NCBI GenBank assembly: GCA_965242925.1
Contig: CBDEUM010000013.1
Span: 160,001 to 224,000, forward strand
DNA: 64,000 bases
Direction of reading: 5' to 3'
Source: Roseibacillus sp.
GTDB taxonomy: Bacteria > Verrucomicrobiota > Verrucomicrobiia > Verrucomicrobiales > Akkermansiaceae
The notes beneath the pieces were generated by a model. The model had not been told where the DNA came from and ran no database searches. It worked only from the letters and a program-made list of their open reading frames with translations. Position numbers and translations under genes: made by a program. Positions 1 to 64,000 of the stretch are shown one piece after another (position 1 is the first letter of the stretch; each line of letters starts with the position of its first letter).

Positions 1-91
1 GATGATCACCCTTCTGTTCATCGCCACCGCTCAACTTCTCTGGCGCGCACGGAAGAAAAATGGTCCGCACCCCACGCCCGTCACACCCTGA
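1..91 (+). CDS. 3' end of an upstream gene (hydrophobic helix plus basic tail), possibly the adaptor or accessory gene of the RND operon
   Basis: Frame from nt 2 reads MITLLFIATAQLLWRARKKNGPHPTPVTP* and ends 33 nt before the RND gene; truncated by the window edge. Confidence 0.4.
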   Translation, partial: MITLLFIATAQLLWRARKKNGPHPTPVTP

Positions 92-124
92 CTTCACGCG
101 ATAGGGAACCGACCAATCCTCCCC

Positions 125-3100
125 ATGCTCAACCACCTCATCAGATTCAGCCTCGCCCAGCGTGCCACCGTAGTGGCCCTCGCCCTGGTGACGCTGGGAC
201 TGGGTGTGAAGAAGGCGACCGAACTACCCGTCGAGGTCCTCCCGGACCTGACACGGCCTACGGTGACAATTCTCACCGAGGCTCCCGGATACGCACCCGA
301 GGAAGTGGAAACCCGCATCACGGTCCCACTGGAAAAGGCCCTCATGGGTGTCTCCGGGGTCACCCGCCTGCGCACCACCAACGACATCTCGCTCTCCCTC
401 ATCTTCGTCGAGTTCGCCTGGGATGCCGATCTCTCCACGGCCCGCAACGATGTGCAGGCGCGCCTCTCCAGCGCGCCCGAGTATCTCCCTGACGGCATTT
501 TCCCCTACATGACCCCGGCCACCTCCCTGATGGGTGACATCATGTTGATCGGTCTGCGCGATCCAACCGGCACCACCGCGACACGGGATCTGCGTACCCT
601 CGCGGAATGGCACGTCGGCCGCCGCATCCAATCCATCCCCGGGGTAGCCGAAGTCCTCTCCATGGGCGGCGGGGTGAAGCAGATCCAGGTTCAACCCGAC
701 CCGGAACGCATGCTGGCCCTCGGGGTGACCTTTGAAGAGGTGCGGGATGCCGCCGCCCATTCCATCCGGAACACCACGGGGGGATTCCTCACTGAACAAT
801 TGCAGGAAATCATGGTCCGCAACCTGGCGATGACCACCGATCTCAACGAAATTGCTGAGACGGTCGTCTCCGACAAGAACGATCGAACCATCCAGATCAA
901 GGATGTGGCCCGGGTGGTGTGGGACCTGGAACCGATGCGGGGAGACGCCGGGATGGGAACCAAGGGGGGTCAGGAACACCTCGACACTCCACCCCGGGGT
1001 AGCGATGGAGTTATACTCACCGTGCGCAAGGCCCCCGACTTCGACACCATCGCGCTCACCCGGCGCATCGAAAAGGCGATGGAGGAACTGCGACCTACCC
1101 TGCCCGAGGGAGCGGAACTACTCACCATTTACCGCCAGCAGGACTACATCAACCTTGCCATGGAGAACCTTGAGCACGCCCTGCGAGACGGAGCCATCAT
1201 GGTGGGCGCCATCCTCCTGCTCTTCCTGCTCAACCTCCGCATCACCCTCATTACCCTCACTGCCATCCCGCTTTCCCTGGCCATCACCATTCTCGTTTTT
1301 GACCTCTTTGATCTCAGTGTCAACTCGATGACCCTTGGTGGACTGGCGGTGGCCATCGGGATGGTGGTGGATGACGCCATCGTGGACGTCGAAAACGTCT
1401 TCCGCCGACTTCGCGAAAATGCCCGACTCGATTCCCCTCTCCCCCGTCTTGAGGTAATTGCGCGGGCTTCCACGGAAGTGCGTTCCTCCATCCTCTTTGC
1501 CACCCTCCTCGTCATCCTGGTTTTCGTTCCGCTCCTCGCACTGAGTGGAGTGGAAGGGCGCCTCTTCGCCCCCATCGCGGTTGCCACCATCGTCAGCATG
1601 GCGGCTTCCTTCCTGGTCTCCCTCACCATCATTCCCGTCCTCAGCTCCTACCTCCTGGCCCCGAAACCCGGCCGCCCTCACCGGGATAACCTCTTTGTCC
1701 GTGGCCTCAAGGAGCTCTTTGAACTGGCCTGGCTCCGCCCCGCCCTCTCGCAGCCCTTCGTCCTCTTCGCCCTCATCGGATTGCTGCTCTCCCTGAGCGC
1801 CTCCACTGTCACCAAGATGGGCCGGGCCTTCCTCCCGTCCTTCCGCGAACCCACCGCGGTGGTGGCCACCACCACTGCGCCGGGCACTTCCCTCCGGACC
1901 ACCACCGATCTCTCCCGGACCGCCCAGGACCTCCTTCTCGCCATCCCCGGTATCGAAACGGTCGGTTTCCGGGTGGGACGAGCCGAACGCGGCGACCACG
2001 TCGTACCGGTATCGAGTGTCGAATTTGACGTCGCCTTCAACGAGTATGGGAAGACACACCGGCAGGAGACACTCGAGCAGGTACGTTCCACCATGAAAGG
2101 TATTCCCGGCACCTTCAGCGCCATGAGCAGCCCCCTTGCCGACCGGGTCGGGCACATGCTGAGCGGAATCTCGGCCAAGATCGCCATCAAGATCTACGGT
2201 GATGACCTCCAGGAACTGCGCCGGATCGGTTCCCGGATTACCGAGCTGGCCCGGGGCATCCCCTCGCTGGAAGAAGCACGCATGGAGCAACAGGCCCCCA
2301 TCCCCCAGCTCCGCATCGAGCCCAATCGCCGGCGCGCCGCCGCCTATGCTGTGAATCCCGGTGCCATTACCGAGGAACTGGCGGCCATGATGGGTGGGGA
2401 AATCGTGGGAACCGCCTACGAAGACCAGCGCGTCTACGACCTGGTGGTTCGCCTGCCGCTGGAGTGGCGGGAAAACCCCGAACGCCTTGCCAGTCTCTAC
2501 ATCGACACCAAGGGCGGCAACCGTATCCCCCTCAGCTACGTCGCCGACCTTCGGCAGGCCAACGGTCCGAACACCATCATGCGCGAAAACGGGCTCCGCC
2601 GTTTCGTGGTCTCCATCAACCCGACCGGCGAGGACCTCACGGGCGCAGTGGAGGAATTGCGGCGCCAGATCGCCACATCCGTGAAACCCAATCTCCCCAA
2701 GGGATACGAGATCCGGATCGAGGGCGAATACCAGGCTGAACAACAAGCCCGGGAGACCATCTTCTTCTGGTCCATCATCATCCTCACCGCCATCACCTTC
2801 CTCCTTCTCGGGTATTTCCAGAGCTTCAAGCTCGTTCTCCTCGTCCTCACCACCATTCCCATTTCCCTCATCGGGGCCATTCTCTACACCCGCCTCGCAC
2901 TGGACAACATCAGCATCGCCACCCTGGTGGGATTCATTGCCATTGCCGGCATCGCGGCCCGCAACAATATCATGATGATCTCCCACTACCTCCACCTCAT
3001 GCGCCATGAGGGAGAGAACTTCACCCGCAACATGGTGATCCGCGGAACGCGGGAGCGACTCGTTCCCATCCTCATGACCGCCCTCTCTGCGGGCATCGCC

Positions 3101-3289
3101 CTCGTCCCGCTCATCTGGGCCGGCCAGGAACCGGGCAAGGAGATCCTCTACCCGGTAGCGATCGTCATCCTGGGTGGCCTCGTCAGCTCTACCATTCTTG
3201 GCTTGGCTGCCACTCCGGCCCTCTTCTACACTTTCTGCCGCCGGACCGCGGAAAAAGTCATTGCCAGGGAGGCTCCCGCCACCCACTAA
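125..3289 (+). CDS. CusA/CzcA-family heavy-metal efflux RND permease
   Basis: 1054 aa; N-terminal LPVEVLPDL and EEVETRITVPLE; TM4 motif GLAVAIGMVVDDAIVDVEN; C-terminal RERLVPILMTA. Confidence 0.93.
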   Translation: MLNHLIRFSLAQRATVVALALVTLGLGVKKATELPVEVLPDLTRPTVTILTEAPGYAPEEVETRITVPLEKALMGVSGVTRLRTTNDISLSLIFVEFAWDADLSTARNDVQARLSSAPEYLPDGIFPYMTPATSLMGDIMLIGLRDPTGTTATRDLRTLAEWHVGRRIQSIPGVAEVLSMGGGVKQIQVQPDPERMLALGVTFEEVRDAAAHSIRNTTGGFLTEQLQEIMVRNLAMTTDLNEIAETVVSDKNDRTIQIKDVARVVWDLEPMRGDAGMGTKGGQEHLDTPPRGSDGVILTVRKAPDFDTIALTRRIEKAMEELRPTLPEGAELLTIYRQQDYINLAMENLEHALRDGAIMVGAILLLFLLNLRITLITLTAIPLSLAITILVFDLFDLSVNSMTLGGLAVAIGMVVDDAIVDVENVFRRLRENARLDSPLPRLEVIARASTEVRSSILFATLLVILVFVPLLALSGVEGRLFAPIAVATIVSMAASFLVSLTIIPVLSSYLLAPKPGRPHRDNLFVRGLKELFELAWLRPALSQPFVLFALIGLLLSLSASTVTKMGRAFLPSFREPTAVVATTTAPGTSLRTTTDLSRTAQDLLLAIPGIETVGFRVGRAERGDHVVPVSSVEFDVAFNEYGKTHRQETLEQVRSTMKGIPGTFSAMSSPLADRVGHMLSGISAKIAIKIYGDDLQELRRIGSRITELARGIPSLEEARMEQQAPIPQLRIEPNRRRAAAYAVNPGAITEELAAMMGGEIVGTAYEDQRVYDLVVRLPLEWRENPERLASLYIDTKGGNRIPLSYVADLRQANGPNTIMRENGLRRFVVSINPTGEDLTGAVEELRRQIATSVKPNLPKGYEIRIEGEYQAEQQARETIFFWSIIILTAITFLLLGYFQSFKLVLLVLTTIPISLIGAILYTRLALDNISIATLVGFIAIAGIAARNNIMMISHYLHLMRHEGENFTRNMVIRGTRERLVPILMTALSAGIALVPLIWAGQEPGKEILYPVAIVILGGLVSSTILGLAATPALFYTFCRRTAEKVIAREAPATH

Positions 3290-3364
3290 ATCCAATCACC
3301 GAATATCTTCTCCCGGGAAAACGTCAAAGAAGTATCACCTCCATCACGCTAGCCACAAAGAACC

Positions 3365-3895
3365 ATGAAGAACCTTCCCCGCATTCGCACTTTCCGCAGA
3401 GCAACCTTTCTGGCTGCCCTCTGCCTCGGCGCCCTTATCCAGCCCGGGTGGACCGGGAAGGAAGACAAAAAACATGACCATCACCACGCCAGGAAGGCAG
3501 GCCCAAACGGTGGCAGGGTCCTCCACGAAGTGCATCCCCACGCCGAACTCCTTGTGACCAAGGACCGCAAGCTCCAGCTCACCTTCCTTACCGAAAAGGG
3601 CAAGGCCACCGCACCCGGGGAACAGACCATGACCGTCATCTGCGGGAAGCGGACAAGCCCCACCCGCATGCGCTTCGCCAGGAAGGGGAATTCCTTTCTC
3701 TCTGACAAGGCACTCCCCAAGGGCCTGCGAATCCCCACCGTCATCCAGATCAAGATGGCGCCCGGGAAAAAATCCACCATCATCCGTCTTAACCTGGATC
3801 TGAAGGACTGCCCCGATTGCGACTCCCTGGAGTATGCCTGTGTCTGCCATCATCACGAACACGAGGAGAAGCCTGCGGCCAAACCAAAGAAGTAA
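3365..3895 (+). CDS. Exported His/Cys-rich putative metal-binding protein
   Basis: Signal-peptide-like N-terminus, HDHHH..GPNGG motif, C-terminal CPDC-x6-CVCHHHEH; directly downstream of the RND pump. Confidence 0.7.
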   Translation: MKNLPRIRTFRRATFLAALCLGALIQPGWTGKEDKKHDHHHARKAGPNGGRVLHEVHPHAELLVTKDRKLQLTFLTEKGKATAPGEQTMTVICGKRTSPTRMRFARKGNSFLSDKALPKGLRIPTVIQIKMAPGKKSTIIRLNLDLKDCPDCDSLEYACVCHHHEHEEKPAAKPKK

Positions 3896-3925
3896 CGGGA
3901 CATCCCCGGGCCATGGGTGAAGGGT

Positions 3926-4639
3926 TCAAGCCACCGCGCCGGCCCTGGCCTCACCCTGCACCCGGCGCACCAGGAAAATCGCCACCGCCAGACCGGCCGA
4001 GCCCATCACCATGGCCATCACCATGATCTGGTAGCGCACCGCTTCCATCGGATCCGCACCCGCAATGACCTGGCCTGTCATGATCCCGGGCAGCGCCACC
4101 AGCCCCACTGCCAGGAAGACATTCACCTGCGGGATGAGAGCCGCGTTCCAGGCCGTGTTGCGTGCATGCTCCGCGCTGCGTCCGCCTTCCCGTTCCGCAT
4201 CGTAGCGCTCCGCGCTCAGGGTCACCGCCGTCATGGCATTGGCAAAGATCATACCCGGGAGGCTGATGGCATACTTCGGCTCGTACCAGGGATCCACCGC
4301 GATCACCCCGAAGATGACGAGGACGTAGATCAACCCGCCCCCGATCCCTATGGCGAGCACCGCATCCCGGTAGGAGTCCCAACGCCTCACCCGGACGGTT
4401 CTGATCGCGATCCATGCGGAAACCACAATCATGAACACAACAACCCCGAGGGTCACCCACGGGCTGCGCACACCGAAGAGAAAACTGAGCAGATAGCCGA
4501 CAAGAAACAGCTGCACCACCATGCGTCCCGTCGCCACCGGGAGGATTCCGCGCCTGCCGCCCCAGCGACAGGAGATCCAGCCGACGAACAGAATTGGGAG
4601 AAGCGAGAGCGCAAGGCGCCCCAACGGGATCTCAATCAT
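3926..4639 (-). CDS. UPF0014/FetB(YbbM)-family ABC-type permease
   Basis: Multi-TM; RMVVQLFLVGYLL, PWYEPKYAISLPGMIFANAM, GLVALPGIMTGQVIAGADPMEAVRYQI; start placed at ATG 4639. Confidence 0.85.
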   Translation of the reverse strand: MIEIPLGRLALSLLPILFVGWISCRWGGRRGILPVATGRMVVQLFLVGYLLSFLFGVRSPWVTLGVVVFMIVVSAWIAIRTVRVRRWDSYRDAVLAIGIGGGLIYVLVIFGVIAVDPWYEPKYAISLPGMIFANAMTAVTLSAERYDAEREGGRSAEHARNTAWNAALIPQVNVFLAVGLVALPGIMTGQVIAGADPMEAVRYQIMVMAMVMGSAGLAVAIFLVRRVQGEARAGAVA

Positions 4640-4737
4640 GGCCGCATCTTCGGAAAGCATCCGGAACCGTGCAATCCTCATGAGAGGCGATATCTTGCTC
4701 GCATGTCACAGCGCTGCCCCGCACTGTCCCTCCCCTC

Positions 4738-5463
4738 ATGCCCCTCGACTACGAAGAGCTGGACTATCAGGAAACACCATTGGGGGCCCTCACTCTCCGG
4801 CGCCGGCGACTGCGGTCCCTCGACAATCTCGAAGTCTACGAGATCATCCTGGGAACCGGCTATCTCATGTCCAGCCTCTTCACCACGGTGGAGATCGCCC
4901 TCGCCGACCTTGCCCTCGCCCGCCTGCCGGCCAACAGCACTGATCTCTCCCTGGTGGTGGGAGGACTGGGCCTGGGATACACCGCGCGCGCTGCTCTCAA
5001 CGACGATCGTGTCGGGGAGCTTCTGGTGGTGGAAGCTCTTCCGGAGGTCATCGGGTGGCACGAGAGGGAAATGGTGCCGCTCGGACGCGAACTGCACCGC
5101 AACTCGCGCTGCCGTCTGATTGAAGGCGATTTCTTTGCCCTCGCTGCAGACCAGGGATTCGACCCGGACCGGCCCGGACGCCGCTTCCATGCCATTCTGC
5201 TGGATATCGATCACTCCCCCAGGAACCTGATCCACGAGCGACACCAGCCCTTCTACTCGCAGTCCGGCCTCCGTCATCTGCAATCCTTCCTCAATCCCGG
5301 GGGCGTCTTCGCAATGTGGTCCGACGATCCTCCCGACCCGGACTTTCAGTCCCTGCTGGACAACGTTTTCCCCACCACCGAGACCAGGATCGTCACCTTC
5401 CCCAATCCCCTGCAGGACCGTCAATCGGAGAGCACCGTCTACCTCGCTCAATGCGCACCCTGA
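4738..5463 (+). CDS. Spermidine-synthase-like SAM-dependent transferase
   Basis: VVGGLGLGYT glycine loop, VVE, FHAILLDIDHSP, LNPGGVFAMWS. Confidence 0.8.
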   Translation: MPLDYEELDYQETPLGALTLRRRRLRSLDNLEVYEIILGTGYLMSSLFTTVEIALADLALARLPANSTDLSLVVGGLGLGYTARAALNDDRVGELLVVEALPEVIGWHEREMVPLGRELHRNSRCRLIEGDFFALAADQGFDPDRPGRRFHAILLDIDHSPRNLIHERHQPFYSQSGLRHLQSFLNPGGVFAMWSDDPPDPDFQSLLDNVFPTTETRIVTFPNPLQDRQSESTVYLAQCAP

Positions 5464-6194
5464 AGCGTGCGCAGTCGAATATCATCAGTCAGGTCGCTTC
5501 CCAGCAGGCGCATCAGTTTACGAAGACGGTATCCACAGGATCGTGCCCCACCCACACCGCTCCCCTGAATCAGGATCCGGTTGTAGTAGCTCTCAAACTC
5601 CACCACCACTCCCGGACCCACCCGGCTGGCTGCGATCAGGTCATCCCAGGAGATCCCCGGCGTGGGCAGAAGATTGCTGATGACAACCCCGCTTTTCTTC
5701 ACCCTCTTCCGCATCAACGGGGGCAGATCGATCCACGAGGCCCCGGGTTTCACCACATCGCCCTCCAGGGGCACGGAAAGATCCTCCACGATCACGTCGA
5801 AAAGGGGCCGCTGACGCCGCATCCATGCCACTGCATCTTCGGGGTGGAACCGCACCACTCCGCTCCAGTCCGCGGCCACCTCCCGGAAGACTTCAAAGCC
5901 CTCCACCCAGAGATCCACCCCTTCCACTTCCTGTTCACACCCGATAGCACGCATGGCTCCCACCATTCCTCCCGCTGCAAACCCCAACAGGGCCATGCGG
6001 GACCCCGGGGCAAAGAGCCGCACCGCACAGGCCAGTACATCCCAGACACTGTGCGTCGGCCCCGGGGAGCGGGGAAGTTCACACAGCACGCATCCATTCT
6101 CCTCGATCCTGACACCGTCCCCATGATGTCTGATTCGCGTCCCCATCCCATCCGCCTCCCGTTCTTCCGGCCACGACCGCGCCGCCACGGTCAA
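5448..6194 (-). CDS. Second, divergent spermidine-synthase-like Rossmann methyltransferase (alternative start 6146)
   Basis: ALLGFAAGG, EGVDL, EDAVAW, FDVIVEDL, GVVISNL; TTG start overlaps the upstream ALDH stop. Confidence 0.65.
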   Translation of the reverse strand: MTVAARSWPEEREADGMGTRIRHHGDGVRIEENGCVLCELPRSPGPTHSVWDVLACAVRLFAPGSRMALLGFAAGGMVGAMRAIGCEQEVEGVDLWVEGFEVFREVAADWSGVVRFHPEDAVAWMRRQRPLFDVIVEDLSVPLEGDVVKPGASWIDLPPLMRKRVKKSGVVISNLLPTPGISWDDLIAASRVGPGVVVEFESYYNRILIQGSGVGGARSCGYRLRKLMRLLGSDLTDDIRLRTLQGAH

Positions 6195-7762
6195 CTCCGC
6201 GCCCCATCCACAATACGCGAGATTTCCAGCGGGTTATCCTCCTGTAATTCCGTCGGCAGGAGATGATCGGGGAAATCCTGCCAGCACACGAGCCTGGTGA
6301 AACGCGTGATGGACCGCGGACCCACCGAGGTCGAGCGTCCATCGGAAGTCGCGGGCACCGGTCCTCCGTGCACCATCCCGTGACACACTTCCACACCGGT
6401 GGGATAGCCATTGTAGATCAGGCGACCCGCCTTGCGCTCGAGCACGTCGATGAGCTTTGCGAACACCTCGCGGTCCTCCCCGGTGGCATGCACGGTGGCG
6501 GTTAGCTGCCCTTCCAGGCTCTCCGCAACACCCAGCATCGCTTCTTCGTCCCCTGCTTCGATCATCAGGGTGGCTGGGCCGAACATCTCATCCGCCATGG
6601 AGTGATCGGCCAGGAATGCGTCCGCACTTGATCCCAGCACGACCGCCCCGGCCGCGCTGTTTCCGGCATCGGATTCCACCCGGGCCAGCGACTCCACCCC
6701 TTCCTTGGAAATCATCGTATCCACCGCCTCGTGATAAGCTGAGGCAATACCCTCGTGCAGCATGGTGGCTGGTGCGGTCTCGGCAGCCAGGGAGGCCACC
6801 CGCTCCGCAAAAGCACTACGCCCTTCCCTGCCGGAGATCAACAATCCCGGATTGGTGCAGAACTGCCCGACTCCCAGGGTGAGCGATCCCACGAATCCTT
6901 CCGCAATCGCCTCGCCTCGCTCCTGCAGTGCCCCCGGCAGGACGAAGACCGGGTTCACCGCGCTCATCTCGGCCCAGACCGGGATCGGTTCCGGTCGCGC
7001 CGCCGCGGTGTCCATCAAGGCACGTCCTCCCGCCCGTGATCCGGTGAAGCCCACCGCCTTGATCGCCGAATGTCTCACCAGGGCCTGGCCAATGGTCCGC
7101 CCACTCCCGTAGAGCAGGGCAAAGACCCCGTCCGGCACTCCACACCTGGTCACTGCGGCACGCACCGCAGCCCCCACGATCTCCGCCGTGCCGGGATGCG
7201 ATCCGTGCGCTTTCACGATCACCGGGCAACCCGCCGCCAGGGCACTGGCGGTGTCGCCCCCTGCCACAGAGTAGGCCAGGGGAAAATTGCTGGCACAGAA
7301 CACCACTACCGGTCCGACCGGACGCCACATCGAGCGACAGTCGGGTTTAGGCACCGGTGCCCGCCCGGGATCGGCATGGTCAATGCGCGCGTCCACCCAC
7401 GATCCCTCCTCAAGGAGATCGGCAAAGAGCCTCAACTGAAAACAAGTCCGGCCCTTCTCCATGCGGCAGCGTCCCTCCGGCAAAGCCGTCTCCACCGTCA
7501 TGCGCGCCACAATCTCCTCCTCTACTGCATCGATCTCATCAGCAATGGTCCGCAGGAAGGCAGCCTTCTCCCGTCCGCTCCTCCCACGGTAGTCCTCAAA
7601 GGCCTCCGCCGCCAACCGGCAGACCGCCTCCACCGTCTCCTCTCCCTCCGCGTGGTAAACGGGATCCAGTTTCTCTCCCGACACGGGGTTGACCGCCCGG
7701 GCCTCCCCTGCTCCACCGGTTCCCCGGCCCGCTCCGATGAATGACGTTCCCTGCAGATCCAT
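6191..7762 (-). CDS. lhpG: NADP-dependent alpha-ketoglutaric semialdehyde dehydrogenase (ALDH family)
   Basis: ASNFPLAYSVAGGDTASALAAGCPV, GFTGS, AEMSAVNP, GQFCTNPG, HGGPVPATSD; lies in the hydroxyproline cluster. Confidence 0.85.
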   Translation of the reverse strand: MDLQGTSFIGAGRGTGGAGEARAVNPVSGEKLDPVYHAEGEETVEAVCRLAAEAFEDYRGRSGREKAAFLRTIADEIDAVEEEIVARMTVETALPEGRCRMEKGRTCFQLRLFADLLEEGSWVDARIDHADPGRAPVPKPDCRSMWRPVGPVVVFCASNFPLAYSVAGGDTASALAAGCPVIVKAHGSHPGTAEIVGAAVRAAVTRCGVPDGVFALLYGSGRTIGQALVRHSAIKAVGFTGSRAGGRALMDTAAARPEPIPVWAEMSAVNPVFVLPGALQERGEAIAEGFVGSLTLGVGQFCTNPGLLISGREGRSAFAERVASLAAETAPATMLHEGIASAYHEAVDTMISKEGVESLARVESDAGNSAAGAVVLGSSADAFLADHSMADEMFGPATLMIEAGDEEAMLGVAESLEGQLTATVHATGEDREVFAKLIDVLERKAGRLIYNGYPTGVEVCHGMVHGGPVPATSDGRSTSVGPRSITRFTRLVCWQDFPDHLLPTELQEDNPLEISRIVDGARS

Positions 7763-7829
7763 GTCGGAAATGTTCTAACCGCGCTCGGGGCGGTCCGCAA
7801 AAGCAAATTGACGCGAAACAGCAGGTGGA

Positions 7830-7858
7830 TTGACCAGCCTTACGGCATCCCCTATAGC
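7830..7858 (+). promoter_or_regulatory. Putative sigma-70 promoter for the OCD-family gene
   Basis: TTGACC-N17-TATAGC, 37 nt upstream of ATG 7896. Confidence 0.4.
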
Positions 7859-7895
7859 AGGGCTGCGCCGCGCCAAGAACCCGTGGCAGTTTTCC

Positions 7896-8840
7896 ATGAA
7901 GATCATTGGCCCTGAAGAAGTCCACGCCGCCCTCAGTTATCCAGCCCTCATTGATGCCCTGCAGGAGACCTTCTCCGGTGAATTCACCATGCCCCCGCGC
8001 AATGTCTTCCCGCTGGATGAGAATTCCGACAACCACGATGCCTTTGCCGTGCTGCCCTCCTGGAACACCTCGCTCATCGGGGTCAAGGCCTTCACCTACT
8101 TCCCCAGCAACCAGGAACCCTACAAGTCACTCTACTCGAAAATCCTTCTCTTCGACCGCGCCCATGGCGAACCCCTTGCCCTCGTTGATGGCACCACCGT
8201 CACCTTCTGGCGCACAGCCGGGATTTCCGGCCTGGCCACCCGCCTCCTCGCTCGCGAGGACGCGGATACTCTTCTTCTCCTGGGCACCGGCAATCTGGCA
8301 AGCTACATCATCCGCGCCAATGCCAGCGTGCGTCCGCTGAAGCGTATCCTCGTCTGGGGTCGCACGCCCTCCAATGCCCGGAAGGTCGTGGACCGGATGG
8401 ACGCTGAACTCGACGGTATCGAAATCTCGGTCGCAGATGATCTCCAGGACGCCTGCGGACAGGCCGACATCATCGTGAGCGCAACCGCTTCCCACCAGCC
8501 CCTCGTAGAGGGCGACTGGGTAAAGGAGGGAACTCACACCGACTTCATCGGCAATCACCATGCCGACAAGCGCGAGTGCGACACCGCCCTGATCCTCAAG
8601 TCCAGAGTCTACGCCGACAGCTATGCAAACTGCTTCAAGGAAGCCGGTGAGGTGCTCGTCCCCATCTCCGAGGGCGTGTTCAACAAGGAAGACGTTGTCG
8701 CGGATCTCTCCGAAATGTGCGCTGGATCAGCTCCCCTTCGCCAGAGCGATGCCCAGATCACCCTCTTCAAGTCCATTGGCATGGGCATCAGTGACCTCGT
8801 GGGTGCCGGCCTGGCCTATCAGGTCGCCAGCGAAAGCTAG
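7896..8840 (+). CDS. lhpI: Ornithine cyclodeaminase/mu-crystallin family Delta1-pyrroline-2-carboxylate reductase
   Basis: HDAFAVLPSWN, GVKAFTYFP, TFWRTA, GTGNLA, ITLFKSIG; start placed at ATG 7896. Confidence 0.78.
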   Translation: MKIIGPEEVHAALSYPALIDALQETFSGEFTMPPRNVFPLDENSDNHDAFAVLPSWNTSLIGVKAFTYFPSNQEPYKSLYSKILLFDRAHGEPLALVDGTTVTFWRTAGISGLATRLLAREDADTLLLLGTGNLASYIIRANASVRPLKRILVWGRTPSNARKVVDRMDAELDGIEISVADDLQDACGQADIIVSATASHQPLVEGDWVKEGTHTDFIGNHHADKRECDTALILKSRVYADSYANCFKEAGEVLVPISEGVFNKEDVVADLSEMCAGSAPLRQSDAQITLFKSIGMGISDLVGAGLAYQVASES

Positions 8841-8941
8841 GGGTGTCCCCGTTCGCCCCACTCGGGCGTTGCAACGCCCTTCTTCCGCTCCGCGCGGGGA
8901 AGAACACATCACGAACACGACCGGGGGCCTCGCCTCCAGGC

Positions 8942-9841
8942 TCATTGCGGCCGCGTCTCGACACACCGGTGCACGATGGAGAGAACCTGCTCCCGCTCCT
9001 CACCCACCAGCGGAAGGCGGGGCGCCCGCACCGTCTCCGTTCCATAGCCCAGGGTGGCACAGGTCAGCTTGATATACTGTACCAGCTTGGGGTGACTGTC
9101 GAAATGGAGCATGGGCATGTACCATCGGTAGACCTCCAGGGCCCGGGCATGGTCCCCCGCCATGAAGGCATCCCAGAGCAGGCGGTTCTCGCGGGGGAAA
9201 GCATCAACCAGGCCGGAAATCCACCCGGTACACCCGAGCACGAAACTTTCCAGGGCCACATCGTCGAGTCCGGCGAAAATCAGATAGCGGTCACCCAGAG
9301 CATTGAAGAGGTCGGTGACTCGCCGCACATCGCCCGAGGCCTCCTTGATGCAGACGATGTTCTCTACATCCTCCATCTCCTTGAACATCTCCGGGGTGAT
9401 GTCGACCCGGTAGACCGGCGGGTTGTTGTAGCACATGATCGGCAAACAGGTGGATGCTGCCACGGATCGAAAATGCTGCACCGTCTCCCGCCCGTCCGAG
9501 TTGTAGACCATCCCGGGCATTACCATGAGTCCGTCCACTCCCGCCGCCTCGGCAGCCTGGGCCGTGTCGCAAGCATTCCTGGTGGTGAACTCCGCCACTC
9601 CGTTGAGCACCGGAAGCCGGCCGTCAGCCACCTCGACCGCCGCTTCCAGGACCCTGATCTTCTCATCAAGCGACAGGGAACAGTTCTCTCCGATCGTTCC
9701 CAGCATGATCAACCCGTGAACCCCTTCCCTGATCAGGGCCTCGATGTGCTCCTGCGTAGCCGGGAGGTTAAGGGAGAAATCCTCGTGGAACTGGGTGGGA
9801 ACGGCAGGAAAAACCCCGGTCCAGTCTACTTGCAGTGGCAT
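8942..9841 (-). CDS. lhpC: DapA-family protein, probable Delta1-pyrroline-4-hydroxy-2-carboxylate deaminase
   Basis: GTIGEN, YNNP, IKEASGDVRR Schiff-base Lys, KLVQYIKL; adjacent to the epimerase. Confidence 0.82.
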   Translation of the reverse strand: MPLQVDWTGVFPAVPTQFHEDFSLNLPATQEHIEALIREGVHGLIMLGTIGENCSLSLDEKIRVLEAAVEVADGRLPVLNGVAEFTTRNACDTAQAAEAAGVDGLMVMPGMVYNSDGRETVQHFRSVAASTCLPIMCYNNPPVYRVDITPEMFKEMEDVENIVCIKEASGDVRRVTDLFNALGDRYLIFAGLDDVALESFVLGCTGWISGLVDAFPRENRLLWDAFMAGDHARALEVYRWYMPMLHFDSHPKLVQYIKLTCATLGYGTETVRAPRLPLVGEEREQVLSIVHRCVETRPQ

Positions 9842-9905
9842 GGCCGGAGATAGAACCTGCCCTTCCGGTATTCGTCAAGTTCGCGCTCACAAACAGGACA
9901 TCGAC

Positions 9906-10862
9906 TTACGCCCCGCCCACTCCAAAACGGAACGGATCCAGGGGATCAACGACCAGAGTAGACTCTGCGTTGACCCAGGCCGATCCGCTGATCCTCGGGA
10001 TTACCATGCCATTATCCAGCGGCCTCACTGATCCTTCGAACACGGTGCCAAGGATGCTGGCCTGCCGCCAGATCCGGTCCACCGCCAGGTCCCCGTCGGC
10101 ATACAGGCAGGCCAGTTTCGCACTCGTACCCGTTCCGCACGGCGAACGGTCATACTCCCTGCCGGGGCACAGAACGAAATTCCTGCTGTCTGCCACCCCG
10201 GGATCATCCGGCGGACCGAATACTTCGATGTGGTCTATTTCACCACCCTCTCTGCCGGTGATCTTGTTCTTCACCAGAACCTGCCGCACCGCCCAGGTGA
10301 AATCGGTGAGCGCCTCGATATTCTCAGGTGACACCTTCGGACCCTGGTCCTTGATCAGGAAAAACCAATTTCCTCCCCATGCCACCTCGCCGGTCACCAT
10401 GCCCCACTCCGGCACCTCCACGGACACCTCCCTGGCATGGCGGTAACTTGCCACGTTCTCCACCGAGACGCGCCCGTGATCGTGCAGTTGCACTTCCACC
10501 ACACCCACCGGAGTTTCGATTCGATGCTCCCCGGGCGAGAGCCGTCCAAGGTGAGCGAGGGTGACTGTCACCCCGATAGTCCCGTGCACACAGCCCTGCA
10601 GCAATCCCACATTGTTGAAGAAGATCACGCCCGTGGCACAATCCGGCTCGCTTGGTTCGCAGAGGATTGCGCCCACCATCGCATCGTAACCCCGCGGCTC
10701 GTTGACACAGGCGGTCCGCACCCAGTCGTGCTCCCTGCCCAGGCGTTCGCGCTTCTCCGCCACCGAACCCTCCCCAAGATCGGGACCCCCCTCGACCACC
10801 ACCCGCGTGGGCTCTCCCGCGGTGTGGGAGTCAATCACGCGCAACTTTCGGATGCCGGTCAT
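9906..10862 (-). CDS. lhpA: Proline racemase family 4-hydroxyproline 2-epimerase
   Basis: [11 protein letters not shown], first catalytic Cys in GCVHGTIG, second in [18 protein letters not shown]. Confidence 0.88.
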
Positions 10863-10953
10863 GAAAGGTATCTGAATGATGATCGGCGGGGAGTCAAATC
10901 TGTCGATCGCTCGCGAGACCTGTCATACGGGAGAGACATCGTCCACCAGCTGT

Positions 10954-12189
10954 TCATGCAAAGCGATCCACCGCCAGCTGATCCACCGGAATCGTTGGGG
11001 ACCGGCCAGCCACCAGCTCGGCCACCAGCTTCCCGGTGATCGGCCCCATACTGAGCCCCAGCATGGCGTGTCCGCCCGCCACCAGCACCTTTTCTCTTCC
11101 CTCCACCCGCCCCAGGTAGGGCAGGCCGTCGGGTGAACAGGGTCTCAATCCGGACCAGCGTTTCACTCCCTCGAATTCACCGGGAGTCAATCCGGGAAAC
11201 ATCCGACAGGCCGCCTTGATGATTCCCTGCACCCTCCGCTCGTTGATTGAAAGGTCATTCCCGCAGATCTCCATCGTCCCCGCTACCCTCAGAGAGCCTC
11301 CCATCGGAGTGATGGCCACCCGGGCCTCTCCCAGCAGGGAGCAGAGTCGAGGCAGGGTCGACGGATTATTCAAGGTCAGAGAGTAGCCCTTCCCTCCCTG
11401 CAGGGGAATCCGGGTCTTCAGCGACCGGGCCATGGAGTCGGTCCAGGCTCCTCCTGCCACAATCACTTCTGCGCCGGCCAGTTCCTCTCCACTCTCCAGC
11501 TGAACAGTCCCATCTCCAACCCCCTGCACCACACAATGATAGCGAAACTGGGCCCCCATCTTCACCGCGGCTTCCTTCAATCCCTGCAGAAATCTCCCCG
11601 GATCGAGATGACAGTCCTGCTCATACCAGATTCCTCCCCGCGCCTTCATCCCAACATCCGGATCGAGCTCCCCCAACCGATCCGGATCGCACACCTCCAC
11701 CCGTAGACCCAGCTCCCCGGCCCTGGCCGCCAGTTCCACTTCCTCCTTCAGCAACTCTTCGGTCTCGCACAGTATGAGGAGGCCCCGCCGCTGCAGACCG
11801 AAGTCGAATTCTCCCGCCAGATCCTTGAATAATTCGCGGCTCGCAAGCTGGAGGTCACGCAGCAGTTGCGCACTGGCAGTCACGTGCTTGGCATTGGCGT
11901 GTAACATGAAGGCCAGCCCCCAGCGGGCCAGCTCAAGGCTCAAGCGAGGACGCACGTAAAACGGACTCTCCGCATCGAGCAGCCACTTCAATCCCTGAGT
12001 GACAACCCCGGGCGCGGCCAGAGGCGTGAAGTGGCTGGGGACCACCATTCCTGCATTCTCCCGCGAACAATTATTCCCATTTCCCGCCTCCCGCTCCAGC
12101 ACCAGAACCTCCCGTCCCTCCCGGGACAGATGGTAGGCACAGCACATGCCGATGACTCCCCCTCCGACGATGATCACCCGTTCCTTCAC
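10954..12189 (-). CDS. FAD-dependent D-amino acid dehydrogenase (DadA-like, probable D-hydroxyproline dehydrogenase)
   Basis: VIIVGGGVIG FAD motif, SRENAG, GKGYS, WSGLRPCSPDGLPYLG, GHAMLG; start placed at GTG 12189. Confidence 0.85.
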   Translation of the reverse strand: MKERVIIVGGGVIGMCCAYHLSREGREVLVLEREAGNGNNCSRENAGMVVPSHFTPLAAPGVVTQGLKWLLDAESPFYVRPRLSLELARWGLAFMLHANAKHVTASAQLLRDLQLASRELFKDLAGEFDFGLQRRGLLILCETEELLKEEVELAARAGELGLRVEVCDPDRLGELDPDVGMKARGGIWYEQDCHLDPGRFLQGLKEAAVKMGAQFRYHCVVQGVGDGTVQLESGEELAGAEVIVAGGAWTDSMARSLKTRIPLQGGKGYSLTLNNPSTLPRLCSLLGEARVAITPMGGSLRVAGTMEICGNDLSINERRVQGIIKAACRMFPGLTPGEFEGVKRWSGLRPCSPDGLPYLGRVEGREKVLVAGGHAMLGLSMGPITGKLVAELVAGRSPTIPVDQLAVDRFA

Positions 12190-12308
12190 GGAGCGAACTC
12201 TACCGGGATCTCTCGCGAGAGCCAAGAGCACCCCTGCATTCTCCTTTGACTTTCGCCTTCTCCTCCCCTTTTATTATGATATTCAGAATTTCAATCTTCC
12301 CTAGCGAA

Positions 12309-12914
12309 ATGATGCCGCTCCATCCCTGGCTTCGTTCTTTCATCCCGGCCGCCCTGGTCCTGCTGGCTCCCCACACCCGGGCCGGAAAACCGGAATTCGC
12401 CACCCTCGACATGGCAAGGGCCTTCCAGTCCTACCATCTGACGGTCGTGGCGCGAGCCAAGGTGCAGGAGGCCCGCAAGACCCTGCAGAAGGACCCGCGC
12501 AGCGAGACCATCAAACTCCTCGATGTGGAGCTCAAGGACCTCAAGACGCAGATACAGAATCCCTCCTTCACCGAGGAACAGCGCCGGGAATACTACCGCC
12601 GCTACGTGACGAAGAACCACGAGCGCACCTCCCTCAGGCGCGAGCACGAGCAATACCTTCAGGAACAGCGCAATCTCATCAACAGGGACATGGTCAGGAC
12701 GACTCGCGCGTTGCTGGGCGATGTCCGGACGATCGTGCAGGAGATCGCAGAAGAGGAGGGCTTCGACCACGTCTTCGAAGTGAGCGGCGAGACCAGCTCC
12801 CAGCTCTCCACCCTCATCTACATTCGCCATGCCACCGATCTCACCGATCGTGTGATCAAGGAGCTCAACAAGAAGCAGTCAAAGGAAAAGGTGCCGACCA
12901 ACTCCGGCGGGTGA
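12309..12914 (+). CDS. OmpH/Skp-family periplasmic chaperone
   Basis: Signal peptide, FATLDM, long coiled coil, IAEEEGFDHVFE, DLTDRVIKELN. Confidence 0.8.
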   Translation: MMPLHPWLRSFIPAALVLLAPHTRAGKPEFATLDMARAFQSYHLTVVARAKVQEARKTLQKDPRSETIKLLDVELKDLKTQIQNPSFTEEQRREYYRRYVTKNHERTSLRREHEQYLQEQRNLINRDMVRTTRALLGDVRTIVQEIAEEEGFDHVFEVSGETSSQLSTLIYIRHATDLTDRVIKELNKKQSKEKVPTNSGG

Positions 12915-12961
12915 CCTGGTCAGCCCTTACTTCCGGCCATTCGTGATGGTTATGCCCGAAA

Positions 12962-14011
12962 TCACTCCTCGTCTACGGTCTCGTCCCGCTGGTAGATCGG
13001 AAGCTGCCGATAGGGCACCGTGAAGGCCAGCACCATGGTGGCCGTCCCATAAACCCGGCCCGCCTCACGGCTGTACCAGGATCCGTCCTCCTGCTGCTTG
13101 GGAAGGTAGGATTTGTACATCCAGTCGGCGTAGGTTTCCCAGTATTTGCCGCCCAGCTGGAACATCCCCTGGGCCGAATAATAATTCCCGTAGAACTCGA
13201 ACTGGTTATTGGAGAGCCGACGGTGGTTACGCAGGACGAAATCACCGGCCTTGATCGTGGCGGGTTTGCCGTGCTCGCCGCAGAGTTCCAGGCAAAGCAA
13301 CCCCATTCCGGTGAGCGACTCCTTGTGACTGGTGCGGTTGGAGTAACCAAATGTGCCCAGACGGTCATCGTAGTGGCGGTAGAGATACTCGACCGCATCC
13401 TTGATCGCGCGGTCGGGAACCGCGGCCCCGTTCAGTTTTGCCGAACGCAGGGCCATGAGGGCCCAGCCGCTGCAAGAGGTGTCACTGTCCCGCGATCCGG
13501 GATGATACCGCCACCCTCCCTGGTACTGGGGGGACTTGGGAACGCGCTGGGCACGGAGAATCAAGTGAAGCGCGCGGGAGAGAGCCTCCTTGATGGCCTT
13601 TTGCCGTTCCGGATCCACCATCCCGGAGACCTCGGAGAGGAAAAGGGTGCTGATGTTATGGGCATACATCGGCCCGCTTCCAGCGTGGCCGGCCACAAAG
13701 AGACCACTGCGATCCTGATGCTTCAGGACGTAGTCGATACAGCGGTTGATGTTGCTGGCGTAGGGGCCTTCCGTGGGCATATGCCCCTTGGAGAGAAAGG
13801 CCATGCCCACCAGCGAGGGAATACCCGTAGAAGTTCCGTAGTTCTCCGGGAAACTGCCGTTGCGCTCCTGCGCCCGGGCAAGGAACTGCAAGCCACGCTC
13901 CACCGAGGGATCCACCTTGCTTTGCCACTCCGAAAAGACCGTTCTGGGCACCTCCTGGGCCACCGTGCTCCAAGAGAGAAGCAGCACCCCGCTAACCACT
14001 CTGACAAACAT
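12962..14011 (-). CDS. Exported prenyltransferase/squalene-oxidase-repeat (terpene cyclase-like alpha-barrel) protein
   Basis: Start ATG 14011 with signal peptide; QW-type repeats GLQFLARAQERNGSF, QGGWRY, DTSCSGWALMAL, QQEDGSW. Confidence 0.85.
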   Translation of the reverse strand: MFVRVVSGVLLLSWSTVAQEVPRTVFSEWQSKVDPSVERGLQFLARAQERNGSFPENYGTSTGIPSLVGMAFLSKGHMPTEGPYASNINRCIDYVLKHQDRSGLFVAGHAGSGPMYAHNISTLFLSEVSGMVDPERQKAIKEALSRALHLILRAQRVPKSPQYQGGWRYHPGSRDSDTSCSGWALMALRSAKLNGAAVPDRAIKDAVEYLYRHYDDRLGTFGYSNRTSHKESLTGMGLLCLELCGEHGKPATIKAGDFVLRNHRRLSNNQFEFYGNYYSAQGMFQLGGKYWETYADWMYKSYLPKQQEDGSWYSREAGRVYGTATMVLAFTVPYRQLPIYQRDETVDEE

Positions 14012-14061
14012 TCCTCTCACAATAAATCTATTCCGAATTTTGGACCCCTGATCACCAGTCA

Positions 14062-17000
14062 CTACTCTCCCCCCCTTGCCACCTCCTGAAAATAGCGTTT
14101 TACCAGTCCACGGTAATCTTCGGGCACTCCGGCTGCACCGGCCCCTCCCACATCCGAGCGCAGAATCTCCTTGAGCTTTTCCCAGTCCTTGGCGCTCACA
14201 CCCAGCTTGGCCAGTTCGGGTGGCACGCCAGGATCGGCCTGGGCCTGCCGGATCCCTTCCTGCGGTTCCTGGCCCGGTTCCTGGCCCGGTTCCTGGCCCG
14301 GTTGACCTGGCCCGGTTGACCGGGCTGCTGACCGGGTTGCTGACCGGGTTGCTGCCCACTCTGCATCGCCTGCATCGCTTGTTGGGCCGCTTGCGAGAGA
14401 GCCTGAGCCGCCTGCTGCGAGGCCTGTGACTGCTGACCTGCACTCTCGGCCTGCGAGGCCTGCGCGGCAGCCTGCTGCGCTTCCGCCAGAGCCTCTCCCG
14501 TACCGGGAAGTTGATTGGGGCTGGGCTCTTGCCCGGCGGCCTGCTGCGCCTGCTCGGCAAACTGCTGCGCGGCCTGATCAAGCGCCTGAGCCGCCTTGTC
14601 AAAACTCTCAGAAGCCTGCGCATGCTGCTGGGCGGCAGCCTGGGACTGTCCCTGCTGTCCGGATTGTGCAGCCTGCGAGGCCTGCTGGCTTCCCTGCTGA
14701 GCCTGCTGAGAGGCTTGGGCCATCTCTCCGGATGGACCATTCAACTGGGGCAGGTCCTGGATCGCTTCTGCCAGCGCAGCCGCCTCCGCCGCCTGTAACT
14801 CCTGCACGGCTTGGAGAGCCTGATCGATATCTCCCGCCGCCAGCGATTCGAGGGCTTCCGCAATCTCGGCCTGACGTTGCGCCAGATCGGCAAGTTCCGG
14901 ATCAGCCAAGTCGCCCTGTCCCGGCTGCTGGCCTTCGCCGGGCTGTTGTCCTTCGCCGGGCTGTTGTCCTTCGCCGGGCTGTTGTCCTTCGCCGGGCTGC
15001 TGTCCTTCGCCGGGCTGCTGTCCTTCCCCGGGCTGCTCTCCTTCGCCGGGCTGCTGTCCTTCCCCGGGCTGCTGTCCTTCCGGGCTGCAGGCCTTCACCG
15101 GGCTGTTGTCCTTCACCGGGCTGTTGTCCTTCACCGGGCTGCTCGCCTTCACCGGGCTGTTGTCCTTCACCGGGCTGCTCGCCTTCACCGGGCTGCTCGC
15201 CTTCACCAGGCTGCTCCCCTTCACCAGGCTGCTCCCCTTCACCAGGCTGCTCCCCTTCACCAGGCTGCTCCCCTTCACCAGGCTGCTCCCCTTCACCAGG
15301 CTGCTCCCCTTCACCAGGCTGCTCCCCTTCGCCGGGCTGCTGGCCACGCTCTTCGCTGGGCAGAGCCAAATCGGCCAGCGACTCAGCAGTTTCGTTCGCG
15401 ATCTCTGCCGCGGCTTCCCCCAGGTCCTCTTCGATTGACTCCAGCGTATCCTGCGCTTGGGCAACTGCCTCCGGAAGAAGATTGGCGCGCTCCTCCAGGT
15501 TAGAACGGGCTTCCGCAAGCTGTTCTCGTGCCTCCTCCACAATCTCGGCCTGCTCGGCCTGGAGTTGCTGCCGGATCTGCTCCGCCAGCTCCTGTTGTGC
15601 TTCGTTGAGCTGGGGTTGACCTTCCTGGGGTTGACCTTCCTGGGGCTGACCTTCCTGGGGCTGACCTTCCTGGGGCTGACCTTCCTGGGGCTGACCTTCC
15701 TGGGGCTGGTCCTCCTGCGCTCCCAATTGCGCTTCGGCGGCATCGGCCAGGTTCTCCTGGCGTTCGGACAACTCAGAGGCCTGCTCGGCAAGCTCGGCGG
15801 CAGCATCGGCTTGATCCTGGAGAACCTCCGCCCGCGCTTCCGGGTTCTGGTTGATCTGCTGTTCGAGGGCAGCCTGCACCTGTTCCTGGGCCTGCTGGAT
15901 CTGCTGATTCGCCTCGGCCTCTGCTCCCTGCTGCTGCTCGTTGTTGGCAGCCTGACGCGCAATCTCGTTCTCCCGCTGCGCCAATTCGTTCAGTTGAGCC
16001 AGCTGCTCAAGGCGTCCTTCGTCCTGCTGGACGGCCTGCTGAATGGCCTGCAACTGCTCAATGGCCTCCTCCGCCGCCTCCCGGGCCTGGTCCAGCTCCT
16101 CCTCCCGGCCCTCCGGCGTATCCTGCAACGGAGTATCCTCCAGGCGCTCCCGTGATTCGTTAACCTCCTGTGCGGCCTCACGCACGTCCTCCGCCCGGGC
16201 CGCCTGCACCCCATTCTCCATCCGCTCGGCCAGTTCATTGAGCTGTTCGTGAGCGTTAGCCAGCTTCTCCCGGGCCTCCGCCAAGTGCTTCTCAGCCTGC
16301 TCGGAAAGCTCATCCTTCTTCACCTCTTCCTTGTGCCACTCCATGCGATCCTTGGCCTCCCTTACTTCCTTTATGGCCTCCGCAATGGTCTCACGCACGT
16401 CGCTCTGTTGCGCCCGGATCTCCTGGCGGGCCAGCGACTCCGCATTGCGATCGATCTTGATGATGAGCCACTCCGAACGTCCCACATTGGCCCCCCCCAG
16501 GGACTCCGGCAGGTTGTCGGTCACCACCACCGCCATGCGCAGTTCGTCAGCGTTCTTGTATTTTTCGGTGAGAGCACCGAGCGAGACCAGTTCCTCGCCC
16601 CGCCAGATTGGCTTGGCACTCAGGGCGTCCTGTTCCGGCACCGCGGCCGGCAAAGGGTCCACCGTGCTCCCGTTGACCAGCAGCTCCACCGCTGCGGCAT
16701 TCACCCCGAAATCTTCCAAGACTTCGTATTCCAGTCGCACCTGTTCGTCCGGCCGCAGGCGCAATTCCGCCTGGGTGGGAGCAAGTAGCACCACCTTGGG
16801 AGCGATATCCTGCACCACCTTGACCGGGAAACGCAATCCCTCGATCTCGCGACCCAGCTCGTGGTGGAGCATCACCTGGCCGAGGCCACCCTTCTCCGGT
16901 TCAAGCGTCCAGTTGACGGACACCCTGGTTCCGTCCGCTCCGGGGTCGAGGCCCACTGTTCCCACTTCCTTGCCATCCAGGAGGAATCGTCCGCGCACCA

Positions 17001-17994
17001 CTCCCGTGGTAGTGGTGCCCTTCACCGTGATCGTCGATCCCCCCAGGGCGGAAACGCCGCTTTCGAGCGGACGTTCCTGCCGGGATTGATCGGTGTATTC
17101 CGGGAAATCGACTACAACCTTCACCTTCCCGATGCGTGGCAACGACGCCACCGTGACGTCGTATCCATCGCTCTGGGCTTTTCCGACCTGTGCAAAGTAG
17201 TGGAAACTGTCCTTGGCCGCGGGCAGGCGATACTCGAACCGGCTGACGCCGTCTTCCACCCCGGCCCGCTTGAGCGTTTCGGTGAGCGTCTCCTCTCCCT
17301 CCCGTTCCATGATGAGGGAAAGCTCCTCCACCTTGGAGTCGGAGTACTTGACGGTGATCTTCACCTCGTCTCCTGCCAGGACCTCAATGTCCTCGGGATC
17401 GATGCTGAAGCGGACCGCTCCGGCATTTCCAAGATCGCTGAAGGGCGCAACCGCCCGGACCAGGAGGCGTTGGGCCTCCCCGGGAAAAATCACGAAGACC
17501 AGGATGAAGACGGTCGCCAACCCGGTCGCCGGCCAGAGCCAGCGCTTGGCGCGGCGGGCCCGCACCTCGGTGGTGGGATCCACTTCCTTGACGTCCCCCT
17601 GCGCCTCCACCACGAGTTCCTTCAGGAGAACTTCCGAGACCCCTCCCCTGGAATCGCTGGACAGTTCCAGGGCAGTGCTGACCCGCTCCTGGATTTCCGG
17701 GTGCCGGGTTTCCAGCCATCGCGCGATCTGCACCAGCGTGATGCGCCCCCCAAGGGGCTTCACGAACCAGGTCCTGATCGCCCAGAGCGCCCCCACCACG
17801 ATGGATCCCAGCAGGACCCAGCTCACCACCACCGGCAACGGAGCAAAGACCAGGTGGGCGGCCATGGAGAGGAGGAGCCCCCCCAGCACGACAGTTGCCA
17901 CCGCAGCCAAACCTCGGAGAACCTGCATGCGGCGCACCCGTCCCAGGAGGGCTTGCAGGGGCTTGACAATCTCCCGGGGAAGTTTCGTACTCAT
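14062..17994 (-). CDS. Large membrane-anchored coiled-coil protein (DUF4175-like, about 1310 aa) with Q/G/P-rich repeats; two compensating frameshifts (~15082 and ~14305)
   Basis: N-terminal TM helices, ERVSTALE, Ig-like region, EDFGV, coiled coils; a third frame gives the C-terminus ...VPEDYRGLVKRYFQEVARGGE*; start and final stop are in the same frame. Confidence 0.75.
14262..14356 (-). repeat. 12-bp tandem repeat encoding PGQQ/PGQE
   Basis: Repeated ggttcctggccc and accgggytgctg units. Confidence 0.8.
14925..15340 (-). repeat. 18-bp coding tandem repeat, about 23 copies, encoding PGEG(E/Q)Q
   Basis: Units such as ccttcaccaggctgctcc and ccttcgccgggctgttgt; one unit at ~15080 is 2 nt short. 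Confidence 0.95.
15611..15706 (-). repeat. 15-bp coding tandem repeat, about 6 copies, encoding PQEGQ
   Basis: Repeated tggggytgaccttcc. Confidence 0.9.
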
Positions 17995-18063
17995 TGGATG
18001 ATAGTGGTTGAGAGGATGAAGGCAGACGCCGAGCGCGTCCGCATCTCTGGAAGGTCGAATATA

Positions 18064-20487
18064 CTACGGAAGTCCACTCCGTCTTCTAATAACCCATTCT
18101 GAAGTTAATAGCGCACAAAACAAGACCAAGAGGGCCCAATGATCCCAGAGCCGGGTCTCCCGGAGTTCCTCGCGGGTCTCCTCCCCCGTCAAAAACAGGC
18201 CAGCCAGCTGCCCGGCCTCCTCCGGGGCCACCACGCGCCCACCCGAGAGCTCGGCCAGGGTGTCCAGCAGCGGCCGGTTCAGCGTAGTCTCGGAAAGCTC
18301 CACCGGGCTCATGGACCCCACCACCCGGAAGGCCGTGGAAACTCCTCCCTCCCCGTCCGCTTCCAGAAGATCGCTGGCCTTCTTGCCCACCAGCTTGATC
18401 TGGTAATCCCCCGATCCGGGGAACGGCCCCGCCTGCGCCTTGTGGAGCCCCGGGGAACCCTCGACGTAACGCATCTGGACGGTGACCAGTTTCTCGCCGT
18501 CCCGCCATACCTCGGCCTTGAGGGATTCGTCCTTCACCGGATTTTTCTCCACATCCCAGAGCCGGGCCGTGATCTGTAACTTGTCGTCGCCGGTGTAACT
18601 CAGGTGATCGGTCCCGAGCCGCACCGAGGCGGTGCCCGAACGCAGGTTGGGACCAGCCCCCCAGCGCACGAGCTGACCCCAGAACCGGTGGTGATAGATA
18701 TCGCCCACACCCTCCCGCAACCGCCACGACCGGTCGGTCAACAACATGGCCACCTTGCCATTGCCAACCTGCTGTGCGACCAGAATAGCATTCCTGGCCT
18801 CCCGCTCCTTCCGTTGCGCCAGACGTGAGAGCGCATTGCTGAGATCATCCGCGTTGTTCACCGAGACCTCCCCGTCCTCTTCGCCGGAGGCCACCACCAG
18901 GACGCTGGCGCCCTCCTTCACGCCTTCCACCGGGTGTCGCCAGCGGAACTCCGGGAACTCCCCCCACAAACGCTCGTTTTCAAGACGGCTGTCCGACTGC
19001 GCGGTGATCGGGTGGTTGCGCCCCTCGGCAGTGAGGATGAGACGATAGGGTGGCTCTTTCGTTCCGAAGAAGGTCCGCCGGCTCGGGGTGTAGTTAACCG
19101 GGAGGAGCTTACGCGCGATCCCCGACTCGATGGCGTGCGGCATGTGCCGGGGACCCGCGATGGCGACAAGGAAGGCGGCCCGCTCGGTCACGCAGCTCTC
19201 GATGGTCTGCCAGGTGTTTTCTCCGATGGCTTCCGGCGGCACGTCCCCGATGATGATGACGTCAAACTTGCGCCATTCTTCCTCGCTCTCGGGCAACCGG
19301 GTGGCCTGGGCATCACCGAACTTCCGCGCGGCCGAGGCGGGAACGGGGGCCACTTGCTGCCCCAGGATCGAATCCGGCTCCAGGAGGACATATTGCAGGT
19401 GGATCGACTTGTCCCGACCATAGAAGAGGTTGCGCAGGTAGCGGAACTCCCAGCGCGGATGGGAATCCACGATGAGCACATTGGTGCGGGCATCGGTGAT
19501 AGCGGTCTCGAACTGCCAGCTGTTGTTCCTGTCAAAGAACTCCTCCCCGAGGTTCTCCAGTTCCACCGTGTAGGCGTTGATTCCGTCCTCCTCCGGAACA
19601 TCGTTGAAGCGCACCTCCTCGCGGTGATGGTCCTGGGGAATGGAGATCACCTGCTCCTGGACAATCTCGTCCCCTTTTTTCAGGAGCACCTTGGCACGGC
19701 GTCCCCGGTATCCGTCGAACTTCAGGACGGTGGCCACCCGCAGGCGATCCCCGAGGTAAATGGCATCTGGCGAACGCACCTCCAGGATGGCAGCGTCCCG
19801 GGGCGGCGTCTCACTTCCGATTCCCACCACCCCGATGGGGGCATCCAGGATTCCGAAGCGCCGCGCGATGTCTTCGACCCGACCCGGACGGTTGTGCCGG
19901 CCATCGGTCACCATCACGAGACCCGCCAGATTGTCCGGCGGAACCTGTTCCAGCACGGTGCTCATGGCCTTGGCCAGGTCCGTGGCCTGGTCCCATCCTT
20001 CCGCGGCTTCCTCGCCCTCGCTCAGGGTCTTGCGCGCCGCCCGGATAATACGCACGCCCACCTTGCCCTTGAGTTCCTCAAAGAGGCCGCTCTCATTGAT
20101 GGCATCCTTCGAAATATCATAGCGCGATGCCGTCTGTCCCGGGTCAACCAGGTCCATGGAGGCCGAGTCATCCATCACCACGATGACTTCCTGCTCCAGT
20201 TCACGGTTCACCTTCCGGCTGAAGACCGGCTGGAGAAGCATCCAGACCAGGGCGACCAGGGCCAGCAGGCGCAGGGCGGTCAACCAACGCCCCTTGGTCC
20301 GTCCCACCGCACTCTGCTCGTAGCGGTAGAGAAAGATAATGCACTCGACCGCCACCGCCATGATCAGCGCGATGGTCCAGAGCGGCCAGCCGGTACCAAG
20401 ATGGAACACCTTGCGCAGCAGCTCCATCAGTCCCCAGGTCGCCGCAAAGACGAGCGATCCACGGATCATCATCAATCCTGCACTCAT
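18064..20487 (-). CDS. Membrane protein with VWA-like and glutamine-amidotransferase-like domains
   Basis: LTALRLLAL TM, VMDDSASM, VMVTDGRHN, PRWEFRYLRN, FDVIIIGDV, FWGQLVRW, EWVIRRRSGL. Confidence 0.8.
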   Translation of the reverse strand: MSAGLMMIRGSLVFAATWGLMELLRKVFHLGTGWPLWTIALIMAVAVECIIFLYRYEQSAVGRTKGRWLTALRLLALVALVWMLLQPVFSRKVNRELEQEVIVVMDDSASMDLVDPGQTASRYDISKDAINESGLFEELKGKVGVRIIRAARKTLSEGEEAAEGWDQATDLAKAMSTVLEQVPPDNLAGLVMVTDGRHNRPGRVEDIARRFGILDAPIGVVGIGSETPPRDAAILEVRSPDAIYLGDRLRVATVLKFDGYRGRRAKVLLKKGDEIVQEQVISIPQDHHREEVRFNDVPEEDGINAYTVELENLGEEFFDRNNSWQFETAITDARTNVLIVDSHPRWEFRYLRNLFYGRDKSIHLQYVLLEPDSILGQQVAPVPASAARKFGDAQATRLPESEEEWRKFDVIIIGDVPPEAIGENTWQTIESCVTERAAFLVAIAGPRHMPHAIESGIARKLLPVNYTPSRRTFFGTKEPPYRLILTAEGRNHPITAQSDSRLENERLWGEFPEFRWRHPVEGVKEGASVLVVASGEEDGEVSVNNADDLSNALSRLAQRKEREARNAILVAQQVGNGKVAMLLTDRSWRLREGVGDIYHHRFWGQLVRWGAGPNLRSGTASVRLGTDHLSYTGDDKLQITARLWDVEKNPVKDESLKAEVWRDGEKLVTVQMRYVEGSPGLHKAQAGPFPGSGDYQIKLVGKKASDLLEADGEGGVSTAFRVVGSMSPVELSETTLNRPLLDTLAELSGGRVVAPEEAGQLAGLFLTGEETREELRETRLWDHWALLVLFCALLTSEWVIRRRSGLP

Positions 20488-23372
20488 TCCGCCTTCCTGA
20501 GTCCTTTCATTTTTTCCAGCATTCCCGGATTGGGTCCGGTCTTCTCTTCAAACTCCACCTTCACATCCTCCGCAGTCCGGCGCGACTTCGAGATCCATCG
20601 GGCGAGGGCCACTTCCAGCAGGAGGAGGAAGAAGGCCGCCACCGCCAGGATTTTCCACAACTCCTTCCCGAAACCCTTGCCACTGAGGACCGCCAGCACG
20701 TCGGTCACGGACTGGGCCTCCACCAGGTCGATATTCTTGCGAATGAGCTCCTTGTCTTCTTCCTCAAGCCGCTCAAGGCGGCTCTCCCGCACATCCCGCC
20801 GGACCACCAGGGGCACTTCCCCGCTCTCCAGTTCCTCGATCTCCTTGCGAAGCTGTTCCGGCACGATCACCTTGTAGAGACCGGGAATGGCAGCCCCATC
20901 GAGTTCCAGCACCCGTCCACGCCGGCCCACCGAAAGGCTGGCCACCCGCTCCTGGCCCCGCGGATCGACCGCGGTGCTCCTGGCGATCACCTCATTCTCC
21001 CGTTCGCCGGTCAGAGGGAGTAACGCCTGGGCCGGGATGATCTCCATCTTGCTGCCACCCGGCACCTGCCAGTGAAGCTTGATACTGGCGTGGGAAGACT
21101 CCTCCTGGTAGTCGAGCTCGATCCGCGCGGGGGTGCCCGCTTCGAGCTTGATCTCGCCGCTTTCCCTCTGGCCCGTTGACGCCACCCGCATGACCGTTCG
21201 ACCGTTGATCTTGAGAATGGCCTTGTCGTCCACTACCATGCGGAATCGGTAGCTTCCGGTCACGGGCGGCACGAGATGACCCTCCCAGCGGATTTTGAAA
21301 CGGTCCCGGTTCATCCCCGGGTAAGGCTGCTGGTCCTTCCAGTCGAACTGGATGGTGGGATCGACCCGCTCAACCGCAATCCCCCGGTCTTCATCGAAGG
21401 AACGGTAATAGGTGCCCTTCAGGCCACCACCACCCGGCAGGGCCAGGGCGGGCCGCCAGGTCGCCTCCACATTGAGCTTCACCCCACCCGCCCCGGCGAG
21501 CCAGGTGACCAATTCGTGGACAAACGGGACGAAGGACTGCCGGGTGGTCAGGTTCCCGGTGCGAATATCGAAGCCCGACGTGGCGAGAAGAATGCGGCCC
21601 TTCCCATAGTTGCGTCCCGTCAGGAAAGGCTTCCCGTTCGAGTAACGGGCCGCCACCGCCCCCCCCTTGCGGCCCTCGGTCACTTCGCGAAAGCCCGACA
21701 CCCGGGCCTTGCCTAGGTCGCTGCTGCGCTCATCCTTGAAGAGAACCAGCGTTTCATGATCGAATGTGGCGGGAGCGGGGTGAATGCCCTCCGCGTCAGC
21801 CTGCAGGGGTCCCAGGTCCACCGGGCACACCGCACCGCCGGGTCCCTCCCAGGCGTTGTAGAATCCTTCATCAGCCCTCGGTCCGGCCAGGATGAGAAGC
21901 CCCCCGCCGTTCGCCACGTAAGCCGCCATCCGCTCGGCCATGCTCCCGGGCAGGCGCACAACATCGGCCAGCACCACCACCCGGTAGGTCTCCAGATCCT
22001 TGAGGGTCGTGATCTCCGGAGCCGGCATCACGGTGGGCTCCATCAGGTAATTCTCCTCCGGCTTGTTCCCTTCCACCAGCTCGGCCGAGGGTGCCAGGGC
22101 AAGGGCGGTGAACCCGGCCGCCCGCTCGAAGAACCCCCCGCTCGGATTGCCGTCCACCAGGAGGACCGGAAGCCGCTTCTTCACAGCCACCACCAGTTCC
22201 TGCACATCATCCACCGGCAGATCGTCCCCAGCGTCGAGGAGGGCCTTCACCACCGTCGGTCCGGCCAGCTTGAAGAGATGGCGCAGTTCGACGGTCTCTT
22301 CCTGTCCCGGGGCCAGCTGACCGATCGCCACCGGCTCCAGGGGCTCTTCGCCCACCGTCACCTGCAGGGGATTCGGCGTCACCGCTTCCGTGCCCGTGTT
22401 CTCAATAGTCACCCGGATCGTGGCCTCGCGGTCGGTCCCCACCACTTCCCGGGAAAGATCGATCCGGGAAACCGCCACGTTGCGCAGGGACTCCGGGGGC
22501 GGAAAGCTCCGGACCATCAGCTTGGGCGAATGCGGCAGGCCTTCGACCGCCTCCCCGAACGACGTCCAGGCCGAGGGACTGTCCAGGCGCCATCCCAGCC
22601 GCTGGCTGTCGGTAAAGACCACGATCTCCTTGGCGGCGTGATATCCCTTGGCGAGGTTGAGCAGGCTCACCCCCAGCGCATCGTGTGCGCGAAAGGGGCC
22701 CCCCACCGGGCTCAATTCCTCAAGAACCTCGATCACGTCGGCCCGGTGCGTGAGGGGCGCACCCGTCACCGCATCGGGGGCCGGACCTCCCAGGATGACT
22801 GAGAAAGCCGTGCCGCGCGGAGCTCCCTTTACCAGAACGATCGCCTCCTCGATGGCCTGTTGAAACGCGCTGCGTCCATCCGGCCCGGGAATCTCCATGG
22901 ACGTGGAAGCATCTATGACGAGGGCGATATCCCGGCTCCCCGTGTTCTGGAAACGAGCCAGATTGAGCTGTCGCTCAAAGAGAATGAGAGCCACCCCGGA
23001 GAGCAGCAGCAACAGGGCCACCCCCCGCGTGAGCCAGCGTGCCGCGGCCCTGCTCAGCACGAAGGAGGCTCCCAGGGCCGCCACGCCAAAAAGCACCAGG
23101 GGCAACACGAAGATCCACGGAACGTTGGAATCGGGCGGCACGAAGGGACGGGCCAGGGCCAGGGCCAGCAGGGCGATGAGAAGGCAACGGGCCGCCATCA
23201 GCAGCATGTCCTCCCATTCCATCCGCCGCCGACGCATCGCCACCGTGTCGAAAAGAAATCGCATCGCTCCCCAGTCCAGCGGCCTGGCCGACTGCCGCCG
23301 CATCATGTGCAGGATGATGGGCACCAGGACTCCCGCGAGTCCGATCAGCAACCATGGATTGAGGAAGAGCAT
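20484..23372 (-). CDS. BatA-domain/VWA membrane protein with CARDB-like, GATase-like and PA14 domains
   Basis: MLFLNPWLL..PIILH BatA start, IDASTSM, VFTDSQ; PA14-like GLKGTYY..VDPTIQFDW..FKIRWEG..DD. Confidence 0.85.
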   Translation of the reverse strand: MLFLNPWLLIGLAGVLVPIILHMMRRQSARPLDWGAMRFLFDTVAMRRRRMEWEDMLLMAARCLLIALLALALARPFVPPDSNVPWIFVLPLVLFGVAALGASFVLSRAAARWLTRGVALLLLLSGVALILFERQLNLARFQNTGSRDIALVIDASTSMEIPGPDGRSAFQQAIEEAIVLVKGAPRGTAFSVILGGPAPDAVTGAPLTHRADVIEVLEELSPVGGPFRAHDALGVSLLNLAKGYHAAKEIVVFTDSQRLGWRLDSPSAWTSFGEAVEGLPHSPKLMVRSFPPPESLRNVAVSRIDLSREVVGTDREATIRVTIENTGTEAVTPNPLQVTVGEEPLEPVAIGQLAPGQEETVELRHLFKLAGPTVVKALLDAGDDLPVDDVQELVVAVKKRLPVLLVDGNPSGGFFERAAGFTALALAPSAELVEGNKPEENYLMEPTVMPAPEITTLKDLETYRVVVLADVVRLPGSMAERMAAYVANGGGLLILAGPRADEGFYNAWEGPGGAVCPVDLGPLQADAEGIHPAPATFDHETLVLFKDERSSDLGKARVSGFREVTEGRKGGAVAARYSNGKPFLTGRNYGKGRILLATSGFDIRTGNLTTRQSFVPFVHELVTWLAGAGGVKLNVEATWRPALALPGGGGLKGTYYRSFDEDRGIAVERVDPTIQFDWKDQQPYPGMNRDRFKIRWEGHLVPPVTGSYRFRMVVDDKAILKINGRTVMRVASTGQRESGEIKLEAGTPARIELDYQEESSHASIKLHWQVPGGSKMEIIPAQALLPLTGERENEVIARSTAVDPRGQERVASLSVGRRGRVLELDGAAIPGLYKVIVPEQLRKEIEELESGEVPLVVRRDVRESRLERLEEEDKELIRKNIDLVEAQSVTDVLAVLSGKGFGKELWKILAVAAFFLLLLEVALARWISKSRRTAEDVKVEFEEKTGPNPGMLEKMKGLRKAE

Positions 23373-23459
23373 CTGTCTTACTTGTCGGCTCTCAGCTGCC
23401 GGTTGTCGGTGGAAGCAACTGCCCCCTCTCTTCCTGGTAACGAATTCCACATAACTGCT

Positions 23460-24398
23460 CTACCGCTTGGCATGCATTCTCCGGCCCAGATAACGCACGA
23501 GCGTATCGCGCAACGGCGTCTTGGTGTTCACCGGCACATAGTCGGCCTGCAGTTTCCCGCTGGCCGTCTCCATCGACTTTACAAAATCACGCACCTTCTC
23601 CAGGTAGGCTGCCCGCACCGCCTGGGGATCGATCCGAAGCATGGGCTCCACCCCTTCCAGATCCCGGAACCGCTGGAAAGCCTTGAAGGGGAAGGTCAGT
23701 TCCTCATCGGCCAGGACGTGCAGAAGAACGAGTTCATGCTGGCGGAAATCAAAGTGGTGGAGCGATTCGATGATATCCTGCGGTTCGTCAAAAAGGTCGC
23801 TGATGAGGATGACCAGCCCGCGCTTGTGGACCCGCTCGGCGACCTCATGCAGGACATCCGCCACCTTGGTCTCCTCCCCCGGCTCGGACTGGTGCAGGGT
23901 TTCCACAATGCGGCGCAGGTGGCTGGGCCGGCTCCCTGCGCGGAGGTAGGAGCGCACCCGGGAGTCGAAGGTCACCAACCCGGCGGCATCTCCCTGCTTG
24001 ATGAAGAGATAGCTCAACGCCGCCGCCAGGTAACGGGCATAGGCGAACTTGGACATCGCCTCGCCGTCCACCAGGGCCGCCTCCTCTCCGCGGAAGGCCA
24101 TTGAGCCCGAAATATCGACCGCCACCGTGACCCGCAGGTTGGTTTCCTCGATATACTGCTTGATGACGTTGCGATCGCTCTTGGCCATTACCCGCCAGTC
24201 GAGATTGCGCGGATCATCGCCGGGAGTGTACTCGCGGTGTTCCGCGAACTCGACCGAGAATCCCTTGTCCGGACTGGTATGCTTCCCGGTCAGGGTCCCC
24301 TGCATCCGCTTGCGGGCCAGCCACTCGAGCCGCCGCATCACACCCATGGTCTCCTCCGGCAGGAGCTTCATGGACTCGGGCACTTCTATCGAGGGCAT
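23460..24398 (-). CDS. DUF58 family protein
   Basis: GFSVEFAEHREYTPGDDPRNLDWRV, KQYIEET, VDISGSM, LISDL. Confidence 0.92.
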   Translation of the reverse strand: MPSIEVPESMKLLPEETMGVMRRLEWLARKRMQGTLTGKHTSPDKGFSVEFAEHREYTPGDDPRNLDWRVMAKSDRNVIKQYIEETNLRVTVAVDISGSMAFRGEEAALVDGEAMSKFAYARYLAAALSYLFIKQGDAAGLVTFDSRVRSYLRAGSRPSHLRRIVETLHQSEPGEETKVADVLHEVAERVHKRGLVILISDLFDEPQDIIESLHHFDFRQHELVLLHVLADEELTFPFKAFQRFRDLEGVEPMLRIDPQAVRAAYLEKVRDFVKSMETASGKLQADYVPVNTKTPLRDTLVRYLGRRMHAKR

Positions 24399-24458
24399 AC
24401 AGCAGGCACCAATAAACAGATAAACCAGTTCGGCTTCGTACAAACACGAAAACGAGCT

Positions 24459-25466
24459 CTAAATCTTGATCTCTTCCTTGGGCTGCAGATGTTCCAGCAG
24501 CATTTCCACGATGCTGTCGCTGGTCACTCCTGAAGCCTCGGCATTGAAGGTGGTGAGCACACGGTGGCGCAGCACCGGATGGGCCACCGCGGTCACGTCT
24601 CCGGTGGTGGCGTGGAAGCGGCCCCGTAGCACGGCGTGAGCCTTGGCCGCCGAAATCAGGGCGATCCCCGCCCGGGGCCCGGCGCCCCATCCCACCATCT
24701 CTTTCACGAACTCGGGAGCCTCGCCCGAGTTGGGACGGGTTGCCCGTGCGATGTCCGCCGCAAAATCGATCACGTGATCGCCCACCGGCACGCGCTTCAC
24801 GATCTCCTGCAGTTGCAGGATTTCCTCCGCATCCATGAGGGCCTTGACCTCGCCCTCACCGGGACTGGTCACTCTCCGGATGATCTCGCGCTCTTCCTGA
24901 TCGTCGGGATAGTCCACCACGATATTGAAAAGGAAACGGTCCAGCTGCGCCTCGGGGAGTGGATAGGTTCCCTCCTGTTCGATGGGGTTCTGGGTGGCCA
25001 GCACGAAGAAGGGCTTGGGCAGGTTGCAGGTCTTCTCTCCCACCGTAACGTGGTGCTCCTGCATCGCCTCAAGGAGGGCCGCCTGTGTCTTGGGCGGGGT
25101 CCGGTTGATCTCGTCCGCCAGAATCATGTTGGCGAACACTGGCCCTTCCACGAAGCGAAAGCTGCGGCGACCGGACTCCTGATTCATCTCCAGCACATCG
25201 GTTCCCGTGATGTCGGCCGGCATCAGGTCAGGCGTAAACTGGATCCTCTTGAAACTGAGATCCAGGGCCCGGGCCACGGTGGAGACCAGGAGAGTCTTGG
25301 CCAGGCCCGGAACTCCCACCAGAAGGGCATGACCCCGACAGAAAATGGCCATGAGCACCTGCTCAACCACCTCTTCCTGTCCCACAATGACCTGCGAGAG
25401 CTCCTCCTTCATCTGGCCATAGACCGAATGGAGTTTCTCGACGGCCTCTTTTTCGTCCATACTCAT
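24459..25466 (-). CDS. moxR: MoxR-family AAA+ ATPase
   Basis: GVPGLAKT, RIQFTPDLMPADITG, LADEINRTPPKTQAALLEAMQE, ATQNPIEQEGTYPLPEAQLDRF. Confidence 0.95.
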   Translation of the reverse strand: MSMDEKEAVEKLHSVYGQMKEELSQVIVGQEEVVEQVLMAIFCRGHALLVGVPGLAKTLLVSTVARALDLSFKRIQFTPDLMPADITGTDVLEMNQESGRRSFRFVEGPVFANMILADEINRTPPKTQAALLEAMQEHHVTVGEKTCNLPKPFFVLATQNPIEQEGTYPLPEAQLDRFLFNIVVDYPDDQEEREIIRRVTSPGEGEVKALMDAEEILQLQEIVKRVPVGDHVIDFAADIARATRPNSGEAPEFVKEMVGWGAGPRAGIALISAAKAHAVLRGRFHATTGDVTAVAHPVLRHRVLTTFNAEASGVTSDSIVEMLLEHLQPKEEIKI

Positions 25467-25700
25467 ACAAACCCACTACACTCTTCCAAACGGGTTTCTC
25501 GCAACCGAATTCTCCAATATCGTTCCCGGGTAGGCGGAGAAGAGGGATTGTTTCAGCTTGGTGAACTGTTCCGGGGTGACCCGGCCAGCACGCCAACGGC
25601 AGACTCCCTGAAAGGGATTCCACCGAAGATCTCTGTCTTGCCTGAAGTTGGCTGCGCGGGACCCGGTGCCGCCCGCAACGAGCCTCCGGCCCCGGGCCGG

Positions 25701-26558
25701 TCAGACCCCCACCGGATGCCAGGTCGTCTTGATCTCCTGGAAATCGAGAATGTGATAGGGACTTTCCGCCAGCGGGGCATCAGCATGGGGAATGACCCGC
25801 TTGACGTTCTCCACCGCCCGTTCCTGCGCCAGCCTGATTTCCCCGGACTCATCGGAACAGACCAGGAGGGCATTGACATCCATATGTTCCGCGAACTGTG
25901 GGAGAAGTTCGTCGCGCAATCCGGTGAGGATGTTGACCGTTCCACCGGGCACGTCCGAGCTGTTGAGAACCTCCGCCAGGGTAATGGCACAGAGTGGCCT
26001 GGCGTGCGAAGCCAGGATCACACTCGTGTTCCCACCCACCAGGATGGGTGCAACCACCGAACACAACCCCAGCAGGCCACTCCCTTCCGGGGCCACCGCA
26101 GCCACCACTCCGGTGGGCTCGGGCACCGAAAAGTTGAAGTGTGGAGTCGCCACCGGGTTCACACTCGAGAAGAGGGACTGGTACTTGTCGCTCCAGCCGG
26201 CGTAGTGCACGAATAGATCAATGGAAGCCGTCACTTCCTTCTTGGCGGCCACCGGGGTGGAGCCCTGAGCACACAGTTCCTCTTCAAACTGCCCGGCGCG
26301 ACCTTCCAGCATCTCCGCCACCCGATAGAGAATCTGCCCCCGCAGGCAGGCGGTGGCTGCCGCCCATCCCGACCAGGCCTTCCGCGCCGCCACCACCGCA
26401 TTGCGGAAATCCTTGCGGCTGGCTCGCGAGACGTTGGCCAGGAGGGCATCCTTCCGGCCCTTCAATTCGTAGTAGCGCCCCGACTCGGTCCGCGGGAACC
26501 TGCCTCCGAGGTAGAGCTTGTATGTCTTGCTGACGGCTAATCTCTTCTTCGTGGACAT
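25701..26558 (-). CDS. Short aldehyde-dehydrogenase-like protein lacking the catalytic domain
   Basis: 285 aa; KTYKLYLGGRFPRTESGR, YAGWSDK, EPTGVV, GTVNILTG, EIKTTWHPVG; no ELGG or catalytic Cys segment. Confidence 0.8.
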   Translation of the reverse strand: MSTKKRLAVSKTYKLYLGGRFPRTESGRYYELKGRKDALLANVSRASRKDFRNAVVAARKAWSGWAAATACLRGQILYRVAEMLEGRAGQFEEELCAQGSTPVAAKKEVTASIDLFVHYAGWSDKYQSLFSSVNPVATPHFNFSVPEPTGVVAAVAPEGSGLLGLCSVVAPILVGGNTSVILASHARPLCAITLAEVLNSSDVPGGTVNILTGLRDELLPQFAEHMDVNALLVCSDESGEIRLAQERAVENVKRVIPHADAPLAESPYHILDFQEIKTTWHPVGV

Positions 26559-26590
26559 CGCTTGGGACTATGCAAAATGAAAACCTGGAA

Positions 26591-28120
26591 CTACCTCAGC
26601 TCTACATACGGAGCGAGGCCCTGCAGCCCTCCCTCCCGGCCGATTCCGCTCTCCTTGTATCCGCCGAAGGGCGAAGTAGGATCGAACTTGTTGAATGTGT
26701 TGGCCCAGAGCACCCCAGCCCGGATCTGGCTCGTGATCTTGAAGATCTTCGATCCCTTGTCGGTCCACACCCCGCCACTCAGTCCGTAGGGCGTGTTGTT
26801 GGCCTTTTCGACCGCCTCTTCCGGGGTGCGGAAGGTCTGGATCGCCAGCACCGGCCCGAAGATCTCCTTCTGCACGATGCCGTGACTCTGCGCGCACCCG
26901 GTAAAGATGGTGGGCTTGAACCAGAACCCCTTGCGCGGGAGCTTCTGCCCGCTCTGCCAGCACTTGGCACCCTCCTCCCTGCCGGAGTCCACCAGCACCC
27001 TGATGCGCTCCAGCTGCTCCTGCGAGTTGATCGCACCCACGTCCGTGTTCTTGTCCAGGGGATCGCCCAGCACGAGAGTTTCCATCCGACGCTTGAGCTT
27101 ACGCACCACCGTGTCCGCAATGCCCTCCTGCACAAAGAGCCGTGATCCCGCACAACAGACGTGGCCCTGGTTGAAGAAGATCCCGTTGACAATCCCCTCC
27201 ACGGCCTGGTTCACCGGGGCGTCGTCAAAGATGATGTTGGCGGCCTTCCCTCCCAGTTCGAGGGTGAAGCGCCGGCCGGTTCCGGCCAGGTCCTTCTGGA
27301 TCAGTTTTCCCACCGCGGTCGACCCGGTGAAGGCCACCTTGTCGACATCGGGATGCCGCACCAGGTTCTGCCCCGTCTTTCCAGACCCGGTGATGACATT
27401 GACCACTCCGGGCGGGAACCCCGCCTCTTCGATCAACTCCGCCAGCTTCAGGGCCGTCAGCGGCGTGGTCTCCGCCGGCTTGAGCACCACCGTATTGCCA
27501 CACGCGAGGGCGGGAGCCAGTTTCCAGGCCGCCATCAAGAGAGGAAAATTCCAGGGAATGACCTGGCCCACCACCCCCAGGGAACGCGCCCGGCGCCCGG
27601 GAAAGGCGTAATCCAGCTTGTCCGCCCACCCCGCGTAGTAGAAGAAGTGCGCCGCCACCAGGGGCAGATCGATGTCGCGGCTCTCCCGGATGGGCTTGCC
27701 CCCATCCATGGTTTCCACCACCGCGAATTCGCGCGCCCGTTCCTGGATGAGCCGCGCCAGCCGGAAGAGATACTTGCCACGCTCCCGTCCCGGCATATCC
27801 GACCAGGTCTTCTCATAGGCCTGCCGGGCCGCGGCAACGGCCCGGTCCACCATCCTCGGCCCGGCCTCTCCCACTTCCGCCAGAACCTCCCCGGTGGCCG
27901 GATTGATGGTCTCGAGCCGCTTGGGCGCCCGCACCCACTCCCCTCCGATGAAAAGATGGTAGCTGTCCCTGAGGGAAACATGATCGCTGCTCTCCGGGGC
28001 GGGCGCATAACGATCCCCCTCCACGAAGTCGTAGCGACTCTTCCCGGCCCCACCCGCACTTTTGGCTTTGGCACTTTTGGGCTTCGCTCCGGCCGCGCCC
28101 TTTTTCTGTCCGTCTGGCAT
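26591..28120 (-). CDS. Aldehyde dehydrogenase (probably acetaldehyde, deoC-linked)
   Basis: IPWNFP, KPAETTP, FTGST, LELGGK, GHVCCAG, EIFGPV, FGGYKESG. Confidence 0.93.
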   Translation of the reverse strand: MPDGQKKGAAGAKPKSAKAKSAGGAGKSRYDFVEGDRYAPAPESSDHVSLRDSYHLFIGGEWVRAPKRLETINPATGEVLAEVGEAGPRMVDRAVAAARQAYEKTWSDMPGRERGKYLFRLARLIQERAREFAVVETMDGGKPIRESRDIDLPLVAAHFFYYAGWADKLDYAFPGRRARSLGVVGQVIPWNFPLLMAAWKLAPALACGNTVVLKPAETTPLTALKLAELIEEAGFPPGVVNVITGSGKTGQNLVRHPDVDKVAFTGSTAVGKLIQKDLAGTGRRFTLELGGKAANIIFDDAPVNQAVEGIVNGIFFNQGHVCCAGSRLFVQEGIADTVVRKLKRRMETLVLGDPLDKNTDVGAINSQEQLERIRVLVDSGREEGAKCWQSGQKLPRKGFWFKPTIFTGCAQSHGIVQKEIFGPVLAIQTFRTPEEAVEKANNTPYGLSGGVWTDKGSKIFKITSQIRAGVLWANTFNKFDPTSPFGGYKESGIGREGGLQGLAPYVELR

Positions 28121-28126
28121 CAGAAT

Positions 28127-29041
28127 TCAGTCCTTGGTAAAGTAGTCAGCCGACTGGTAGCGGCCCGTTTGCTGTTTGCGGATCTGCATGAGCAGATCGT
28201 TGGTCAGGGAACTGACCCCGAAGCGGAACCACTCATTGGTCAACCAGGCCTTGCCCAGGGTCTCCTTGAGCATGACGAGGTAGTGGATCGCGGTCTTGGC
28301 ATCACTGATCCCTCCCGCCGGCTTCATCCCGACCATGCGGCCCGTCCGGTCATGATAGTCCTGGATCGCCTCCAGCATGACAAGGGTCACCGGCAGGGTG
28401 GCGGCCGGCTGCACCTTACCGGTGGAGGTCTTGATGAAGTCCGCTCCCGCCGCCATCGCGATTTCACTGGCAATTCGCACCGTATCGTAAGTCTGCAGCT
28501 CCCCGGTCTCGAGGATGACCTTGAGGTGGGCCGCGCCACAGGCCTCCTTGCAGCGCACGATCTCGTCGAAAATGCTGCGGAATTCCCCGTGAAGCAGCTT
28601 TCCCCGGGAGATCACCATGTCAATCTCATCAGCCCCCGCCCCCACCGCGTAGCGGATCTCGGAGAGGCGCTCCTTCAGCCGGCTCTGTCCGCTCGGGAAC
28701 CCGGTGGCCACGCTGGCCACCCTCACTCCACTCTGGCCGACAGCCTCCCTTGCCACCCGCACGAGGCGGGGATAGACACACACTGCTGCGGCCGGACCAA
28801 TGCCCGGATCGTCGGGCAGCGGCCGCATGGCCTTGACGCACATCTGCTTGACCTTCCCAGGGCTGTCCTTCCCCTCCAGGGTGGTCACGTCCAGCATGGT
28901 CACTGCCAGCTTGAGGGCCGAGAGCTTGCTCTCCTTCTTGATGCTTCGCGCCTCAAAACGCCTCGCACGCTCCTCCACTCCGACCTGATCTATGGTCGAT
29001 AGCGTTCGGAGGTCCGGAAAACTGGGGTCGGTGGCGGACAT
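28127..29041 (-). CDS. deoC: Deoxyribose-phosphate aldolase
   Basis: LDVTTL, AAVCVYP, VATGFP, GADEIDMV, LKVILETGEL, ADFIKTSTGK, KPAGGI. Confidence 0.95.
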   Translation of the reverse strand: MSATDPSFPDLRTLSTIDQVGVEERARRFEARSIKKESKLSALKLAVTMLDVTTLEGKDSPGKVKQMCVKAMRPLPDDPGIGPAAAVCVYPRLVRVAREAVGQSGVRVASVATGFPSGQSRLKERLSEIRYAVGAGADEIDMVISRGKLLHGEFRSIFDEIVRCKEACGAAHLKVILETGELQTYDTVRIASEIAMAAGADFIKTSTGKVQPAATLPVTLVMLEAIQDYHDRTGRMVGMKPAGGISDAKTAIHYLVMLKETLGKAWLTNEWFRFGVSSLTNDLLMQIRKQQTGRYQSADYFTKD

Positions 29042-29213
29042 GCGTGGAGGAGGAATCTAGATACGGGTTGGCGGAAGGACAAGGTGTTAGAACAATTGGG
29101 GAAATCACAACAAGTCGATTTCCAGCCAGGTTCCACCCTCCAATTCCAGCGAAACAGGATGGCGGGGCCTGGACCGTGCCTCCCGTTCAACCGGTGGGAT
29201 TCCCCTTTAACCG

Positions 29214-29247
29214 AAAAAGAGGGCAGTCCGAAGACCACCCTCTTTTT
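29214..29247 (-). terminator. Intrinsic terminator
   Basis: Minus strand AAAAAGAGGGUGGUC-UUCG-GACUGCCCUCUUUUU; cUUCGg loop and G-U pairs favour the minus strand. Confidence 0.85.
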
Positions 29248-29412
29248 ATCGCACAACGCACTCGCCTCAGAAATCAGTTCCCCGGCTTGGAATGGTCCGG
29301 CCTTCGCCCGGGGTCCCCTCAACCACGCCTGGGGTTAAAAAGTTCGACCGGTTCTCAACCCGCACTGCCTGGCCACTCTCACCAGAGAGTCGGAACCTGT
29401 TAGGACATGCAA
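29248..29412 (-). ncRNA. Candidate structured RNA (6S-like rod or leader) ending at the 29214-29247 terminator
   Basis: No credible ORF; nested pairings CAGGUUCC/GGAACUG, UGGCC/GGCCG and GGGUUGAGA/UUUUAACCC. Confidence 0.35.
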
Positions 29413-29679
29413 CTTGATATTTCACCTTTCCCAACAATTTGCACTACCCCCTCTTCAGCACAAGAAAAAACTCGGTAATTTTTTCCGGCCTGCCCGGCGG
29501 ATCCGGAAATTTCTTCAGGGACCCGAGAACCGTCGCGGGAAGGAGCCTGCGCAAAGCGGCCAGCCACCCCGCCAGGCCGGGCTCCGGCATCCGGCCTCCC
29601 TCGGCATTCGTGTCTACCAGAAGGCGCCGCCTTGCGGCGGCGCCTGAAAAAACGTTTCCCTGTTCCCCGTCTTCCGCCC

Positions 29680-31005
29680 CTAGGAAAAGATGCTCTTTAT
29701 GGGATTCCCGATGTCCTTCTCGGCACCAGCCATGCGGAAGGGCCGCCCACTTGGAGAATGAAGGATTTTCTGGGAATCGACACCCAGGGCGTAGCCGATA
29801 GTGGCATTGAAGTCCTGCACGCTGACACCGTCCGTGTCGGGACGGCGGGCTTCGCGGTCTGACTTGCCATAGGTAGTGCCCCCCTTGATCCCGGCACCGG
29901 CCATGACCGTCGAGAAACAGGCCGGGTGGTGGTCACGCCCGTTGTCGTGCTCGGTCACGATGTTCGGAGTCCTCCCGAATTCGGTTCCGATCACCACCAG
30001 GGTGGTTTCAAGGAGGCCCTTCGCTTCCAGATCCTGCACCAGGGTGGAGAAGCCCTTGTCGAGCACGGCGGCCCGGGCTTCCACCGAGGTAAAATTGTCA
30101 TAGTGGGTGTCCCAGCCACCGAGACCGACCTCCACGAAGCGCACTCCCACTTCCACCAGACGGCGCGCAAGAAGGCAGCCCTGACCAAAGCTGTCTTTGC
30201 CATACTTGGAGCGGGTCGAACTGGGCTCCAGCTTGATGTCAAAGGCCTTGAGGTCTTCGCTCTTCATGAGGTTAACCGCCTCGTCGTAGAGGCTGTCGTA
30301 GGACTTCACGTCCTGGGACTTGTAGGTCTCATGAAACTTTTTGTTGAGCACGTCCGCAATGGCAAGCCGCTTGGTAAAGTTCTGCTCGCTCACCGAATTG
30401 GGGCGCTTGGAATCCTTGAGGCCTTCGTCGGGACGCCCCAGGGGCACACCCTGGTAGTCGGCCCCGAAAAATCCCGCGGAGGCGTTCTTGGGATTGGTGC
30501 CCACCGTTACAAACCCGGGCAGGGTGGTATTCTTGCGCCCCTTGTGACGAACAACCCACGATCCGATGGCGGGGTGGACGATGGTCCCCCGCGGCGAGTA
30601 GCTCCGGTGCAGGAGATACTGTCCCTGCTCGTGAGCACCCTGGCGAGAGCTCATGGAGCGAATAACACAGGCGCGATCCGCCAGCTTGGCGAATTCGGGA
30701 AGATATTGGGAGACCTCGTAGTCGCCACTGGTCGGGATTGCTTCCACCGGCCCCTGGACCTCGTCGTTCTTCGGCTTGGGGTCAAAGGTATCAAGGTGGC
30801 TCATACCGCCCTGCATGTTAAGGAAGATGACATGCTCGGCGAGCTGGCTCGGCCCCGTGGACTTCCTGGTGGCCCCGATCGCGCCGGTGGCAAGAGAGCC
30901 CCCCAGCATGGGTGCGACCGTCACACCGAGGTAGGCGCGCGCCGCGTTCACCATGATCTGACGCCGGGTCAGTTCATCCTGCCTGTTAAACTTGTGGTTG
31001 TTCAT
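29680..31005 (-). CDS. DUF1501 family protein with Tat-like N-terminus
   Basis: LTRRQIM, GGMSHLDTFDPKP, CLLARRLVEVGVRFVEV, GWDTH, EFGRTP, GRDHHP. Confidence 0.92.
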   Translation of the reverse strand: MNNHKFNRQDELTRRQIMVNAARAYLGVTVAPMLGGSLATGAIGATRKSTGPSQLAEHVIFLNMQGGMSHLDTFDPKPKNDEVQGPVEAIPTSGDYEVSQYLPEFAKLADRACVIRSMSSRQGAHEQGQYLLHRSYSPRGTIVHPAIGSWVVRHKGRKNTTLPGFVTVGTNPKNASAGFFGADYQGVPLGRPDEGLKDSKRPNSVSEQNFTKRLAIADVLNKKFHETYKSQDVKSYDSLYDEAVNLMKSEDLKAFDIKLEPSSTRSKYGKDSFGQGCLLARRLVEVGVRFVEVGLGGWDTHYDNFTSVEARAAVLDKGFSTLVQDLEAKGLLETTLVVIGTEFGRTPNIVTEHDNGRDHHPACFSTVMAGAGIKGGTTYGKSDREARRPDTDGVSVQDFNATIGYALGVDSQKILHSPSGRPFRMAGAEKDIGNPIKSIFS

Positions 31006-31028
31006 TTGAAGTAGCGATGGGTATGGAG

Positions 31029-32957
31029 TTACTGGACAAAGATGAATTCGTGGGTGGCGATCAGGGCCGAAGTGAGATTCTCGAAGCTCTCCTGGCTGCC
31101 GTCGATCACGTCGCGCATGAGGAGGGCCATTTCTTCGGGGGTGGGAGAACGGCTCAGGATGGAGTAGTAGAGGAAGCGGACCTTGTCACGATTGGAGCTC
31201 CCGGCCTCCAGAGCCTTGTAAGCCGCCGAACTGCGGTTGCTGACCACCATCTTCTCGACGTAGCCGTTCATGATGGAGAGGACCTGGGCCATGTTGGGCT
31301 CCCGGGTGGCGGAATCAATGAGATCGCGGTCCGAGGATCCGAACATGCGCAGGAGGTGCCCGTTGGGAGCTGGCGCGGACAGTTCGGAAGCACGGGCCAT
31401 TCCGCTGGCGGCACCCGGGCGCCCGGCTCGCTGCATCGACATCATGGCCTCCTTGCTGGCTCCGGAGTTGCCCGCCTTGATGTCGGAGAGCAACTGCATG
31501 GCAAAGGACTTGTATTCGCCGGGCTTCTGGATGGCGAGAAGCTCCTCGCTAAGCTGCGACATCGTTTTCTTACCCACCAGCACGGGTTTGCCGCGGTAGT
31601 AGATTGTATCGCTGAAGCGCCTCTTGGGAAGGTTGTCCGGATTGCCCGCGGTGAGGGTGACGAGGGAATCCCAGACCTGCTCTGCACTCATACGCTCTAT
31701 CTGACGTCCGTTGAAGGCTTGCGGCATACCAGCCTCGAAAGCCTCCGGGTTGGCCACGAACTGAAAGTTCCGGGTAAGCAGGAGGACGTGCTGGAAGGCC
31801 CGCAGGTCAAACTTGAGATCCTCACGCATGAGAGTCATGAGGTAGTCCATGAGCTCGGGCGTGATGGTCTTATCAGCCTTGATGTGCTCATCCACCGGCT
31901 CATAGATCCCCTTGCCCATGATGCGCTTCCACATCCGGTTCACAATGATGGAGGTGAAATTGTCATTGGCGGTGACCACCCACTTGGCGAAGTCCTCCCG
32001 GGCGGTCTGGTCGTCCCGGCGGTCGGAGGAGCGGATGCGCTTTCCAAAGTGCGTCTTGCCACCGATCATCTCGCCGGGATCGCCGTCGCGGTACTGGTAA
32101 TCGCTGGGCAGCTTGATACGTCCCTTGCCACCATCGGCGAGAGTGAAATAATGCACGTTGTCGCCCAGCCATTCAACGAGGCGGCCGAACTCCGTACGCT
32201 CCTCCTCGGCATCGCGCACCTCCCGCCACACGCTGCTCCAAGGGCCGCGGTTGATCTCCTTCTGACCGTTGGTGAAGGCAGCCAGCTCGTAGAATTCCAT
32301 GCGCTCCCACTTGTGGAAGGGGGCGTCGTGGCACTGGGCACACTCCATGCGCTCTCCGGTGAAGATCCGCATGGTGTTGGAAAGGTTGTCCAGCGGCATG
32401 CCCTTGTCCCGGATGAAGTAGCCCACTGCGCCGTTGCCCTCGCTCCACCCGCTTCCCTTCGCACCGAGCAACTGCTGCGCAAACTGGTCCCAGGGCATGT
32501 TGTTGCGCATAGCCTCGTGAACGAACTGCACGTATGGGGCTGCCTGTCCCTCGTTGAAATCGTCGGTGAGACGCAGGAGGTCGCTCACCCAGTTGACCAT
32601 CGCGCTGCGATAGCCGTCGTTCTTCTCGCTCATGAGGTAGCTGGCGAGCATCTCCCGACTATTCTTGTCCTCGATCTCGAGGAACATGCGGGCTTCCTCC
32701 AGGGTGGGGATCCGGCCGGCCGCCACCAGGAAACTGCGCCGCAGGAAGGTCGCATCATCGACCACCTCGGGCACTTTCAGCTTCTTCCGCTTGTAGAGGG
32801 TGGCGACATACTTATCGATGTTGTAGGCCGCTTTCTTGAGAGTGGCCAGATCGGGCCCTTTCTTCCGGGCCTGCTGCGAGAATGCTGGAAACGCGAGGCC
32901 CAACACCCCCAGTCCAACCACCAGATGGCGGAAGGTGATCGTCCTATGAATTTTCAT
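31029..32957 (-). CDS. DUF1549/DUF1553 (PSCyt2/PSD1) exported protein with CxxCH
   Basis: Signal peptide, DDATFLRR..GRIPT, CAQCHD, VNRMWKRIMGKG, RMSAEQVWDS, EFIF. Confidence 0.9.
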   Translation of the reverse strand: MKIHRTITFRHLVVGLGVLGLAFPAFSQQARKKGPDLATLKKAAYNIDKYVATLYKRKKLKVPEVVDDATFLRRSFLVAAGRIPTLEEARMFLEIEDKNSREMLASYLMSEKNDGYRSAMVNWVSDLLRLTDDFNEGQAAPYVQFVHEAMRNNMPWDQFAQQLLGAKGSGWSEGNGAVGYFIRDKGMPLDNLSNTMRIFTGERMECAQCHDAPFHKWERMEFYELAAFTNGQKEINRGPWSSVWREVRDAEEERTEFGRLVEWLGDNVHYFTLADGGKGRIKLPSDYQYRDGDPGEMIGGKTHFGKRIRSSDRRDDQTAREDFAKWVVTANDNFTSIIVNRMWKRIMGKGIYEPVDEHIKADKTITPELMDYLMTLMREDLKFDLRAFQHVLLLTRNFQFVANPEAFEAGMPQAFNGRQIERMSAEQVWDSLVTLTAGNPDNLPKRRFSDTIYYRGKPVLVGKKTMSQLSEELLAIQKPGEYKSFAMQLLSDIKAGNSGASKEAMMSMQRAGRPGAASGMARASELSAPAPNGHLLRMFGSSDRDLIDSATREPNMAQVLSIMNGYVEKMVVSNRSSAAYKALEAGSSNRDKVRFLYYSILSRSPTPEEMALLMRDVIDGSQESFENLTSALIATHEFIFVQ

Positions 32958-33297
32958 GCGTGGTGGATGGAGTTGATTCTTGGAAAAGCCCTCGAAAGCG
33001 GATCAGAGCATTTTTCCATCTCAAAAGTCAATATCCCGGATTTGAAGGGGTTACAAGCTCGGTAAGATCCCTCTCACGGGCCCAACTACCCGTAACGGGG
33101 GAGGATTCCGGAGTGTCAAATTGTCCCACTTCCTTCTATTGCCGCCTTCTGCAAGAGCAATAAGCCCGGTGGCTCCCTCGTCGGCCGGGACACCCGCAAC
33201 GCAACGTCACCCCCCCACTCGCGCTGCGGATCCCCGTTCCCGCCTGCCGCATTGACCTGCATTTCGCCCCCTGCCACCCTTTCCCTGTTTTCCGGAT

Positions 33298-34017
33298 TTG
33301 CCCGTGTCCAGACTCCCTGACAAGACCGTCATCGTAACCGGGGCCAGCCGGGGGATCGGCCGCTCCACCGCCCTCTCCCTTGCCAATGAAGGGGCGCAAG
33401 TGGCCCTTCTCTCCCGCGATCAGGCTGCCCTTGAGGAGGTCGCGTCCGAAGTCACCCGGGCCGGGGGCCGGGCTCTCGTCTTCCCTGTCGACTTTGCCGA
33501 CTCCTCCTCCGTTCCCGCCCTCGCGTCCTCCCTTCTCGCCCAGCTCGAATCGGTCCATGCCCTCGTCAACAATGCAGGCACCTTCCTGGAGCAGGATCTC
33601 GCGGAAATGACTGATGACGAGCTGCGCCACGTCCTCGACGTCAACCTGATGGCTCCCTTCGTCCTGACGAGGGAACTGCTCCCCGCCCTCCGGAAGACCC
33701 GGGGGCAGATCATCAACGTGGTGAGCACCTCCGCCCTGCAGGGTTACCCCCAGCAATCCGGCTACTGCGCCAGCAAGGCGGGTCTGCTGGGAATGATGCG
33801 GGCCCTCGCCCTCGAGGAAAAACCGAATGGGGTGCGCATCCACAATCTCTGCCCCGGTGGCGTCGACACCGCCTTCATCGAGGGGACCAGACTCGGTGAA
33901 CGCCTCGCCGGACAGGTCATGATCTCCCCCGACGACATCGGTGAGATGATCGTCTTCCTCCTCCGCCAGCCAGCGAACGTGGACCTTTCGGAAATGGTCA
34001 TCCGCCGCTTCACCTGA
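33298..34017 (+). CDS. Short-chain dehydrogenase/reductase
   Basis: TGASRGIG, VNNAG, YCASK, CPGGVDT. Confidence 0.92.
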   Translation: MPVSRLPDKTVIVTGASRGIGRSTALSLANEGAQVALLSRDQAALEEVASEVTRAGGRALVFPVDFADSSSVPALASSLLAQLESVHALVNNAGTFLEQDLAEMTDDELRHVLDVNLMAPFVLTRELLPALRKTRGQIINVVSTSALQGYPQQSGYCASKAGLLGMMRALALEEKPNGVRIHNLCPGGVDTAFIEGTRLGERLAGQVMISPDDIGEMIVFLLRQPANVDLSEMVIRRFT

Positions 34018-34055
34018 ACCGCCGGCAGACCGTAGCGTCGATTCCGCTTCCTTCC

Positions 34056-34553
34056 ATGAACCTTCCCCTCCCCTTCCGCATCTTCAACGGTCTCGCCGTG
34101 GCCCTGTTCGCGGCCTTCGCGTTTTTTCAATGCAACGACATTCCCCAAGACGGAGATAAGACCGGCAATCAACACTCGACGTATTTCGAACCCTCCGTCC
34201 TCGACGCTGCCCTCTGGGTTGGATTCTACGCCTTCGTCGCAGTGCTGTTCGCTCTTTCGCTTTCTGGCCGAATAATCCCGCGCTGGGTTCTCCTCGCTGG
34301 AGCACTGGCATGTTTCGTGCAGATGGGCCGTACGGACTGGGGCCTGTGGGATAACCTCTTCGGAGAGAAGGAATTCACCATGATGGGAACCAGCATGAGC
34401 TCTGCAGACCCCCGGGTGGAACTCTCCCGCGAATTCTTCGGAGCCCTCCTCGCCCTCGCCGCCGTGACCCTCCTCTGGTGGGAACGCCGCAAGTTTGCCG
34501 CCACGGCCGCCTCTTCCCCTCCGGGAAGTGGAGGAGAGGCCGATGAATCCTGA
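34056..34553 (+). CDS. TMEM220-family-like small membrane protein
   Basis: Four hydrophobic segments, FQCND..W..Y, ELSREFFG. Confidence 0.65.
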   Translation: MNLPLPFRIFNGLAVALFAAFAFFQCNDIPQDGDKTGNQHSTYFEPSVLDAALWVGFYAFVAVLFALSLSGRIIPRWVLLAGALACFVQMGRTDWGLWDNLFGEKEFTMMGTSMSSADPRVELSREFFGALLALAAVTLLWWERRKFAATAASSPPGSGGEADES

Positions 34554-34676
34554 CGAAGGACCTGTCAGTGGACCCGCTCAGTCCGGGATGAAGGAACCCC
34601 TCGGAGACAGCGCAGCATTCCTCCATTTCCCCCAGCCTGAACTGGCGCCTCCTGACGAGGTCACGGATGGGCCTCT

Positions 34677-35450
34677 TCACCATCCCCCTCCAAGGGTATG
34701 GCCAGCATCCACGGTGAGAGATTCACCCGTCACCAGATCGCTGCCGGTAATCAGGCCGAGGATCACATCCGCCACATCCTCAGGACTACACGAAGTTTGA
34801 AGGGGCGCCTCGGCCTCCTTCGAGGCCACGAAGGCATCGTAGTTCTCACCCACTCCGCGACGGAGCCAGTCGCCCTTGATAAACCCTGGCGCCACCGCAT
34901 TGACGCGCACCCCTTTTGGCCCCAGGACGCGAGCCAGGGACTTGGTCATGGTGATCAGGGCCCCCTTGGAAGCGCAATAGGGAATACAGCTGCCCCGCCC
35001 GGTGAACGCGGCCACGCTGGCGACCGAAACGATTTCCGCACTCCCCGCCGCTTCGAGGTGAGGCCGCGCGGCCCGCACACATTGGAAGGCCGCCTTCACA
35101 TTGACATCCATCAGGCGCGACCATACCTCGTCATTCACCGCATCGAAATCATCGGCCGGGATGAACACGGTCGTGCCAGCATTATTGATGAGGATATCCA
35201 GTCGCCCAAATTCCTCCACGGCAGCCTCCACCATGCCCCGGCAAACCGCGTCATCGGAGACATCACCCTGGAAGAGGGTTGCCTGCACGCCACATGCCTC
35301 AGCCTGCGCACACACCCCGGCAGCCGCCTCACTGGACTGCGCGTAATTGATCAGCACCGAACACCCCTGCCGGGCCAGCGAGAGCGCAGTGGCGGCCCCT
35401 ACTCCACGACTCGCCCCGGTCACAATCGCCGCTTTCCCCTCGATCAGCAT
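34677..35450 (-). CDS. Short-chain dehydrogenase/reductase (FabG-like)
   Basis: Start ATG 35450; TGASRGVG, INNAG, YCASK, VNAVAPG. Confidence 0.92.
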   Translation of the reverse strand: MLIEGKAAIVTGASRGVGAATALSLARQGCSVLINYAQSSEAAAGVCAQAEACGVQATLFQGDVSDDAVCRGMVEAAVEEFGRLDILINNAGTTVFIPADDFDAVNDEVWSRLMDVNVKAAFQCVRAARPHLEAAGSAEIVSVASVAAFTGRGSCIPYCASKGALITMTKSLARVLGPKGVRVNAVAPGFIKGDWLRRGVGENYDAFVASKEAEAPLQTSCSPEDVADVILGLITGSDLVTGESLTVDAGHTLGGGW

Positions 35451-35627
35451 GGCGTTAACGATAGCGGCCCGCACCCGCGGATCAACCCATCCCCGGAAAG
35501 AAAACGGCAACGAAAAGGGCATTACGGCGAACTTCCTCACGAAGAAACGGGAACGGAGCCCGGGTTTACCCGGGAGGGGCCAAAACAAGGAAGTGCATCC
35601 GGCGGCCCGATGATGTGAACTCCCGCA

Positions 35628-37082
35628 GTGCCCATCGCATTCGACAACAGCTACGCGCGCCTCCCCGAGCACTTCTTCTCGCGGGTCGATCCCACCCCGG
35701 TGGCCTCCCCGTCCCTCCTTCGCTTCAACCATGCTCTGGCGGAAGAGATGGGAGTCACCGCCAGGGACTTCCCCCCCGACGTACTTGCCGGCAACGCTCT
35801 CCCGGAGGGGTCCGAACCGATTGCGCTTGCCTACGCCGGACACCAGTTCGGTGGATGGGTTCCCCAACTCGGGGACGGCCGGGCGGTCCTTCTCGGCGAG
35901 GTTGTGGGACCTGACGGAAGACGACGGGACATCCAGCTGAAGGGATCGGGTCCGACCATCTTCTCCCGCAACGGAGACGGCCGGGCCGCCCTTGGTCCCG
36001 CCATCCGGGAATACGTGGTGAGCGAAGCGATGGCCGCACTCGGTATTCCCACCACCAGGGCCCTCGCGGTTGTCACCACCGGAGAAAAGGTCCTCCGCGA
36101 ACGCCCGCTGCCCGGCGCGGTCTTCACGCGGGTGGCCAGCAGCCACATCCGGGTGGGCACTTTCCAGTATCACCATGCGCGTGAAGATCCTGATGCCCTT
36201 CGCGCCCTGACCGACCACGTCATCACCCGCCACTACCCCGAGGCCGCAGAAAAGGAAGTTCCCGAACTTGCCCTCCTGGGTCTGCTGGCCACCCGGCAGG
36301 CCGAGCTGGTCGCGCAGTGGATGCTGGTCGGATTCATCCACGGGGTGATGAATACCGATAACTTCTCCATTGCGGGCGAAACCATCGACTACGGCCCCTG
36401 CGCCTTCGTGGACAACTTCCACCCCGGAAAGGTCTTCAGCTCCATCGATCGGCACGGGCGCTACTCCTGGGGGAACCAACCGCAGATCGCGCACTGGAAC
36501 CTCCTCCAGCTCGCACAGTGCCTCATCCCCCTCCGTCCCGGCAGCGCGGAGGACGCCAGGGAAGAGTTCGAAGCTGTCCTCAACGAATTCCCCGGCACGT
36601 TCGCTCGTGCCTACGAGCAAGGGTTCGCCCGTAAGCTCGGGCTCCTCGACCCGCGCCCCGGAGATCTCGACCTCGCGAAGGATCTCCTCACTCTCCTCGC
36701 CGAACAGGAAGTCGACTTCACTCTCTTCTTCCGCCGCCTCACCACTCAGGTGGAATCGCACGATGAGGACCAGTCCGCAGTGCATGATCTTTTCGGGTGC
36801 GCCAAGGGATTCGACCAGTGGTCCGCAAAGTGGCAGGCGCGGACCTCGCAGCAGGATTTTCGCGACCAGGCACAGACCATGCGTGCAGCCAACCCCATCT
36901 TCATTCCCCGCAACCACCGCCTCGAGGAAGCCATCACGGCTGCCGAACAACAGAACTTCGCCCCCTTCGAACAACTCCTCGAAGTCCTCTCCCGGCCCTT
37001 CGACGAACAGCCGGAGAATGCCGGGTATGAGAACCCACCCCAGCCCGGGGAAGTCGTCCACTCGACCTTCTGCGGGACCTGA
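35628..37082 (+). CDS. selO: Protein adenylyltransferase SelO/YdiU
   Basis: YAGHQFG, LGDGRA, QLKGSG, GFIHGVMNTDN, IDYGP, NPIFIPRNH, TFCGT*. Confidence 0.95.
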   Translation: MPIAFDNSYARLPEHFFSRVDPTPVASPSLLRFNHALAEEMGVTARDFPPDVLAGNALPEGSEPIALAYAGHQFGGWVPQLGDGRAVLLGEVVGPDGRRRDIQLKGSGPTIFSRNGDGRAALGPAIREYVVSEAMAALGIPTTRALAVVTTGEKVLRERPLPGAVFTRVASSHIRVGTFQYHHAREDPDALRALTDHVITRHYPEAAEKEVPELALLGLLATRQAELVAQWMLVGFIHGVMNTDNFSIAGETIDYGPCAFVDNFHPGKVFSSIDRHGRYSWGNQPQIAHWNLLQLAQCLIPLRPGSAEDAREEFEAVLNEFPGTFARAYEQGFARKLGLLDPRPGDLDLAKDLLTLLAEQEVDFTLFFRRLTTQVESHDEDQSAVHDLFGCAKGFDQWSAKWQARTSQQDFRDQAQTMRAANPIFIPRNHRLEEAITAAEQQNFAPFEQLLEVLSRPFDEQPENAGYENPPQPGEVVHSTFCGT

Positions 37083-39259
37083 TCACTTCTTTCGGAAGGC
37101 CTCCTTCTCCTTCCCCGGCCTGCTCTCCCCTTTTCCCAGCCCGGCCCGCTTCTTGAGCTCCTTGATCTGGTCCCGCAGGTGGGCTGCCCGCTCAAATTCC
37201 AGCCTGGTAGCCGCCTCCTGCATTTCCTGTTCCAGTTCACTCAGGACATTCACCGCATCGTAGAGTGAGGCCTCCTCGGCCACGAGGGAGCGATTGAGCT
37301 TCTCGGCCCGGCTCCTGTCATCCTGGTGCTGGTGCAGGCTCTTCTGCACCGCCCGCACCACGCTCTGCGGCGTGATGTTGTGCCGTTCGTTGTAGTCCTT
37401 CTGCCTGCCGCGGCGATACTCGGTCACATCGATGAGACGCTGGATGGAATCGGTCACCTGGTCACAGAACAGGACGCACTCCCCATTGATATGACGGGCC
37501 GCCCTTCCCGCGGTCTGGATCAGGCTGGTCTCGTTGCGCAGGAAAGCCCTCCTTGTCGGCATCGAGGATGCACACCAGGGAGACCTCGGGCAGGTCCAGT
37601 CCCTCCCGCAGCAGGTTGATCCCCACCAGGATGTCGAACTCCGCCGCCCGGAGCTGCCGCAGGATCTCCACCCGCTCCACCGCATCGATGTCGGCGTGAA
37701 TGTAGCGCACCTTCAGCCCGGCCCCCTGGAGATACTCGGAAAGATCCTCGGCCGTGCGCTTGGTCAGGGTGGTCACCAGCACGCGCTCACCCTTTTCAGT
37801 GCGCTGCTGGCACAGTTCGATGGTCGCGTCGATCTGGCCCAGCGAGGGGCTTGAGGGTGAGGACCGGATCGAGCAGGCCGGTGGGACGGATGATCTGCTC
37901 CACGATGAGGAGGTTTCCCTTCCGGGTCACATCAAATGCCTCCACCGGGTCCTCGGTGGGACTGGGCACGATGCGAAGCTGCCGCAGGCTGATGGGATCG
38001 ATCCCACGCTCCTTGTTCCCATGCACGGGAATACAGCCCTTGTTGTCCGGACGCGAATTGACCACCTCGAAGGGCCCCGGGGTGGCACTGACGTAGACAC
38101 GCTGGTTGGTAAGTTCCATGAACTCGTTGAACCGCAGCGGGCGGTTGTCGAGGGCACTGGGCAGGCGGAAGCCATGCTCAACGAGGGATTTCTTGCGGCT
38201 CATGTCGCCTTCATACATCCCGCGGATCTGCGGCACGCTGACGTGGCTCTCGTCCATGAGCACCAGGAAGTCGTCGGGAAAGAAATCGAGCAGGGTGTAG
38301 GGCCGCTCCCCCGGGGCCCGTCCCGTGATGTGCCGGGAGTAGTTCTCGATCCCCTGGCAGAATCCCATCTCCTGCATCATCTCGAGGTCATACTCCGTGC
38401 GCATCTTGAGGCGCTGGGCTTCGATGAGCTTGCCTTCCTTCTCAAAGAACTCGATCCGCTCCTTCATCTCGGCGCGGATCGCAATCATGGCGCGCTGCAT
38501 CTTTTCGGCCGAGCTGACAAACTGCTTGGCCGGGAAGAAGGTGTGCTTGTCGACCCGCTCGATCACCGCCCCGGTGAGAACATCAATGGTGGAAATCCGG
38601 TCCACTTCGTCCCCGAAGAACTCAACCCGGATGGCGGTGTCCTCGAGATAGGCGGGATGCACCTCCACCACGTCACCCCGCACCCGGAACTTTCCACGGC
38701 CGAAGGCGATGTCGTTGCGCTCAAAGAGAATGCCCACCAGCTGTCCCAGGAGCTCGTCACGCGCCAGTTCCTGCCCCTGCCAGACGGGGACCATCATCCC
38801 CTCGTAGTCGTCGGGCGATCCAAGGCCGTAGATGCAGCTTACCGAGGCCACCACCACGACATCCTGGCGGGTCAGGAGCGAACCCATCGTGCTCAATCGA
38901 AGGCGCTCGATCTCGTCGTTGATGGAGGAGTCCTTCTCGATGTAGGTGTCGCTGCGCGGGATGTAGGCTTCCGGCTGGTAATAATCGAAATAGCTCACGA
39001 AATACTCGACCGCATTGTGCGGAAAGAAGTTTTTGAACTCGGAGTAGAGCTGCGCGGCAAGGGTCTTGTTGTGGCTCATCACGAGGGTGGGCCTGCCCAT
39101 CCGCTCGATGACATTGGCCATGCTGAATGTTTTACCGGACCCCGTGACCCCCAGCAGGGTCTGGTGCGCATTGCCGGCCTCCAGCGACTTGACCAGTTTC
39201 TCAAAGGCCTGTTCCTGATCACCCTTGGCGCTGTAGTCGCTGACCAGTTGAAAGGACAC
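37083..39259 (-). CDS. uvrB: Excinuclease ABC subunit B (about 724 aa), interrupted by two +1 homopolymer indels (~37839 and ~37544)
   Basis: [56 protein letters not shown]-terminal FERAAHLRD spread over three frames. Confidence 0.95.
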
Positions 39260-39332
39260 GGGGCATTACTAGACCACCGTCACGGCATTGCAAACTCCGG
39301 GACCCCTGCCCTTGAATCCCCTGCATCTGTAC

Positions 39333-39383
39333 AAGCAAAGAGAGGCGCCACGGTTTTAGGATCTAAAACCCGGCGCCCCCCTT
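39333..39383 (-). terminator. Terminator-like hairpin closing the sigma-54 transcript
   Basis: Minus strand GGGGGGCGCCG-GGUUUUAG-AUC-CUAAAACC-GU-GGCGCC-UCUCUUUGCUU. Confidence 0.7.
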
Positions 39384-39737
39384 ACCTTGCCTTGTCAGTC
39401 GAATGAATGTCCGCTACCACCCGGACATATTCTGCTATGATTACCGGACAGGTAGTCAGCCTCTCCGGTAATGGCTGTTCGCCGACTGGACCGAGACCGT
39501 CCGCTCCCAACCCCTTGATGGCACACCCGGATTAGTGAACTGCGCCAGAGGTCAGGTCTGCGATCGGGCTCATCAAATGGCCCCGCCGTCGAAAATTCTT
39601 CAACTCCGCACCGGAAACCCGCTCCTCCTTCGTTCCTCCATCCCCGTTTGACGCCAAGGGTTTGCCCTGGCGTGGCGCAACGGTTCCGGGGATTCGTCAG
39701 GGCGGAGAGTTCCAGCATGTAATCTTTATGGAGTGAG
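39335..39737 (-). ncRNA. Candidate ~400-nt sigma-54-dependent structured non-coding RNA
   Basis: Bounded by a sigma-54 promoter and a terminator; stems at 39640-39693, 39440-39472 and 39407-39428; closing helices 39396-39401/39483-39488 and about 39602-39611/39701-39712; overlapping ORF is not protein-like. Confidence 0.6.
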
Positions 39738-39747
39738 AGGTTTTGGT

Positions 39748-39764
39748 TGCACAACCCGTGCCAA
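39748..39764 (-). promoter_or_regulatory. Sigma-54 (-24/-12) promoter
   Basis: Minus strand TTGGCACGGGTTGTGCA versus consensus YTGGCACG-N4-TTGCW: one mismatch, GG-N10-GC spacing intact. Confidence 0.85.
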
Positions 39765-39782
39765 CTTGGCCATCATGACTCT

Positions 39783-39795
39783 TAACTATTTGATA
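39783..39795 (-). promoter_or_regulatory. IHF-binding site
   Basis: Minus strand TATCAAATAGTTA is an exact WATCAA-N4-TTR match, within an AT-rich patch about 46-58 nt upstream of the predicted +1. Confidence 0.7.
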
Positions 39796-39853
39796 TCGTG
39801 CGTGTTGGAAATTTATTACGGAAACGTTAATATAATTTTCCACCCCTGGAATC

Positions 39854-39901
39854 CGGTAGTTCTTTCCGGGTTCAGCCTTTGCCAACTTGTAAGTTTTACC
39901 G
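39854..39901. promoter_or_regulatory. Paired putative enhancer (UAS) palindromes for a sigma-54 activator
   Basis: CGGTAGTTCTTTCCG (39854-39868) and TTGTAAGTTTTACCG (39887-39901), 33 bp apart, at about -117 to -164. Confidence 0.5.
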
Positions 39902-39989
39902 GGCCAACCGGCTCCCGCTGGGGAGCGGAGAACTCTGAGACCGGGCCCCTTGCCTCCGGGATTTCCGGGACCGGCGACAATAACCGGCC

Positions 39990-42059
39990 CTAGGAAACCA
40001 ATCCCATTTCGTGCAGGGCATACTCCACATCCGCGGGACGGAGGGGTTTGGGAAGATAGCCGTTCATCCCAGCCTTGCGACAGGTCTCACGGTCCGATTC
40101 AAGCACGTTGGCAGTCATCGCTATGATGGGAAGGTTGGCCGTGTTTCCGCCTCCCTGACCCGCCCGCACGAGACAGGCTGCCTCCACCCCGTCCACCTCC
40201 GGCATGTTCATGTCCATGAAGATGGCCTCGTAGTTCTGTCCCTGTTGCAGTTTCTCGAGCGCCTCGCGCCCATTGTCGGCGGTGTGTACCTGAAAGCCGA
40301 ACTTTGCCAGGATGAGAGTGGCGAGACGCGCATTGATCGGATTGTCCTCCGCCACCAGGATATAGCGGTCCCCGGCGGGCACGCATTCCTCCCCGGCATC
40401 GGGACTCAGGATCGGGCCGAGCGCCCGGAACATCTCCCGTTGCCGCACAGGCTTGAACAGGACCTGCCGATAACCTGCTGCCAGCGCGTGCTCCTTTTCC
40501 CCGCTCAACCGCGCGGAAGTGACGAGAATCATGGGCGGAAGCAGGGAGCCCGCGACCTCCGCCGCAAGACGGGCGAACTCCAGGCCGTCCATGGTGGGCA
40601 TCATCATGTCGCAGAAGATCACATCGTAGTGAACGCTGCCGAGTTGCCGCAGTCCGTGCTGGCCGCTCCCCACCACGTCGCTCTCCAGCCCCCACGAGAG
40701 CAGTCGCTTCTGCAGGAAGCGCTGGTTGATCTCGTTGTCATCGATGACGAGGGCCCGCTTGCCATGAAACTGCCCCTTGTCCTCGATCATCGCGAAGGGA
40801 CTGGATTCCCCCACTACAAGCGGAATGGTGAAACGAAACTCCGCTCCCTCTCCCATGTGCGAGGTGGCGCAAATTGTTCCACCCATGCGTTCCACCAGGC
40901 GTCTGCAGATGGCCAGGCCCAGCCCCGTGCCACCGAACTTCCTCGTGGTCGAGGCGTCCTCCTGCTGAAACGGCTCGAAGAGACTCTCCGCCTTGGACGG
41001 ATCAAATCCCACCCCGGTGTCGCGCACCGCAAGCTCAAGGAAGGGCCCCGGGACCACTCGGCCGTTCACGCTCACCACCCCCTTGGAGGTGAACTTGAGA
41101 GCGTTCGAGACGAGGTTGAGAAGAATCTGTTTCACCCGCGCCACATCCCCGACCACCACCTCAGGCGTTCCATCCATCATATCATAAGTGAGCTCGACAC
41201 CCTTCCCGGAGGCCTTGGCGGCATGGAGACCAAGCACTTCCTCGATGCAGTCGGTGAGTTCGAAGTCAACCTGTTCCAGGTCGAGGCACCCACTCTCGAT
41301 GCGCGAGAAATCGAGGAGGTCGTTGATGATGTTGAGCAGAAGGTCCCCACTCCGGTGGATGAGACCGAGATTCTCCCTCTGCTCTTCCGTGAGCTTGGAG
41401 TCGAGAAGCAACTCGGTGTAGCCGATGATCCCGTTGAGAGGGGTCCGGATCTCGTGACTCATCATGGCCAGGAACAGAGACTTGGCCCGCTCAGCCCGCT
41501 CCGCCTCCTCCTTGGCCAGGCTGATCTCCCTGACGGCCTTCACCCGTTCGGTGATGTCACGCACGATGCCGTGCACCAGGGTTCGACCCTCGTACTTCAC
41601 CCGGCCCCACACCACTTCCACCGGCAGGAGCGATCCATCCCCCCGCCGCAGCTGGGCCTCACTGCGGCTGTGTCCCGTGCGCTGAACATCGTTGAGAGCG
41701 GCCCCGGTCACCTGCCAGTTCATGAGCTGGGAGATGTACATCCCCCGCAGCTGCTCCCGCGAAAATCCGAACATGCGCACCGCGGTGTCGTTCACCTCCA
41801 TGAAGGCTCCGAAGCCGTCGAGCAGGATGATCCCGTCCACCGAGGCGTTGAAGAAGACCTTGAACTTTTCGTCGTCGCGACCCTGCAACTGCCAGCCCTG
41901 CTCCTGAGCACGGCGGCCAAGCTGCTCCTTCACGCGCGCGAGCTCCCCGGCAAATCCCTCAAGCTGCTGCTGGGCCTCGTGGCGAGCAGCCAGCTCGACT
42001 TCATAAAGCCGTCGCCATTCGGAGGCCTCGTCCAGGAGCTCGCGTTGGGCCTTCCTCAC
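39990..42059 (-). CDS. Cytoplasmic hybrid sensor histidine kinase (coiled coil-PAS-HisKA-HATPase-REC-REC)
   Basis: FLAMMSHEIRTPLNG, QILLNLVSNALKFT, DTGVG, GGTGLGL, two receivers (CDMMMP, MDMNMP); no TM segment. Confidence 0.93.
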   Translation of the reverse strand: MRKAQRELLDEASEWRRLYEVELAARHEAQQQLEGFAGELARVKEQLGRRAQEQGWQLQGRDDEKFKVFFNASVDGIILLDGFGAFMEVNDTAVRMFGFSREQLRGMYISQLMNWQVTGAALNDVQRTGHSRSEAQLRRGDGSLLPVEVVWGRVKYEGRTLVHGIVRDITERVKAVREISLAKEEAERAERAKSLFLAMMSHEIRTPLNGIIGYTELLLDSKLTEEQRENLGLIHRSGDLLLNIINDLLDFSRIESGCLDLEQVDFELTDCIEEVLGLHAAKASGKGVELTYDMMDGTPEVVVGDVARVKQILLNLVSNALKFTSKGVVSVNGRVVPGPFLELAVRDTGVGFDPSKAESLFEPFQQEDASTTRKFGGTGLGLAICRRLVERMGGTICATSHMGEGAEFRFTIPLVVGESSPFAMIEDKGQFHGKRALVIDDNEINQRFLQKRLLSWGLESDVVGSGQHGLRQLGSVHYDVIFCDMMMPTMDGLEFARLAAEVAGSLLPPMILVTSARLSGEKEHALAAGYRQVLFKPVRQREMFRALGPILSPDAGEECVPAGDRYILVAEDNPINARLATLILAKFGFQVHTADNGREALEKLQQGQNYEAIFMDMNMPEVDGVEAACLVRAGQGGGNTANLPIIAMTANVLESDRETCRKAGMNGYLPKPLRPADVEYALHEMGLVS

Positions 42060-43411
42060 ATTAATCCGTGCCGCTTCAGCTTGTTGTAGACCGACTTCTC
42101 CGTGATCTCCAGACGACGGGCCGTCTCCGCCTTGTTCCCGTTGCAGAGCTTCAGGGTCTGGATCAACGACTCCCGTTCCAGGTCGGACAGGGCGATGCCC
42201 CCGATCCCGGCCGGAACCCGCCCCGAGGGCTCGCTTCCGCGCACCGCACCCGGCAGATCCTTCAATTCAACAACCCCTCCCTCGCAGAAGGCCGCCGAAC
42301 GCTCGAGGACGTTCTCGAGCTGGCGCACGTTCCCGGGCCAGTCATAGGCCTGCATGGCCGCGACTGCTTCCCTGGAAAGTTTCACGTTCCGGCGCCCACC
42401 CCGTTGCGCGATGCGCTTGAGCATGACGTCACTCAGTCCCCGCAGCTCCTCCAGGCGTTCGCGCAGGGGAGGAACTTCTATAGGAATGACACTCAGCCGG
42501 TAAAAGAGATCCTCCCGGAACTGCCCTTCCTTCATGCGCTGCTCAAGATCGAGGTTGGTGGCCGCGATGACGCGGACGTCAGCCTCCAGGTTCTCCTCCC
42601 CGCCCAGTCGCTGGAATTGACGTTCCTGCAGGACATTGAGGAGCTTGGGCTGCAGATCGATGGGCAAGTCTCCGATTTCATCGAGGAAGAGCGTGCCTCC
42701 CCTTGCCATCTCGATCTTGCCTCGCCGGCGGCGCACCGCACCCGTGAAAGCACCCTTTTCATGTCCAAAGAGTTCGCTTTCCAGGAGCTCACGCGGAAGG
42801 GTGGGACAGCTCACCGTCACGAAGGGCTGATCCCCCCGGCCGCTGTTGGCATGAATGTGGCGGGCTAGCATGCCCTTGCCCACTCCGCTCTCCCCGGTCA
42901 ACAGGATGGTCGAGTCAAGGGAGGCCACCTTGGTAGCCTGGGAAACCACTTCCTGCATCGACTCCGAGTCGGCCACGATTTCCACTGCGGGCCCCCTCCC
43001 TCCGATCGCTTCCCGCAGCTGTTCGTTCTCCCGCTCCGCAGCGCGCAGTCGCCGGGCATTGCGGAGAACCGCCAGTAACTCCTCCGGGTCGAAGGGCTTG
43101 GTCAGGTAGTCGAGGGCCCCAAGTTTCATCGCCCTCACCGCATCGGACGCTTCGTCCACCGAGGTGAGCACTACCGCCGGCAGGCCCGGATGCTCCTGCG
43201 CCAGGCGCTCCAGCGCGCCAAAGCCGTCGAGGACCGGCATTTGGAGATCCAGCAGCACCACATCCGTGTCGTCGTTGACGAGATCGAGGGCCTCCGCGCC
43301 ATTTTCGGCGGACTGCACCGTGAAACCGCCCCGCTCGGCCTGCATCGTCAGCAGGTTCCGCACAGTTTCGTCGTCGTCAGCGACGACCAGATGGGGTGTC
43401 TCTTCAGACAT
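42056..43411 (-). CDS. Sigma-54-dependent response regulator (REC-AAA+-Fis HTH; NtrC/AtoC/LuxO type)
   Basis: LLDLQMP receiver, [49 protein letters not shown]. Confidence 0.95.
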
Positions 43412-43573
43412 TTAGGATATCTTAACTATTCCTGCGGGAGATGCCCACCACAATTTCCCCGGCCGTAATGGCCTGATCCCCCGGAAATCTGCCCGTTCTC
43501 CGCGAAAGGGCTCCCCTTGATCCACCCGCCTCTTACTCTTTCCCCGCGGCCCCCTGGTCCGTATGGTGTCCGC

Positions 43574-43912
43574 GTGGCCCTTCTCGATCCTGTCCAACTC
43601 GACGCCATGGCCTCCGGCAGGCCCGAACTCCTCCTGCCGATCGTGAGCGACTTTGAAATGCACGGGCGCGGACAGTTGTCGAACCTGCACGCTGCCCTCA
43701 CCCAGGGCCGCCTTGAGGACGGCAAGAGCATCCTCCATCAACTCAAGGGCGCCTCCGGCACCATGGGCATGATCCAATTTCAGGAACTCTGCCGGGAATG
43801 CGAGGAAGAGCTGACCACCGGCCAGATCCCTCCCCGCCTTGCGGAACTCGGCCCCCTCCTCCTCGAATCGGTGGCCGGAGCCAGCGCCCACCTCCGGGGA
43901 GAAGTCTCTTAG
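43574..43912 (+). CDS. Stand-alone Hpt phosphotransfer protein
   Basis: LHQLKGASGTMG Hpt motif, LCRECEE; divergent from the regulator; start placed at GTG 43574. Confidence 0.88.
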   Translation: MALLDPVQLDAMASGRPELLLPIVSDFEMHGRGQLSNLHAALTQGRLEDGKSILHQLKGASGTMGMIQFQELCRECEEELTTGQIPPRLAELGPLLLESVAGASAHLRGEVS

Positions 43913-43925
43913 GCTACACAGCCCG

Positions 43926-46484
43926 TCAGTCCCCGCCCCTGGCCGCGGCGACCGAGTTCACGGTGGCATAGACGGTCTGACGGATCGGACTCCCATCGGC
44001 CGCCACCACGTCCACCGCAATCTCCAGTGGCAAGTTGACTCGCACCTTCACATCGCCCGACTCCTTATCCCTGGTCGTGCGGTGGATGAGATCCTCCTTC
44101 GCAATTCCAGGAATCGTGATCAGCACCCTCCGCTTCCCTTCCAGCTTCACTGCCGCAGCTGGGCTGGCAATCCCCTGCGATGCCTTCTTCTCGTTACTCG
44201 CCCGCCCCACCCCGATGTTCTCCCGAATCACCGACTTCGCATCGAGATCACAGGCAAAGGTCAACCGAATCCCCTCCCCGGTGACCTGTGCGCCGCAAAC
44301 CGCGTGGCAGGAATCACCGGTATATCGCAACCGGTAGATCGCCCCATCCCGGGGGGCCCTCGTATCCCATCCCTTGTGACAGGCTATGTACACCTGGCCA
44401 TCAACCGGGTTCACCCGGGGACGCATGGCCCCTGAGACCAGGTCATAGGGAAACCGGATCGCAAAGCCGTTGGGATAGGGCGCGACATCCTCGATCAGGC
44501 AATAGAACACCGAGCACAAGCTGTAGGAGGTGTGTATCACCGCCCCCCCCAACGGCCCCCAGCCACGCTCCCTGCTCTGGCACTGGCCCCCGCTGGAACT
44601 GTCCACCCCCGGGGGAAGAACCACCAGCATCGGGGTAGTGCGCTCCTGCTCGAAGCCGTAGCGGACACCTTCCCTCGCAAGCATGAAGCCATTGAATACT
44701 GCTTTCCCGCTCGGATTATCCGCCACCGTGATCCCCTGCGCGATCGAGCCCAGGCCATTGGGATTACGAAGATCCCTCCCGATAAAGGACGATCTCTTCC
44801 CGTCCGGACTCACTTTCACAACCGCCCCCGTAAGCGGCGATTTATAACCACTCTGGGAATAATAGAAATTTCCCTCCGGGTCACATTGCAGGTCGTAGAC
44901 AAAAGCGTGGTAACTCGCCCCGATCTCATGGGAGTCCTCGTGGAAACTCTCGTAGTAGTCCGCCTCCCCGTCCCCGTTGAGATCGTGCAGGCGCGTGATG
45001 CGATCCCGTCCCCGCACGTGGACCAGTTCATCCACCACCTTCAACCCCAGCGGCTCATACAGACCCGCGGCAAAGCGTGACCATCGCAACGCTCCACCCG
45101 GCCCCTTCTCCGCGGTCACGATCCAGACATCCCCGCTCAAGGTGGAAACCGCCATGCGGCCATCCTGGAAAAAATCCATCGCGGAGATGCGCATCCAGCT
45201 CCCGTAGGGATTGGCAAAGGGCACCGTCAACAAATCAGCGGCATAACCCTCGAGCGGCTTGCCGGGAGCCACCGCGGTCTGTAATTCGATCGGCCAGCGA
45301 CGGGGTCCCCCGTCGAGCAAGCTCTGGAGAGGAATGGTTTCACCCCCCGGTTGCTCAACGTCCTCCGGGGAGAGACGAACTGCCAGCTCCGTTGCCTTCG
45401 GCGAAGGCGCAATGGCTATCCAGCGCGCGCCATCCGCCCCGGAGACAACCTTCGCCGCACCCTGCAGGGTCTCCAGTCCCACCTCGAGGCGCTTGTCCCG
45501 GGCCGCCAGGCAGTAAACCGTTCTAGTCCCCGGCCCCACTTCCAGCACTCGCGTGATCACCTTCCCGCCATTCGACACGCTCGGCAACTCGCGCACCTCA
45601 CGGCCTCCCACCTCGTAGCCGAGCACCACCCGCCGTCCATGCAGGTGCACTCCCTTGAAACGGAGATGCCCCCACCTGTTGTCGTCGGTCACCTCCGGCG
45701 AATCAACCGTCCAGCCGATACGATCCACATCGTGATAAAGCACCTCCCCACCCGGCATGACAGGCCGCCCGCCCTTGTAGCTCGTGTGGTGGGTCTCACT
45801 GGTGTCCGCGAGGCTGCCCCTCCAGATCCCGCTCACCGAGAGACGGGCCGCATCATAACAGATGACCTGGTCCCCGGGCAGGTCGACAATCAGGGCCTTC
45901 TCGGTCGTGTTCTCGATCTGCGCAGCGTTCCTGTCCTGGATGGAGCCGTAGGCCACGGCGTGCTGCAGGAACGGTCCATAACGCATCCGGGTTCCCCCGC
46001 TTCCATCGATCATCCCCGGGGCAACCTGCACCTGGTTTTCGAGCTGGCCCTGCGCGACCCCGTCCGCAGCGGCACGCTCATTCAAGCCTTCGTAGTAGGC
46101 CTCGTCGGGCTCAAAATACTGCCCGGGATTCCTCTCCCGGATAATCTCCTCCCGCAGGTGATGCACGACCTCGTAACGCTCCTTCGGGCTCAGCACCGCG
46201 TCCCATCGGAACATGAGACCGTTTCCGTAACTGATCGTTTTCCAGAGGGAGTAGGGATCACTTCCAAACTTCAGCTCATCCACCGCAAAACGCCGCGCCA
46301 GCGGGTTGACCGCAAGGTCCCCCTCCTTCCCATGGCAGGACGCACAATGCAGGGCATAGAGAGCCCGACCCGCCTTCACCTCACCATCCCCTAACGCCCT
46401 GATGGTCTCCTCGTGATCAATTCCTTCCGCGGCCTTCGACCAGCCGGACATCAAAATCGTGAGACAAACGAGGCGGACAATCAT
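43926..46484 (-). CDS. Exported c-type cytochrome plus DUF6797-like and beta-propeller domain protein
   Basis: Signal peptide, GRALYALHCASCHG, TISYGNGLM, propeller motifs SGDVW, FAAGLYEPLG, LHDLNGDGEADYYE, LRNPNG. Confidence 0.8.
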   Translation of the reverse strand: MIVRLVCLTILMSGWSKAAEGIDHEETIRALGDGEVKAGRALYALHCASCHGKEGDLAVNPLARRFAVDELKFGSDPYSLWKTISYGNGLMFRWDAVLSPKERYEVVHHLREEIIRERNPGQYFEPDEAYYEGLNERAAADGVAQGQLENQVQVAPGMIDGSGGTRMRYGPFLQHAVAYGSIQDRNAAQIENTTEKALIVDLPGDQVICYDAARLSVSGIWRGSLADTSETHHTSYKGGRPVMPGGEVLYHDVDRIGWTVDSPEVTDDNRWGHLRFKGVHLHGRRVVLGYEVGGREVRELPSVSNGGKVITRVLEVGPGTRTVYCLAARDKRLEVGLETLQGAAKVVSGADGARWIAIAPSPKATELAVRLSPEDVEQPGGETIPLQSLLDGGPRRWPIELQTAVAPGKPLEGYAADLLTVPFANPYGSWMRISAMDFFQDGRMAVSTLSGDVWIVTAEKGPGGALRWSRFAAGLYEPLGLKVVDELVHVRGRDRITRLHDLNGDGEADYYESFHEDSHEIGASYHAFVYDLQCDPEGNFYYSQSGYKSPLTGAVVKVSPDGKRSSFIGRDLRNPNGLGSIAQGITVADNPSGKAVFNGFMLAREGVRYGFEQERTTPMLVVLPPGVDSSSGGQCQSRERGWGPLGGAVIHTSYSLCSVFYCLIEDVAPYPNGFAIRFPYDLVSGAMRPRVNPVDGQVYIACHKGWDTRAPRDGAIYRLRYTGDSCHAVCGAQVTGEGIRLTFACDLDAKSVIRENIGVGRASNEKKASQGIASPAAAVKLEGKRRVLITIPGIAKEDLIHRTTRDKESGDVKVRVNLPLEIAVDVVAADGSPIRQTVYATVNSVAAARGGD

Positions 46485-46654
46485 TTTGATCGACTCATAC
46501 GACCGAATGCACGCCTTCTGACAAGCGCAATCCTCCTCCCGCTGCACCTTCCATTCCCCCGCAAAAAAGCCTGCATGACCCCGGGAATACAGGCTTCGGG
46601 GGCTTGTTATTGAATTCCTGCCGAAAATAGGCATCTTCCCGCCCCCCTTACATC

Positions 46655-49360
46655 ATGACCCGACAACTGCTAGTCACCCTGGCCGTCCTTGTCAGCCAGT
46701 TCCCCTCCCTGCACGCCAACGAAGCCCACCTCCTCCAGTGCGGCCACTGCGCGATGATGGCGCGCCTGCAGGCTCGACAACTGGCGGCCGAGGACAAGGG
46801 TAAGGCCCCGCAGAACAGCTACGCGCCCGACCGCTTCGTCGACGTCCGGCACCTCAAGCTCGAAGTCACCCCCGACTTCAAGGAGCGCTCCCTCACTGCC
46901 ACTGCCATCCTCGACTTCCAGCCCATCGCCAAGCCCCTCAAGCAATGGCGCCTCAACGCGGTGGGCCTGAACATTCACGAGGTCACTTCCCCGCAGGCCA
47001 TCCAGGCCACCCAGAGCAGCGACAAGCACCTTGAGATCACCTTCGTGGAGCCGGTGGCTGCCGGCACCAGGACCCAGGTCACCATCACCTACGACGTCAC
47101 CCCCAAGAGGGGGCTCTACTTCCGCACCGCGGAGATGGGCTACCCGGCCGGCGACACCCAGCTCTGGACCCAGGGAGAACCCGAAGATCACCAACACTGG
47201 TTCCCCAGCCATGACTATCCCAACGAGAAATTCACCACCGAGGTGATCTGCCATGTCCCCGAGGGCATGGAGGCCCTCTCCAACGGACGCCTGCTGTCCC
47301 ACAAGAAAAACGAGGAGACCGGCCTGGTGGCCTTCCACTGGCTCCAGGACAAGGTCCACGTCAACTACCTCGTCACCCTCCTCGCCGGCTACTTCGCCAA
47401 GATGGAGGACCAGCACGGCGACCTTCCCGTCGCCCTCTACGTCCCTCCCTCCGAGAAGGACCAGCTGGCCAACACCTTTCAGGACACCATCAGGATCCTC
47501 GACTACTTCGAAAAGGAAATCGGAGTCCCCTATCCCTGGGACAAGTACTACAACGCCTGCGCCATCGATTACATGATGGGCGGAATGGAGAACACGAGCC
47601 TGACCACCCTGACCTCGCGCACCCTCTTCACCGACGCCACCGAGAACCTGCGCAGCAGCCGCGGCCTCGATGCCCACGAGATCGCCCACCAGTGGTTCGG
47701 CGACCTCGTCACCTGCCGCGACTGGAGTCATCTCTGGCTCAACGAGGGCTTCGCAACCTACTACTCGCTGCTCTACGACCGGGAACTGCTGGGCAACGAC
47801 CACTTCAAGCACGGCCTCCACGGCAGTGCGCGCGGGATCTTCAACCACGACAAGGACACCACCCCCATGGTCCACACGGGCTACAGCAATCCCATGCAGC
47901 AGTTCAGCTTCCGGGCCTATCCGAAGGGATCCTGGATCCTCCACATGCTGCGCTCCGAACTGGGAGAGGACCTCTACCGGGAATGCGTGAAGACCTACCT
48001 CGAACGCCACCGCTACAAAACCGCGGTCACCCAGGACCTCGTCGAGATCTTCGAGGAACTCAGCGGGCGGTCCCTCTCGCAGTTCTTCGACCAGTGGGTC
48101 TACCTCTCGGGCTATCCCGAGCTCAAGGTGCAGTATTCGTGGGACGAACTGACCAGGCAGGCCAAGCTCTCCATCACCCAGGTCCAGATGACCAACGAGA
48201 AGCGCCCCTTCTTCCGCTTCAACCTGCCAGTCAAGTTCGTGGTCGGGGACAAGACCGAACTCCGCACCATCGAGATCTCGAGGGAACGTGAGGATTTCTA
48301 CCTCACCCTCGAGGCCGCCCCCAGGGTGGTGCGCTTCGACCCCGAAGTGACCGTCCTCGCCAAGGTCAACTTCGAGCCCAACGAGAAGATGCTCCTCGCC
48401 CAGCTGGCGGACCAGGACGACGTCATCGGTCGCCTCCTCGCGGTCCAGCAACTGGCCAGGAAGAAAAACAAGGTGACCCTCGAACAACTTGGCAGGATCC
48501 TCCAGGAAGATCCCTTCTTTGCCGTGCGCCAGGCCGCCGCCGACGGACTGGCGGCCATGCGCACCCCGGAATCCTTCGCCGCCCTGCAGGGTGCCCTCGA
48601 CCAACCCGACGCCCGGGTGCGCCAGTCGGTGGTGCGCGGCCTCACCAGGTTCTACAGCGACGAGGCCTACAACGCCCTGAAGGGCGTCGCGGACCGGGAG
48701 GCCAACCCGGACATCCGGACCACCGCCATCAGCGGCATCGGTTCCTATGCCAGGCCCGAGCTGCGTCCCTACCTCGTTGGACTGCTCCCCTCCGACTCCT
48801 ACCAGAACCGTATCGCGGGCGAGGCCATCGCCGCCATGCGCAAGCAGGACGATGCCTTCTACGTCGAACCTCTCCTGCGCCACCTCCAGAAGTCGGAAGC
48901 CACCTTCCCGAGCCGGGGATTCGCCCAGGCCTTGAAAACGCTGGCCTACCTCGCCCGCCACGAGGACAACAGGGATGCGGTCCGCGACTTTCTCCTCGGG
49001 CACGTCGACCACCTCAAAGACTCGGTGGCCACCGCCGCCATGGCGGCCCTCGGGGAACTGCGCGACGCCCGGGCCATCCCGGTCCTCACCACCTTCGTGG
49101 CCGCCGACTCCGAGTCCCCCCACGGTAAGGCGGCCCAGTCCGCCATCGACCAGATCCGCAAGAACGAAGCCCCCGGCAAGGCTCCGGCCGAGGTCAACCG
49201 CCTCCGCGGCCAGGTCCAGGACCTCGAAAAACAGCTGAAGGGACTCTCCGAGGAACTGAAAACCCTGCAGGCCCGATTCAAGGAATCCCTCCCGCCTCCT
49301 CCAGACAAGGAGCAGGATGCCAAGGAAAAGAAACCGCCTCCTGCCGCTGAAAAAAAGTAG
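46655..49360 (+). CDS. M1-family aminopeptidase N with C-terminal HEAT repeats and coiled coil
   Basis: GGMEN, HEIAHQWFGD..WLNEGFA zinc motif, AYPKGSWILHMLR. Confidence 0.93.
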   Translation: MTRQLLVTLAVLVSQFPSLHANEAHLLQCGHCAMMARLQARQLAAEDKGKAPQNSYAPDRFVDVRHLKLEVTPDFKERSLTATAILDFQPIAKPLKQWRLNAVGLNIHEVTSPQAIQATQSSDKHLEITFVEPVAAGTRTQVTITYDVTPKRGLYFRTAEMGYPAGDTQLWTQGEPEDHQHWFPSHDYPNEKFTTEVICHVPEGMEALSNGRLLSHKKNEETGLVAFHWLQDKVHVNYLVTLLAGYFAKMEDQHGDLPVALYVPPSEKDQLANTFQDTIRILDYFEKEIGVPYPWDKYYNACAIDYMMGGMENTSLTTLTSRTLFTDATENLRSSRGLDAHEIAHQWFGDLVTCRDWSHLWLNEGFATYYSLLYDRELLGNDHFKHGLHGSARGIFNHDKDTTPMVHTGYSNPMQQFSFRAYPKGSWILHMLRSELGEDLYRECVKTYLERHRYKTAVTQDLVEIFEELSGRSLSQFFDQWVYLSGYPELKVQYSWDELTRQAKLSITQVQMTNEKRPFFRFNLPVKFVVGDKTELRTIEISREREDFYLTLEAAPRVVRFDPEVTVLAKVNFEPNEKMLLAQLADQDDVIGRLLAVQQLARKKNKVTLEQLGRILQEDPFFAVRQAAADGLAAMRTPESFAALQGALDQPDARVRQSVVRGLTRFYSDEAYNALKGVADREANPDIRTTAISGIGSYARPELRPYLVGLLPSDSYQNRIAGEAIAAMRKQDDAFYVEPLLRHLQKSEATFPSRGFAQALKTLAYLARHEDNRDAVRDFLLGHVDHLKDSVATAAMAALGELRDARAIPVLTTFVAADSESPHGKAAQSAIDQIRKNEAPGKAPAEVNRLRGQVQDLEKQLKGLSEELKTLQARFKESLPPPPDKEQDAKEKKPPPAAEKK

Positions 49361-49374
49361 CTCCTGCGCCTTCG

Positions 49375-50487
49375 TCAGGAAGCGGACGCCCGGTTGCGAT
49401 ACCGCAGGTAGCCCAACACCCCGAAGGCGAGCAGGTTGAAGACCACCAGCCCGATCAGCAGATTTTTGTATCCCGAACCCTCCCGGGTGTCGCCGGCCCC
49501 GGACTCCTCTCCCGGGTTGAAGGTCACCACCTCCAGGTTGCGCTGGATGACCTCACTGTCAGCGGTGATCTCCTCAACCTTGAGGATGGCGTCCCAGTTG
49601 CGCTGGAAGAGAAGATCGTAACCGGGGTTGCCTTCCTTCACCTGGCATGAGCAGGCCCCGCAGAGATACTCGCAGGCTCCCACGACGAGCTCTGCCGTCG
49701 CCTGCGAGGCGGCCATGCCCCCGAAGGTTCGGCCGCGGCCGAAGACCGGGACGATGAGAGGCTCGTCCAGGGCCAGCACCTCCGGTTCCACCAGCATGGT
49801 CAAAAAGAGCGCCTCGGCGGGGTCGTCGCGCGAGACCACCTCGTTCACGAAGGAAATCTCGAGGGGAACATCGGAGCGCAGGATGTTGTCGGGGTCGATG
49901 TTGATGTAATCCTTGTTGAGATCCTCCCGCCGGATAATCCCCTCCGGCAGCTCCAGGACCGCGCTGGCCTGCTTCACCCCGTCCTCCAGAACCGCGCGGG
50001 CCTTCCGGTCCTTCTCGGGATCCCCGCACTCCACCAGCACCCACACCGCCGAGACCCCCTTCACGAGGTGCTCCCCGCAGCGCTGCCGCAGGGGAGAGTC
50101 CAGCATCCGTTCCACGTTCCCGACCGTGGCCTCTCCCACCCAGACCGGCTCCCCGGTCTTCCAGCTCCCGGGCGGCATCAGGACGAGGGTCGGTTCCTCC
50201 CCGGCGTGATCGAGAGCGGGCAATGAGATGCGTTGCGCTTCCGTGAGGGTGTCGAGATCGACGTGTTGCAGGCGGAGGTTGATGGCGCTGGAATTCGCCG
50301 TGAGGGTTTTCTGGAGCTCGATAAGTTTCTCCTGCAGCTCTCCCTTGAGGGGTCCCCTGGAGGTCACCAGCAACTCGAACTGGTCCGCGGGCCACCGTTC
50401 GAGGGCGAAGCGGAAGACCGGGACCTGGCAGGCCAGGACCGCCCCGGCCACCAGCAACCAGCATAAGAGCACCGTCTTCGTCTTCAT
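49375..50487 (-). CDS. Exported hypothetical protein with Cys motifs and C-terminal TM anchor
   Basis: Signal peptide then ACQVPVFRFALERW, PVFGRGR, YLCGACSCQVK..NPGYDLL. Confidence 0.7.
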   Translation of the reverse strand: MKTKTVLLCWLLVAGAVLACQVPVFRFALERWPADQFELLVTSRGPLKGELQEKLIELQKTLTANSSAINLRLQHVDLDTLTEAQRISLPALDHAGEEPTLVLMPPGSWKTGEPVWVGEATVGNVERMLDSPLRQRCGEHLVKGVSAVWVLVECGDPEKDRKARAVLEDGVKQASAVLELPEGIIRREDLNKDYINIDPDNILRSDVPLEISFVNEVVSRDDPAEALFLTMLVEPEVLALDEPLIVPVFGRGRTFGGMAASQATAELVVGACEYLCGACSCQVKEGNPGYDLLFQRNWDAILKVEEITADSEVIQRNLEVVTFNPGEESGAGDTREGSGYKNLLIGLVVFNLLAFGVLGYLRYRNRASAS

Positions 50488-50588
50488 CCGTTCTCCGATT
50501 CTCCCCGGACTGGCCCCACAAGTCGAGGACCCAAACGGGCAAGATGGAAATGCATTGCCTAATGGCGGCCCCTGGCGACACTGCGCGG

Positions 50589-53500
50589 ATGAGATTCAGG
50601 CTCCTTCGCCACGTACTGCTGGTGGCCCTACTCTCCCACGGAAGCGCCCGCAGCGAAGACTGGCCGACCTACCGCCACGACTACGGCCGGAGTGCCGCCA
50701 CCGGAGAGAAACTCCCCCTGCCACTCCGGCCCCTCTGGACCTTCCGCTCGCGCCAGTCCCACCGCACCCCGCTCCAGAAGGGCGAGCTCCACCTCGAAAT
50801 CACCCCCGAGTTCAACAAGCACAGCCTTTCCCTCACCGCCGCGGGTGACCTGGTCTTTTTCACTAGCGTGGCGGAAGGGCGCCTCGGCTGCCTTGAGGCC
50901 GCCACCGGCAGGACCCGCTGGGAATTCGTGGCCGGCTCGGCCATCAACCGCAGCGCCACCATCGCGGGGGGCCGGGTCTACGTCGGAAGCGACGACGGCT
51001 CACGTCTACTGCCTGGCCGCCGACACCGGCTCGCTCATCTGGAAGCACAAGGCCTCCCCCGCCGAACGCTGGATGTTTTCCTTCAGCCAGCTGACCTCGG
51101 TCTGGCCGGTGCGCACCGACATCGTGGTCGACAAGGAGCGTGGCCTACTTCGGGGTGGGCGTCTTCCCACACGACGGCACTTTCGTGTGCGCCCTCGACG
51201 CCAAGACCGGCAAACGCCTCTGGCGCAACGGAATCCAATGCGAAACCCTCAACCGCTGGAGCCTCTCGCCGGTGGGGCACATCTACCTCACCGAGCACAA
51301 CCTCTACATGCCCATGGACTTCAAGCAGTTCCACTGGGCCCTCTTCAACAGCTACAAGCGCACGGACGGCACCTACGACGCCTGGGCCGGCACCGACCCG
51401 GACAACCCGGCCGGCTACGGGGAACCGTTCTATCCCCTCATGGGCGCCATGCACGGCGGGCGCCGCTACCGCGGCAACGAGGCCCACACCGTCGAGATCA
51501 TCGTCGACGAGAAATCCAAGAAGAAGAACTACAAGCTTGAGGGTCTCTGGAATGTCGAAACCAAGGGCTACCACTGCGACCTCGACTCCGTGATGGGCAT
51601 CCCCGTCATGCGGGGAACCGTCACCCGCTACGACCCCGACATGTGCCCCGTCATCTACGCCGGCGGCACCGTCTTCAGTGCGGCCTTCAAGAACAACGGG
51701 GAAAAGGGCGCGAGCGGGAAACTCTTCGCCCGCCACCCGGACGACCGGCAAGGAACTCTGGTCCCACGAACTGGCCGAGTGGCCCAACCAGATCATCGCC
51801 GCCAACGGACGCCTCTTCGTGAGCACGCGCGACGGCCGGATCCACGCCTTTGGCGGGGCCGGGGCCACCCAACACGGCACCATCGAGGAAGGAGCCGACC
51901 AGGACGTCCTCCCCACCGACCCCTCCCTTACCGCCGCGGCCGACGAGATCGTCCGCATCGCCCGCGAAATCCGGGGCGAGGAACCGGTGGGCGAAGCCCT
52001 CGTCCTCGACTGCGAGACCGGGGCCCTTGCCATGGCCCTCGCCGCCCGCACCAAGCTGCGCCTCTACGCCATCTTTGCCAGTGAGGAGAAGGCCCGGACC
52101 GCCCGCGAGACCTTCAACCAGGCCGGCCTGCACGTCTCCCGCCTCACCGCCCTCCACCTCCCACCCGGGGACAAGCTCCCCTACCCCTCCCGCATGATGG
52201 ACTTCCTCTTCTCCGAAGGGGCCCTCCTCAGTGGCACCCTGCCCTCCGATCCCGCCGAACTCGCCCGCCTCCAGAAGCCCCTGCGCGGCGTGGCCGTCCT
52301 CGGCGGGGCGGACAACTCCGCGAACACCATGCCCCAGTGGGCCACCGCCTCGGGCCTCAAAGACTGGAACATCCGCACCGGGGCGAAGGACACCGCGTGG
52401 GCCACCCGGCGCGCCCCCCGCCTGCCCGAGGGAGGAGGCTGGACCCACGCCCTCGGTGACGCTGGCAACACCATGTGCAGCCACGACGGCGTCCTGCGCG
52501 CCCCCCTCGGCATCGCCTGGTATGGCCCCCCCTACTCCAGCCGCGGCCGGAAGGGGATCTCCCCGCCCATCATCGTCGACGGCGTCCTCGTGACCCAGTT
52601 CCAGGACTACATCCACCACACAATCGCACCGAAGGTCAACTTCACCCAGGGCCACGACCAGTACACCGGGCGCAAGCTCTGGCAGCGCCCCAACTCCATG
52701 ACCGACACCATCGCGCAACCCGGCAGCATCTTCCAGCGCTTCCTCGAGGTCATCGTCCAGATCGATCCCTGGACCGGAAAGGAGATCCGCCGCTACATGC
52801 CGCCCTTCGAGGGGGGCCACTGGAGTGCGATGGCCGCCGAGAGCGACGGGAGCCGCTTCTACCTCCGCTGCGCCGGCAAGAAGGACGACAAGGACTGGGC
52901 CTTCATCATGGCCGTCGACCCGGTCACCGGCAAACCCCTCTGGAACCTCGGGGGCCCCGACCAACCCGAACAATGGCCCGCCTGGAACGCCATCGCCGAT
53001 GGCCGCCTCTACTTCCTGCGCGGCAACGCCGAGGGCGCCCGCCGGGCCGAGGCCATGGCCGCGATGAAGGCCCTCCTCAAGAACATGCCCGGCAAGGACT
53101 ACCGGGAATTTGAGGCCAAGCTCGAGGAACACACCTACCAGGTCCTGCAAGCCGTCGATGCCGCCACCGGCAAGATCCTCTACGAACGCGGGGTCGACAC
53201 CTCCAACGCTGGCGGCGGATGGACCCGCAGCGTGGTCACTGGCGGACGACGCAGCTACCAGCCCCACCTCGGCGGAGCCGTCATCGCCCACGGCGGAGTC
53301 GTCCTCTTCGCCAGCGTGGCCGGCGCCGACAAGTCCTGGGCGGTCTGGCCCACCGGCGGCTACCAGGCCCGCGCCCTCGCCGTCCACGACGGCGCCACCG
53401 GCAAGCTCCTCTGGTACCGCTTTGCCAACTACCGGGCCCGCCCGGTCATGACCAAGGACTACGTGGTCGCCGAACCGTGGGCCTTCGACCTCAAGACCGG

Positions 53501-54380
53501 CACCCCCAAGACCCGCCAGCACCCCATCACCGGCGAGGAAGCGCAGTGGGCCTTCTGCCGCTACAACAAACAATGCGGCACCTTCGCCGGGTCGCGCCAT
53601 CTCATGTTCGGGCGCTCCCGCGGCATCGGCTACCACGACCTCCTCGGCGACGACGGCCTCTACACCTTCCTCCACAGCCGGGCCAGCTGCTGGATCGACA
53701 CCTCCAGCGGGGGCGGGATGATGATCAAGCCGCCCCACGCCATCGGCTGCAAGTGCGAGGTCTCCATGCCCTTCACCGTCGCCCTCGCCCAGGTCCCCCA
53801 GCAACCGGCCGTGCCCCAGACCTTCGCCCAGCCCGGGGCCGAACTCCCCGTCCGCCACCTCCACCTCGACCTCGGCGGCACCGGCGAGCGCCGCGACCAC
53901 GAGGGCAACCTCTGGGTCATCCCGCGCCCCGGCGAGCACCTGCTCCTCCTCCAGTTCAACGCCACCCCCACCTTCGAGGAACAGGGCGGGCCGGTCCGGC
54001 GCAGCGGGAACTACACCCCCATCGCCAACACCAAGCGCCCCTTCCTCTTCGCCTCCGCCCTGCGCGGCATGAAGGAGTGCCTCATCCCGGTCACCACCCC
54101 GGAAGCTGGCCCTTTCCGCTACCGCGTGCGCCTCGGCTTCTCCGCCCTCCCCGGCGACCAGCCCGGCCAGCGCGTCTTCGACGTCCTCCTCAACGGCAAG
54201 CCCGTCCTGCGAGACTTCGACATCATGAAGGAAAGCGGCCAGCCCGACTACGCGGTCTGGAAGGAGTTCGAGCTCGAGATCGCCAAGGACCTCACCGTGG
54301 TCCTCACCAGCAAGACCGGCACCGGCTCGGTCGACCGCATGCCCCTCATCAGCGCGGTACAGGTGTTGCGGGTCGAGTAA
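50589..54380 (+). CDS. Large exported PQQ-like beta-propeller protein with a degenerate methyltransferase-like middle and malectin-like C-terminus (about 1260 aa); three +1 frameshifts (~50999, ~51136, ~51741)
   Basis: EDWPTYRHD, CLEAATGRTRW, CALDAKTGKRLW, LPYPSRMMD, WTHALGDAGN, GQRVFDVLLNGKPVLRDFDI. Confidence 0.8.
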
Positions 54381-54411
54381 CGGGGCTCCCCCACCTGGAA
54401 TCAACCCCGCC

Positions 54412-55488
54412 ATGACCCTTTCCCGAGAAACTCCTCCCCTCCCGGCCCTCCTCGCGTTCTCCCTGCTGGTCGCCTCTCTCCTCCCCGCTGGCGCCAATGA
54501 CACCGCTTTCGGCGGCTCCGCGGCCAGCCCCTATCCCGTCCACACCAGGGAAATCCGCATGGTCTCGGAAGACATCACCATCAGGAGTGCTGCATTTGGA
54601 GCCTGGCTCTACACCTGTGATTTCGTCTTCGAGAACCTCTCCGAGGATCCCGTTACCATCCTGATGGGGATGCCCTTTTTTCGCATGAGTGAGGGAGAGG
54701 AAGACTTCATCGCCAGCCATCCAGCCGATGAGCAAGCGGTCCCAGTAGGAAAACCGATGGTCTGGAACTTCACCGCCACGGTGGACGGGCGATCCGTCCC
54801 GGTCACCGAGGGAAAACCCACCGTGAAAGACCTTTCCGGAACCCTTTACAGGACCGCCTACACCTGGCCGATGCGCTTTGACGGTCGCGCCCCCCGGAGC
54901 GTCCGCCACGTCTACAAGCCTGGACGGGTCCCCGGGCCAAAAAGGCGCAATCATGCCATCCGGCGCGTCCGCAACACCTACAAGCTCGGCTCCACCGACA
55001 GTCTCGGCTCCACCTACCTCGACTACATCCTGAAAACCGGAGCCCTGTGGCATGACGGAAGGATCGGAAGATCCCGCCTCCGGGTCATCCTTGATTGGCC
55101 TTCCTGGGTTCTCCCGAAGAAGACCCCGGGCGGGCTCTTTGCTATAAAGCCTGCAGGCTACAAGGTGACCGGCGTGGGTGGGAAAATCGTCATCGAGTGG
55201 GATCTCAGGAACTTCGCCCCCAAGGAAGACCTCGCGGTTGCCTTCCGCAGCCGGGAATACTTCATCCGGGACCACGCCGAGAAGATGAAGCACGCTGACC
55301 CGCGGAAACTACGCAACCTCCCCTACGCCGCCCACGGCTACGTCTTCAGGGACCAGGGCCTCCGGGACTACTTCGCCACCCTCCTCTATCCCTCCGGGAA
55401 CACGGCCTTCAAGGAATCGGACTTCTCGAAGAACTCCCGGGAACTGATCGCCACCGTCAAACGCCTCGAGGCCAAGGATAACCGGTAG
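54412..55488 (+). CDS. Exported DUF4424-like plus YARHG domain protein
   Basis: ANDTA..IRMVSEDI, YILKTGALW..IG, LRNLPYAAHGYVFRD..LRDYF. Confidence 0.75.
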   Translation: MTLSRETPPLPALLAFSLLVASLLPAGANDTAFGGSAASPYPVHTREIRMVSEDITIRSAAFGAWLYTCDFVFENLSEDPVTILMGMPFFRMSEGEEDFIASHPADEQAVPVGKPMVWNFTATVDGRSVPVTEGKPTVKDLSGTLYRTAYTWPMRFDGRAPRSVRHVYKPGRVPGPKRRNHAIRRVRNTYKLGSTDSLGSTYLDYILKTGALWHDGRIGRSRLRVILDWPSWVLPKKTPGGLFAIKPAGYKVTGVGGKIVIEWDLRNFAPKEDLAVAFRSREYFIRDHAEKMKHADPRKLRNLPYAAHGYVFRDQGLRDYFATLLYPSGNTAFKESDFSKNSRELIATVKRLEAKDNR

Positions 55489-55508
55489 GGCCCCTTCGCC
55501 ACCCAGCC

Positions 55509-56087
55509 GTGAGGAACATCCTCCCCTGCCTGACCTGCCTTCTCCTCGTCGCCTGCGGCACGGTGAAGGACGGGAACCCGCAACCTCCGGCCACCGATCA
55601 AGCGCACAAGGCCCCCGTGACCGACAAGCATCCGGCTGGCATCCGGTTCCACCCGGTCAAGGGCCTCTCCAACAAGATCACCGGCAACCGCGAGGTCATG
55701 AAAGCCTCCGTGAACGGACGGGAAATCGTCGCCACCCTCACCTGGAGACCCTACCGCGCGGACCTCGATGGCAAGGTCGCGACCTGGTATGGCGACATGA
55801 CCCGGCCCCCGCCCCGCTTCGTGGTCGACTCCCTCGCCCTCACCGTCGACGGCACCACCCTCCCCATCCCGCAGTCCCGGACCCGCTCACTCTGCTCCCA
55901 GTGGGAGCCGAAGATCCCGAAACTCCTCCTCTTCACCAGCGGGAGCAACCTCGGCCTGACCGTCGACGTGGGCGACGGGGCCGAAAGCTGGACCAGCAGC
56001 TACCTCCTCGATCCCGCCCCCCTCAGCATTCTCTCGCACCAGGTCGAGGATGGTCCCACCTTCCACAACTTCTTGGTGGAATACTGA
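55509..56087 (+). CDS. Hypothetical lipoprotein
   Basis: Lipobox LVAC; codon style matches neighbours. Confidence 0.65.
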   Translation: MRNILPCLTCLLLVACGTVKDGNPQPPATDQAHKAPVTDKHPAGIRFHPVKGLSNKITGNREVMKASVNGREIVATLTWRPYRADLDGKVATWYGDMTRPPPRFVVDSLALTVDGTTLPIPQSRTRSLCSQWEPKIPKLLLFTSGSNLGLTVDVGDGAESWTSSYLLDPAPLSILSHQVEDGPTFHNFLVEY

Positions 56088-56146
56088 TCTCCGGGCCCCG
56101 GCTCCCTCGACCGCATGACGGCGTCAAGCATCACCGATCCGGGAGA

Positions 56147-57544
56147 TCAGGCAAGGATGTCCTTCACGACATGACCATGGACGTTGGTGAGGCGGCGCTC
56201 GATGCCGTTGTGGTAGAAGGTGAGCGCGGTGTGATCGATGCCGAAGAGGTGCAGCATGGTGGCGTGGAAGTCGTGCCAGGTGAGAATGTCCCTGGCGGCC
56301 TTGTAACCGATCTCGTCGGTCTCGCCGTAGCTGATTCCGGGGCGCAGGCCGGCACCGGCCATCCAGATCGAGAAGCCGGCGCTGTTGTGGTCGCGTCCGG
56401 TGCTGTTCTCTCCGGGCTTGGATTCGGCGAAGGGTGTGCGACCAAACTCGGTCGTGAAGGTGACGAGGGTGTCTTCGAGCAGGCCGCGTTGTTGGAGGTC
56501 GGTGAGGAGAGCGGCGACGGGTTGATCGATGCGGACCGCCTCGCGGCTGTGATTGGGGATCATCTTCTCGTGAGCGTCCCAGCTGGCGCGGGGCATTCCG
56601 CCGAGAGGACCGCCAGAGAAGAGCTGCACAAAGCGCACGCCGCGTTCCAGGAGGCGGCGGCCGAGGATGCAGTTGCGCGCAAAGTCGGCAGTAGGTTGTT
56701 CGTCCAGTCCGTAGAGCCGCCGGATAGACTGCGGTTCGCTGGCGAGGTCGCTCATTTCGGGCACGGAGAGTTGCATCTGAGCGGCAAGTTCGTAGCTACG
56801 CAAGCGAGCCTCGAGAACCGCATCGACCCCACCGAGACGCGCGAGTTGTTGACGATGCATGGCCAGGCGGAGGGTGTCGGTATCCCGGGTGAGTTCGGCA
56901 CTGACAGATTGCGGCGGAAAGAGGTCGCGAACGGGATGACCTTTGGCTTGGAGGGGCACACCCTGGTGGCTGGCGGGTAAGAAGCCATGTCCCCAAGTGG
57001 AGACCCCGCCGCTGGGATTGCCCCGGCGATCGGCGATGACGACATAGGAGGGCAGGGAGTTGGTCTCGGCCCCGAGACCGTAGGAAAGCCAACTGCCAAC
57101 GGTTGGGAATCCGTTGACCGGGAACCCGCTGTTAGAAAGAAAGAGCGCGGGAGTGTGCAGGTTGGTGGTGCCCTGCATGGAGCGAAGGACGGTGAGCTGG
57201 TCGGTAACTTTGGCGAGATGGGGGAACAGGGAGGAAACCCAGAGACCGCTTTGGCCGTGTTGGCCAAATTCCCAGTTGCTTTTGCGGAGCATCCCAACGC
57301 GATGGAAGTGCTTCTTGGTTTCGGCGGGCGGGGCGTTGCCGTGGAAGGTTGCGAGCTCTGGCTTGTAGTCGAAGGAGTCGACCTGGCTGAGGCCACCAAC
57401 GAGGCAGATGTTGATAGCGCGCTTAGCGACGGGGCGGACAGGTTGGCGGTGGGATTCCGCGTGTAGCAAATGAGCAAAGGCGGTGGCGCCCAGGCCACAG
57501 GTGCCGAGGTTGAGGAAGCTGCGGCGATTGAGATCCGTGTTCAT
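56147..57544 (-). CDS. DUF1501 family protein with Tat-like N-terminus
   Basis: LNRRSFL, GGLSQVDSFDYKP, RRLLERGVRFVQL, WDAH, EFGRTP, GRDHN. Confidence 0.92.
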   Translation of the reverse strand: MNTDLNRRSFLNLGTCGLGATAFAHLLHAESHRQPVRPVAKRAINICLVGGLSQVDSFDYKPELATFHGNAPPAETKKHFHRVGMLRKSNWEFGQHGQSGLWVSSLFPHLAKVTDQLTVLRSMQGTTNLHTPALFLSNSGFPVNGFPTVGSWLSYGLGAETNSLPSYVVIADRRGNPSGGVSTWGHGFLPASHQGVPLQAKGHPVRDLFPPQSVSAELTRDTDTLRLAMHRQQLARLGGVDAVLEARLRSYELAAQMQLSVPEMSDLASEPQSIRRLYGLDEQPTADFARNCILGRRLLERGVRFVQLFSGGPLGGMPRASWDAHEKMIPNHSREAVRIDQPVAALLTDLQQRGLLEDTLVTFTTEFGRTPFAESKPGENSTGRDHNSAGFSIWMAGAGLRPGISYGETDEIGYKAARDILTWHDFHATMLHLFGIDHTALTFYHNGIERRLTNVHGHVVKDILA

Positions 57545-59343
57545 TCCACGACAATAAACTCACTACTATTGAAAAGGGCACGTCCCAGCGCGGCCAAGCC
57601 GTGGTTCTCGACCAGGGTGAGGGCGGCGTTGTGTTCTTCCTCGGCGGGTGGTCGGCCCACGGCGAGAATCCATGCCCGTTCGATCTGCGATTCGAGTTCG
57701 GCCCCGGCCTCCTTCTTCAGTCGGTCAGCAAAGTGATCGGCCATGCGCCAGATGAAACTGTTGTTTTGCAGGCTGAGTGCCTGGAGTGGAGTCGTGGTGA
57801 CGCTGCGGCGGGGAGCGGTACCCGACGGATCGGGACAATCGAGGCAATCGAGAAGAGTGCTTCGTTCACCGCGAGGAGAAAAGCGGTAGATGGTACGACG
57901 ATTGAATTCGGCGCCAACGGGATCGATCGGGAGATAGAAGTGGGCGCCGCCATTGACGATAGTCTTGGTGTCGTGGAAGCCTGGTCCTCCACGTTTTGGG
58001 TTGAGGACGCCAGCGACCGCGAGCAGGGCATCGCGAACTGCTTCGCCTTCGAGGCGCTTGGGAGGAAAGCGCCAAAGGAACCGAGCTTCCTGATCGATGG
58101 CGGCGGCTTTCTGGCAGTAGGTAGCGGCCTGGCGATAGGATTGAGAGGTGACGATGAGGTGGTGCAGCTTTTTCAGGGAGTAGCCATTTGTCCGAAACCA
58201 ATGGGCAAGCCAGTCGAGGAGCTCCGGATGGCTCGGCGGGCCTCCGCTCTTTCCGAAGTCGCTGGGGGTGGACACGATTCCGGTTCCAAAGTGGTAGTGC
58301 CAGATGCGGTTGACGATGACGCGGGTGAAGAGGTCATTGTCTGGATGTGTGATCCACTCCGCGAGTTTCTTTCGGCGTTCAGAATCGTTGGAGCCGGCAT
58401 CGAGCGCGAAGTCCGAGCTGGGATTTGCAAGGGCGGAGAGTCCACCGGGACTGACCTCTTCGCGGGGCTGCGTGGTATCGCCGCGGTGAAAGACGTGCAT
58501 GACTTCCGATTTCTTTGAAACGACGGAGTAGCTTTTTTGCTTGGTCTTGGGGACGGGGTGACGGGTTCCTGCCAATGCAGCGGCAAGGCGGTAGTAGTCG
58601 GCGGTGGGAATGGGATCGGTGGGATGGTCGTGGCAGCGCGCACACTGGGCTGTGATACCGAGAAAGGCCTGGCTTAGCGTACCCACCATTTCCTCCAGTC
58701 CATCGTGACGTTCCTGGGCCGACATGATGTCGTTGGCTCCACTGGGAGAGCGATGGACGCCAGCGACGAGGAAGCCAATTGCTTCCGCCTTGCCCGCGAG
58801 TTGTTCCCGGGCGAATTGGTCGTAGGGAAAATTGTCGTTGAGGGCCTGGATGACCCAGTCGCGATAGGGCCAGGCATTGCGGCGGGGTTCGTTGTACTCA
58901 AAGCCGTTGCTCTCTCCGTAGCGAGCGACATCGAGCCAGTGGCGTGCCCAGCGTTCGCCGTAATTGGGAGAGGCGAGAAGGTCGTCGACGATGGCGCGGT
59001 AGTTTGTGTCCGAGGGGTCAGCGGTGAACTTCTCCAGAAGCTCGGGGCTTGGCGGCAGCCCGACGAGATTGAACGAGAGCCTGCGGATGAGGATGCGTGG
59101 AGTGGCGGGAGGGGAGGGCGCGAGCCCCGCCTCGTCGAGCCCCTTCAGGATGAAGCGATCGATGGGGTGGTGCAACCAGGAGTCGGGTCCATCGTTCGGG
59201 GGAGGAAGAGCGATTTTTTGGGCGGCAGCGAAGGCGTTCCAGCTGCGCGGCTGTTCGGCACGGAGCTCGCTACTCGCAAGGAGCAAGTAGAGGGTCAGGA
59301 CTGGAGCGAGAAATCGCAAACCAGCGCAGTGTCCGTCCAGCAA
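57541..59343 (-). CDS. DUF1549/DUF1553 (PSCyt2/PSD1) protein with CxxCH
   Basis: PIDRFI, YGERWARHWLDVARY, CARCHDH, VNRIWHYHFGTG, PSHPELLDWLA, EAVRD, EFIVVE; start uncertain. Confidence 0.9.
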   Translation of the reverse strand: MLDGHCAGLRFLAPVLTLYLLLASSELRAEQPRSWNAFAAAQKIALPPPNDGPDSWLHHPIDRFILKGLDEAGLAPSPPATPRILIRRLSFNLVGLPPSPELLEKFTADPSDTNYRAIVDDLLASPNYGERWARHWLDVARYGESNGFEYNEPRRNAWPYRDWVIQALNDNFPYDQFAREQLAGKAEAIGFLVAGVHRSPSGANDIMSAQERHDGLEEMVGTLSQAFLGITAQCARCHDHPTDPIPTADYYRLAAALAGTRHPVPKTKQKSYSVVSKKSEVMHVFHRGDTTQPREEVSPGGLSALANPSSDFALDAGSNDSERRKKLAEWITHPDNDLFTRVIVNRIWHYHFGTGIVSTPSDFGKSGGPPSHPELLDWLAHWFRTNGYSLKKLHHLIVTSQSYRQAATYCQKAAAIDQEARFLWRFPPKRLEGEAVRDALLAVAGVLNPKRGGPGFHDTKTIVNGGAHFYLPIDPVGAEFNRRTIYRFSPRGERSTLLDCLDCPDPSGTAPRRSVTTTPLQALSLQNNSFIWRMADHFADRLKKEAGAELESQIERAWILAVGRPPAEEEHNAALTLVENHGLAALGRALFNSSEFIVVE

Positions 59344-59520
59344 CCCGTGGTGAAAAGAAAAAGATGAGGTTACCCCTGCTACTTCAAATAGACGCGTCCC
59401 GCTTACCTGCCCGACAGGAAAGGGTCAGCATCAATACCTCACGCCCGGGGTATGCGGGAGTTCTTCCGGTCCTGCCAACCGTGTCCTAATGGTGCAGAAC
59501 CATGCAAACACCCCACTCCC

Positions 59521-60456
59521 TCATTCCCCGGCCCACTGGATGGGGTGCCGGGAGAGAATCTCCTCTTCGAACCCAGCTTTGAGTTCCTGGCGGAGACGGG
59601 ACTGTTCGTTCCTTTTCAGGGTTGCGGCAACCGACTCGAAGGAACGCGTGACAGCCGACTTGCGGTCGACCAGCCGGACGAGGAAAACGCCCTCCGGACG
59701 GATGGTCACCTCGGAAATCTCTCCCTTTTCCCCGAGGGAGAAGGCGATCGCAGCCACGGCCTTGCTCCACGGATCGAGATTGCCCTCGCGGCCCAGCCAT
59801 CCGACCAGTCCGCCCCGGAAGCGGCTGGCGGAGTGCTCGGAATAGTCGGCGCCCAGCACCGAGAATCCCTTCTCCGGGTGGTCGGCGATATCCTTGTTCT
59901 CCAGGGCGAACTTGCGGGCCTCATTCAGGCGTTTCTCATAGCGCTGGGCCTTGTCCGGGTCGGGGCCGCTGTCGAGCCAGAGGACGGCAACCTGCCGGGT
60001 CTCGGGTGACTGGAAGCGTTTGATCTGGGCCTGGTAGAGTTCGCGCAGTCGCTCCTCGGAGACCTCCGGGGCCTGCTTGAGGAGGGGATTGAGTTTGCTC
60101 TCGCGCAGTCGCGCCTCCAGGAGACGATTGACCTCGGCATTCACCACCGGGTCATCAGCGAGCCCGGCCTCGATGGCTTCGTGGGCGAACTGGGCCCGCC
60201 GGACAAGATCATCGAGGGCGATCTGGCGGGTCTTTTCGTCGGTGCGTCCTCCGTAGTGTTCCCCAAGGTGGTGGGCGAGGTCCGTTTCATGGACCACGAT
60301 CGAACCCACCCGGAAGAGTTCGTCTGTTCGTTGCTCCGGGGGTGGGGTCGAGGCTTCAGTGCTGCTTCCAGGGTCCCTGCAGGAACTCAGTGCAACCAGA
60401 AGGCAGAGAATGGCGGGGACGCAACGAATCCCAGCGCGTACTCCCGCAACGGTCAT
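59521..60456 (-). CDS. Parvulin/PpiC-type peptidyl-prolyl isomerase-like lipoprotein
   Basis: Lipobox LSSC, FQSPETRQVA, FSVLGADYSEH..SRFRGGLVG, GEISEV..GVFLVRL. Confidence 0.8.
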   Translation of the reverse strand: MTVAGVRAGIRCVPAILCLLVALSSCRDPGSSTEASTPPPEQRTDELFRVGSIVVHETDLAHHLGEHYGGRTDEKTRQIALDDLVRRAQFAHEAIEAGLADDPVVNAEVNRLLEARLRESKLNPLLKQAPEVSEERLRELYQAQIKRFQSPETRQVAVLWLDSGPDPDKAQRYEKRLNEARKFALENKDIADHPEKGFSVLGADYSEHSASRFRGGLVGWLGREGNLDPWSKAVAAIAFSLGEKGEISEVTIRPEGVFLVRLVDRKSAVTRSFESVAATLKRNEQSRLRQELKAGFEEEILSRHPIQWAGE

Positions 60457-60473
60457 GGCCCTGTGGTGAATAA

Positions 60474-63400
60474 TTATTCCTGACCCGCTGGAATCGCGGG
60501 AGTGGGGTTGGCGATGACCGCTCGTCCGTTGCTGCCCTGAAATTCCCACATCAGGAGGACGGGTCGGTCAGGATCGATCTGGCGGCGGAACTGAACGGGA
60601 TCACCGGAGGTTTCCGCCACCCTTTCGCCGTTGATGGAGAAGACGAGGGAGTCGGACTCGCCACCCTCCTGCACGGACATGTCGAATTCCAGCAGAGTGG
60701 GTTCGGTAATCTCGACAATGAGCCGACTGGTGGAACCGGGAGCTCCCGCAGTGCTGGTGAGATTGCCGGTGGCGGGATTCGTGCGCCATGAGGAGGACCC
60801 CCTGAGACCGTAGCGCCCGGAAGAGGTGAACCTCTCAATTCCCCGGGCCAGCTGGGATCCCTGGTCCACGGTAAAGATGAGGCGATAGAGCTTGGCGCTG
60901 TCTCCCTCCCCGCGAGGTGGGCCGATGAGGGTGAGGGCGTCACCGGAGAGCTCCTGGGAGAAGGAGCCGCTCACGTCACGCCACTGGTTGTCACTGTCGG
61001 CATCATGAACCTCCCAGCGCAGGTCGGCGGCAGAGGTCGAGAGAGGAGTGCTGAGGACCGGTCGGTTCTCGACAAGGCGGAAGGAGAGGCCGGGGCCGAC
61101 CACGGTGTCGGCGGCGGGCTGGCCGGCGGCGTAGGCCCGGAGGAGGCTGTTGAATCGGTCAGCACTGTCGCCCTGGAGCAGGTCGAGCAGGCTCGAGATC
61201 TCACCACCGGTGGCAGCGGTGAGCCAGCGATCAAAGCCGCTGGCATCAGGATCAGGAGCGGCCCGCGCAGCGTAAATGGTTGCCTCGTGGGGATTGCCCA
61301 CGAGATAGCGGTCGCTGGGGGTCAGGCGGAGCAGGGCCATACGAGTCATGGCGCCGTCCCAGCCATCCACGGTGGTGAGAGCCAGTTCGGCGGCTGGTTG
61401 TCCGGCCGGGATGGTGATGGTGCGGGGCACGCTGTTGATGTGCGTGCCTTCAAGAGCGGTGCCATCCAGTTCCAGGCTCACGGTCAGGGCCGCCCCGGGT
61501 GTCCCGTCGCGGATGACGCGCACGCGGGCAGGCTGTCCGCTGGTGAGGGCATTCGGTTCGGTCACCACGAGGTGGATCATGGGATCATCACTCACCGAGC
61601 GGGCCACCGGGCCACCGGCCACTGCGTAGCGGAAGTGAGGGAGGATGGCGGTTTCCCACCGCTCCGGGCCCTCGGTCTCGAGGTCCGGCAGGGGTCGGAA
61701 GGTGATCAACTTGCTGGTCTCCCCGCGGTCGAAGCTCACCACCGCACGCTGGCCATCCTGGATGGCATCGCCCTCCAGGGCGATATCCCTGCCGAGGGCA
61801 TCCCGGAACAGTCCGAGGGGGACCTCGAGGGCTCCGGCGGTGCCGTCGCCGGTGCGGGTGATCTCGACCGAGAAGGATTCCTCGAGGGATTCGCGCAGGA
61901 CGGCATCATCCTGCGACCCGGGAGCGAGGGCGAGGGTGACCTCGGTGGGGATGCTCAAACCACCCATGCGGATGCGTCCCTCGACGATCAGTTCGATCAC
62001 CTGCTGGTCCCCGAAGACGGTGTCCTGCAGGGCGATCTCCTGGACGGAGCCGTCAGGACGCTGCAGGATGAGGATGGTGTCGAGGGTCGGGATGGGGGTG
62101 TCGAACCTGGTGTCCAGCCGGGTGGTGAGGAACTGGCGGGCATCGCCTGATTCCCCCCAGAAGAGGGCGGACAGGTCGATGACATCGTTCTCGGGATCAA
62201 AGTCGACGATGAGGTCATCGCCGGTGTCGACCCCACCGAAGACAAAGGTGTCCACGCCGGAAGTGCCGCGCAGGATGTCGGCCCCCGGGCCTCCCGAGAG
62301 AATAGTGTCCTGTCCCCCTCCTCCCAGGTCATCGTCTCCGTGCCCTCCGCGGATGATGTTTCGCCCATTGGCGGCTGCGGCCAGCCTGACCGGGCGCAGG
62401 TTGGTGCTGAAGTCCCAGGTGACGTGGCCGCTCCACTTTGACTGGAGGTAGTCGTGGACATCGCGGAGTTTCTGCTCCGGCAGGGCCGTGGGGAAGATGA
62501 GCAATTCGTGGAGGCTTCCCGCGAAACCATGTGCGATGGGATCCTCTACCGGAAGGGCGAGCCGTTGCGCACCGATGGTGGGCAGAACCGGGTCGAGGGC
62601 CTCGGCCTCGATCTCCTCGCCATTGTAGGAGAGCCCGAAGATGTTCTGCAGGGTAGAGTCCTCGCGGCGGAAGATGCTGGTGGAGATCTCCCCGGGGGAG
62701 GATTCGTAACCGCGGACCGCCAGTCCGTCGGCCTGGTAGAGCGGGGCGCCCGGGTAGGAGACGGCCTCGGCAGTTGGTTCGAGGCGAAGGAATCCACGAT
62801 TGGAGGAGAGGAGAACCTGCGAGGCACTGCGGGAACCGGGGGAACTCCAGGCCGCGAGGATGGTGTGGTTGCCGGGAGGAATGGCCTCGTCCTGGAAGAA
62901 GAGGTGGCTGGAGGGATCGCTGAACTGCACACTGTGGTGATTACCGAAAGGCACCACCGCGGGCTGATTCTCCTCGAGCGGTTGCATGGCATTACGCTCG
63001 TTTCCGGAGCGGTCGTTCCAGGAGGACACCGCTTCGCCGACCGGGAGGGAGGCTGCATCGAGCCAGAGGGCGGAATCGTTCCCATCCGTGGTGCTGGGAC
63101 TGGTCACACGAAGCTGCACCGCGCCGGACCTTGGTTCGCCGCCGTCATTCCATGTCAGGGGAAGGGAGGCAGCACGGACGGACGGATCCTGGTGGGCAAT
63201 GGTAAGCCGTCCAGACTCAAGAGCTGCGATGGTCAGAGTAGTGTGGTCTTCCTCGAGGGGAGTTCCATCCAGCTTCACCTGGAAGCCGTTCAAGGGGGCG
63301 AGATCCAGGGTGAGGGAGATCTCTGCCGGGGAGCTGTCAGAATCGTGGAACTGGAGCAGGCAGCCGGCTTCCCCGAGTTCGGGGACGAGCAGTTCCATGG

Positions 63401-64000
63401 TGGCGAGTTCGGGATCGAGGTTACTGTCCTGCGGGTCAGTTCCCCGGAAAAACTCGGCCCGGTTGCTCCATCCGTCACCGTCGGAATCCGCATCGGCGTC
63501 GGCAAGGCCGGGATCGAGGCTGTTCAGGCTCTCCCACCAGTCCGGCAGGCCGTCCCCGTCGCTGTCAGTGCTGTCGCCGGCGATCACGAGATCGAGGCGA
63601 TAGGCTTCGGCACGGCTGGCAAAGCTCAGGGCATAGAACTCGTTGCTCCCGTCGGGCAGGGTCGCTGGTTGGTCATCAATCGTGATGCCCTCGATCTTGA
63701 AATCGGCAGGGGTTTGCCCGATGGAGAGGAAGTCCCCGAGGCGAGGGGCTTCGGGGAGGTAGGCGAGGGGGACCCTGAGGGCATAGGAATATGGCTTGGC
63801 CGCACTCGCCCCCGTGGGTTCGAGGGAGGTCTTGACCGTGACGCTGTTTCCGGCGCTGGCCTGGTTGGCAAAAGTCATCTCAAGTTGCCCGGACTGGAGG
63901 AGGACCGTTCCAGCCCCGCCAATCTTGCGAACCTCCCCGTAGAAGGTGACGAAGCCGTCGGTAAATCCCTGTCCGAACGCGGAAGCGGAGATGGCGGCGA
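60474..64000 (-). CDS. Large exported Ca-binding repeat protein (DxDGDG repeats, LamG-like, RTX-like and Calx-beta-like segments); 5' end outside the window
   Basis: Frame open to the window edge (AAISASAFGQ, signal-peptide end); DSDGDGLPDWWE, LWLDAA..WNDRSGN, GGHGDDDL/GGPGADIL, VSFDRGETSK. Confidence 0.8.
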   Translation of the reverse strand, partial: AAISASAFGQGFTDGFVTFYGEVRKIGGAGTVLLQSGQLEMTFANQASAGNSVTVKTSLEPTGASAAKPYSYALRVPLAYLPEAPRLGDFLSIGQTPADFKIEGITIDDQPATLPDGSNEFYALSFASRAEAYRLDLVIAGDSTDSDGDGLPDWWESLNSLDPGLADADADSDGDGWSNRAEFFRGTDPQDSNLDPELATMELLVPELGEAGCLLQFHDSDSSPAEISLTLDLAPLNGFQVKLDGTPLEEDHTTLTIAALESGRLTIAHQDPSVRAASLPLTWNDGGEPRSGAVQLRVTSPSTTDGNDSALWLDAASLPVGEAVSSWNDRSGNERNAMQPLEENQPAVVPFGNHHSVQFSDPSSHLFFQDEAIPPGNHTILAAWSSPGSRSASQVLLSSNRGFLRLEPTAEAVSYPGAPLYQADGLAVRGYESSPGEISTSIFRREDSTLQNIFGLSYNGEEIEAEALDPVLPTIGAQRLALPVEDPIAHGFAGSLHELLIFPTALPEQKLRDVHDYLQSKWSGHVTWDFSTNLRPVRLAAAANGRNIIRGGHGDDDLGGGGQDTILSGGPGADILRGTSGVDTFVFGGVDTGDDLIVDFDPENDVIDLSALFWGESGDARQFLTTRLDTRFDTPIPTLDTILILQRPDGSVQEIALQDTVFGDQQVIELIVEGRIRMGGLSIPTEVTLALAPGSQDDAVLRESLEESFSVEITRTGDGTAGALEVPLGLFRDALGRDIALEGDAIQDGQRAVVSFDRGETSKLITFRPLPDLETEGPERWETAILPHFRYAVAGGPVARSVSDDPMIHLVVTEPNALTSGQPARVRVIRDGTPGAALTVSLELDGTALEGTHINSVPRTITIPAGQPAAELALTTVDGWDGAMTRMALLRLTPSDRYLVGNPHEATIYAARAAPDPDASGFDRWLTAATGGEISSLLDLLQGDSADRFNSLLRAYAAGQPAADTVVGPGLSFRLVENRPVLSTPLSTSAADLRWEVHDADSDNQWRDVSGSFSQELSGDALTLIGPPRGEGDSAKLYRLIFTVDQGSQLARGIERFTSSGRYGLRGSSSWRTNPATGNLTSTAGAPGSTSRLIVEITEPTLLEFDMSVQEGGESDSLVFSINGERVAETSGDPVQFRRQIDPDRPVLLMWEFQGSNGRAVIANPTPAIPAGQE

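Follow-up and report, generated by a model that had tools for sequence, protein, structure and literature searches.

A 64,000-nucleotide stretch of DNA from the verrucomicrobium Roseibacillus sp. (the window; contig CBDEUM010000013.1) contains a compact signaling locus beside uvrB (Table 1). The hybrid kinase carries the H-box MSHEIRTPLNG, and no hydrophobic segment was seen in its translation. Its gene overlaps by 4 bases that of the activator, whose translation contains the GAFTGA motif and the Walker A motif GESGVGKG. The divergent Hpt protein carries HQLKGASG, and its true start is likely the ATG at 43607 rather than 43517. Thus, the Pfam domains and motifs bore out the original prediction of a hybrid kinase, an overlapping GAFTGA activator gene, and a stand-alone Hpt. 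Judged by domain layout, the proteins fit a putative relay from hybrid kinase through Hpt to sigma-54 activator. The activator fell below the cut-off of every NCBIfam equivalog model and was therefore regarded as a generic NtrC/AtoC type; the GlrR model was among its best matches (346 bits versus a cut-off of 763). The genome also contains rpoN.

Table 1. Coordinates of the features at the locus, numbered from the first letter of the window
Feature	Coordinates	Strand	Evidence
uvrB, next gene	37083..39259	-	Pfam on two ORFs
Predicted sigma-54-dependent transcript, ~400 nt	39333..39737	-	Folding, RNA-library contigs
Terminator-like hairpin, 17 pairs, then weak U-rich tail	39339..39382	-	Covariation
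Invariant, mostly unpaired stretch UUCGACUGACAAGGCAAGGUA	39383..39403	-	Invariant columns, 21/21 sequences
ORF, 107 codons, invariant ATG	39395..39718	-	Open across genus, no coding statistics
Hairpin B, 7-bp stem, invariant loop GGGUGGUAGC	39407..39428	-	99.3% of cells paired; compensatory changes in 2 pairs
Hairpin A, 10-bp stem, conserved loop cUGACUa	39443..39469	-	Compensatory changes in 6/10 pairs
Sigma-54 -24/-12 promoter, TGGCAC-N5-GTGCA (TGGCACGGGTTGTGCA)	39748..39763	-	Pattern and conservation
IHF-like site TATCAAATAGTTA	39783..39795	-	Partly conserved in 16-locus alignment
AT-rich block with invariant TATATTAAC	39826..39840	-	16/16 loci
Upstream palindrome-like site 2 (CCGGAAAGAACTACCGG; consensus GGTAAAnnCTACC)	39853..39869	-	Alignment, 16 loci
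Upstream palindrome-like site 1 (CGGTAAAACTTACAAG; genus consensus TGTAAAAnTTTACA)	39886..39901	-	Alignment, 16/16 loci
Soluble hybrid histidine kinase, PAS-HisKA-HATPase_c-REC-REC	39990..42059	-	Pfam and motifs
Sigma-54 enhancer-binding response regulator (activator), REC-Sigma54_activat (AAA+)-HTH_8	42056..43411	-	Pfam and motifs
Stand-alone Hpt phosphotransfer protein, divergent from activator	43517..43912	+	Pfam PF01627, E 2.1e-12

For the sigma-54 promoter just 3' of the gene pair, conservation was decisive. In the window, the -24/-12 pattern occurred at the chance level (14 matches with at most two mismatches versus 15.35 expected), although the promoter box was one of only two matches with at most one mismatch; the strict box occurred 19 times across the 4.58-Mb genome. 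The pattern match itself is not above chance, and the promoter was accepted as real because it is conserved across loci: TGGCAC-N5-nTGC was present in 53 of the 54 fetched loci, 279 to 398 nt 5' of the RNA core motif, with invariant GG and GC elements and a variable spacer. The 54th locus (L063) was rejected as a true RNA locus, being an unrelated chance match in a coding region. Upstream, both palindrome-like sites are of the GTAAA..TTAC type and are kept in 16/16 aligned loci. The motif type of site 1, a candidate binding site for the activator, recurs beside the orthologous kinase-activator pair of another genus (L106). The AT-rich block lies between these sites and the promoter, and the IHF-like site fits the IHF consensus WATCAA-N4-TTR. 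The same-strand layout foreseen in the original prediction, with its box, paired palindromes, and IHF site, was therefore recovered in full. A second promoter bearing these enhancer sites did not turn up, which leaves adjacency and co-occurrence as the basis for linking activator and promoter.

The -24/-12 box places the predicted start near 39737. Part of the stretch was present in 15 RNA-library runs. Contigs lay at 39406-39725, 39410-39624, and 39376-39590, and one contig ends 12 nt 3' of the predicted start. When four runs were examined, three had a contig confined to 39376-39725 at a depth of 8 to 20, versus 0 to 3.7 for flanking contigs; these are assembled contigs, which reveal neither strand nor ends nor level and could reflect carried-over DNA. 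The anticipated transcript is thus covered by RNA-library contigs, but its strand and ends are not given by them.

Folding of the whole transcript, which is G-rich, gave a minimum free energy of -172.9 kcal/mol (z of -4.08). The 5' 265 nt are weakly structured (z of 0.01 to -3.84 in 12 sequences), and RNAalifold returned no consensus structure for them. The 135-nt 3' domain consists of three hairpins, and its 40 pairs were 97.4% paired, versus 41 to 52% with slid partners. Compensatory changes were found in 10 pairs, compared with 2 to 7 in the slid controls, and the covariation score of 0.254 (versus 0.06 to 0.09) was reached by none of 500 shuffles. Between species, 2 to 19% of positions differed in the 3' domain, versus 19 to 63% of 4-fold sites in the flanking genes. 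In the terminator-like hairpin, 97.7% of cells were paired and two compensatory pairs lay in the upper stem; a simple terminator scan passed over it because the U tract is weak. As predicted, the region is bounded by a terminator, since this covarying hairpin is real. The invariant stretch, a candidate seed or protein-binding site, spans the stop codon of the ORF and the 12 nt past it, and the conservation of the RNA continues beyond that codon. The 3' domain is under selection at the RNA level, and its fold is supported by covariation.

The RNA occurs once per genome and was found in 17 of the 20 genomes of one genus, 16 by DNA search and the remaining one as a divergent copy in genome G007 (38.9 bits, E 2e-8). 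Hpt was present in the same 17 genomes, adjoining the kinase where contigs allow, and the other three lack the kinase orthologue, the RNA, and Hpt alike. Genomes of the genus thus carry kinase, RNA, and Hpt as a set or lack all three, in agreement with their assignment to a single circuit.

The expectation of a structured RNA held, but the same transcript carries a maintained ORF. The earlier view that the region holds no convincing protein was correct in that coding statistics and homologues are lacking, but it overlooked this frame. Across the genus, it measures 104 to 115 codons from an invariant ATG, 28 to 31 nt past the -12 GC, and 31 of the 32 unique variants keep it open, as does the G007 copy. 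Over the 59 to 93 poorly conserved upstream codons, no frame-0 stop occurred in 13/13 lineages, where composition predicts 1.7 to 3.5 each; the other two forward frames were stopped in 25 of 26 cells, and indels in the aligned loci were multiples of three. The maintained open frame argues for translation, and a protein could therefore be the real output: a small, basic, disordered product of about 107 residues, with the transcript as its sigma-54-dependent mRNA and the hairpins serving stability and termination. In a neighboring genus, the orthologous kinase-activator pair is indeed followed by a sigma-54 promoter and then a signal-peptide protein gene. We regard this reading as a real possibility but an unlikely one. 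The dN/dS ratio was 0.49 to 1.82 (18 pairs), indistinguishable from that of shifted frames, and codon-position GC periodicity was absent (0.62/0.62/0.55 at positions 1/2/3 versus about 0.65/0.40/0.80 in six neighboring genes). The ORF had no match among 5.8 billion protein clusters and apparently was never deposited by any gene caller. AlphaFold, supplied with a 20-sequence alignment, predicted no fold and no secondary structure (pLDDT of 52.9, pTM of 0.10). Moreover, hairpin loops underlie the best-conserved "residues," the "synonymous" substitutions are compensatory changes in the stems, and invariance runs at least 12 nt past the stop codon. The G007 copy loses the C-terminal motif but keeps hairpin A and the terminator, and an 85-nt deletion in a natural variant (L054) shifts the frame but spares the 3' domain. 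The frame does not look like a typical gene.

The adjacency of uvrB, noted in the original prediction, was upheld by Pfam on the adjoining ORFs; in this assembly, the gene is split by a frameshift, with the frame change near 37690-37800. It is the next gene 3' on the same strand at all 16 loci with the canonical RNA, which would suit a cis-acting uvrB leader in which translation of a leader ORF up to the hairpin controls termination or read-through into uvrB. An unconstrained sequence with an obligately open ORF fits a leader peptide, many variants place the ORF stop 12 nt ahead of the hairpin, and low-depth contigs in one oligo-dT run cross the promoter, spanning uvrB to the RNA. However, the stop lies 9 nt further upstream in 5/16 aligned sequences (L003, L005, L007, L009, and L017), beyond ribosome reach of the hairpin, clades differ in the length of the spacer to uvrB by over 150 nt, and the confined contigs of the three runs stop short of uvrB. 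Such a leader would leave the invariant hairpin loops unexplained, and we consider it highly improbable. G007 keeps promoter and RNA together with the kinase, and the gene that follows is truncated and unrelated; uvrB thus looks like an incidental neighbor, not demonstrably part of the system.

True LuxQ/LuxU/LuxO/Qrr quorum sensing, controlled by an autoinducer and with an Hfq-dependent sRNA repressing a master regulator, has the same domain logic and likewise places an RNA gene next to the activator operon, and published abstracts state that LuxO and sigma-54 are required for Qrr transcription. It is nonetheless extremely unlikely and already disfavored here, as the LuxO and LuxQ models scored far under their cut-offs (328 versus 800 bits for the activator and 350 versus 1200 bits for the kinase), the kinase lacks any membrane or periplasmic portion for sensing, Rfam gave no match for the RNA, Qrr included, a search of the 89.9%-complete genome turned up no Hfq, and the RNA is four times the length of Qrr and unrelated in sequence. 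Of the LuxU/LuxO/Qrr-like circuit first proposed, the domain logic, the conserved sigma-54 promoter, and the structured RNA stood, but not the Lux/Qrr identity.

The layout is analogous, not homologous, to LuxO-Qrr or CbrB-CrcZ. As in Vibrio, a hybrid kinase, an Hpt, and a REC-AAA+-HTH activator would lead to a sigma-54 promoter and an RNA beside the activator operon. However, the Roseibacillus proteins are not orthologous to those of Vibrio, the kinase is soluble rather than a membrane autoinducer receptor, and the RNA, present in a single copy, measures about 400 nt and keeps an ORF open, whereas the Qrr RNAs are a multi-copy family of about 100 nt and non-coding. In Pseudomonas, the two-component genes CbrA-CbrB are followed directly, on their own strand, by the sigma-54-dependent CrcZ, also roughly 400 nt. 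CrcZ titrates Hfq/Crc through repeated A-rich motifs; the Roseibacillus RNA is G-rich, without A-rich repeats on inspection, and its locus adds an Hpt step and an ORF. In enterobacteria, the NtrC-type activator of GlrK-GlrR similarly drives the sigma-54 promoter of an sRNA gene adjoining its own operon, that of GlmY, which acts on RapZ through protein mimicry. Unlike the present locus, GlrK-GlrR has no Hpt, and GlmY has no sequence or structure relation to the Roseibacillus RNA (Rfam negative). The dual-function sRNAs SgrS/SgrT and RNAIII/hld likewise combine an ORF and a structured riboregulator domain on one transcript, but their ORFs encode constrained peptides of 26 to 43 codons, whereas the longer Roseibacillus frame evolves near-neutrally at the amino acid level and traverses the structured domain.

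Our preferred reading, which we hold to be reasonably probable, is a self-contained relay that acts through sigma-54 to yield a transcript of about 400 nt, specific to the genus and working at the RNA level. The cytoplasmic PAS hybrid kinase would pass phosphate via its receiver domain(s) to the stand-alone Hpt, from which it would reach the receiver of the NtrC-type activator. This regulator may then bind the two palindrome-like sites about 90 to 140 bp upstream and, assisted by the AT-rich/IHF-like bend, open the promoter. The resulting transcript would end at the terminator-like hairpin, and its functional core would be the 3' domain, comprising hairpin A (UGACUA loop), hairpin B, the unpaired ACAAGGCAAGGUA, and the terminator. 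No complement of at least 13 nt to the invariant stretch was found elsewhere in the genome, and pairing of the RNA with the activator or Hpt leaders was no better than that of shuffled sequence; CsrA was not found. The 3' domain would regulate in trans, by pairing with mRNAs or by binding a protein, and would need neither Hfq nor CsrA. The frame in the 5' two-thirds is probably translated, yet its amino acid sequence is hardly constrained, and a dual-function or translation-coupled RNA is therefore likely. This folded RNA, new to RNA databases by its lack of an Rfam match, is genus-specific and known from marine Roseibacillus-type Verrucomicrobia, in which it may serve as the output of their own phosphorelay.

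Pfam matches and translations agreed on the arrangement that the original prediction had described, namely, a hybrid kinase and a GAFTGA activator as an overlapping gene pair, with a divergent stand-alone Hpt. The activator and kinase genes share four bases. A Walker A motif accompanied the GAFTGA motif in the activator translation, and the phosphotransfer motif HQLKG was present in Hpt. When the translation of the 689-residue kinase was read by eye, an H-box was found, the N-terminus consisted of a coiled-coil-like region followed by PAS, and no hydrophobic segment was seen; the sensor is therefore expected to be cytoplasmic. Both proteins fell under every cut-off of the NCBIfam equivalogs, with 328 bits for the LuxO model against the activator (cut-off, 800) and 350 bits for the LuxQ model against the kinase (cut-off, 1200). 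Judged by sequence matches, the activator is a generic NtrC/AtoC-type protein and the kinase a generic TorS/BarA-type protein, not Lux orthologues. The domain logic suggests a relay among kinase, Hpt, and activator.

Features of the putative relay locus, its promoter, and the predicted RNA
Feature	Position	Strand	Basis
Hybrid kinase: PAS, HisKA, HATPase_c, and two receiver domains	39990-42059	-	Pfam
Activator: REC-Sigma54_activat-HTH_8	42056-43411	-	Pfam
Hpt: stand-alone domain, divergent transcription	43517-43912	+	Pfam
-24/-12 box TGGCACGGGTTGTGCA	39748-39763	-	One mismatch versus TGGCAC-N5-TTGCW
Predicted sigma-54-dependent RNA, about 400 nt	39333-39737	-	
Open frame, 107 codons	39395-39718	-	
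Hairpin A	39443-39469		21 distinct sequences aligned
Hairpin B	39407-39428		21 distinct sequences aligned
Terminator-like hairpin	39339-39382		21 distinct sequences aligned

As a bare pattern, the sigma-54 box was not significant: the window held 14 matches with up to two mismatches, against 15.35 expected, and TGGCACGGGTTGTGCA, which begins 227 nt past the kinase stop, was one of two matches with up to one mismatch. The RNA's invariant 20-mer was scanned in two public collections, giving 15 genome and 23 metagenome loci, which made a set of 54 together with 16 earlier loci from the genus. TGGCAC-N5-nTGC was located 279-398 nt upstream of the core motif of the RNA in 53 of these 54 loci, with the GG and GC elements unchanged; the sole locus without it was a chance match within an unrelated gene (L063). 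The five spacer bases were free to vary between loci, and a free spacer combined with fixed GG and GC elements is the footprint expected for a sigma-54 promoter.

Across all 16 aligned genus loci, the GG and GC elements were invariant and two upstream GTAAA..TTAC palindrome-like sites, the candidate activator sites, were kept. Also invariant in these loci was the AT-rich block TATATTAAC, a candidate bend site between the palindrome-like sites and the box, and the IHF-like site upstream of the box was conserved in the alignment as well. The genome itself encodes an RpoN DNA-binding domain (194 bits). The promoter, IHF-like site, and paired palindromes originally read from one sequence were thus borne out, and the box, rpoN with a GAFTGA activator, and upstream sites within the typical range of about 80-150 bp are all present as expected of a putative enhancer-dependent sigma-54 promoter. 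Simple scans of 39000-44200 flagged no sigma-70 promoter or terminator, and a crude genome scan turned up no second sigma-54 box that has such palindromes within 250 bp. That this activator would drive this promoter is suggested by their adjacency and co-occurrence and by the enhancer-like sites.

The sole perfect TGTAAA-N-TTTACA palindrome of the genome, at C29:233057, had no sigma-54 box within 250 bp. Before the activator start (43412-43470), a conserved ATTGTGGTGGG...AATAGTTAAGATATCCTAA stood directly 5' of the ATG in 11/11 loci; a TAAGAT 8 nt before this ATG could leave the mRNA nearly leaderless, and ATAGTTAAGA was shared by the activator upstream region and the IHF-like site of the RNA promoter.

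When relatives were searched at the DNA level, conservation in the spacer peaked not at the promoter but in a 130-nt block (about 39329-39458), with 83-87% identity across the genus. Alignment of the distinct sequences revealed three hairpins, with a 21-nt invariant stretch between hairpin B and the terminator-like hairpin; the invariant 3' stretch of the RNA contains ACAAGGCAAGGUA. On this structure, 97.4% of cells were base-paired, versus 41-52% when the 3' partners were slid by 1-3 columns. Two-sided changes occurred in 10 of 40 pairs (2-7 in slid controls), and the covariation score was 0.254 (controls, 0.06-0.09), a value reached by none of 500 shuffles. The terminator-like hairpin comprised 17 pairs, covarying, with the tail UCUCUUUGCUUGU, and was not flagged by the simple terminator scan. 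The full predicted transcript folded at -172.9 kcal/mol (z = -4.08); its 5' 265 nt alone were only weakly structured (12 sequences, with z-scores between 0.01 and -3.84), and RNAalifold returned no consensus structure for the middle domain. A candidate closing helix had z-values of -1.3 to -5.1 in clades A and C (16 sequences), but in the five sequences of clade B the values were no better than +0.4 to -1.7, and the helix is therefore not claimed. Between species, divergence was 2-19% in the 3' domain, 28-49% in the 5' part, and 19-63% at four-fold sites of the flanking genes. Therefore, nucleotide-level selection appears strong on the 3' domain and weak on the rest.

Known RNA families did not match. 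For the RNA, an Rfam scan of 39200-40100 at E-values up to 10 gave nothing; two matches in that interval (E-values of 0.84 and 0.93) were rejected, one because it falls beyond the RNA and the other because it is on the other strand. Across the window, no Rfam match reached the gathering score, and ARAGORN gave no match. A CsrB/RsmZ-type RNA was rejected too, since the loops are UGACUA and GGGUGGUAGC, not ANGGA, and no CsrA-family match turned up in this genome (89.9% complete).

The open frame is the most unusual feature of the locus. In every locus, an invariant ATG 28-31 nt past the -12 GC opens a frame of 104-115 codons. This frame contained zero stops in 16/16 sequences, whereas the other five frames had at least one stop in 78 of their 80 cells. 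Upstream, where conservation is poor and nucleotide identity between lineages is only 30-55%, the frame was open in 13/13 lineages; composition predicted 1.7-3.5 stops per lineage there, with a probability of no stop of 0.03-0.18. Indel lengths were divisible by three, and the frame was held to the conserved end in 31 of 32 unique transcripts, the exception (L054) being shifted by an 85-nt deletion that left the 3' domain untouched. The original description of a region with "no convincing protein" had overlooked this conserved ORF, although coding statistics are indeed absent.

The dN/dS of the ORF was 0.49-1.82, and shifted frames gave the same range. GC content by codon position was 0.62/0.62/0.55, versus roughly 0.65/0.40/0.80 in six nearby real genes, and GC3 was 0.55, versus 0.74-0.88 in nearby genes. 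No protein homologues were found in Pfam, NCBIfam, or a 5.8-billion-cluster search, sibling MAGs included. AlphaFold, run on a 20-sequence alignment, predicted no secondary structure (pLDDT, 52.9; pTM, 0.10). The apparent C-terminal motif GNHSRxCPGGSGH is hairpin B plus its loop in translation, and its "synonymous" changes are compensatory stem changes. An ordinary protein-coding gene was therefore rejected: the open frame is conserved, but amino-acid selection, codon composition, homologues, and fold all fail. We conclude that selection keeps the frame open, for which translation would be the simplest reason, and that selection on the sequence itself acts on the RNA.

Parts of the stretch occurred in 15 RNA-library runs. 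Contigs were placed for four of these, from four studies, and contig-free parts were not counted as evidence. In three of the four runs, a contig was confined to the RNA (39406-39725 at a depth of 12.7, 39410-39624 at 20.3, and 39376-39590 at 8.1), with flanking contigs at depths of 0-3.7. In the fourth, an oligo-dT library, low-depth contigs covered the whole region, promoter included. One contig stops 12 nt inside the predicted RNA, counted from its start. The contigs lend support to expression, but weakly, as they reveal neither strand nor ends nor level and some of them may derive from carried-over DNA.

By DNA search, the 3' domain occurred as a single copy per genome in 16 of 20 genus genomes, the negatives being G007, G002, G015, and G017; with the covariance model, 12 of the 15 genus genomes sampled were positive, and all 135 genomes of 19 further genera in the family were negative. 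The order kinase-spacer-uvrB was kept in 16/16 genus loci. In G007, a divergent member of the genus, a kinase orthologue (65% identity) is followed 165 nt on by TGGCACGCGAACTGC and then by a divergent RNA that has a hairpin with a UGACUA loop and ends in a GC-rich terminator; with filters off, this RNA matched the covariance model over its full length (38.9 bits; E-value, 2e-8). The gene after it is unrelated and truncated, not uvrB. The kinase search gave only paralogue-level matches in G002 and G015 and a partial match in G017. Hpt was present in exactly the 17 RNA-bearing genomes and in 0/3 of the others. Therefore, the four parts travel together, tied to the relay and not to uvrB. That the RNA is instead an attenuator of uvrB is a reading weakened by G007, where uvrB does not follow the RNA, by a stop-codon position that differs between loci, and by a variable spacer to uvrB.

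Several irregularities were seen in and around these loci. The G007 gene after the promoter-RNA unit (contig C37, 2950-4287 of the fetched locus L082) seems to retain just the C-terminal half of a gene resembling an oxidoreductase, which suggests a rearrangement breakpoint immediately 3' of the RNA. In G019, contigs C16 and C115 both carry one and the same kinase orthologue (81% identical to the query), probably because of a duplication in the assembly or a mixture of strains. In the window, uvrB (37083-39259, minus strand) is broken into two ORFs, 487 and 200 codons long, with a one-base frame change near 37690-37800, which points to a pseudogene or to an error in the MAG assembly. The 794-codon ORF at 34677-37061 (minus strand) matches short-chain dehydrogenases in its last ~250 residues only; the first 540 residues have no Pfam match, so its annotated start may be too far upstream.

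Beyond the genus, five genera had kinase-activator pairs, at identities of 41-50% for the kinases and 57-70% for the activators. At five such loci with orthologous pairs, the covariance model with filters off gave no hit (best E-value, 0.16). In another genus (L103 and L104), a sigma-54 box with GTAAA..TAC-type sites follows the pair, and the genes behind it have signal-peptide-like product starts (MFQSPF... and MFHPTP...). At L106, from another genus, an inverted box, TTGGCACTAGTTGTGCAACCAA, faces back to the kinase within ~0-420 nt past that gene, and the palindromes CGTAAAATTTACAG and CCGTAAACTGTACAGG are of the same type as at the promoter of the RNA; the ~270-nt stretch under the inverted box contains the repeat TTTGTGTATAGGGC twice, as well as a 63-codon ORF. 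In others of these genera, no sigma-54 box was found. Thus, the cargo of the promoter seems lineage-specific.

We favour a reading in which the RNA would be trans-acting and would work by way of the two invariant loops and the unpaired, invariant stretch beside the terminator. Genome-wide, the only perfect complement of at least 13 nt to the invariant 31-nt stretch was the RNA's own antisense strand, and three 12-mer complements elsewhere are at chance level. Predicted pairing of the RNA with the activator or Hpt leader was no stronger than for shuffled sequences; of 10 loci, 9 gave duplex energies that differed from the shuffles by no more than about 1 standard deviation. A more elaborate proposal, which we consider rather improbable, is a translation-coupled riboregulator: the sigma-54-made RNA would be the sole output of the relay, its long, freely varying ORF would have to be translated, and ribosomes would unfold hairpins A and B, exposing (or protecting) the invariant 3' stretch.

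An activator with an adjacent sigma-54 RNA is also found in CbrB-CrcZ of Pseudomonas and GlrR-GlmY of enterobacteria. The present layout resembles these and LuxO-Qrr, with homology to none. Qrr transcription is reported to depend on LuxO and sigma-54. The locus shares with LuxQ/LuxU/LuxO the domain order of hybrid kinase, stand-alone Hpt, and REC-AAA+-HTH activator; however, LuxQ is a membrane autoinducer receptor, whereas no hydrophobic segment was seen in the kinase here. Qrr RNAs are Hfq-dependent; the Hfq family was not found in this genome at 89.9% completeness. Qrr membership was rejected because no Rfam covariance model matched the RNA. Of the proposed LuxU/LuxO/Qrr-like circuit, the domain layout, promoter, and structured RNA remain; LuxO/LuxQ orthology, the membrane receptor, and the Qrr match do not. 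As for uvrB beside luxOU in Vibrio, "uvrB" is absent from the main text of PMC10162802.

Our literature search found nothing on sigma-54-driven small RNAs in Verrucomicrobia or on sRNAs in Roseibacillus. The comparison suggests that the layout of an activator with an adjacent sigma-54 RNA arose convergently, in a genome where neither Hfq nor CsrA was found. To our knowledge, the regulatory RNAs of Verrucomicrobiota are essentially uncharted. Here, kinase, Hpt, activator, promoter, and RNA form a compact, testable circuit; its hosts are marine bacteria that are abundant, and ocean metatranscriptomes show traces of its expression. If the frame is translated, it would be a clean case of selection on the act of translation and not on its product. 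If the translation-coupled reading is true, regulatory activity would hang on translation status, and a mode of sRNA control would have evolved in a lineage where neither of the two protein families was found.

Follow-up and report, generated by a model that had tools for sequence, protein, structure and literature searches.

A conserved ~400-nt transcript of Roseibacillus combining a sigma-54-type promoter, a long open frame and a structured 3' RNA module

What kind of gene lies on the minus strand between a hybrid histidine kinase and uvrB in Roseibacillus? An earlier note, made from the letters alone, had read the locus as a novel multi-domain non-coding RNA with a regulatory role, exerted by base-pairing or by protein titration. 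The window that we analysed is a stretch of 64,000 nt (GenBank assembly GCA_965242925.1, contig CBDEUM010000013.1, positions 160,001 to 224,000), and all the strings on which that reading was built are present on its minus strand at 39335-39737: CUCCGC/GCGGAG, AUCCCCG...CGGGGAU, ACGCCAGGG-CAAA-CCCUUGGCGU and the GGA-rich run, with AUUACCGGA.../...UCCGGUAAU, AUGUCCG/CGGACAU, CAGUCG/CGACUG and the terminal GC hairpin on the 3' side. Comparison across homologues retains a conserved, structured 3' RNA domain from this proposal, and speaks against both the multi-domain layout and the purely non-coding character. With roughly even confidence, we suggest that the locus encodes a translated regulatory RNA, in which selection on the open reading frame (ORF) would do no more than keep it open and the 3' domain, which is invariant, would act as RNA.

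To our knowledge, the regulatory RNAs of Verrucomicrobiota are almost unstudied, and our literature search found no sigma-54-dependent RNA for this phylum. The locus is a compact, testable module of a sensor kinase, an activator, one sigma-54 promoter and one abundant transcript, from a marine genus found in many metatranscriptomes of the ocean.

The transcription unit, its promoter and its neighbours

The RNA is a discrete, conserved transcription unit of about 400 nt on the minus strand (Table 1), and the start that we place by the sigma-54 -12 element, 39737, is the end point given in the earlier note. The gene order on this strand is NtrC-type regulator, hybrid kinase, RNA and uvrB, with the end of the activator gene overlapping the start of the kinase gene. 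Kinase and RNA are syntenic in 16/16 genus loci examined, and in each of the 16 that have the RNA, uvrB begins 75 nt downstream on the same strand. The activator carries Pfam matches to Sigma54_activat (5.7e-69), Response_reg (1.3e-27) and HTH_8 (1.3e-09).

Table 1. Features of the locus, in window coordinates; promoter and upstream positions are also given relative to the inferred transcript start
Feature	Position	Strand	Remarks
NtrC-type sigma-54 activator, 451 aa	42056..43411	minus	REC, AAA+ sigma-54 interaction domain, HTH_8
Hybrid histidine kinase, 689 aa	39990..42059	minus	Pfam: PAS, HisKA, HATPase_c, two receiver domains
Upstream palindrome 1, GGTAAAACTTACA	39888..39900	minus	-163..-151; conserved alignment block; candidate activator site
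Upstream site 2, CGGAAAGAACTACCG	39854..39868	minus	-131..-117; family consensus TGGTAAAAnCTACC
A/T block ATTATATTAAC	39826..39836	minus	-99..-89; nearly invariant; 28 distinct upstream sequences aligned
Upstream site 3, CCGTAATAAATTTCC	39807..39821	minus	-84..-70; CGTAGTAAATTTAC in other lineages
IHF-like site TATCAAATAGTTA	39783..39795	minus	about -58..-46; sequence reading
Sigma-54 -24/-12 promoter TGGCACGGGTTGTGC	39749..39763	minus	TGGCAC-N5-nTGC at -26..-12
Transcript, ~400 nt	39336..39737	minus	start inferred 12 nt past the C of the -12 GC; 3' end after the terminator
ORF, 107 codons + UGA	39395..39718	minus	invariant AUG; frame open, amino acids not detectably constrained
Hairpin a	39440..39472	minus	covarying stem inside the ORF; 7/13 pairs change on both sides
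Hairpin b, AUGUCCG/CGGACAU	39407..39428	minus	invariant loop GGUGGUAG, inside the ORF; 99.4% paired
Conserved tail UCAUUCGACUGACAAGGCAAGGUA	39383..39406	minus	invariant from GACUGACAAGG on; candidate effector or seed region
Intrinsic-terminator hairpin AGGGGGGCGCC...GGCGCCUCUCUU, then UUGCUUGU	39339..39382	minus	98.8% paired, 2 compensatory pairs

Each of the 53 loci examined that bear the RNA motif (31 distinct RNAs) has a TGGCAC-N6/7-TGC element upstream of it, and the promoter is kept, together with three GTAAA..TTAC palindromes and the IHF-like site, across 28 distinct upstream sequences. The family consensus of palindrome 1 is TGTAAAAyTTACA; the IHF-like site was matched by eye to the IHF consensus, WATCAANNNNTTR. 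A simple promoter scan, which covers sigma-70 promoters only, found none. The genome carries rpoN, and among its 53 relaxed sigma-54-like sites the upstream motif occurs at the site of this RNA only; the palindrome TGTAAATTTTACA occurs once more, at C29:233057, where no sigma-54-like promoter is near. From this arrangement, the RNA is probably a direct, local target of the adjacent NtrC-type regulator and hybrid kinase. In two other genera, too, sigma-54 promoters with palindromes of this kind come after the genes for kinase homologues; the equivalent promoters there drive ordinary (secreted) protein genes, with whose products the ORF product shares no homology (E of 0.1 or more in BLASTP and of 0.3 or more in hmmsearch).

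Could the RNA instead be a cis-acting leader or attenuator that controls uvrB? Its constant position just upstream of that gene would suit such a role, but a conserved, covarying terminator ends the RNA, and a separate conserved block, GGAGTTTGCAATG, lies between this terminator and uvrB. In the diverged homologue G007, moreover, RNA and uvrB are on different contigs and the region upstream of uvrB is unrelated; three RNA-library contigs confined to the transcript also stop short of uvrB, which weighs weakly in the same direction. We consider a uvrB leader very improbable indeed.

These three contigs, from RNA libraries of different studies, lie at 39406-39725, 39376-39590 and 39391-39585 and cover the transcript to the exclusion of its neighbours; being assembled contigs, they show neither ends nor strand, and we do not read their ends or the uncovered parts as ends of the transcript. 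The RNA is present in contigs of marine RNA libraries, and 15 RNA runs in the index hold at least 26% of its sampled words. In one oligo-dT library the flanking genes are covered as deeply as the RNA, and DNA carry-over is possible there.

The RNA is single-copy in its own genome. The earlier note had called for a search for paralogues, and this returned none, the second matches in genome G019 being the same locus on two contigs. Exact matches to a 21/22-mer of the tail come from 15 GTDB genomes and from 22 metagenome contigs, and viral contigs gave 0 matches to the motif. A search of 151 genomes of the family with R1, a covariance model of the 3' domain, detected the RNA in 12 of 15 genomes of the genus and in the window's own genome; outside the genus it gave two marginal matches in another genus (E 0.01 and 0.04), one of them covering the terminator only. 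By these searches, the RNA is limited to one Roseibacillus clade, with the proviso that R1 missed the diverged G007 homologue and that more distant relatives may likewise escape it.

No known RNA family accounts for the transcript. The whole 64-kb window gave 0 Rfam matches at gathering score (Qrr RF00378, GlmY/GlmZ, CsrB/Rsm, 6S, tmRNA, RNase P and SRP included), a permissive Rfam search of 39200-40050 gave best E values of 0.79 and 0.87, far below the gathering score, and ARAGORN found 0 tRNA or tmRNA genes. In this respect the earlier note was right, both in proposing a discrete ~400-nt transcript outside the known Rfam families and in setting it apart from RNase P RNA, tmRNA and SRP RNA.

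A structured 3' end and a variable 5' part

Where in the transcript does the structure lie? The whole 411 nt fold with a minimum free energy of -175.5 kcal/mol (z = -4.17, 0/100 shuffles as good); taken by themselves, the 5' 254 nt have a z of -0.69 in this genome and of -3.6 to +1.0 among 12 representative homologues. The folding signal of the whole RNA comes from its 3' part.

There, hairpins a and b and the terminator together comprise 36 pairs, and over 30 sequences (22 distinct) 92.7% of the cells are paired, compared with 47-52% when the partners are slid and with 0/500 shuffles that reach the observed value. Eleven pairs change on both sides, so that the two 3' hairpins and the terminator described in the earlier note are borne out by covariation. 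In hairpin a, the UGACU core of the loop CUGACUA (39453-39459) is invariant and is read in the ORF as Asp-Tyr/Phe; the 2 compensatory pairs of hairpin b both fall at third codon positions; and the terminator stem covaries from GGCGCC to GGCACC/GGUGCC. A simple terminator scan that accepts strict T-runs only found 0, missing this terminator because its T-run is imperfect. The tail, which contains the stop codon (39395-39397), is identical from GACUGACAAGG on in 30/30 aligned sequences. The resulting module of about 140 nt, in which the motifs CUGAC and AAGG recur, is nearly invariant and reaches 80 nt back into the ORF; even in lineages with a uvrB dS above 1, its synonymous sites and the 20 nt past the stop codon do not vary. 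Conservation of the module thus goes further than coding would require, and its terminator is that of the transcript, as in dual-function and 3'-end-derived sRNAs, and comparison of the homologues indicates a genuinely structured RNA domain at the 3' end.

The remaining helices fared differently. Four other proposed helices, outside the 3' hairpins and terminator, are 59.7% paired overall (24 sequences) versus 36-43% when slid, and singly 73, 51, 58 and 59%. Neither the 5' domain that the earlier note saw closed by CUCCGC/GCGGAG nor its 3' closing stem CAGUCG/CGACUG is conserved, the latter having 0 compensatory pairs and departing in 5/6 pairs only by unpaired cells; in this alignment both are lineage-specific. 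Support is weak for a middle hairpin (alignment columns 154-181), most of whose changes are one-sided, between GC and GU.

Three further pairings or likenesses were considered and rejected. Pairing of the pyrimidine-rich 5' leader with the purine cluster or with the tail was no better than for shuffled leaders in 12/12 lineages (fraction of shuffled leaders at least as good, 0.05-0.85). A 4-bp long-range AUG-tail pairing from RNAalifold falls in almost invariant columns and is hence uninformative. Loops resembling those of tRNA (GGUGGUAG the D-loop, UUCGAC the T-loop) come with no T-arm stem and a negative ARAGORN result.

An open frame and its amino acids

Is the ORF of this RNA translated, and if so, for what? 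The evidence for translation is wholly comparative. From a conserved AUG, 19 nt from the 5' end of the RNA, the frame is open in 31/31 distinct homologues (104-118 codons in 30, 83 in the metagenome variant L042), and the distance from AUG to hairpin b is 288, 291, 294, 309, 324 or 327 nt, 0 modulo 3 in 30/31. Distinct alignment columns with a stop codon number 1 in frame 0, 25 in frame +1 and 23 in frame +2, and codon changes involving stops 0, 34 and 33, although the 31 homologues share kinship and these stop and indel counts overstate their independence. The sole frame-0 stop column sits 3 codons before the end of the ORF, and composition alone predicts 2.4-3.7 frame-0 stops per sequence. 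The AUG is invariant although the surrounding 5' end varies. Even in L042, where an 85-nt internal deletion shifts the frame, the same AUG still reads 83 codons, ending at a UAA within the tail; in the diverged G007 homologue, CUG stands in place of AUG, which would leave the next GUG as the start. SD-like 4-mers precede 16.9% of 1305 crude gene starts in the genome versus 19.2% in a control window, and the missing Shine-Dalgarno sequence is no objection to translation of the ORF.

These features bear directly on the proposal of the earlier note that the RNA is a purely non-coding regulator, acting by pairing or protein titration, with its open frame untranslated. Such an RNA would fit the lack of any Rfam, Pfam or fold match, the RNA-like composition and substitutions, the equal constraint over codon positions, the structured 3' domain, and the sigma-54 promoter beside its own two-component system, as in Qrr and GlmY. 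However, stop avoidance in one frame only, six distinct lengths that are all in frame and an AUG that stays fixed amid a variable 5' end have no RNA-level explanation, which argues against it; in addition, the 5' domain is unsupported both thermodynamically and comparatively, and CsrA and Hfq were not found. We regard a purely non-coding RNA as distinctly improbable. The earlier note had named codon-type conservation of the 39395-39718 ORF as evidence that would count against its reading, and here the outcome is divided: the open frame is conserved throughout, which goes against that reading, and a codon-type substitution pattern is absent, which goes with it.

The amino acids themselves tell a different story from the frame. 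The ORF has dN/dS of about 0.4-2 (0.16-2.2 over pairs with both rates above 0), with substitutions even over codon positions, whereas the control next door, uvrB, has 0.00-0.05 and changes almost solely at third positions. All codon positions are constrained alike, changing at about 0.3-0.7 times the synonymous rate next door. Over frames 0, +1 and +2, the synonymous fraction is 0.22, 0.18 and 0.21 and the mean BLOSUM62 score 0.34, 0.13 and 0.34; GC by codon position is 0.61/0.62/0.55 in the ORF versus 0.68/0.40/0.79 in the kinase gene. AlphaFold2, given a 30-sequence alignment, predicts no secondary structure (pLDDT 53.5, pTM 0.10), the ORF product has no Pfam match, and a protein language model gives it a recognition score of 1911, in the range typical of shuffled sequences, with no usable match in the atlas. 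Among 1.84 billion representative proteins, the only relatives are 6 full-length family members of 103-115 aa, which are this ORF as called by gene callers in some assemblies; a word-indexed protein search found no gene-caller product of the ORF. As far as these comparisons reach, selection on the ORF is for its start, its openness and its register, and the amino acids are not detectably constrained. The evolutionary signature is unusual in that an ORF detectably held only to a fixed start, an open frame and a constant register is joined to a structured RNA that does not vary.

Might it nevertheless be an ordinary, very fast-evolving gene for a disordered protein of about 107 aa, possibly de novo, whose 3' elements serve only in cis, in mRNA stability, in termination or in the control of translation? 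An invariant AUG, a frame that stays open and length changes in multiples of three are what an ordinary gene would show, some assemblies contain the called proteins, some columns hold their residue through several synonymous codons (Ser with 4, Ala with 3), and kinase homologues elsewhere drive ordinary protein genes from the equivalent promoter. Against this stand a dN/dS near 1 where an ordinary gene shows purifying selection on its amino acids, a synonymous fraction and BLOSUM scores equal to those of other frames, and the want of a genome-typical codon GC signature, a predicted fold or relatives outside the family. The conserved-residue columns with synonymous variation, 7, 2 and 5 over the three frames, are not distinctive; hairpin a keeps its pairs while the residues that its stem encodes change non-conservatively; and the invariant, single-stranded stretch of 20 nt after the stop codon exceeds what a terminator needs. 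We see such a protein gene as possible, if on the unlikely side. Were the disordered protein functional, the locus would document well how a gene confined to one genus, and possibly born de novo, can sit within an sRNA-like transcript.

A possible mode of action and its relatives

How might a translated regulatory RNA of this kind work? A signal on the kinase would lead to phosphorylation of the activator, which, with IHF, would activate sigma-54 transcription. Ribosomes would then translate the whole 5' two thirds of the RNA and terminate in the tail UUCGACUGACAAGGCAAGGUAAGG, predicted to be single-stranded, which holds the stop codon between hairpin b and the terminator. What counts may be the transit of ribosomes, not the peptide: transit could keep Rho or RNases off the long 5' part, which lacks structure, and so let the 3' module be made, or alternatively it could unfold hairpins a and b. 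As the proposed effector, the 3' module would act by pairing or by protein binding via the CUGAC and AAGG motifs that recur in it, whether as part of the full-length RNA or as a released 3'-end fragment. If translation itself is selected, this would be a clean natural case of a trans-acting RNA that is regulated or protected by ribosome transit, and a warning against sorting loci into coding and non-coding by ORF conservation alone.

A stricter version, which we find doubtful, is that of a translation-gated riboregulator, whose 3' effector would be made or activated only if ribosomes pass through an ORF that serves as 'spacer', with about 107 codons of unconstrained sequence. The ORF would then be a ribosome track, an anti-Rho or anti-RNase shield or an unfolding device, and regulatory output would be coupled to the translation capacity of the cell.

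What would the 3' module of a translated regulatory RNA act upon? A perfect-complement search found no complements of the tail of at least 12 nt elsewhere in the genome, and seeds shorter than 12 nt are indistinguishable from chance. CsrA titration and Hfq-dependent pairing, both considered in the earlier note, find no footing in the 89.9%-complete genome, which has no Pfam match to CsrA or Hfq. The purine-rich GGA/AGG cluster in the middle of the RNA and the AAGG repeats of its tail do recall the CsrB, RsmY and RsmZ sponges; however, the promoter type differs, the GGA cluster is neither conserved in sequence nor placed in conserved loops, and the loops that are conserved read CUGACUA and GGUGGUAG.

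The control region has parallels of its own. In Vibrio, qrr1 lies beside luxO; glmY, likewise, is a neighbour of glrK. By sequence, the -24/-12 promoter, the upstream activator sites, the IHF-like site and the adjacent NtrC-family regulator, part of the two-component system that presumably drives the RNA, are all as in Qrr (LuxO/sigma-54; RF00378) and GlmY (GlrK/GlrR/sigma-54; compare PMC4152352). Both differ from the present RNA in being about 100-180 nt long as against about 400 nt; this RNA has a conserved open frame and no Rfam match to either family, and the Hfq on which Qrr pairing depends found no counterpart here.

The union of an ORF and a regulatory RNA part on one transcript is shared with the dual-function sRNAs SgrS/SgrT, RNAIII/hld and SR1/SR1P. 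Their peptides are short and conserved in sequence, whereas here the ORF has 104-118 codons and no detectable amino-acid constraint; for SR1/SR1P, both functions are reported to be 'remarkably conserved' (PMC3526287). Finally, sRNAs derived from 3' UTRs include GlnZ, from the sigma-54-dependent glnA mRNA (PMC9731577), and CJnc230 of Campylobacter (PMC11187230). Set beside these, the present locus is alike in its putatively translated transcript, driven by an activator and sigma-54, and in its conserved, terminator-sharing 3' end, which from the stop codon on resembles an sRNA in having a conserved single-stranded stretch and a terminator hairpin. It differs from GlnZ and CJnc230 in being known from contigs, with a processed short species hypothetical, and in that its parent ORF is without a conserved protein and the RNA module extends 80 nt into that ORF.

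The locus and its promoter

The roughly 400-nt transcript lies between a hybrid histidine kinase gene and uvrB in 16 of 16 genus loci. TGGCAC-N6/7-TGC stands at a fixed upstream distance in all 53 of 53 motif-bearing loci, which hold 31 distinct RNAs, and if -12 is assigned to the C of this sigma-54 element's -12 GC, the transcript start falls at 39737, the very end coordinate proposed in an earlier note that a model made from the sequence alone. An alignment of 28 distinct sequences reveals further conserved sites upstream (see the table), of which the TATCAAATAGTTA block fits the IHF consensus. The genome encodes rpoN and four full-length sigma-54 activators, and among its 53 relaxed sigma-54-like sites just one, the transcript promoter, has the GTAAA..TTAC motif upstream.

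Feature coordinates (window positions, positions relative to the transcript start, or positions on the named contig)
Feature	Position	Strand	Remarks
Palindrome TGTAAAAyTTACA	-163..-151		conserved upstream
Site TGGTAAAAnCTACC	-131..-117		conserved upstream
Block ATTATATTAAC	-99..-89		near-invariant
Site CGTAGTAAATTTAC	-84..-70		conserved upstream
Block TATCAAATAGTTA	about -58..-46		conserved upstream
Hairpin a	39472-39440	minus	3' helix tested for covariation
Hairpin b	39428-39407	minus	3' helix tested for covariation
Terminator	39382-39339	minus	3' helix tested for covariation
Intergenic gap with transcript	730 nt	minus	kinase gene one side, uvrB other
Hybrid histidine kinase gene	39990-42059	minus	PAS, HisKA, HATPase_c, two receiver domains (Pfam)
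NtrC-type regulator gene	42056-43411	minus	receiver, sigma-54-interaction AAA+, HTH_8 domains; precedes kinase gene, overlaps its start
159-aa ORF	43412-43891	minus	directly upstream of activator gene, same orientation; no Pfam match
uvrB	start 39259	minus	other border of gap
uvrB N-terminal-domain ORF	37796-39259	minus	487 aa
uvrB C-terminal ORF	37083-37685	minus	200 aa; UvrB and UVR C-terminal domains
Diverged homologue in genome G007	L082:2953-3318 (G007:C37)		UUGACUA-loop hairpin; UUCGAC motif; GGUACGGAAGG stretch; GGCGCC-stem terminator

Full-length kinase homologues (41-50% identity) occur in five other genera, and a sigma-54-like promoter follows the homologue in 3 of the 15 other-genus loci examined, in two genera: L097 and L098 (genomes G092 and G109, genus g28; kinase identity 50%) and L106 (G052, genus g31; 43%). 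TGTAAA..TTACA-type palindromes lie upstream of these promoters, most clearly in L098 and L106, and the promoters precede ordinary genes whose proteins have a signal-peptide-like N-terminus, one of them with a DVSGSVD motif that is presumably vWA-like. These promoters and palindromes support the view that the adjacent activator would drive the transcript's sigma-54 promoter, and the type of site used by the regulator seems to predate the target it has in Roseibacillus.

The structured 3' end

The whole RNA folds with a z of -4.17 against shuffles. In 30 sequences (22 distinct), the 36 pairs of the two 3' hairpins and the terminator have 92.7% of cells paired versus 47-52% with slid partners; both sides change in 11 of the 36, and 0 of 500 shuffles reached the observed covariation. 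All 30 share, without a single difference, the UGACU core of the loop CUGACUA, the whole loop GGUGGUAG and everything in the tail from GACUGACAAGG on. The architecture drawn in the earlier note is thus borne out for these three helices, but not for its four others, which pair in 59.7% of cells in 24 sequences versus 36-43% slid, an excess expected anyway because that structure was derived from one of the rows; one of these four, the CAGUCG/CGACUG stem, has an invariant 3' arm and a 5' arm that varies without compensation. The proposed 5' domain fares no better: its 254 nt alone give z = -0.69 in the window sequence, and 12 lineage representatives range from -3.6 to +1.0, with three below -2. 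Full-length RNAalifold recovers the 3' helices, together with a weakly supported middle hairpin and, on wholly invariant columns, a candidate longer stem for hairpin b (UAG..GAA with UUC..CUG).

The earlier note had suggested looking for csrA and hfq; Pfam matched neither CsrA nor Hfq in this 89.9%-complete genome, which does encode Rho. No complement of at least 12 nt to the tail occurs elsewhere in the genome. Pairing of the 5' leader with the purine cluster or with the tail was no better than that of shuffled leaders.

An open frame and its substitutions

Among 31 distinct sequences left after duplicate removal, the 5' end varies except for one AUG, which never changes, and the frame that this AUG opens runs for 104-118 codons in 30 of them. 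The remaining one, L042, is a 63-kb metagenome contig in which a deletion hits the transcript middle and leaves the promoter and 3' domain intact; despite this frame-shifting loss of 85 nt, 83 codons can be read, beginning at that AUG and ending with a UAA of the tail. The ORF ends at a UGA inside CGACUGACAAGG or, in eight sequences, at a UAA or UAG three codons earlier, and the AUG-to-hairpin b distance takes six values in 30 of 31 sequences (288, 291, 294, 309, 324 and 327 nt), all multiples of three. Stops fall in 1, 25 and 23 distinct alignment columns of frames 0, +1 and +2, and stop-involving codon changes number 0, 34 and 33 (16 pairwise comparisons). Frame 0 would be expected from its own position-specific composition to hold 2.4-3.7 stops per sequence, so that the chance of zero is 0.02-0.09 for each; these are not independent trials, since the sequences are related, and about eleven lineages are separated by dS above 0.3-1. 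Judged from these alignments, the signal of stop avoidance is strong even with that relatedness.

No sign of amino-acid selection emerged from dN/dS, substitution positions or frame comparisons. The ORF has a dN/dS of 0.16-2.2 within groups (pairs with both rates above zero) and 0.39-1.12 between groups, with substitutions even over codon positions (e.g. 4, 11, 4 and 25, 26, 24); uvrB, the control in the same genome pairs, gives 0.00-0.05 over its first 200 codons, and counts such as 0, 1, 21. Neither the synonymous fraction of changed codons (0.22, 0.18 and 0.21 by frame) nor the mean BLOSUM62 of changes (0.34, 0.13 and 0.34) sets frame 0 apart, and conserved-residue columns with synonymous variation number 7, 2 and 5. 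GC by codon position is 0.61/0.62/0.55 in the ORF, 0.68/0.40/0.79 in the kinase gene and 0.63/0.37/0.82 in uvrB. The earlier note, which took the RNA to be non-coding, had named codon-type conservation of the 39395-39718 ORF as one sign against that view: the frame is kept open in 31 of 31 sequences, but the codon-type substitution pattern is absent. We consider an RNA that is never translated unlikely.

Searches with the ORF product gave no match in Pfam or in a word-indexed protein search and no usable one in a protein atlas, where its recognition score of 1911 falls under the 2300 mark reached by 91 of 100 known-family proteins versus 9 of 100 shuffled or reversed ones. Among 1.84 billion representatives, only six full-length members of the same family matched a profile built from 30 products, and AlphaFold2 with the 30-sequence alignment returned pLDDT 53.5 and pTM 0.10 without secondary structure. 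Overall, the nucleotides of the ORF diverge at some 0.3-0.7 times the rate seen at synonymous sites of uvrB, so constraint is present, at the nucleotide level. In the last 26 codons RNA constraint is directly visible: the pairs of hairpin a are kept while residues change non-conservatively (ITGEADYLSG, AGKNDFLPG, FADRTDYPAG), and both compensatory pairs of hairpin b fall at third codon positions. We give a modest chance to an ordinary gene for a small protein whose 3' element acts in cis, a reading that would share the open frame and the conserved 3' helices.

No Shine-Dalgarno sequence precedes the AUG, which is uninformative, as a crude scan of the window's own genome found no enrichment (SD-like 4-mers before 16.9% of 1305 crudely called gene starts versus 19.2% in a control window) and suggests that initiation in this organism may be largely SD-independent.

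Why keep a frame open without constraining its residues? With about even confidence, we read the locus as a sigma-54-controlled transcript whose first two thirds would be translated, or at least selected as translatable, and whose last third would function at the RNA level. Translation might act in cis, protecting or unfolding the RNA, or might instead yield a compositionally tolerant disordered peptide. The promoter logic and the genes nearby are like those of Qrr and GlmY, and the layout is like that of GlnZ-type 3'-end sRNAs and dual-function sRNAs, but the transcript belongs with none of them by sequence or structure. As far as literature searches show, an open-but-unconstrained ORF of this kind is not known to have been described before.

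Distribution, expression and flanking genes

As the earlier note had supposed, no known RNA family matches: Rfam gave 0 matches at gathering score across the whole window and, in a permissive search of 39200-40050, two at chance level only (E 0.79 and 0.87), and ARAGORN found neither tRNA nor tmRNA. Full-text literature searches retrieved nothing on a comparable sigma-54-type transcript in Verrucomicrobiota. A paralogue check found one copy of the stretch in the genome it comes from. DNA similarity detects it in 15 of the 19 further genomes of the genus; in the order's other genera, sampled with 21 genomes, there was only a 30-nt chance-level match. Fifteen GTDB genomes contain the exact tail 22-mer, each of them labelled Roseibacillus, Akkermansiaceae or Verrucomicrobiales/-ae, and a tail 21-mer is found in 22 metagenome contigs and 0 viral contigs; the motif-bearing genomes are all marine MAGs. 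R1, a covariance model built on the 3' domain, matched 12 of 15 genus genomes and the window's own, and nothing convincing in 135 genomes from 19 other genera of the family (two matches, E 0.01 and 0.04). In genome G019 the kinase-RNA locus appears on two contigs, C16 and C115, with near-identical kinase matches, both 81% identical to the query; this suggests duplication in the assembly more than a true paralogue.

Four genus genomes are without a DNA match. The assemblies of G002 and G015 (completeness 88% and 86%) are missing the 5' end of uvrB as well, and in G017 the DNA upstream of uvrB is unrelated, as is that downstream of its nearest kinase. The fourth, G007, of the same GTDB genus, carries a diverged homologue at another locus: a TGGCACGCGAACTGC promoter about 165 nt past a gene for a 65% identical kinase, then a ~340-nt homologous region. 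CUG replaces the AUG, and a GUG one codon on opens an 82-codon frame that is not significant by itself in this high-GC genome; its register across the hairpin loop is unchanged, giving Asp-Tyr. R1 missed this homologue, so the family is wider than R1 shows. The G007 locus does not adjoin uvrB, and a uvrB leader, which the position in the 16 loci would suit, we regard as highly improbable.

A k-mer index lists 15 RNA-library runs that contain 26-57% of the words sampled from 39300-39800. Three of four runs compared, from different studies, each assembled one contig inside the transcript (39406-39725, 39376-39590 and 39391-39585) with neighbouring genes uncovered; such contigs attest presence in RNA libraries, without ends, strand or level. 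The fourth run is an oligo-dT library; its three contigs together span all 801 nt with even depth, which may be DNA carry-over.

In the window assembly uvrB appears split (37083-39259, minus strand); relatives' open frames are undivided at 723-764 aa, and the break, around 37685-37800, reflects either a frameshift or an error of assembly. In most genus loci a conserved block, CCGGAGTTTGCAATG (39275-39300, minus strand), sits past the terminator and some 20-40 nt before uvrB begins; it may be the uvrB promoter or an operator. The 159-aa ORF, before which a 902-aa cytochrome-c/DUF6797 protein is encoded, may be part of the activator/kinase operon.
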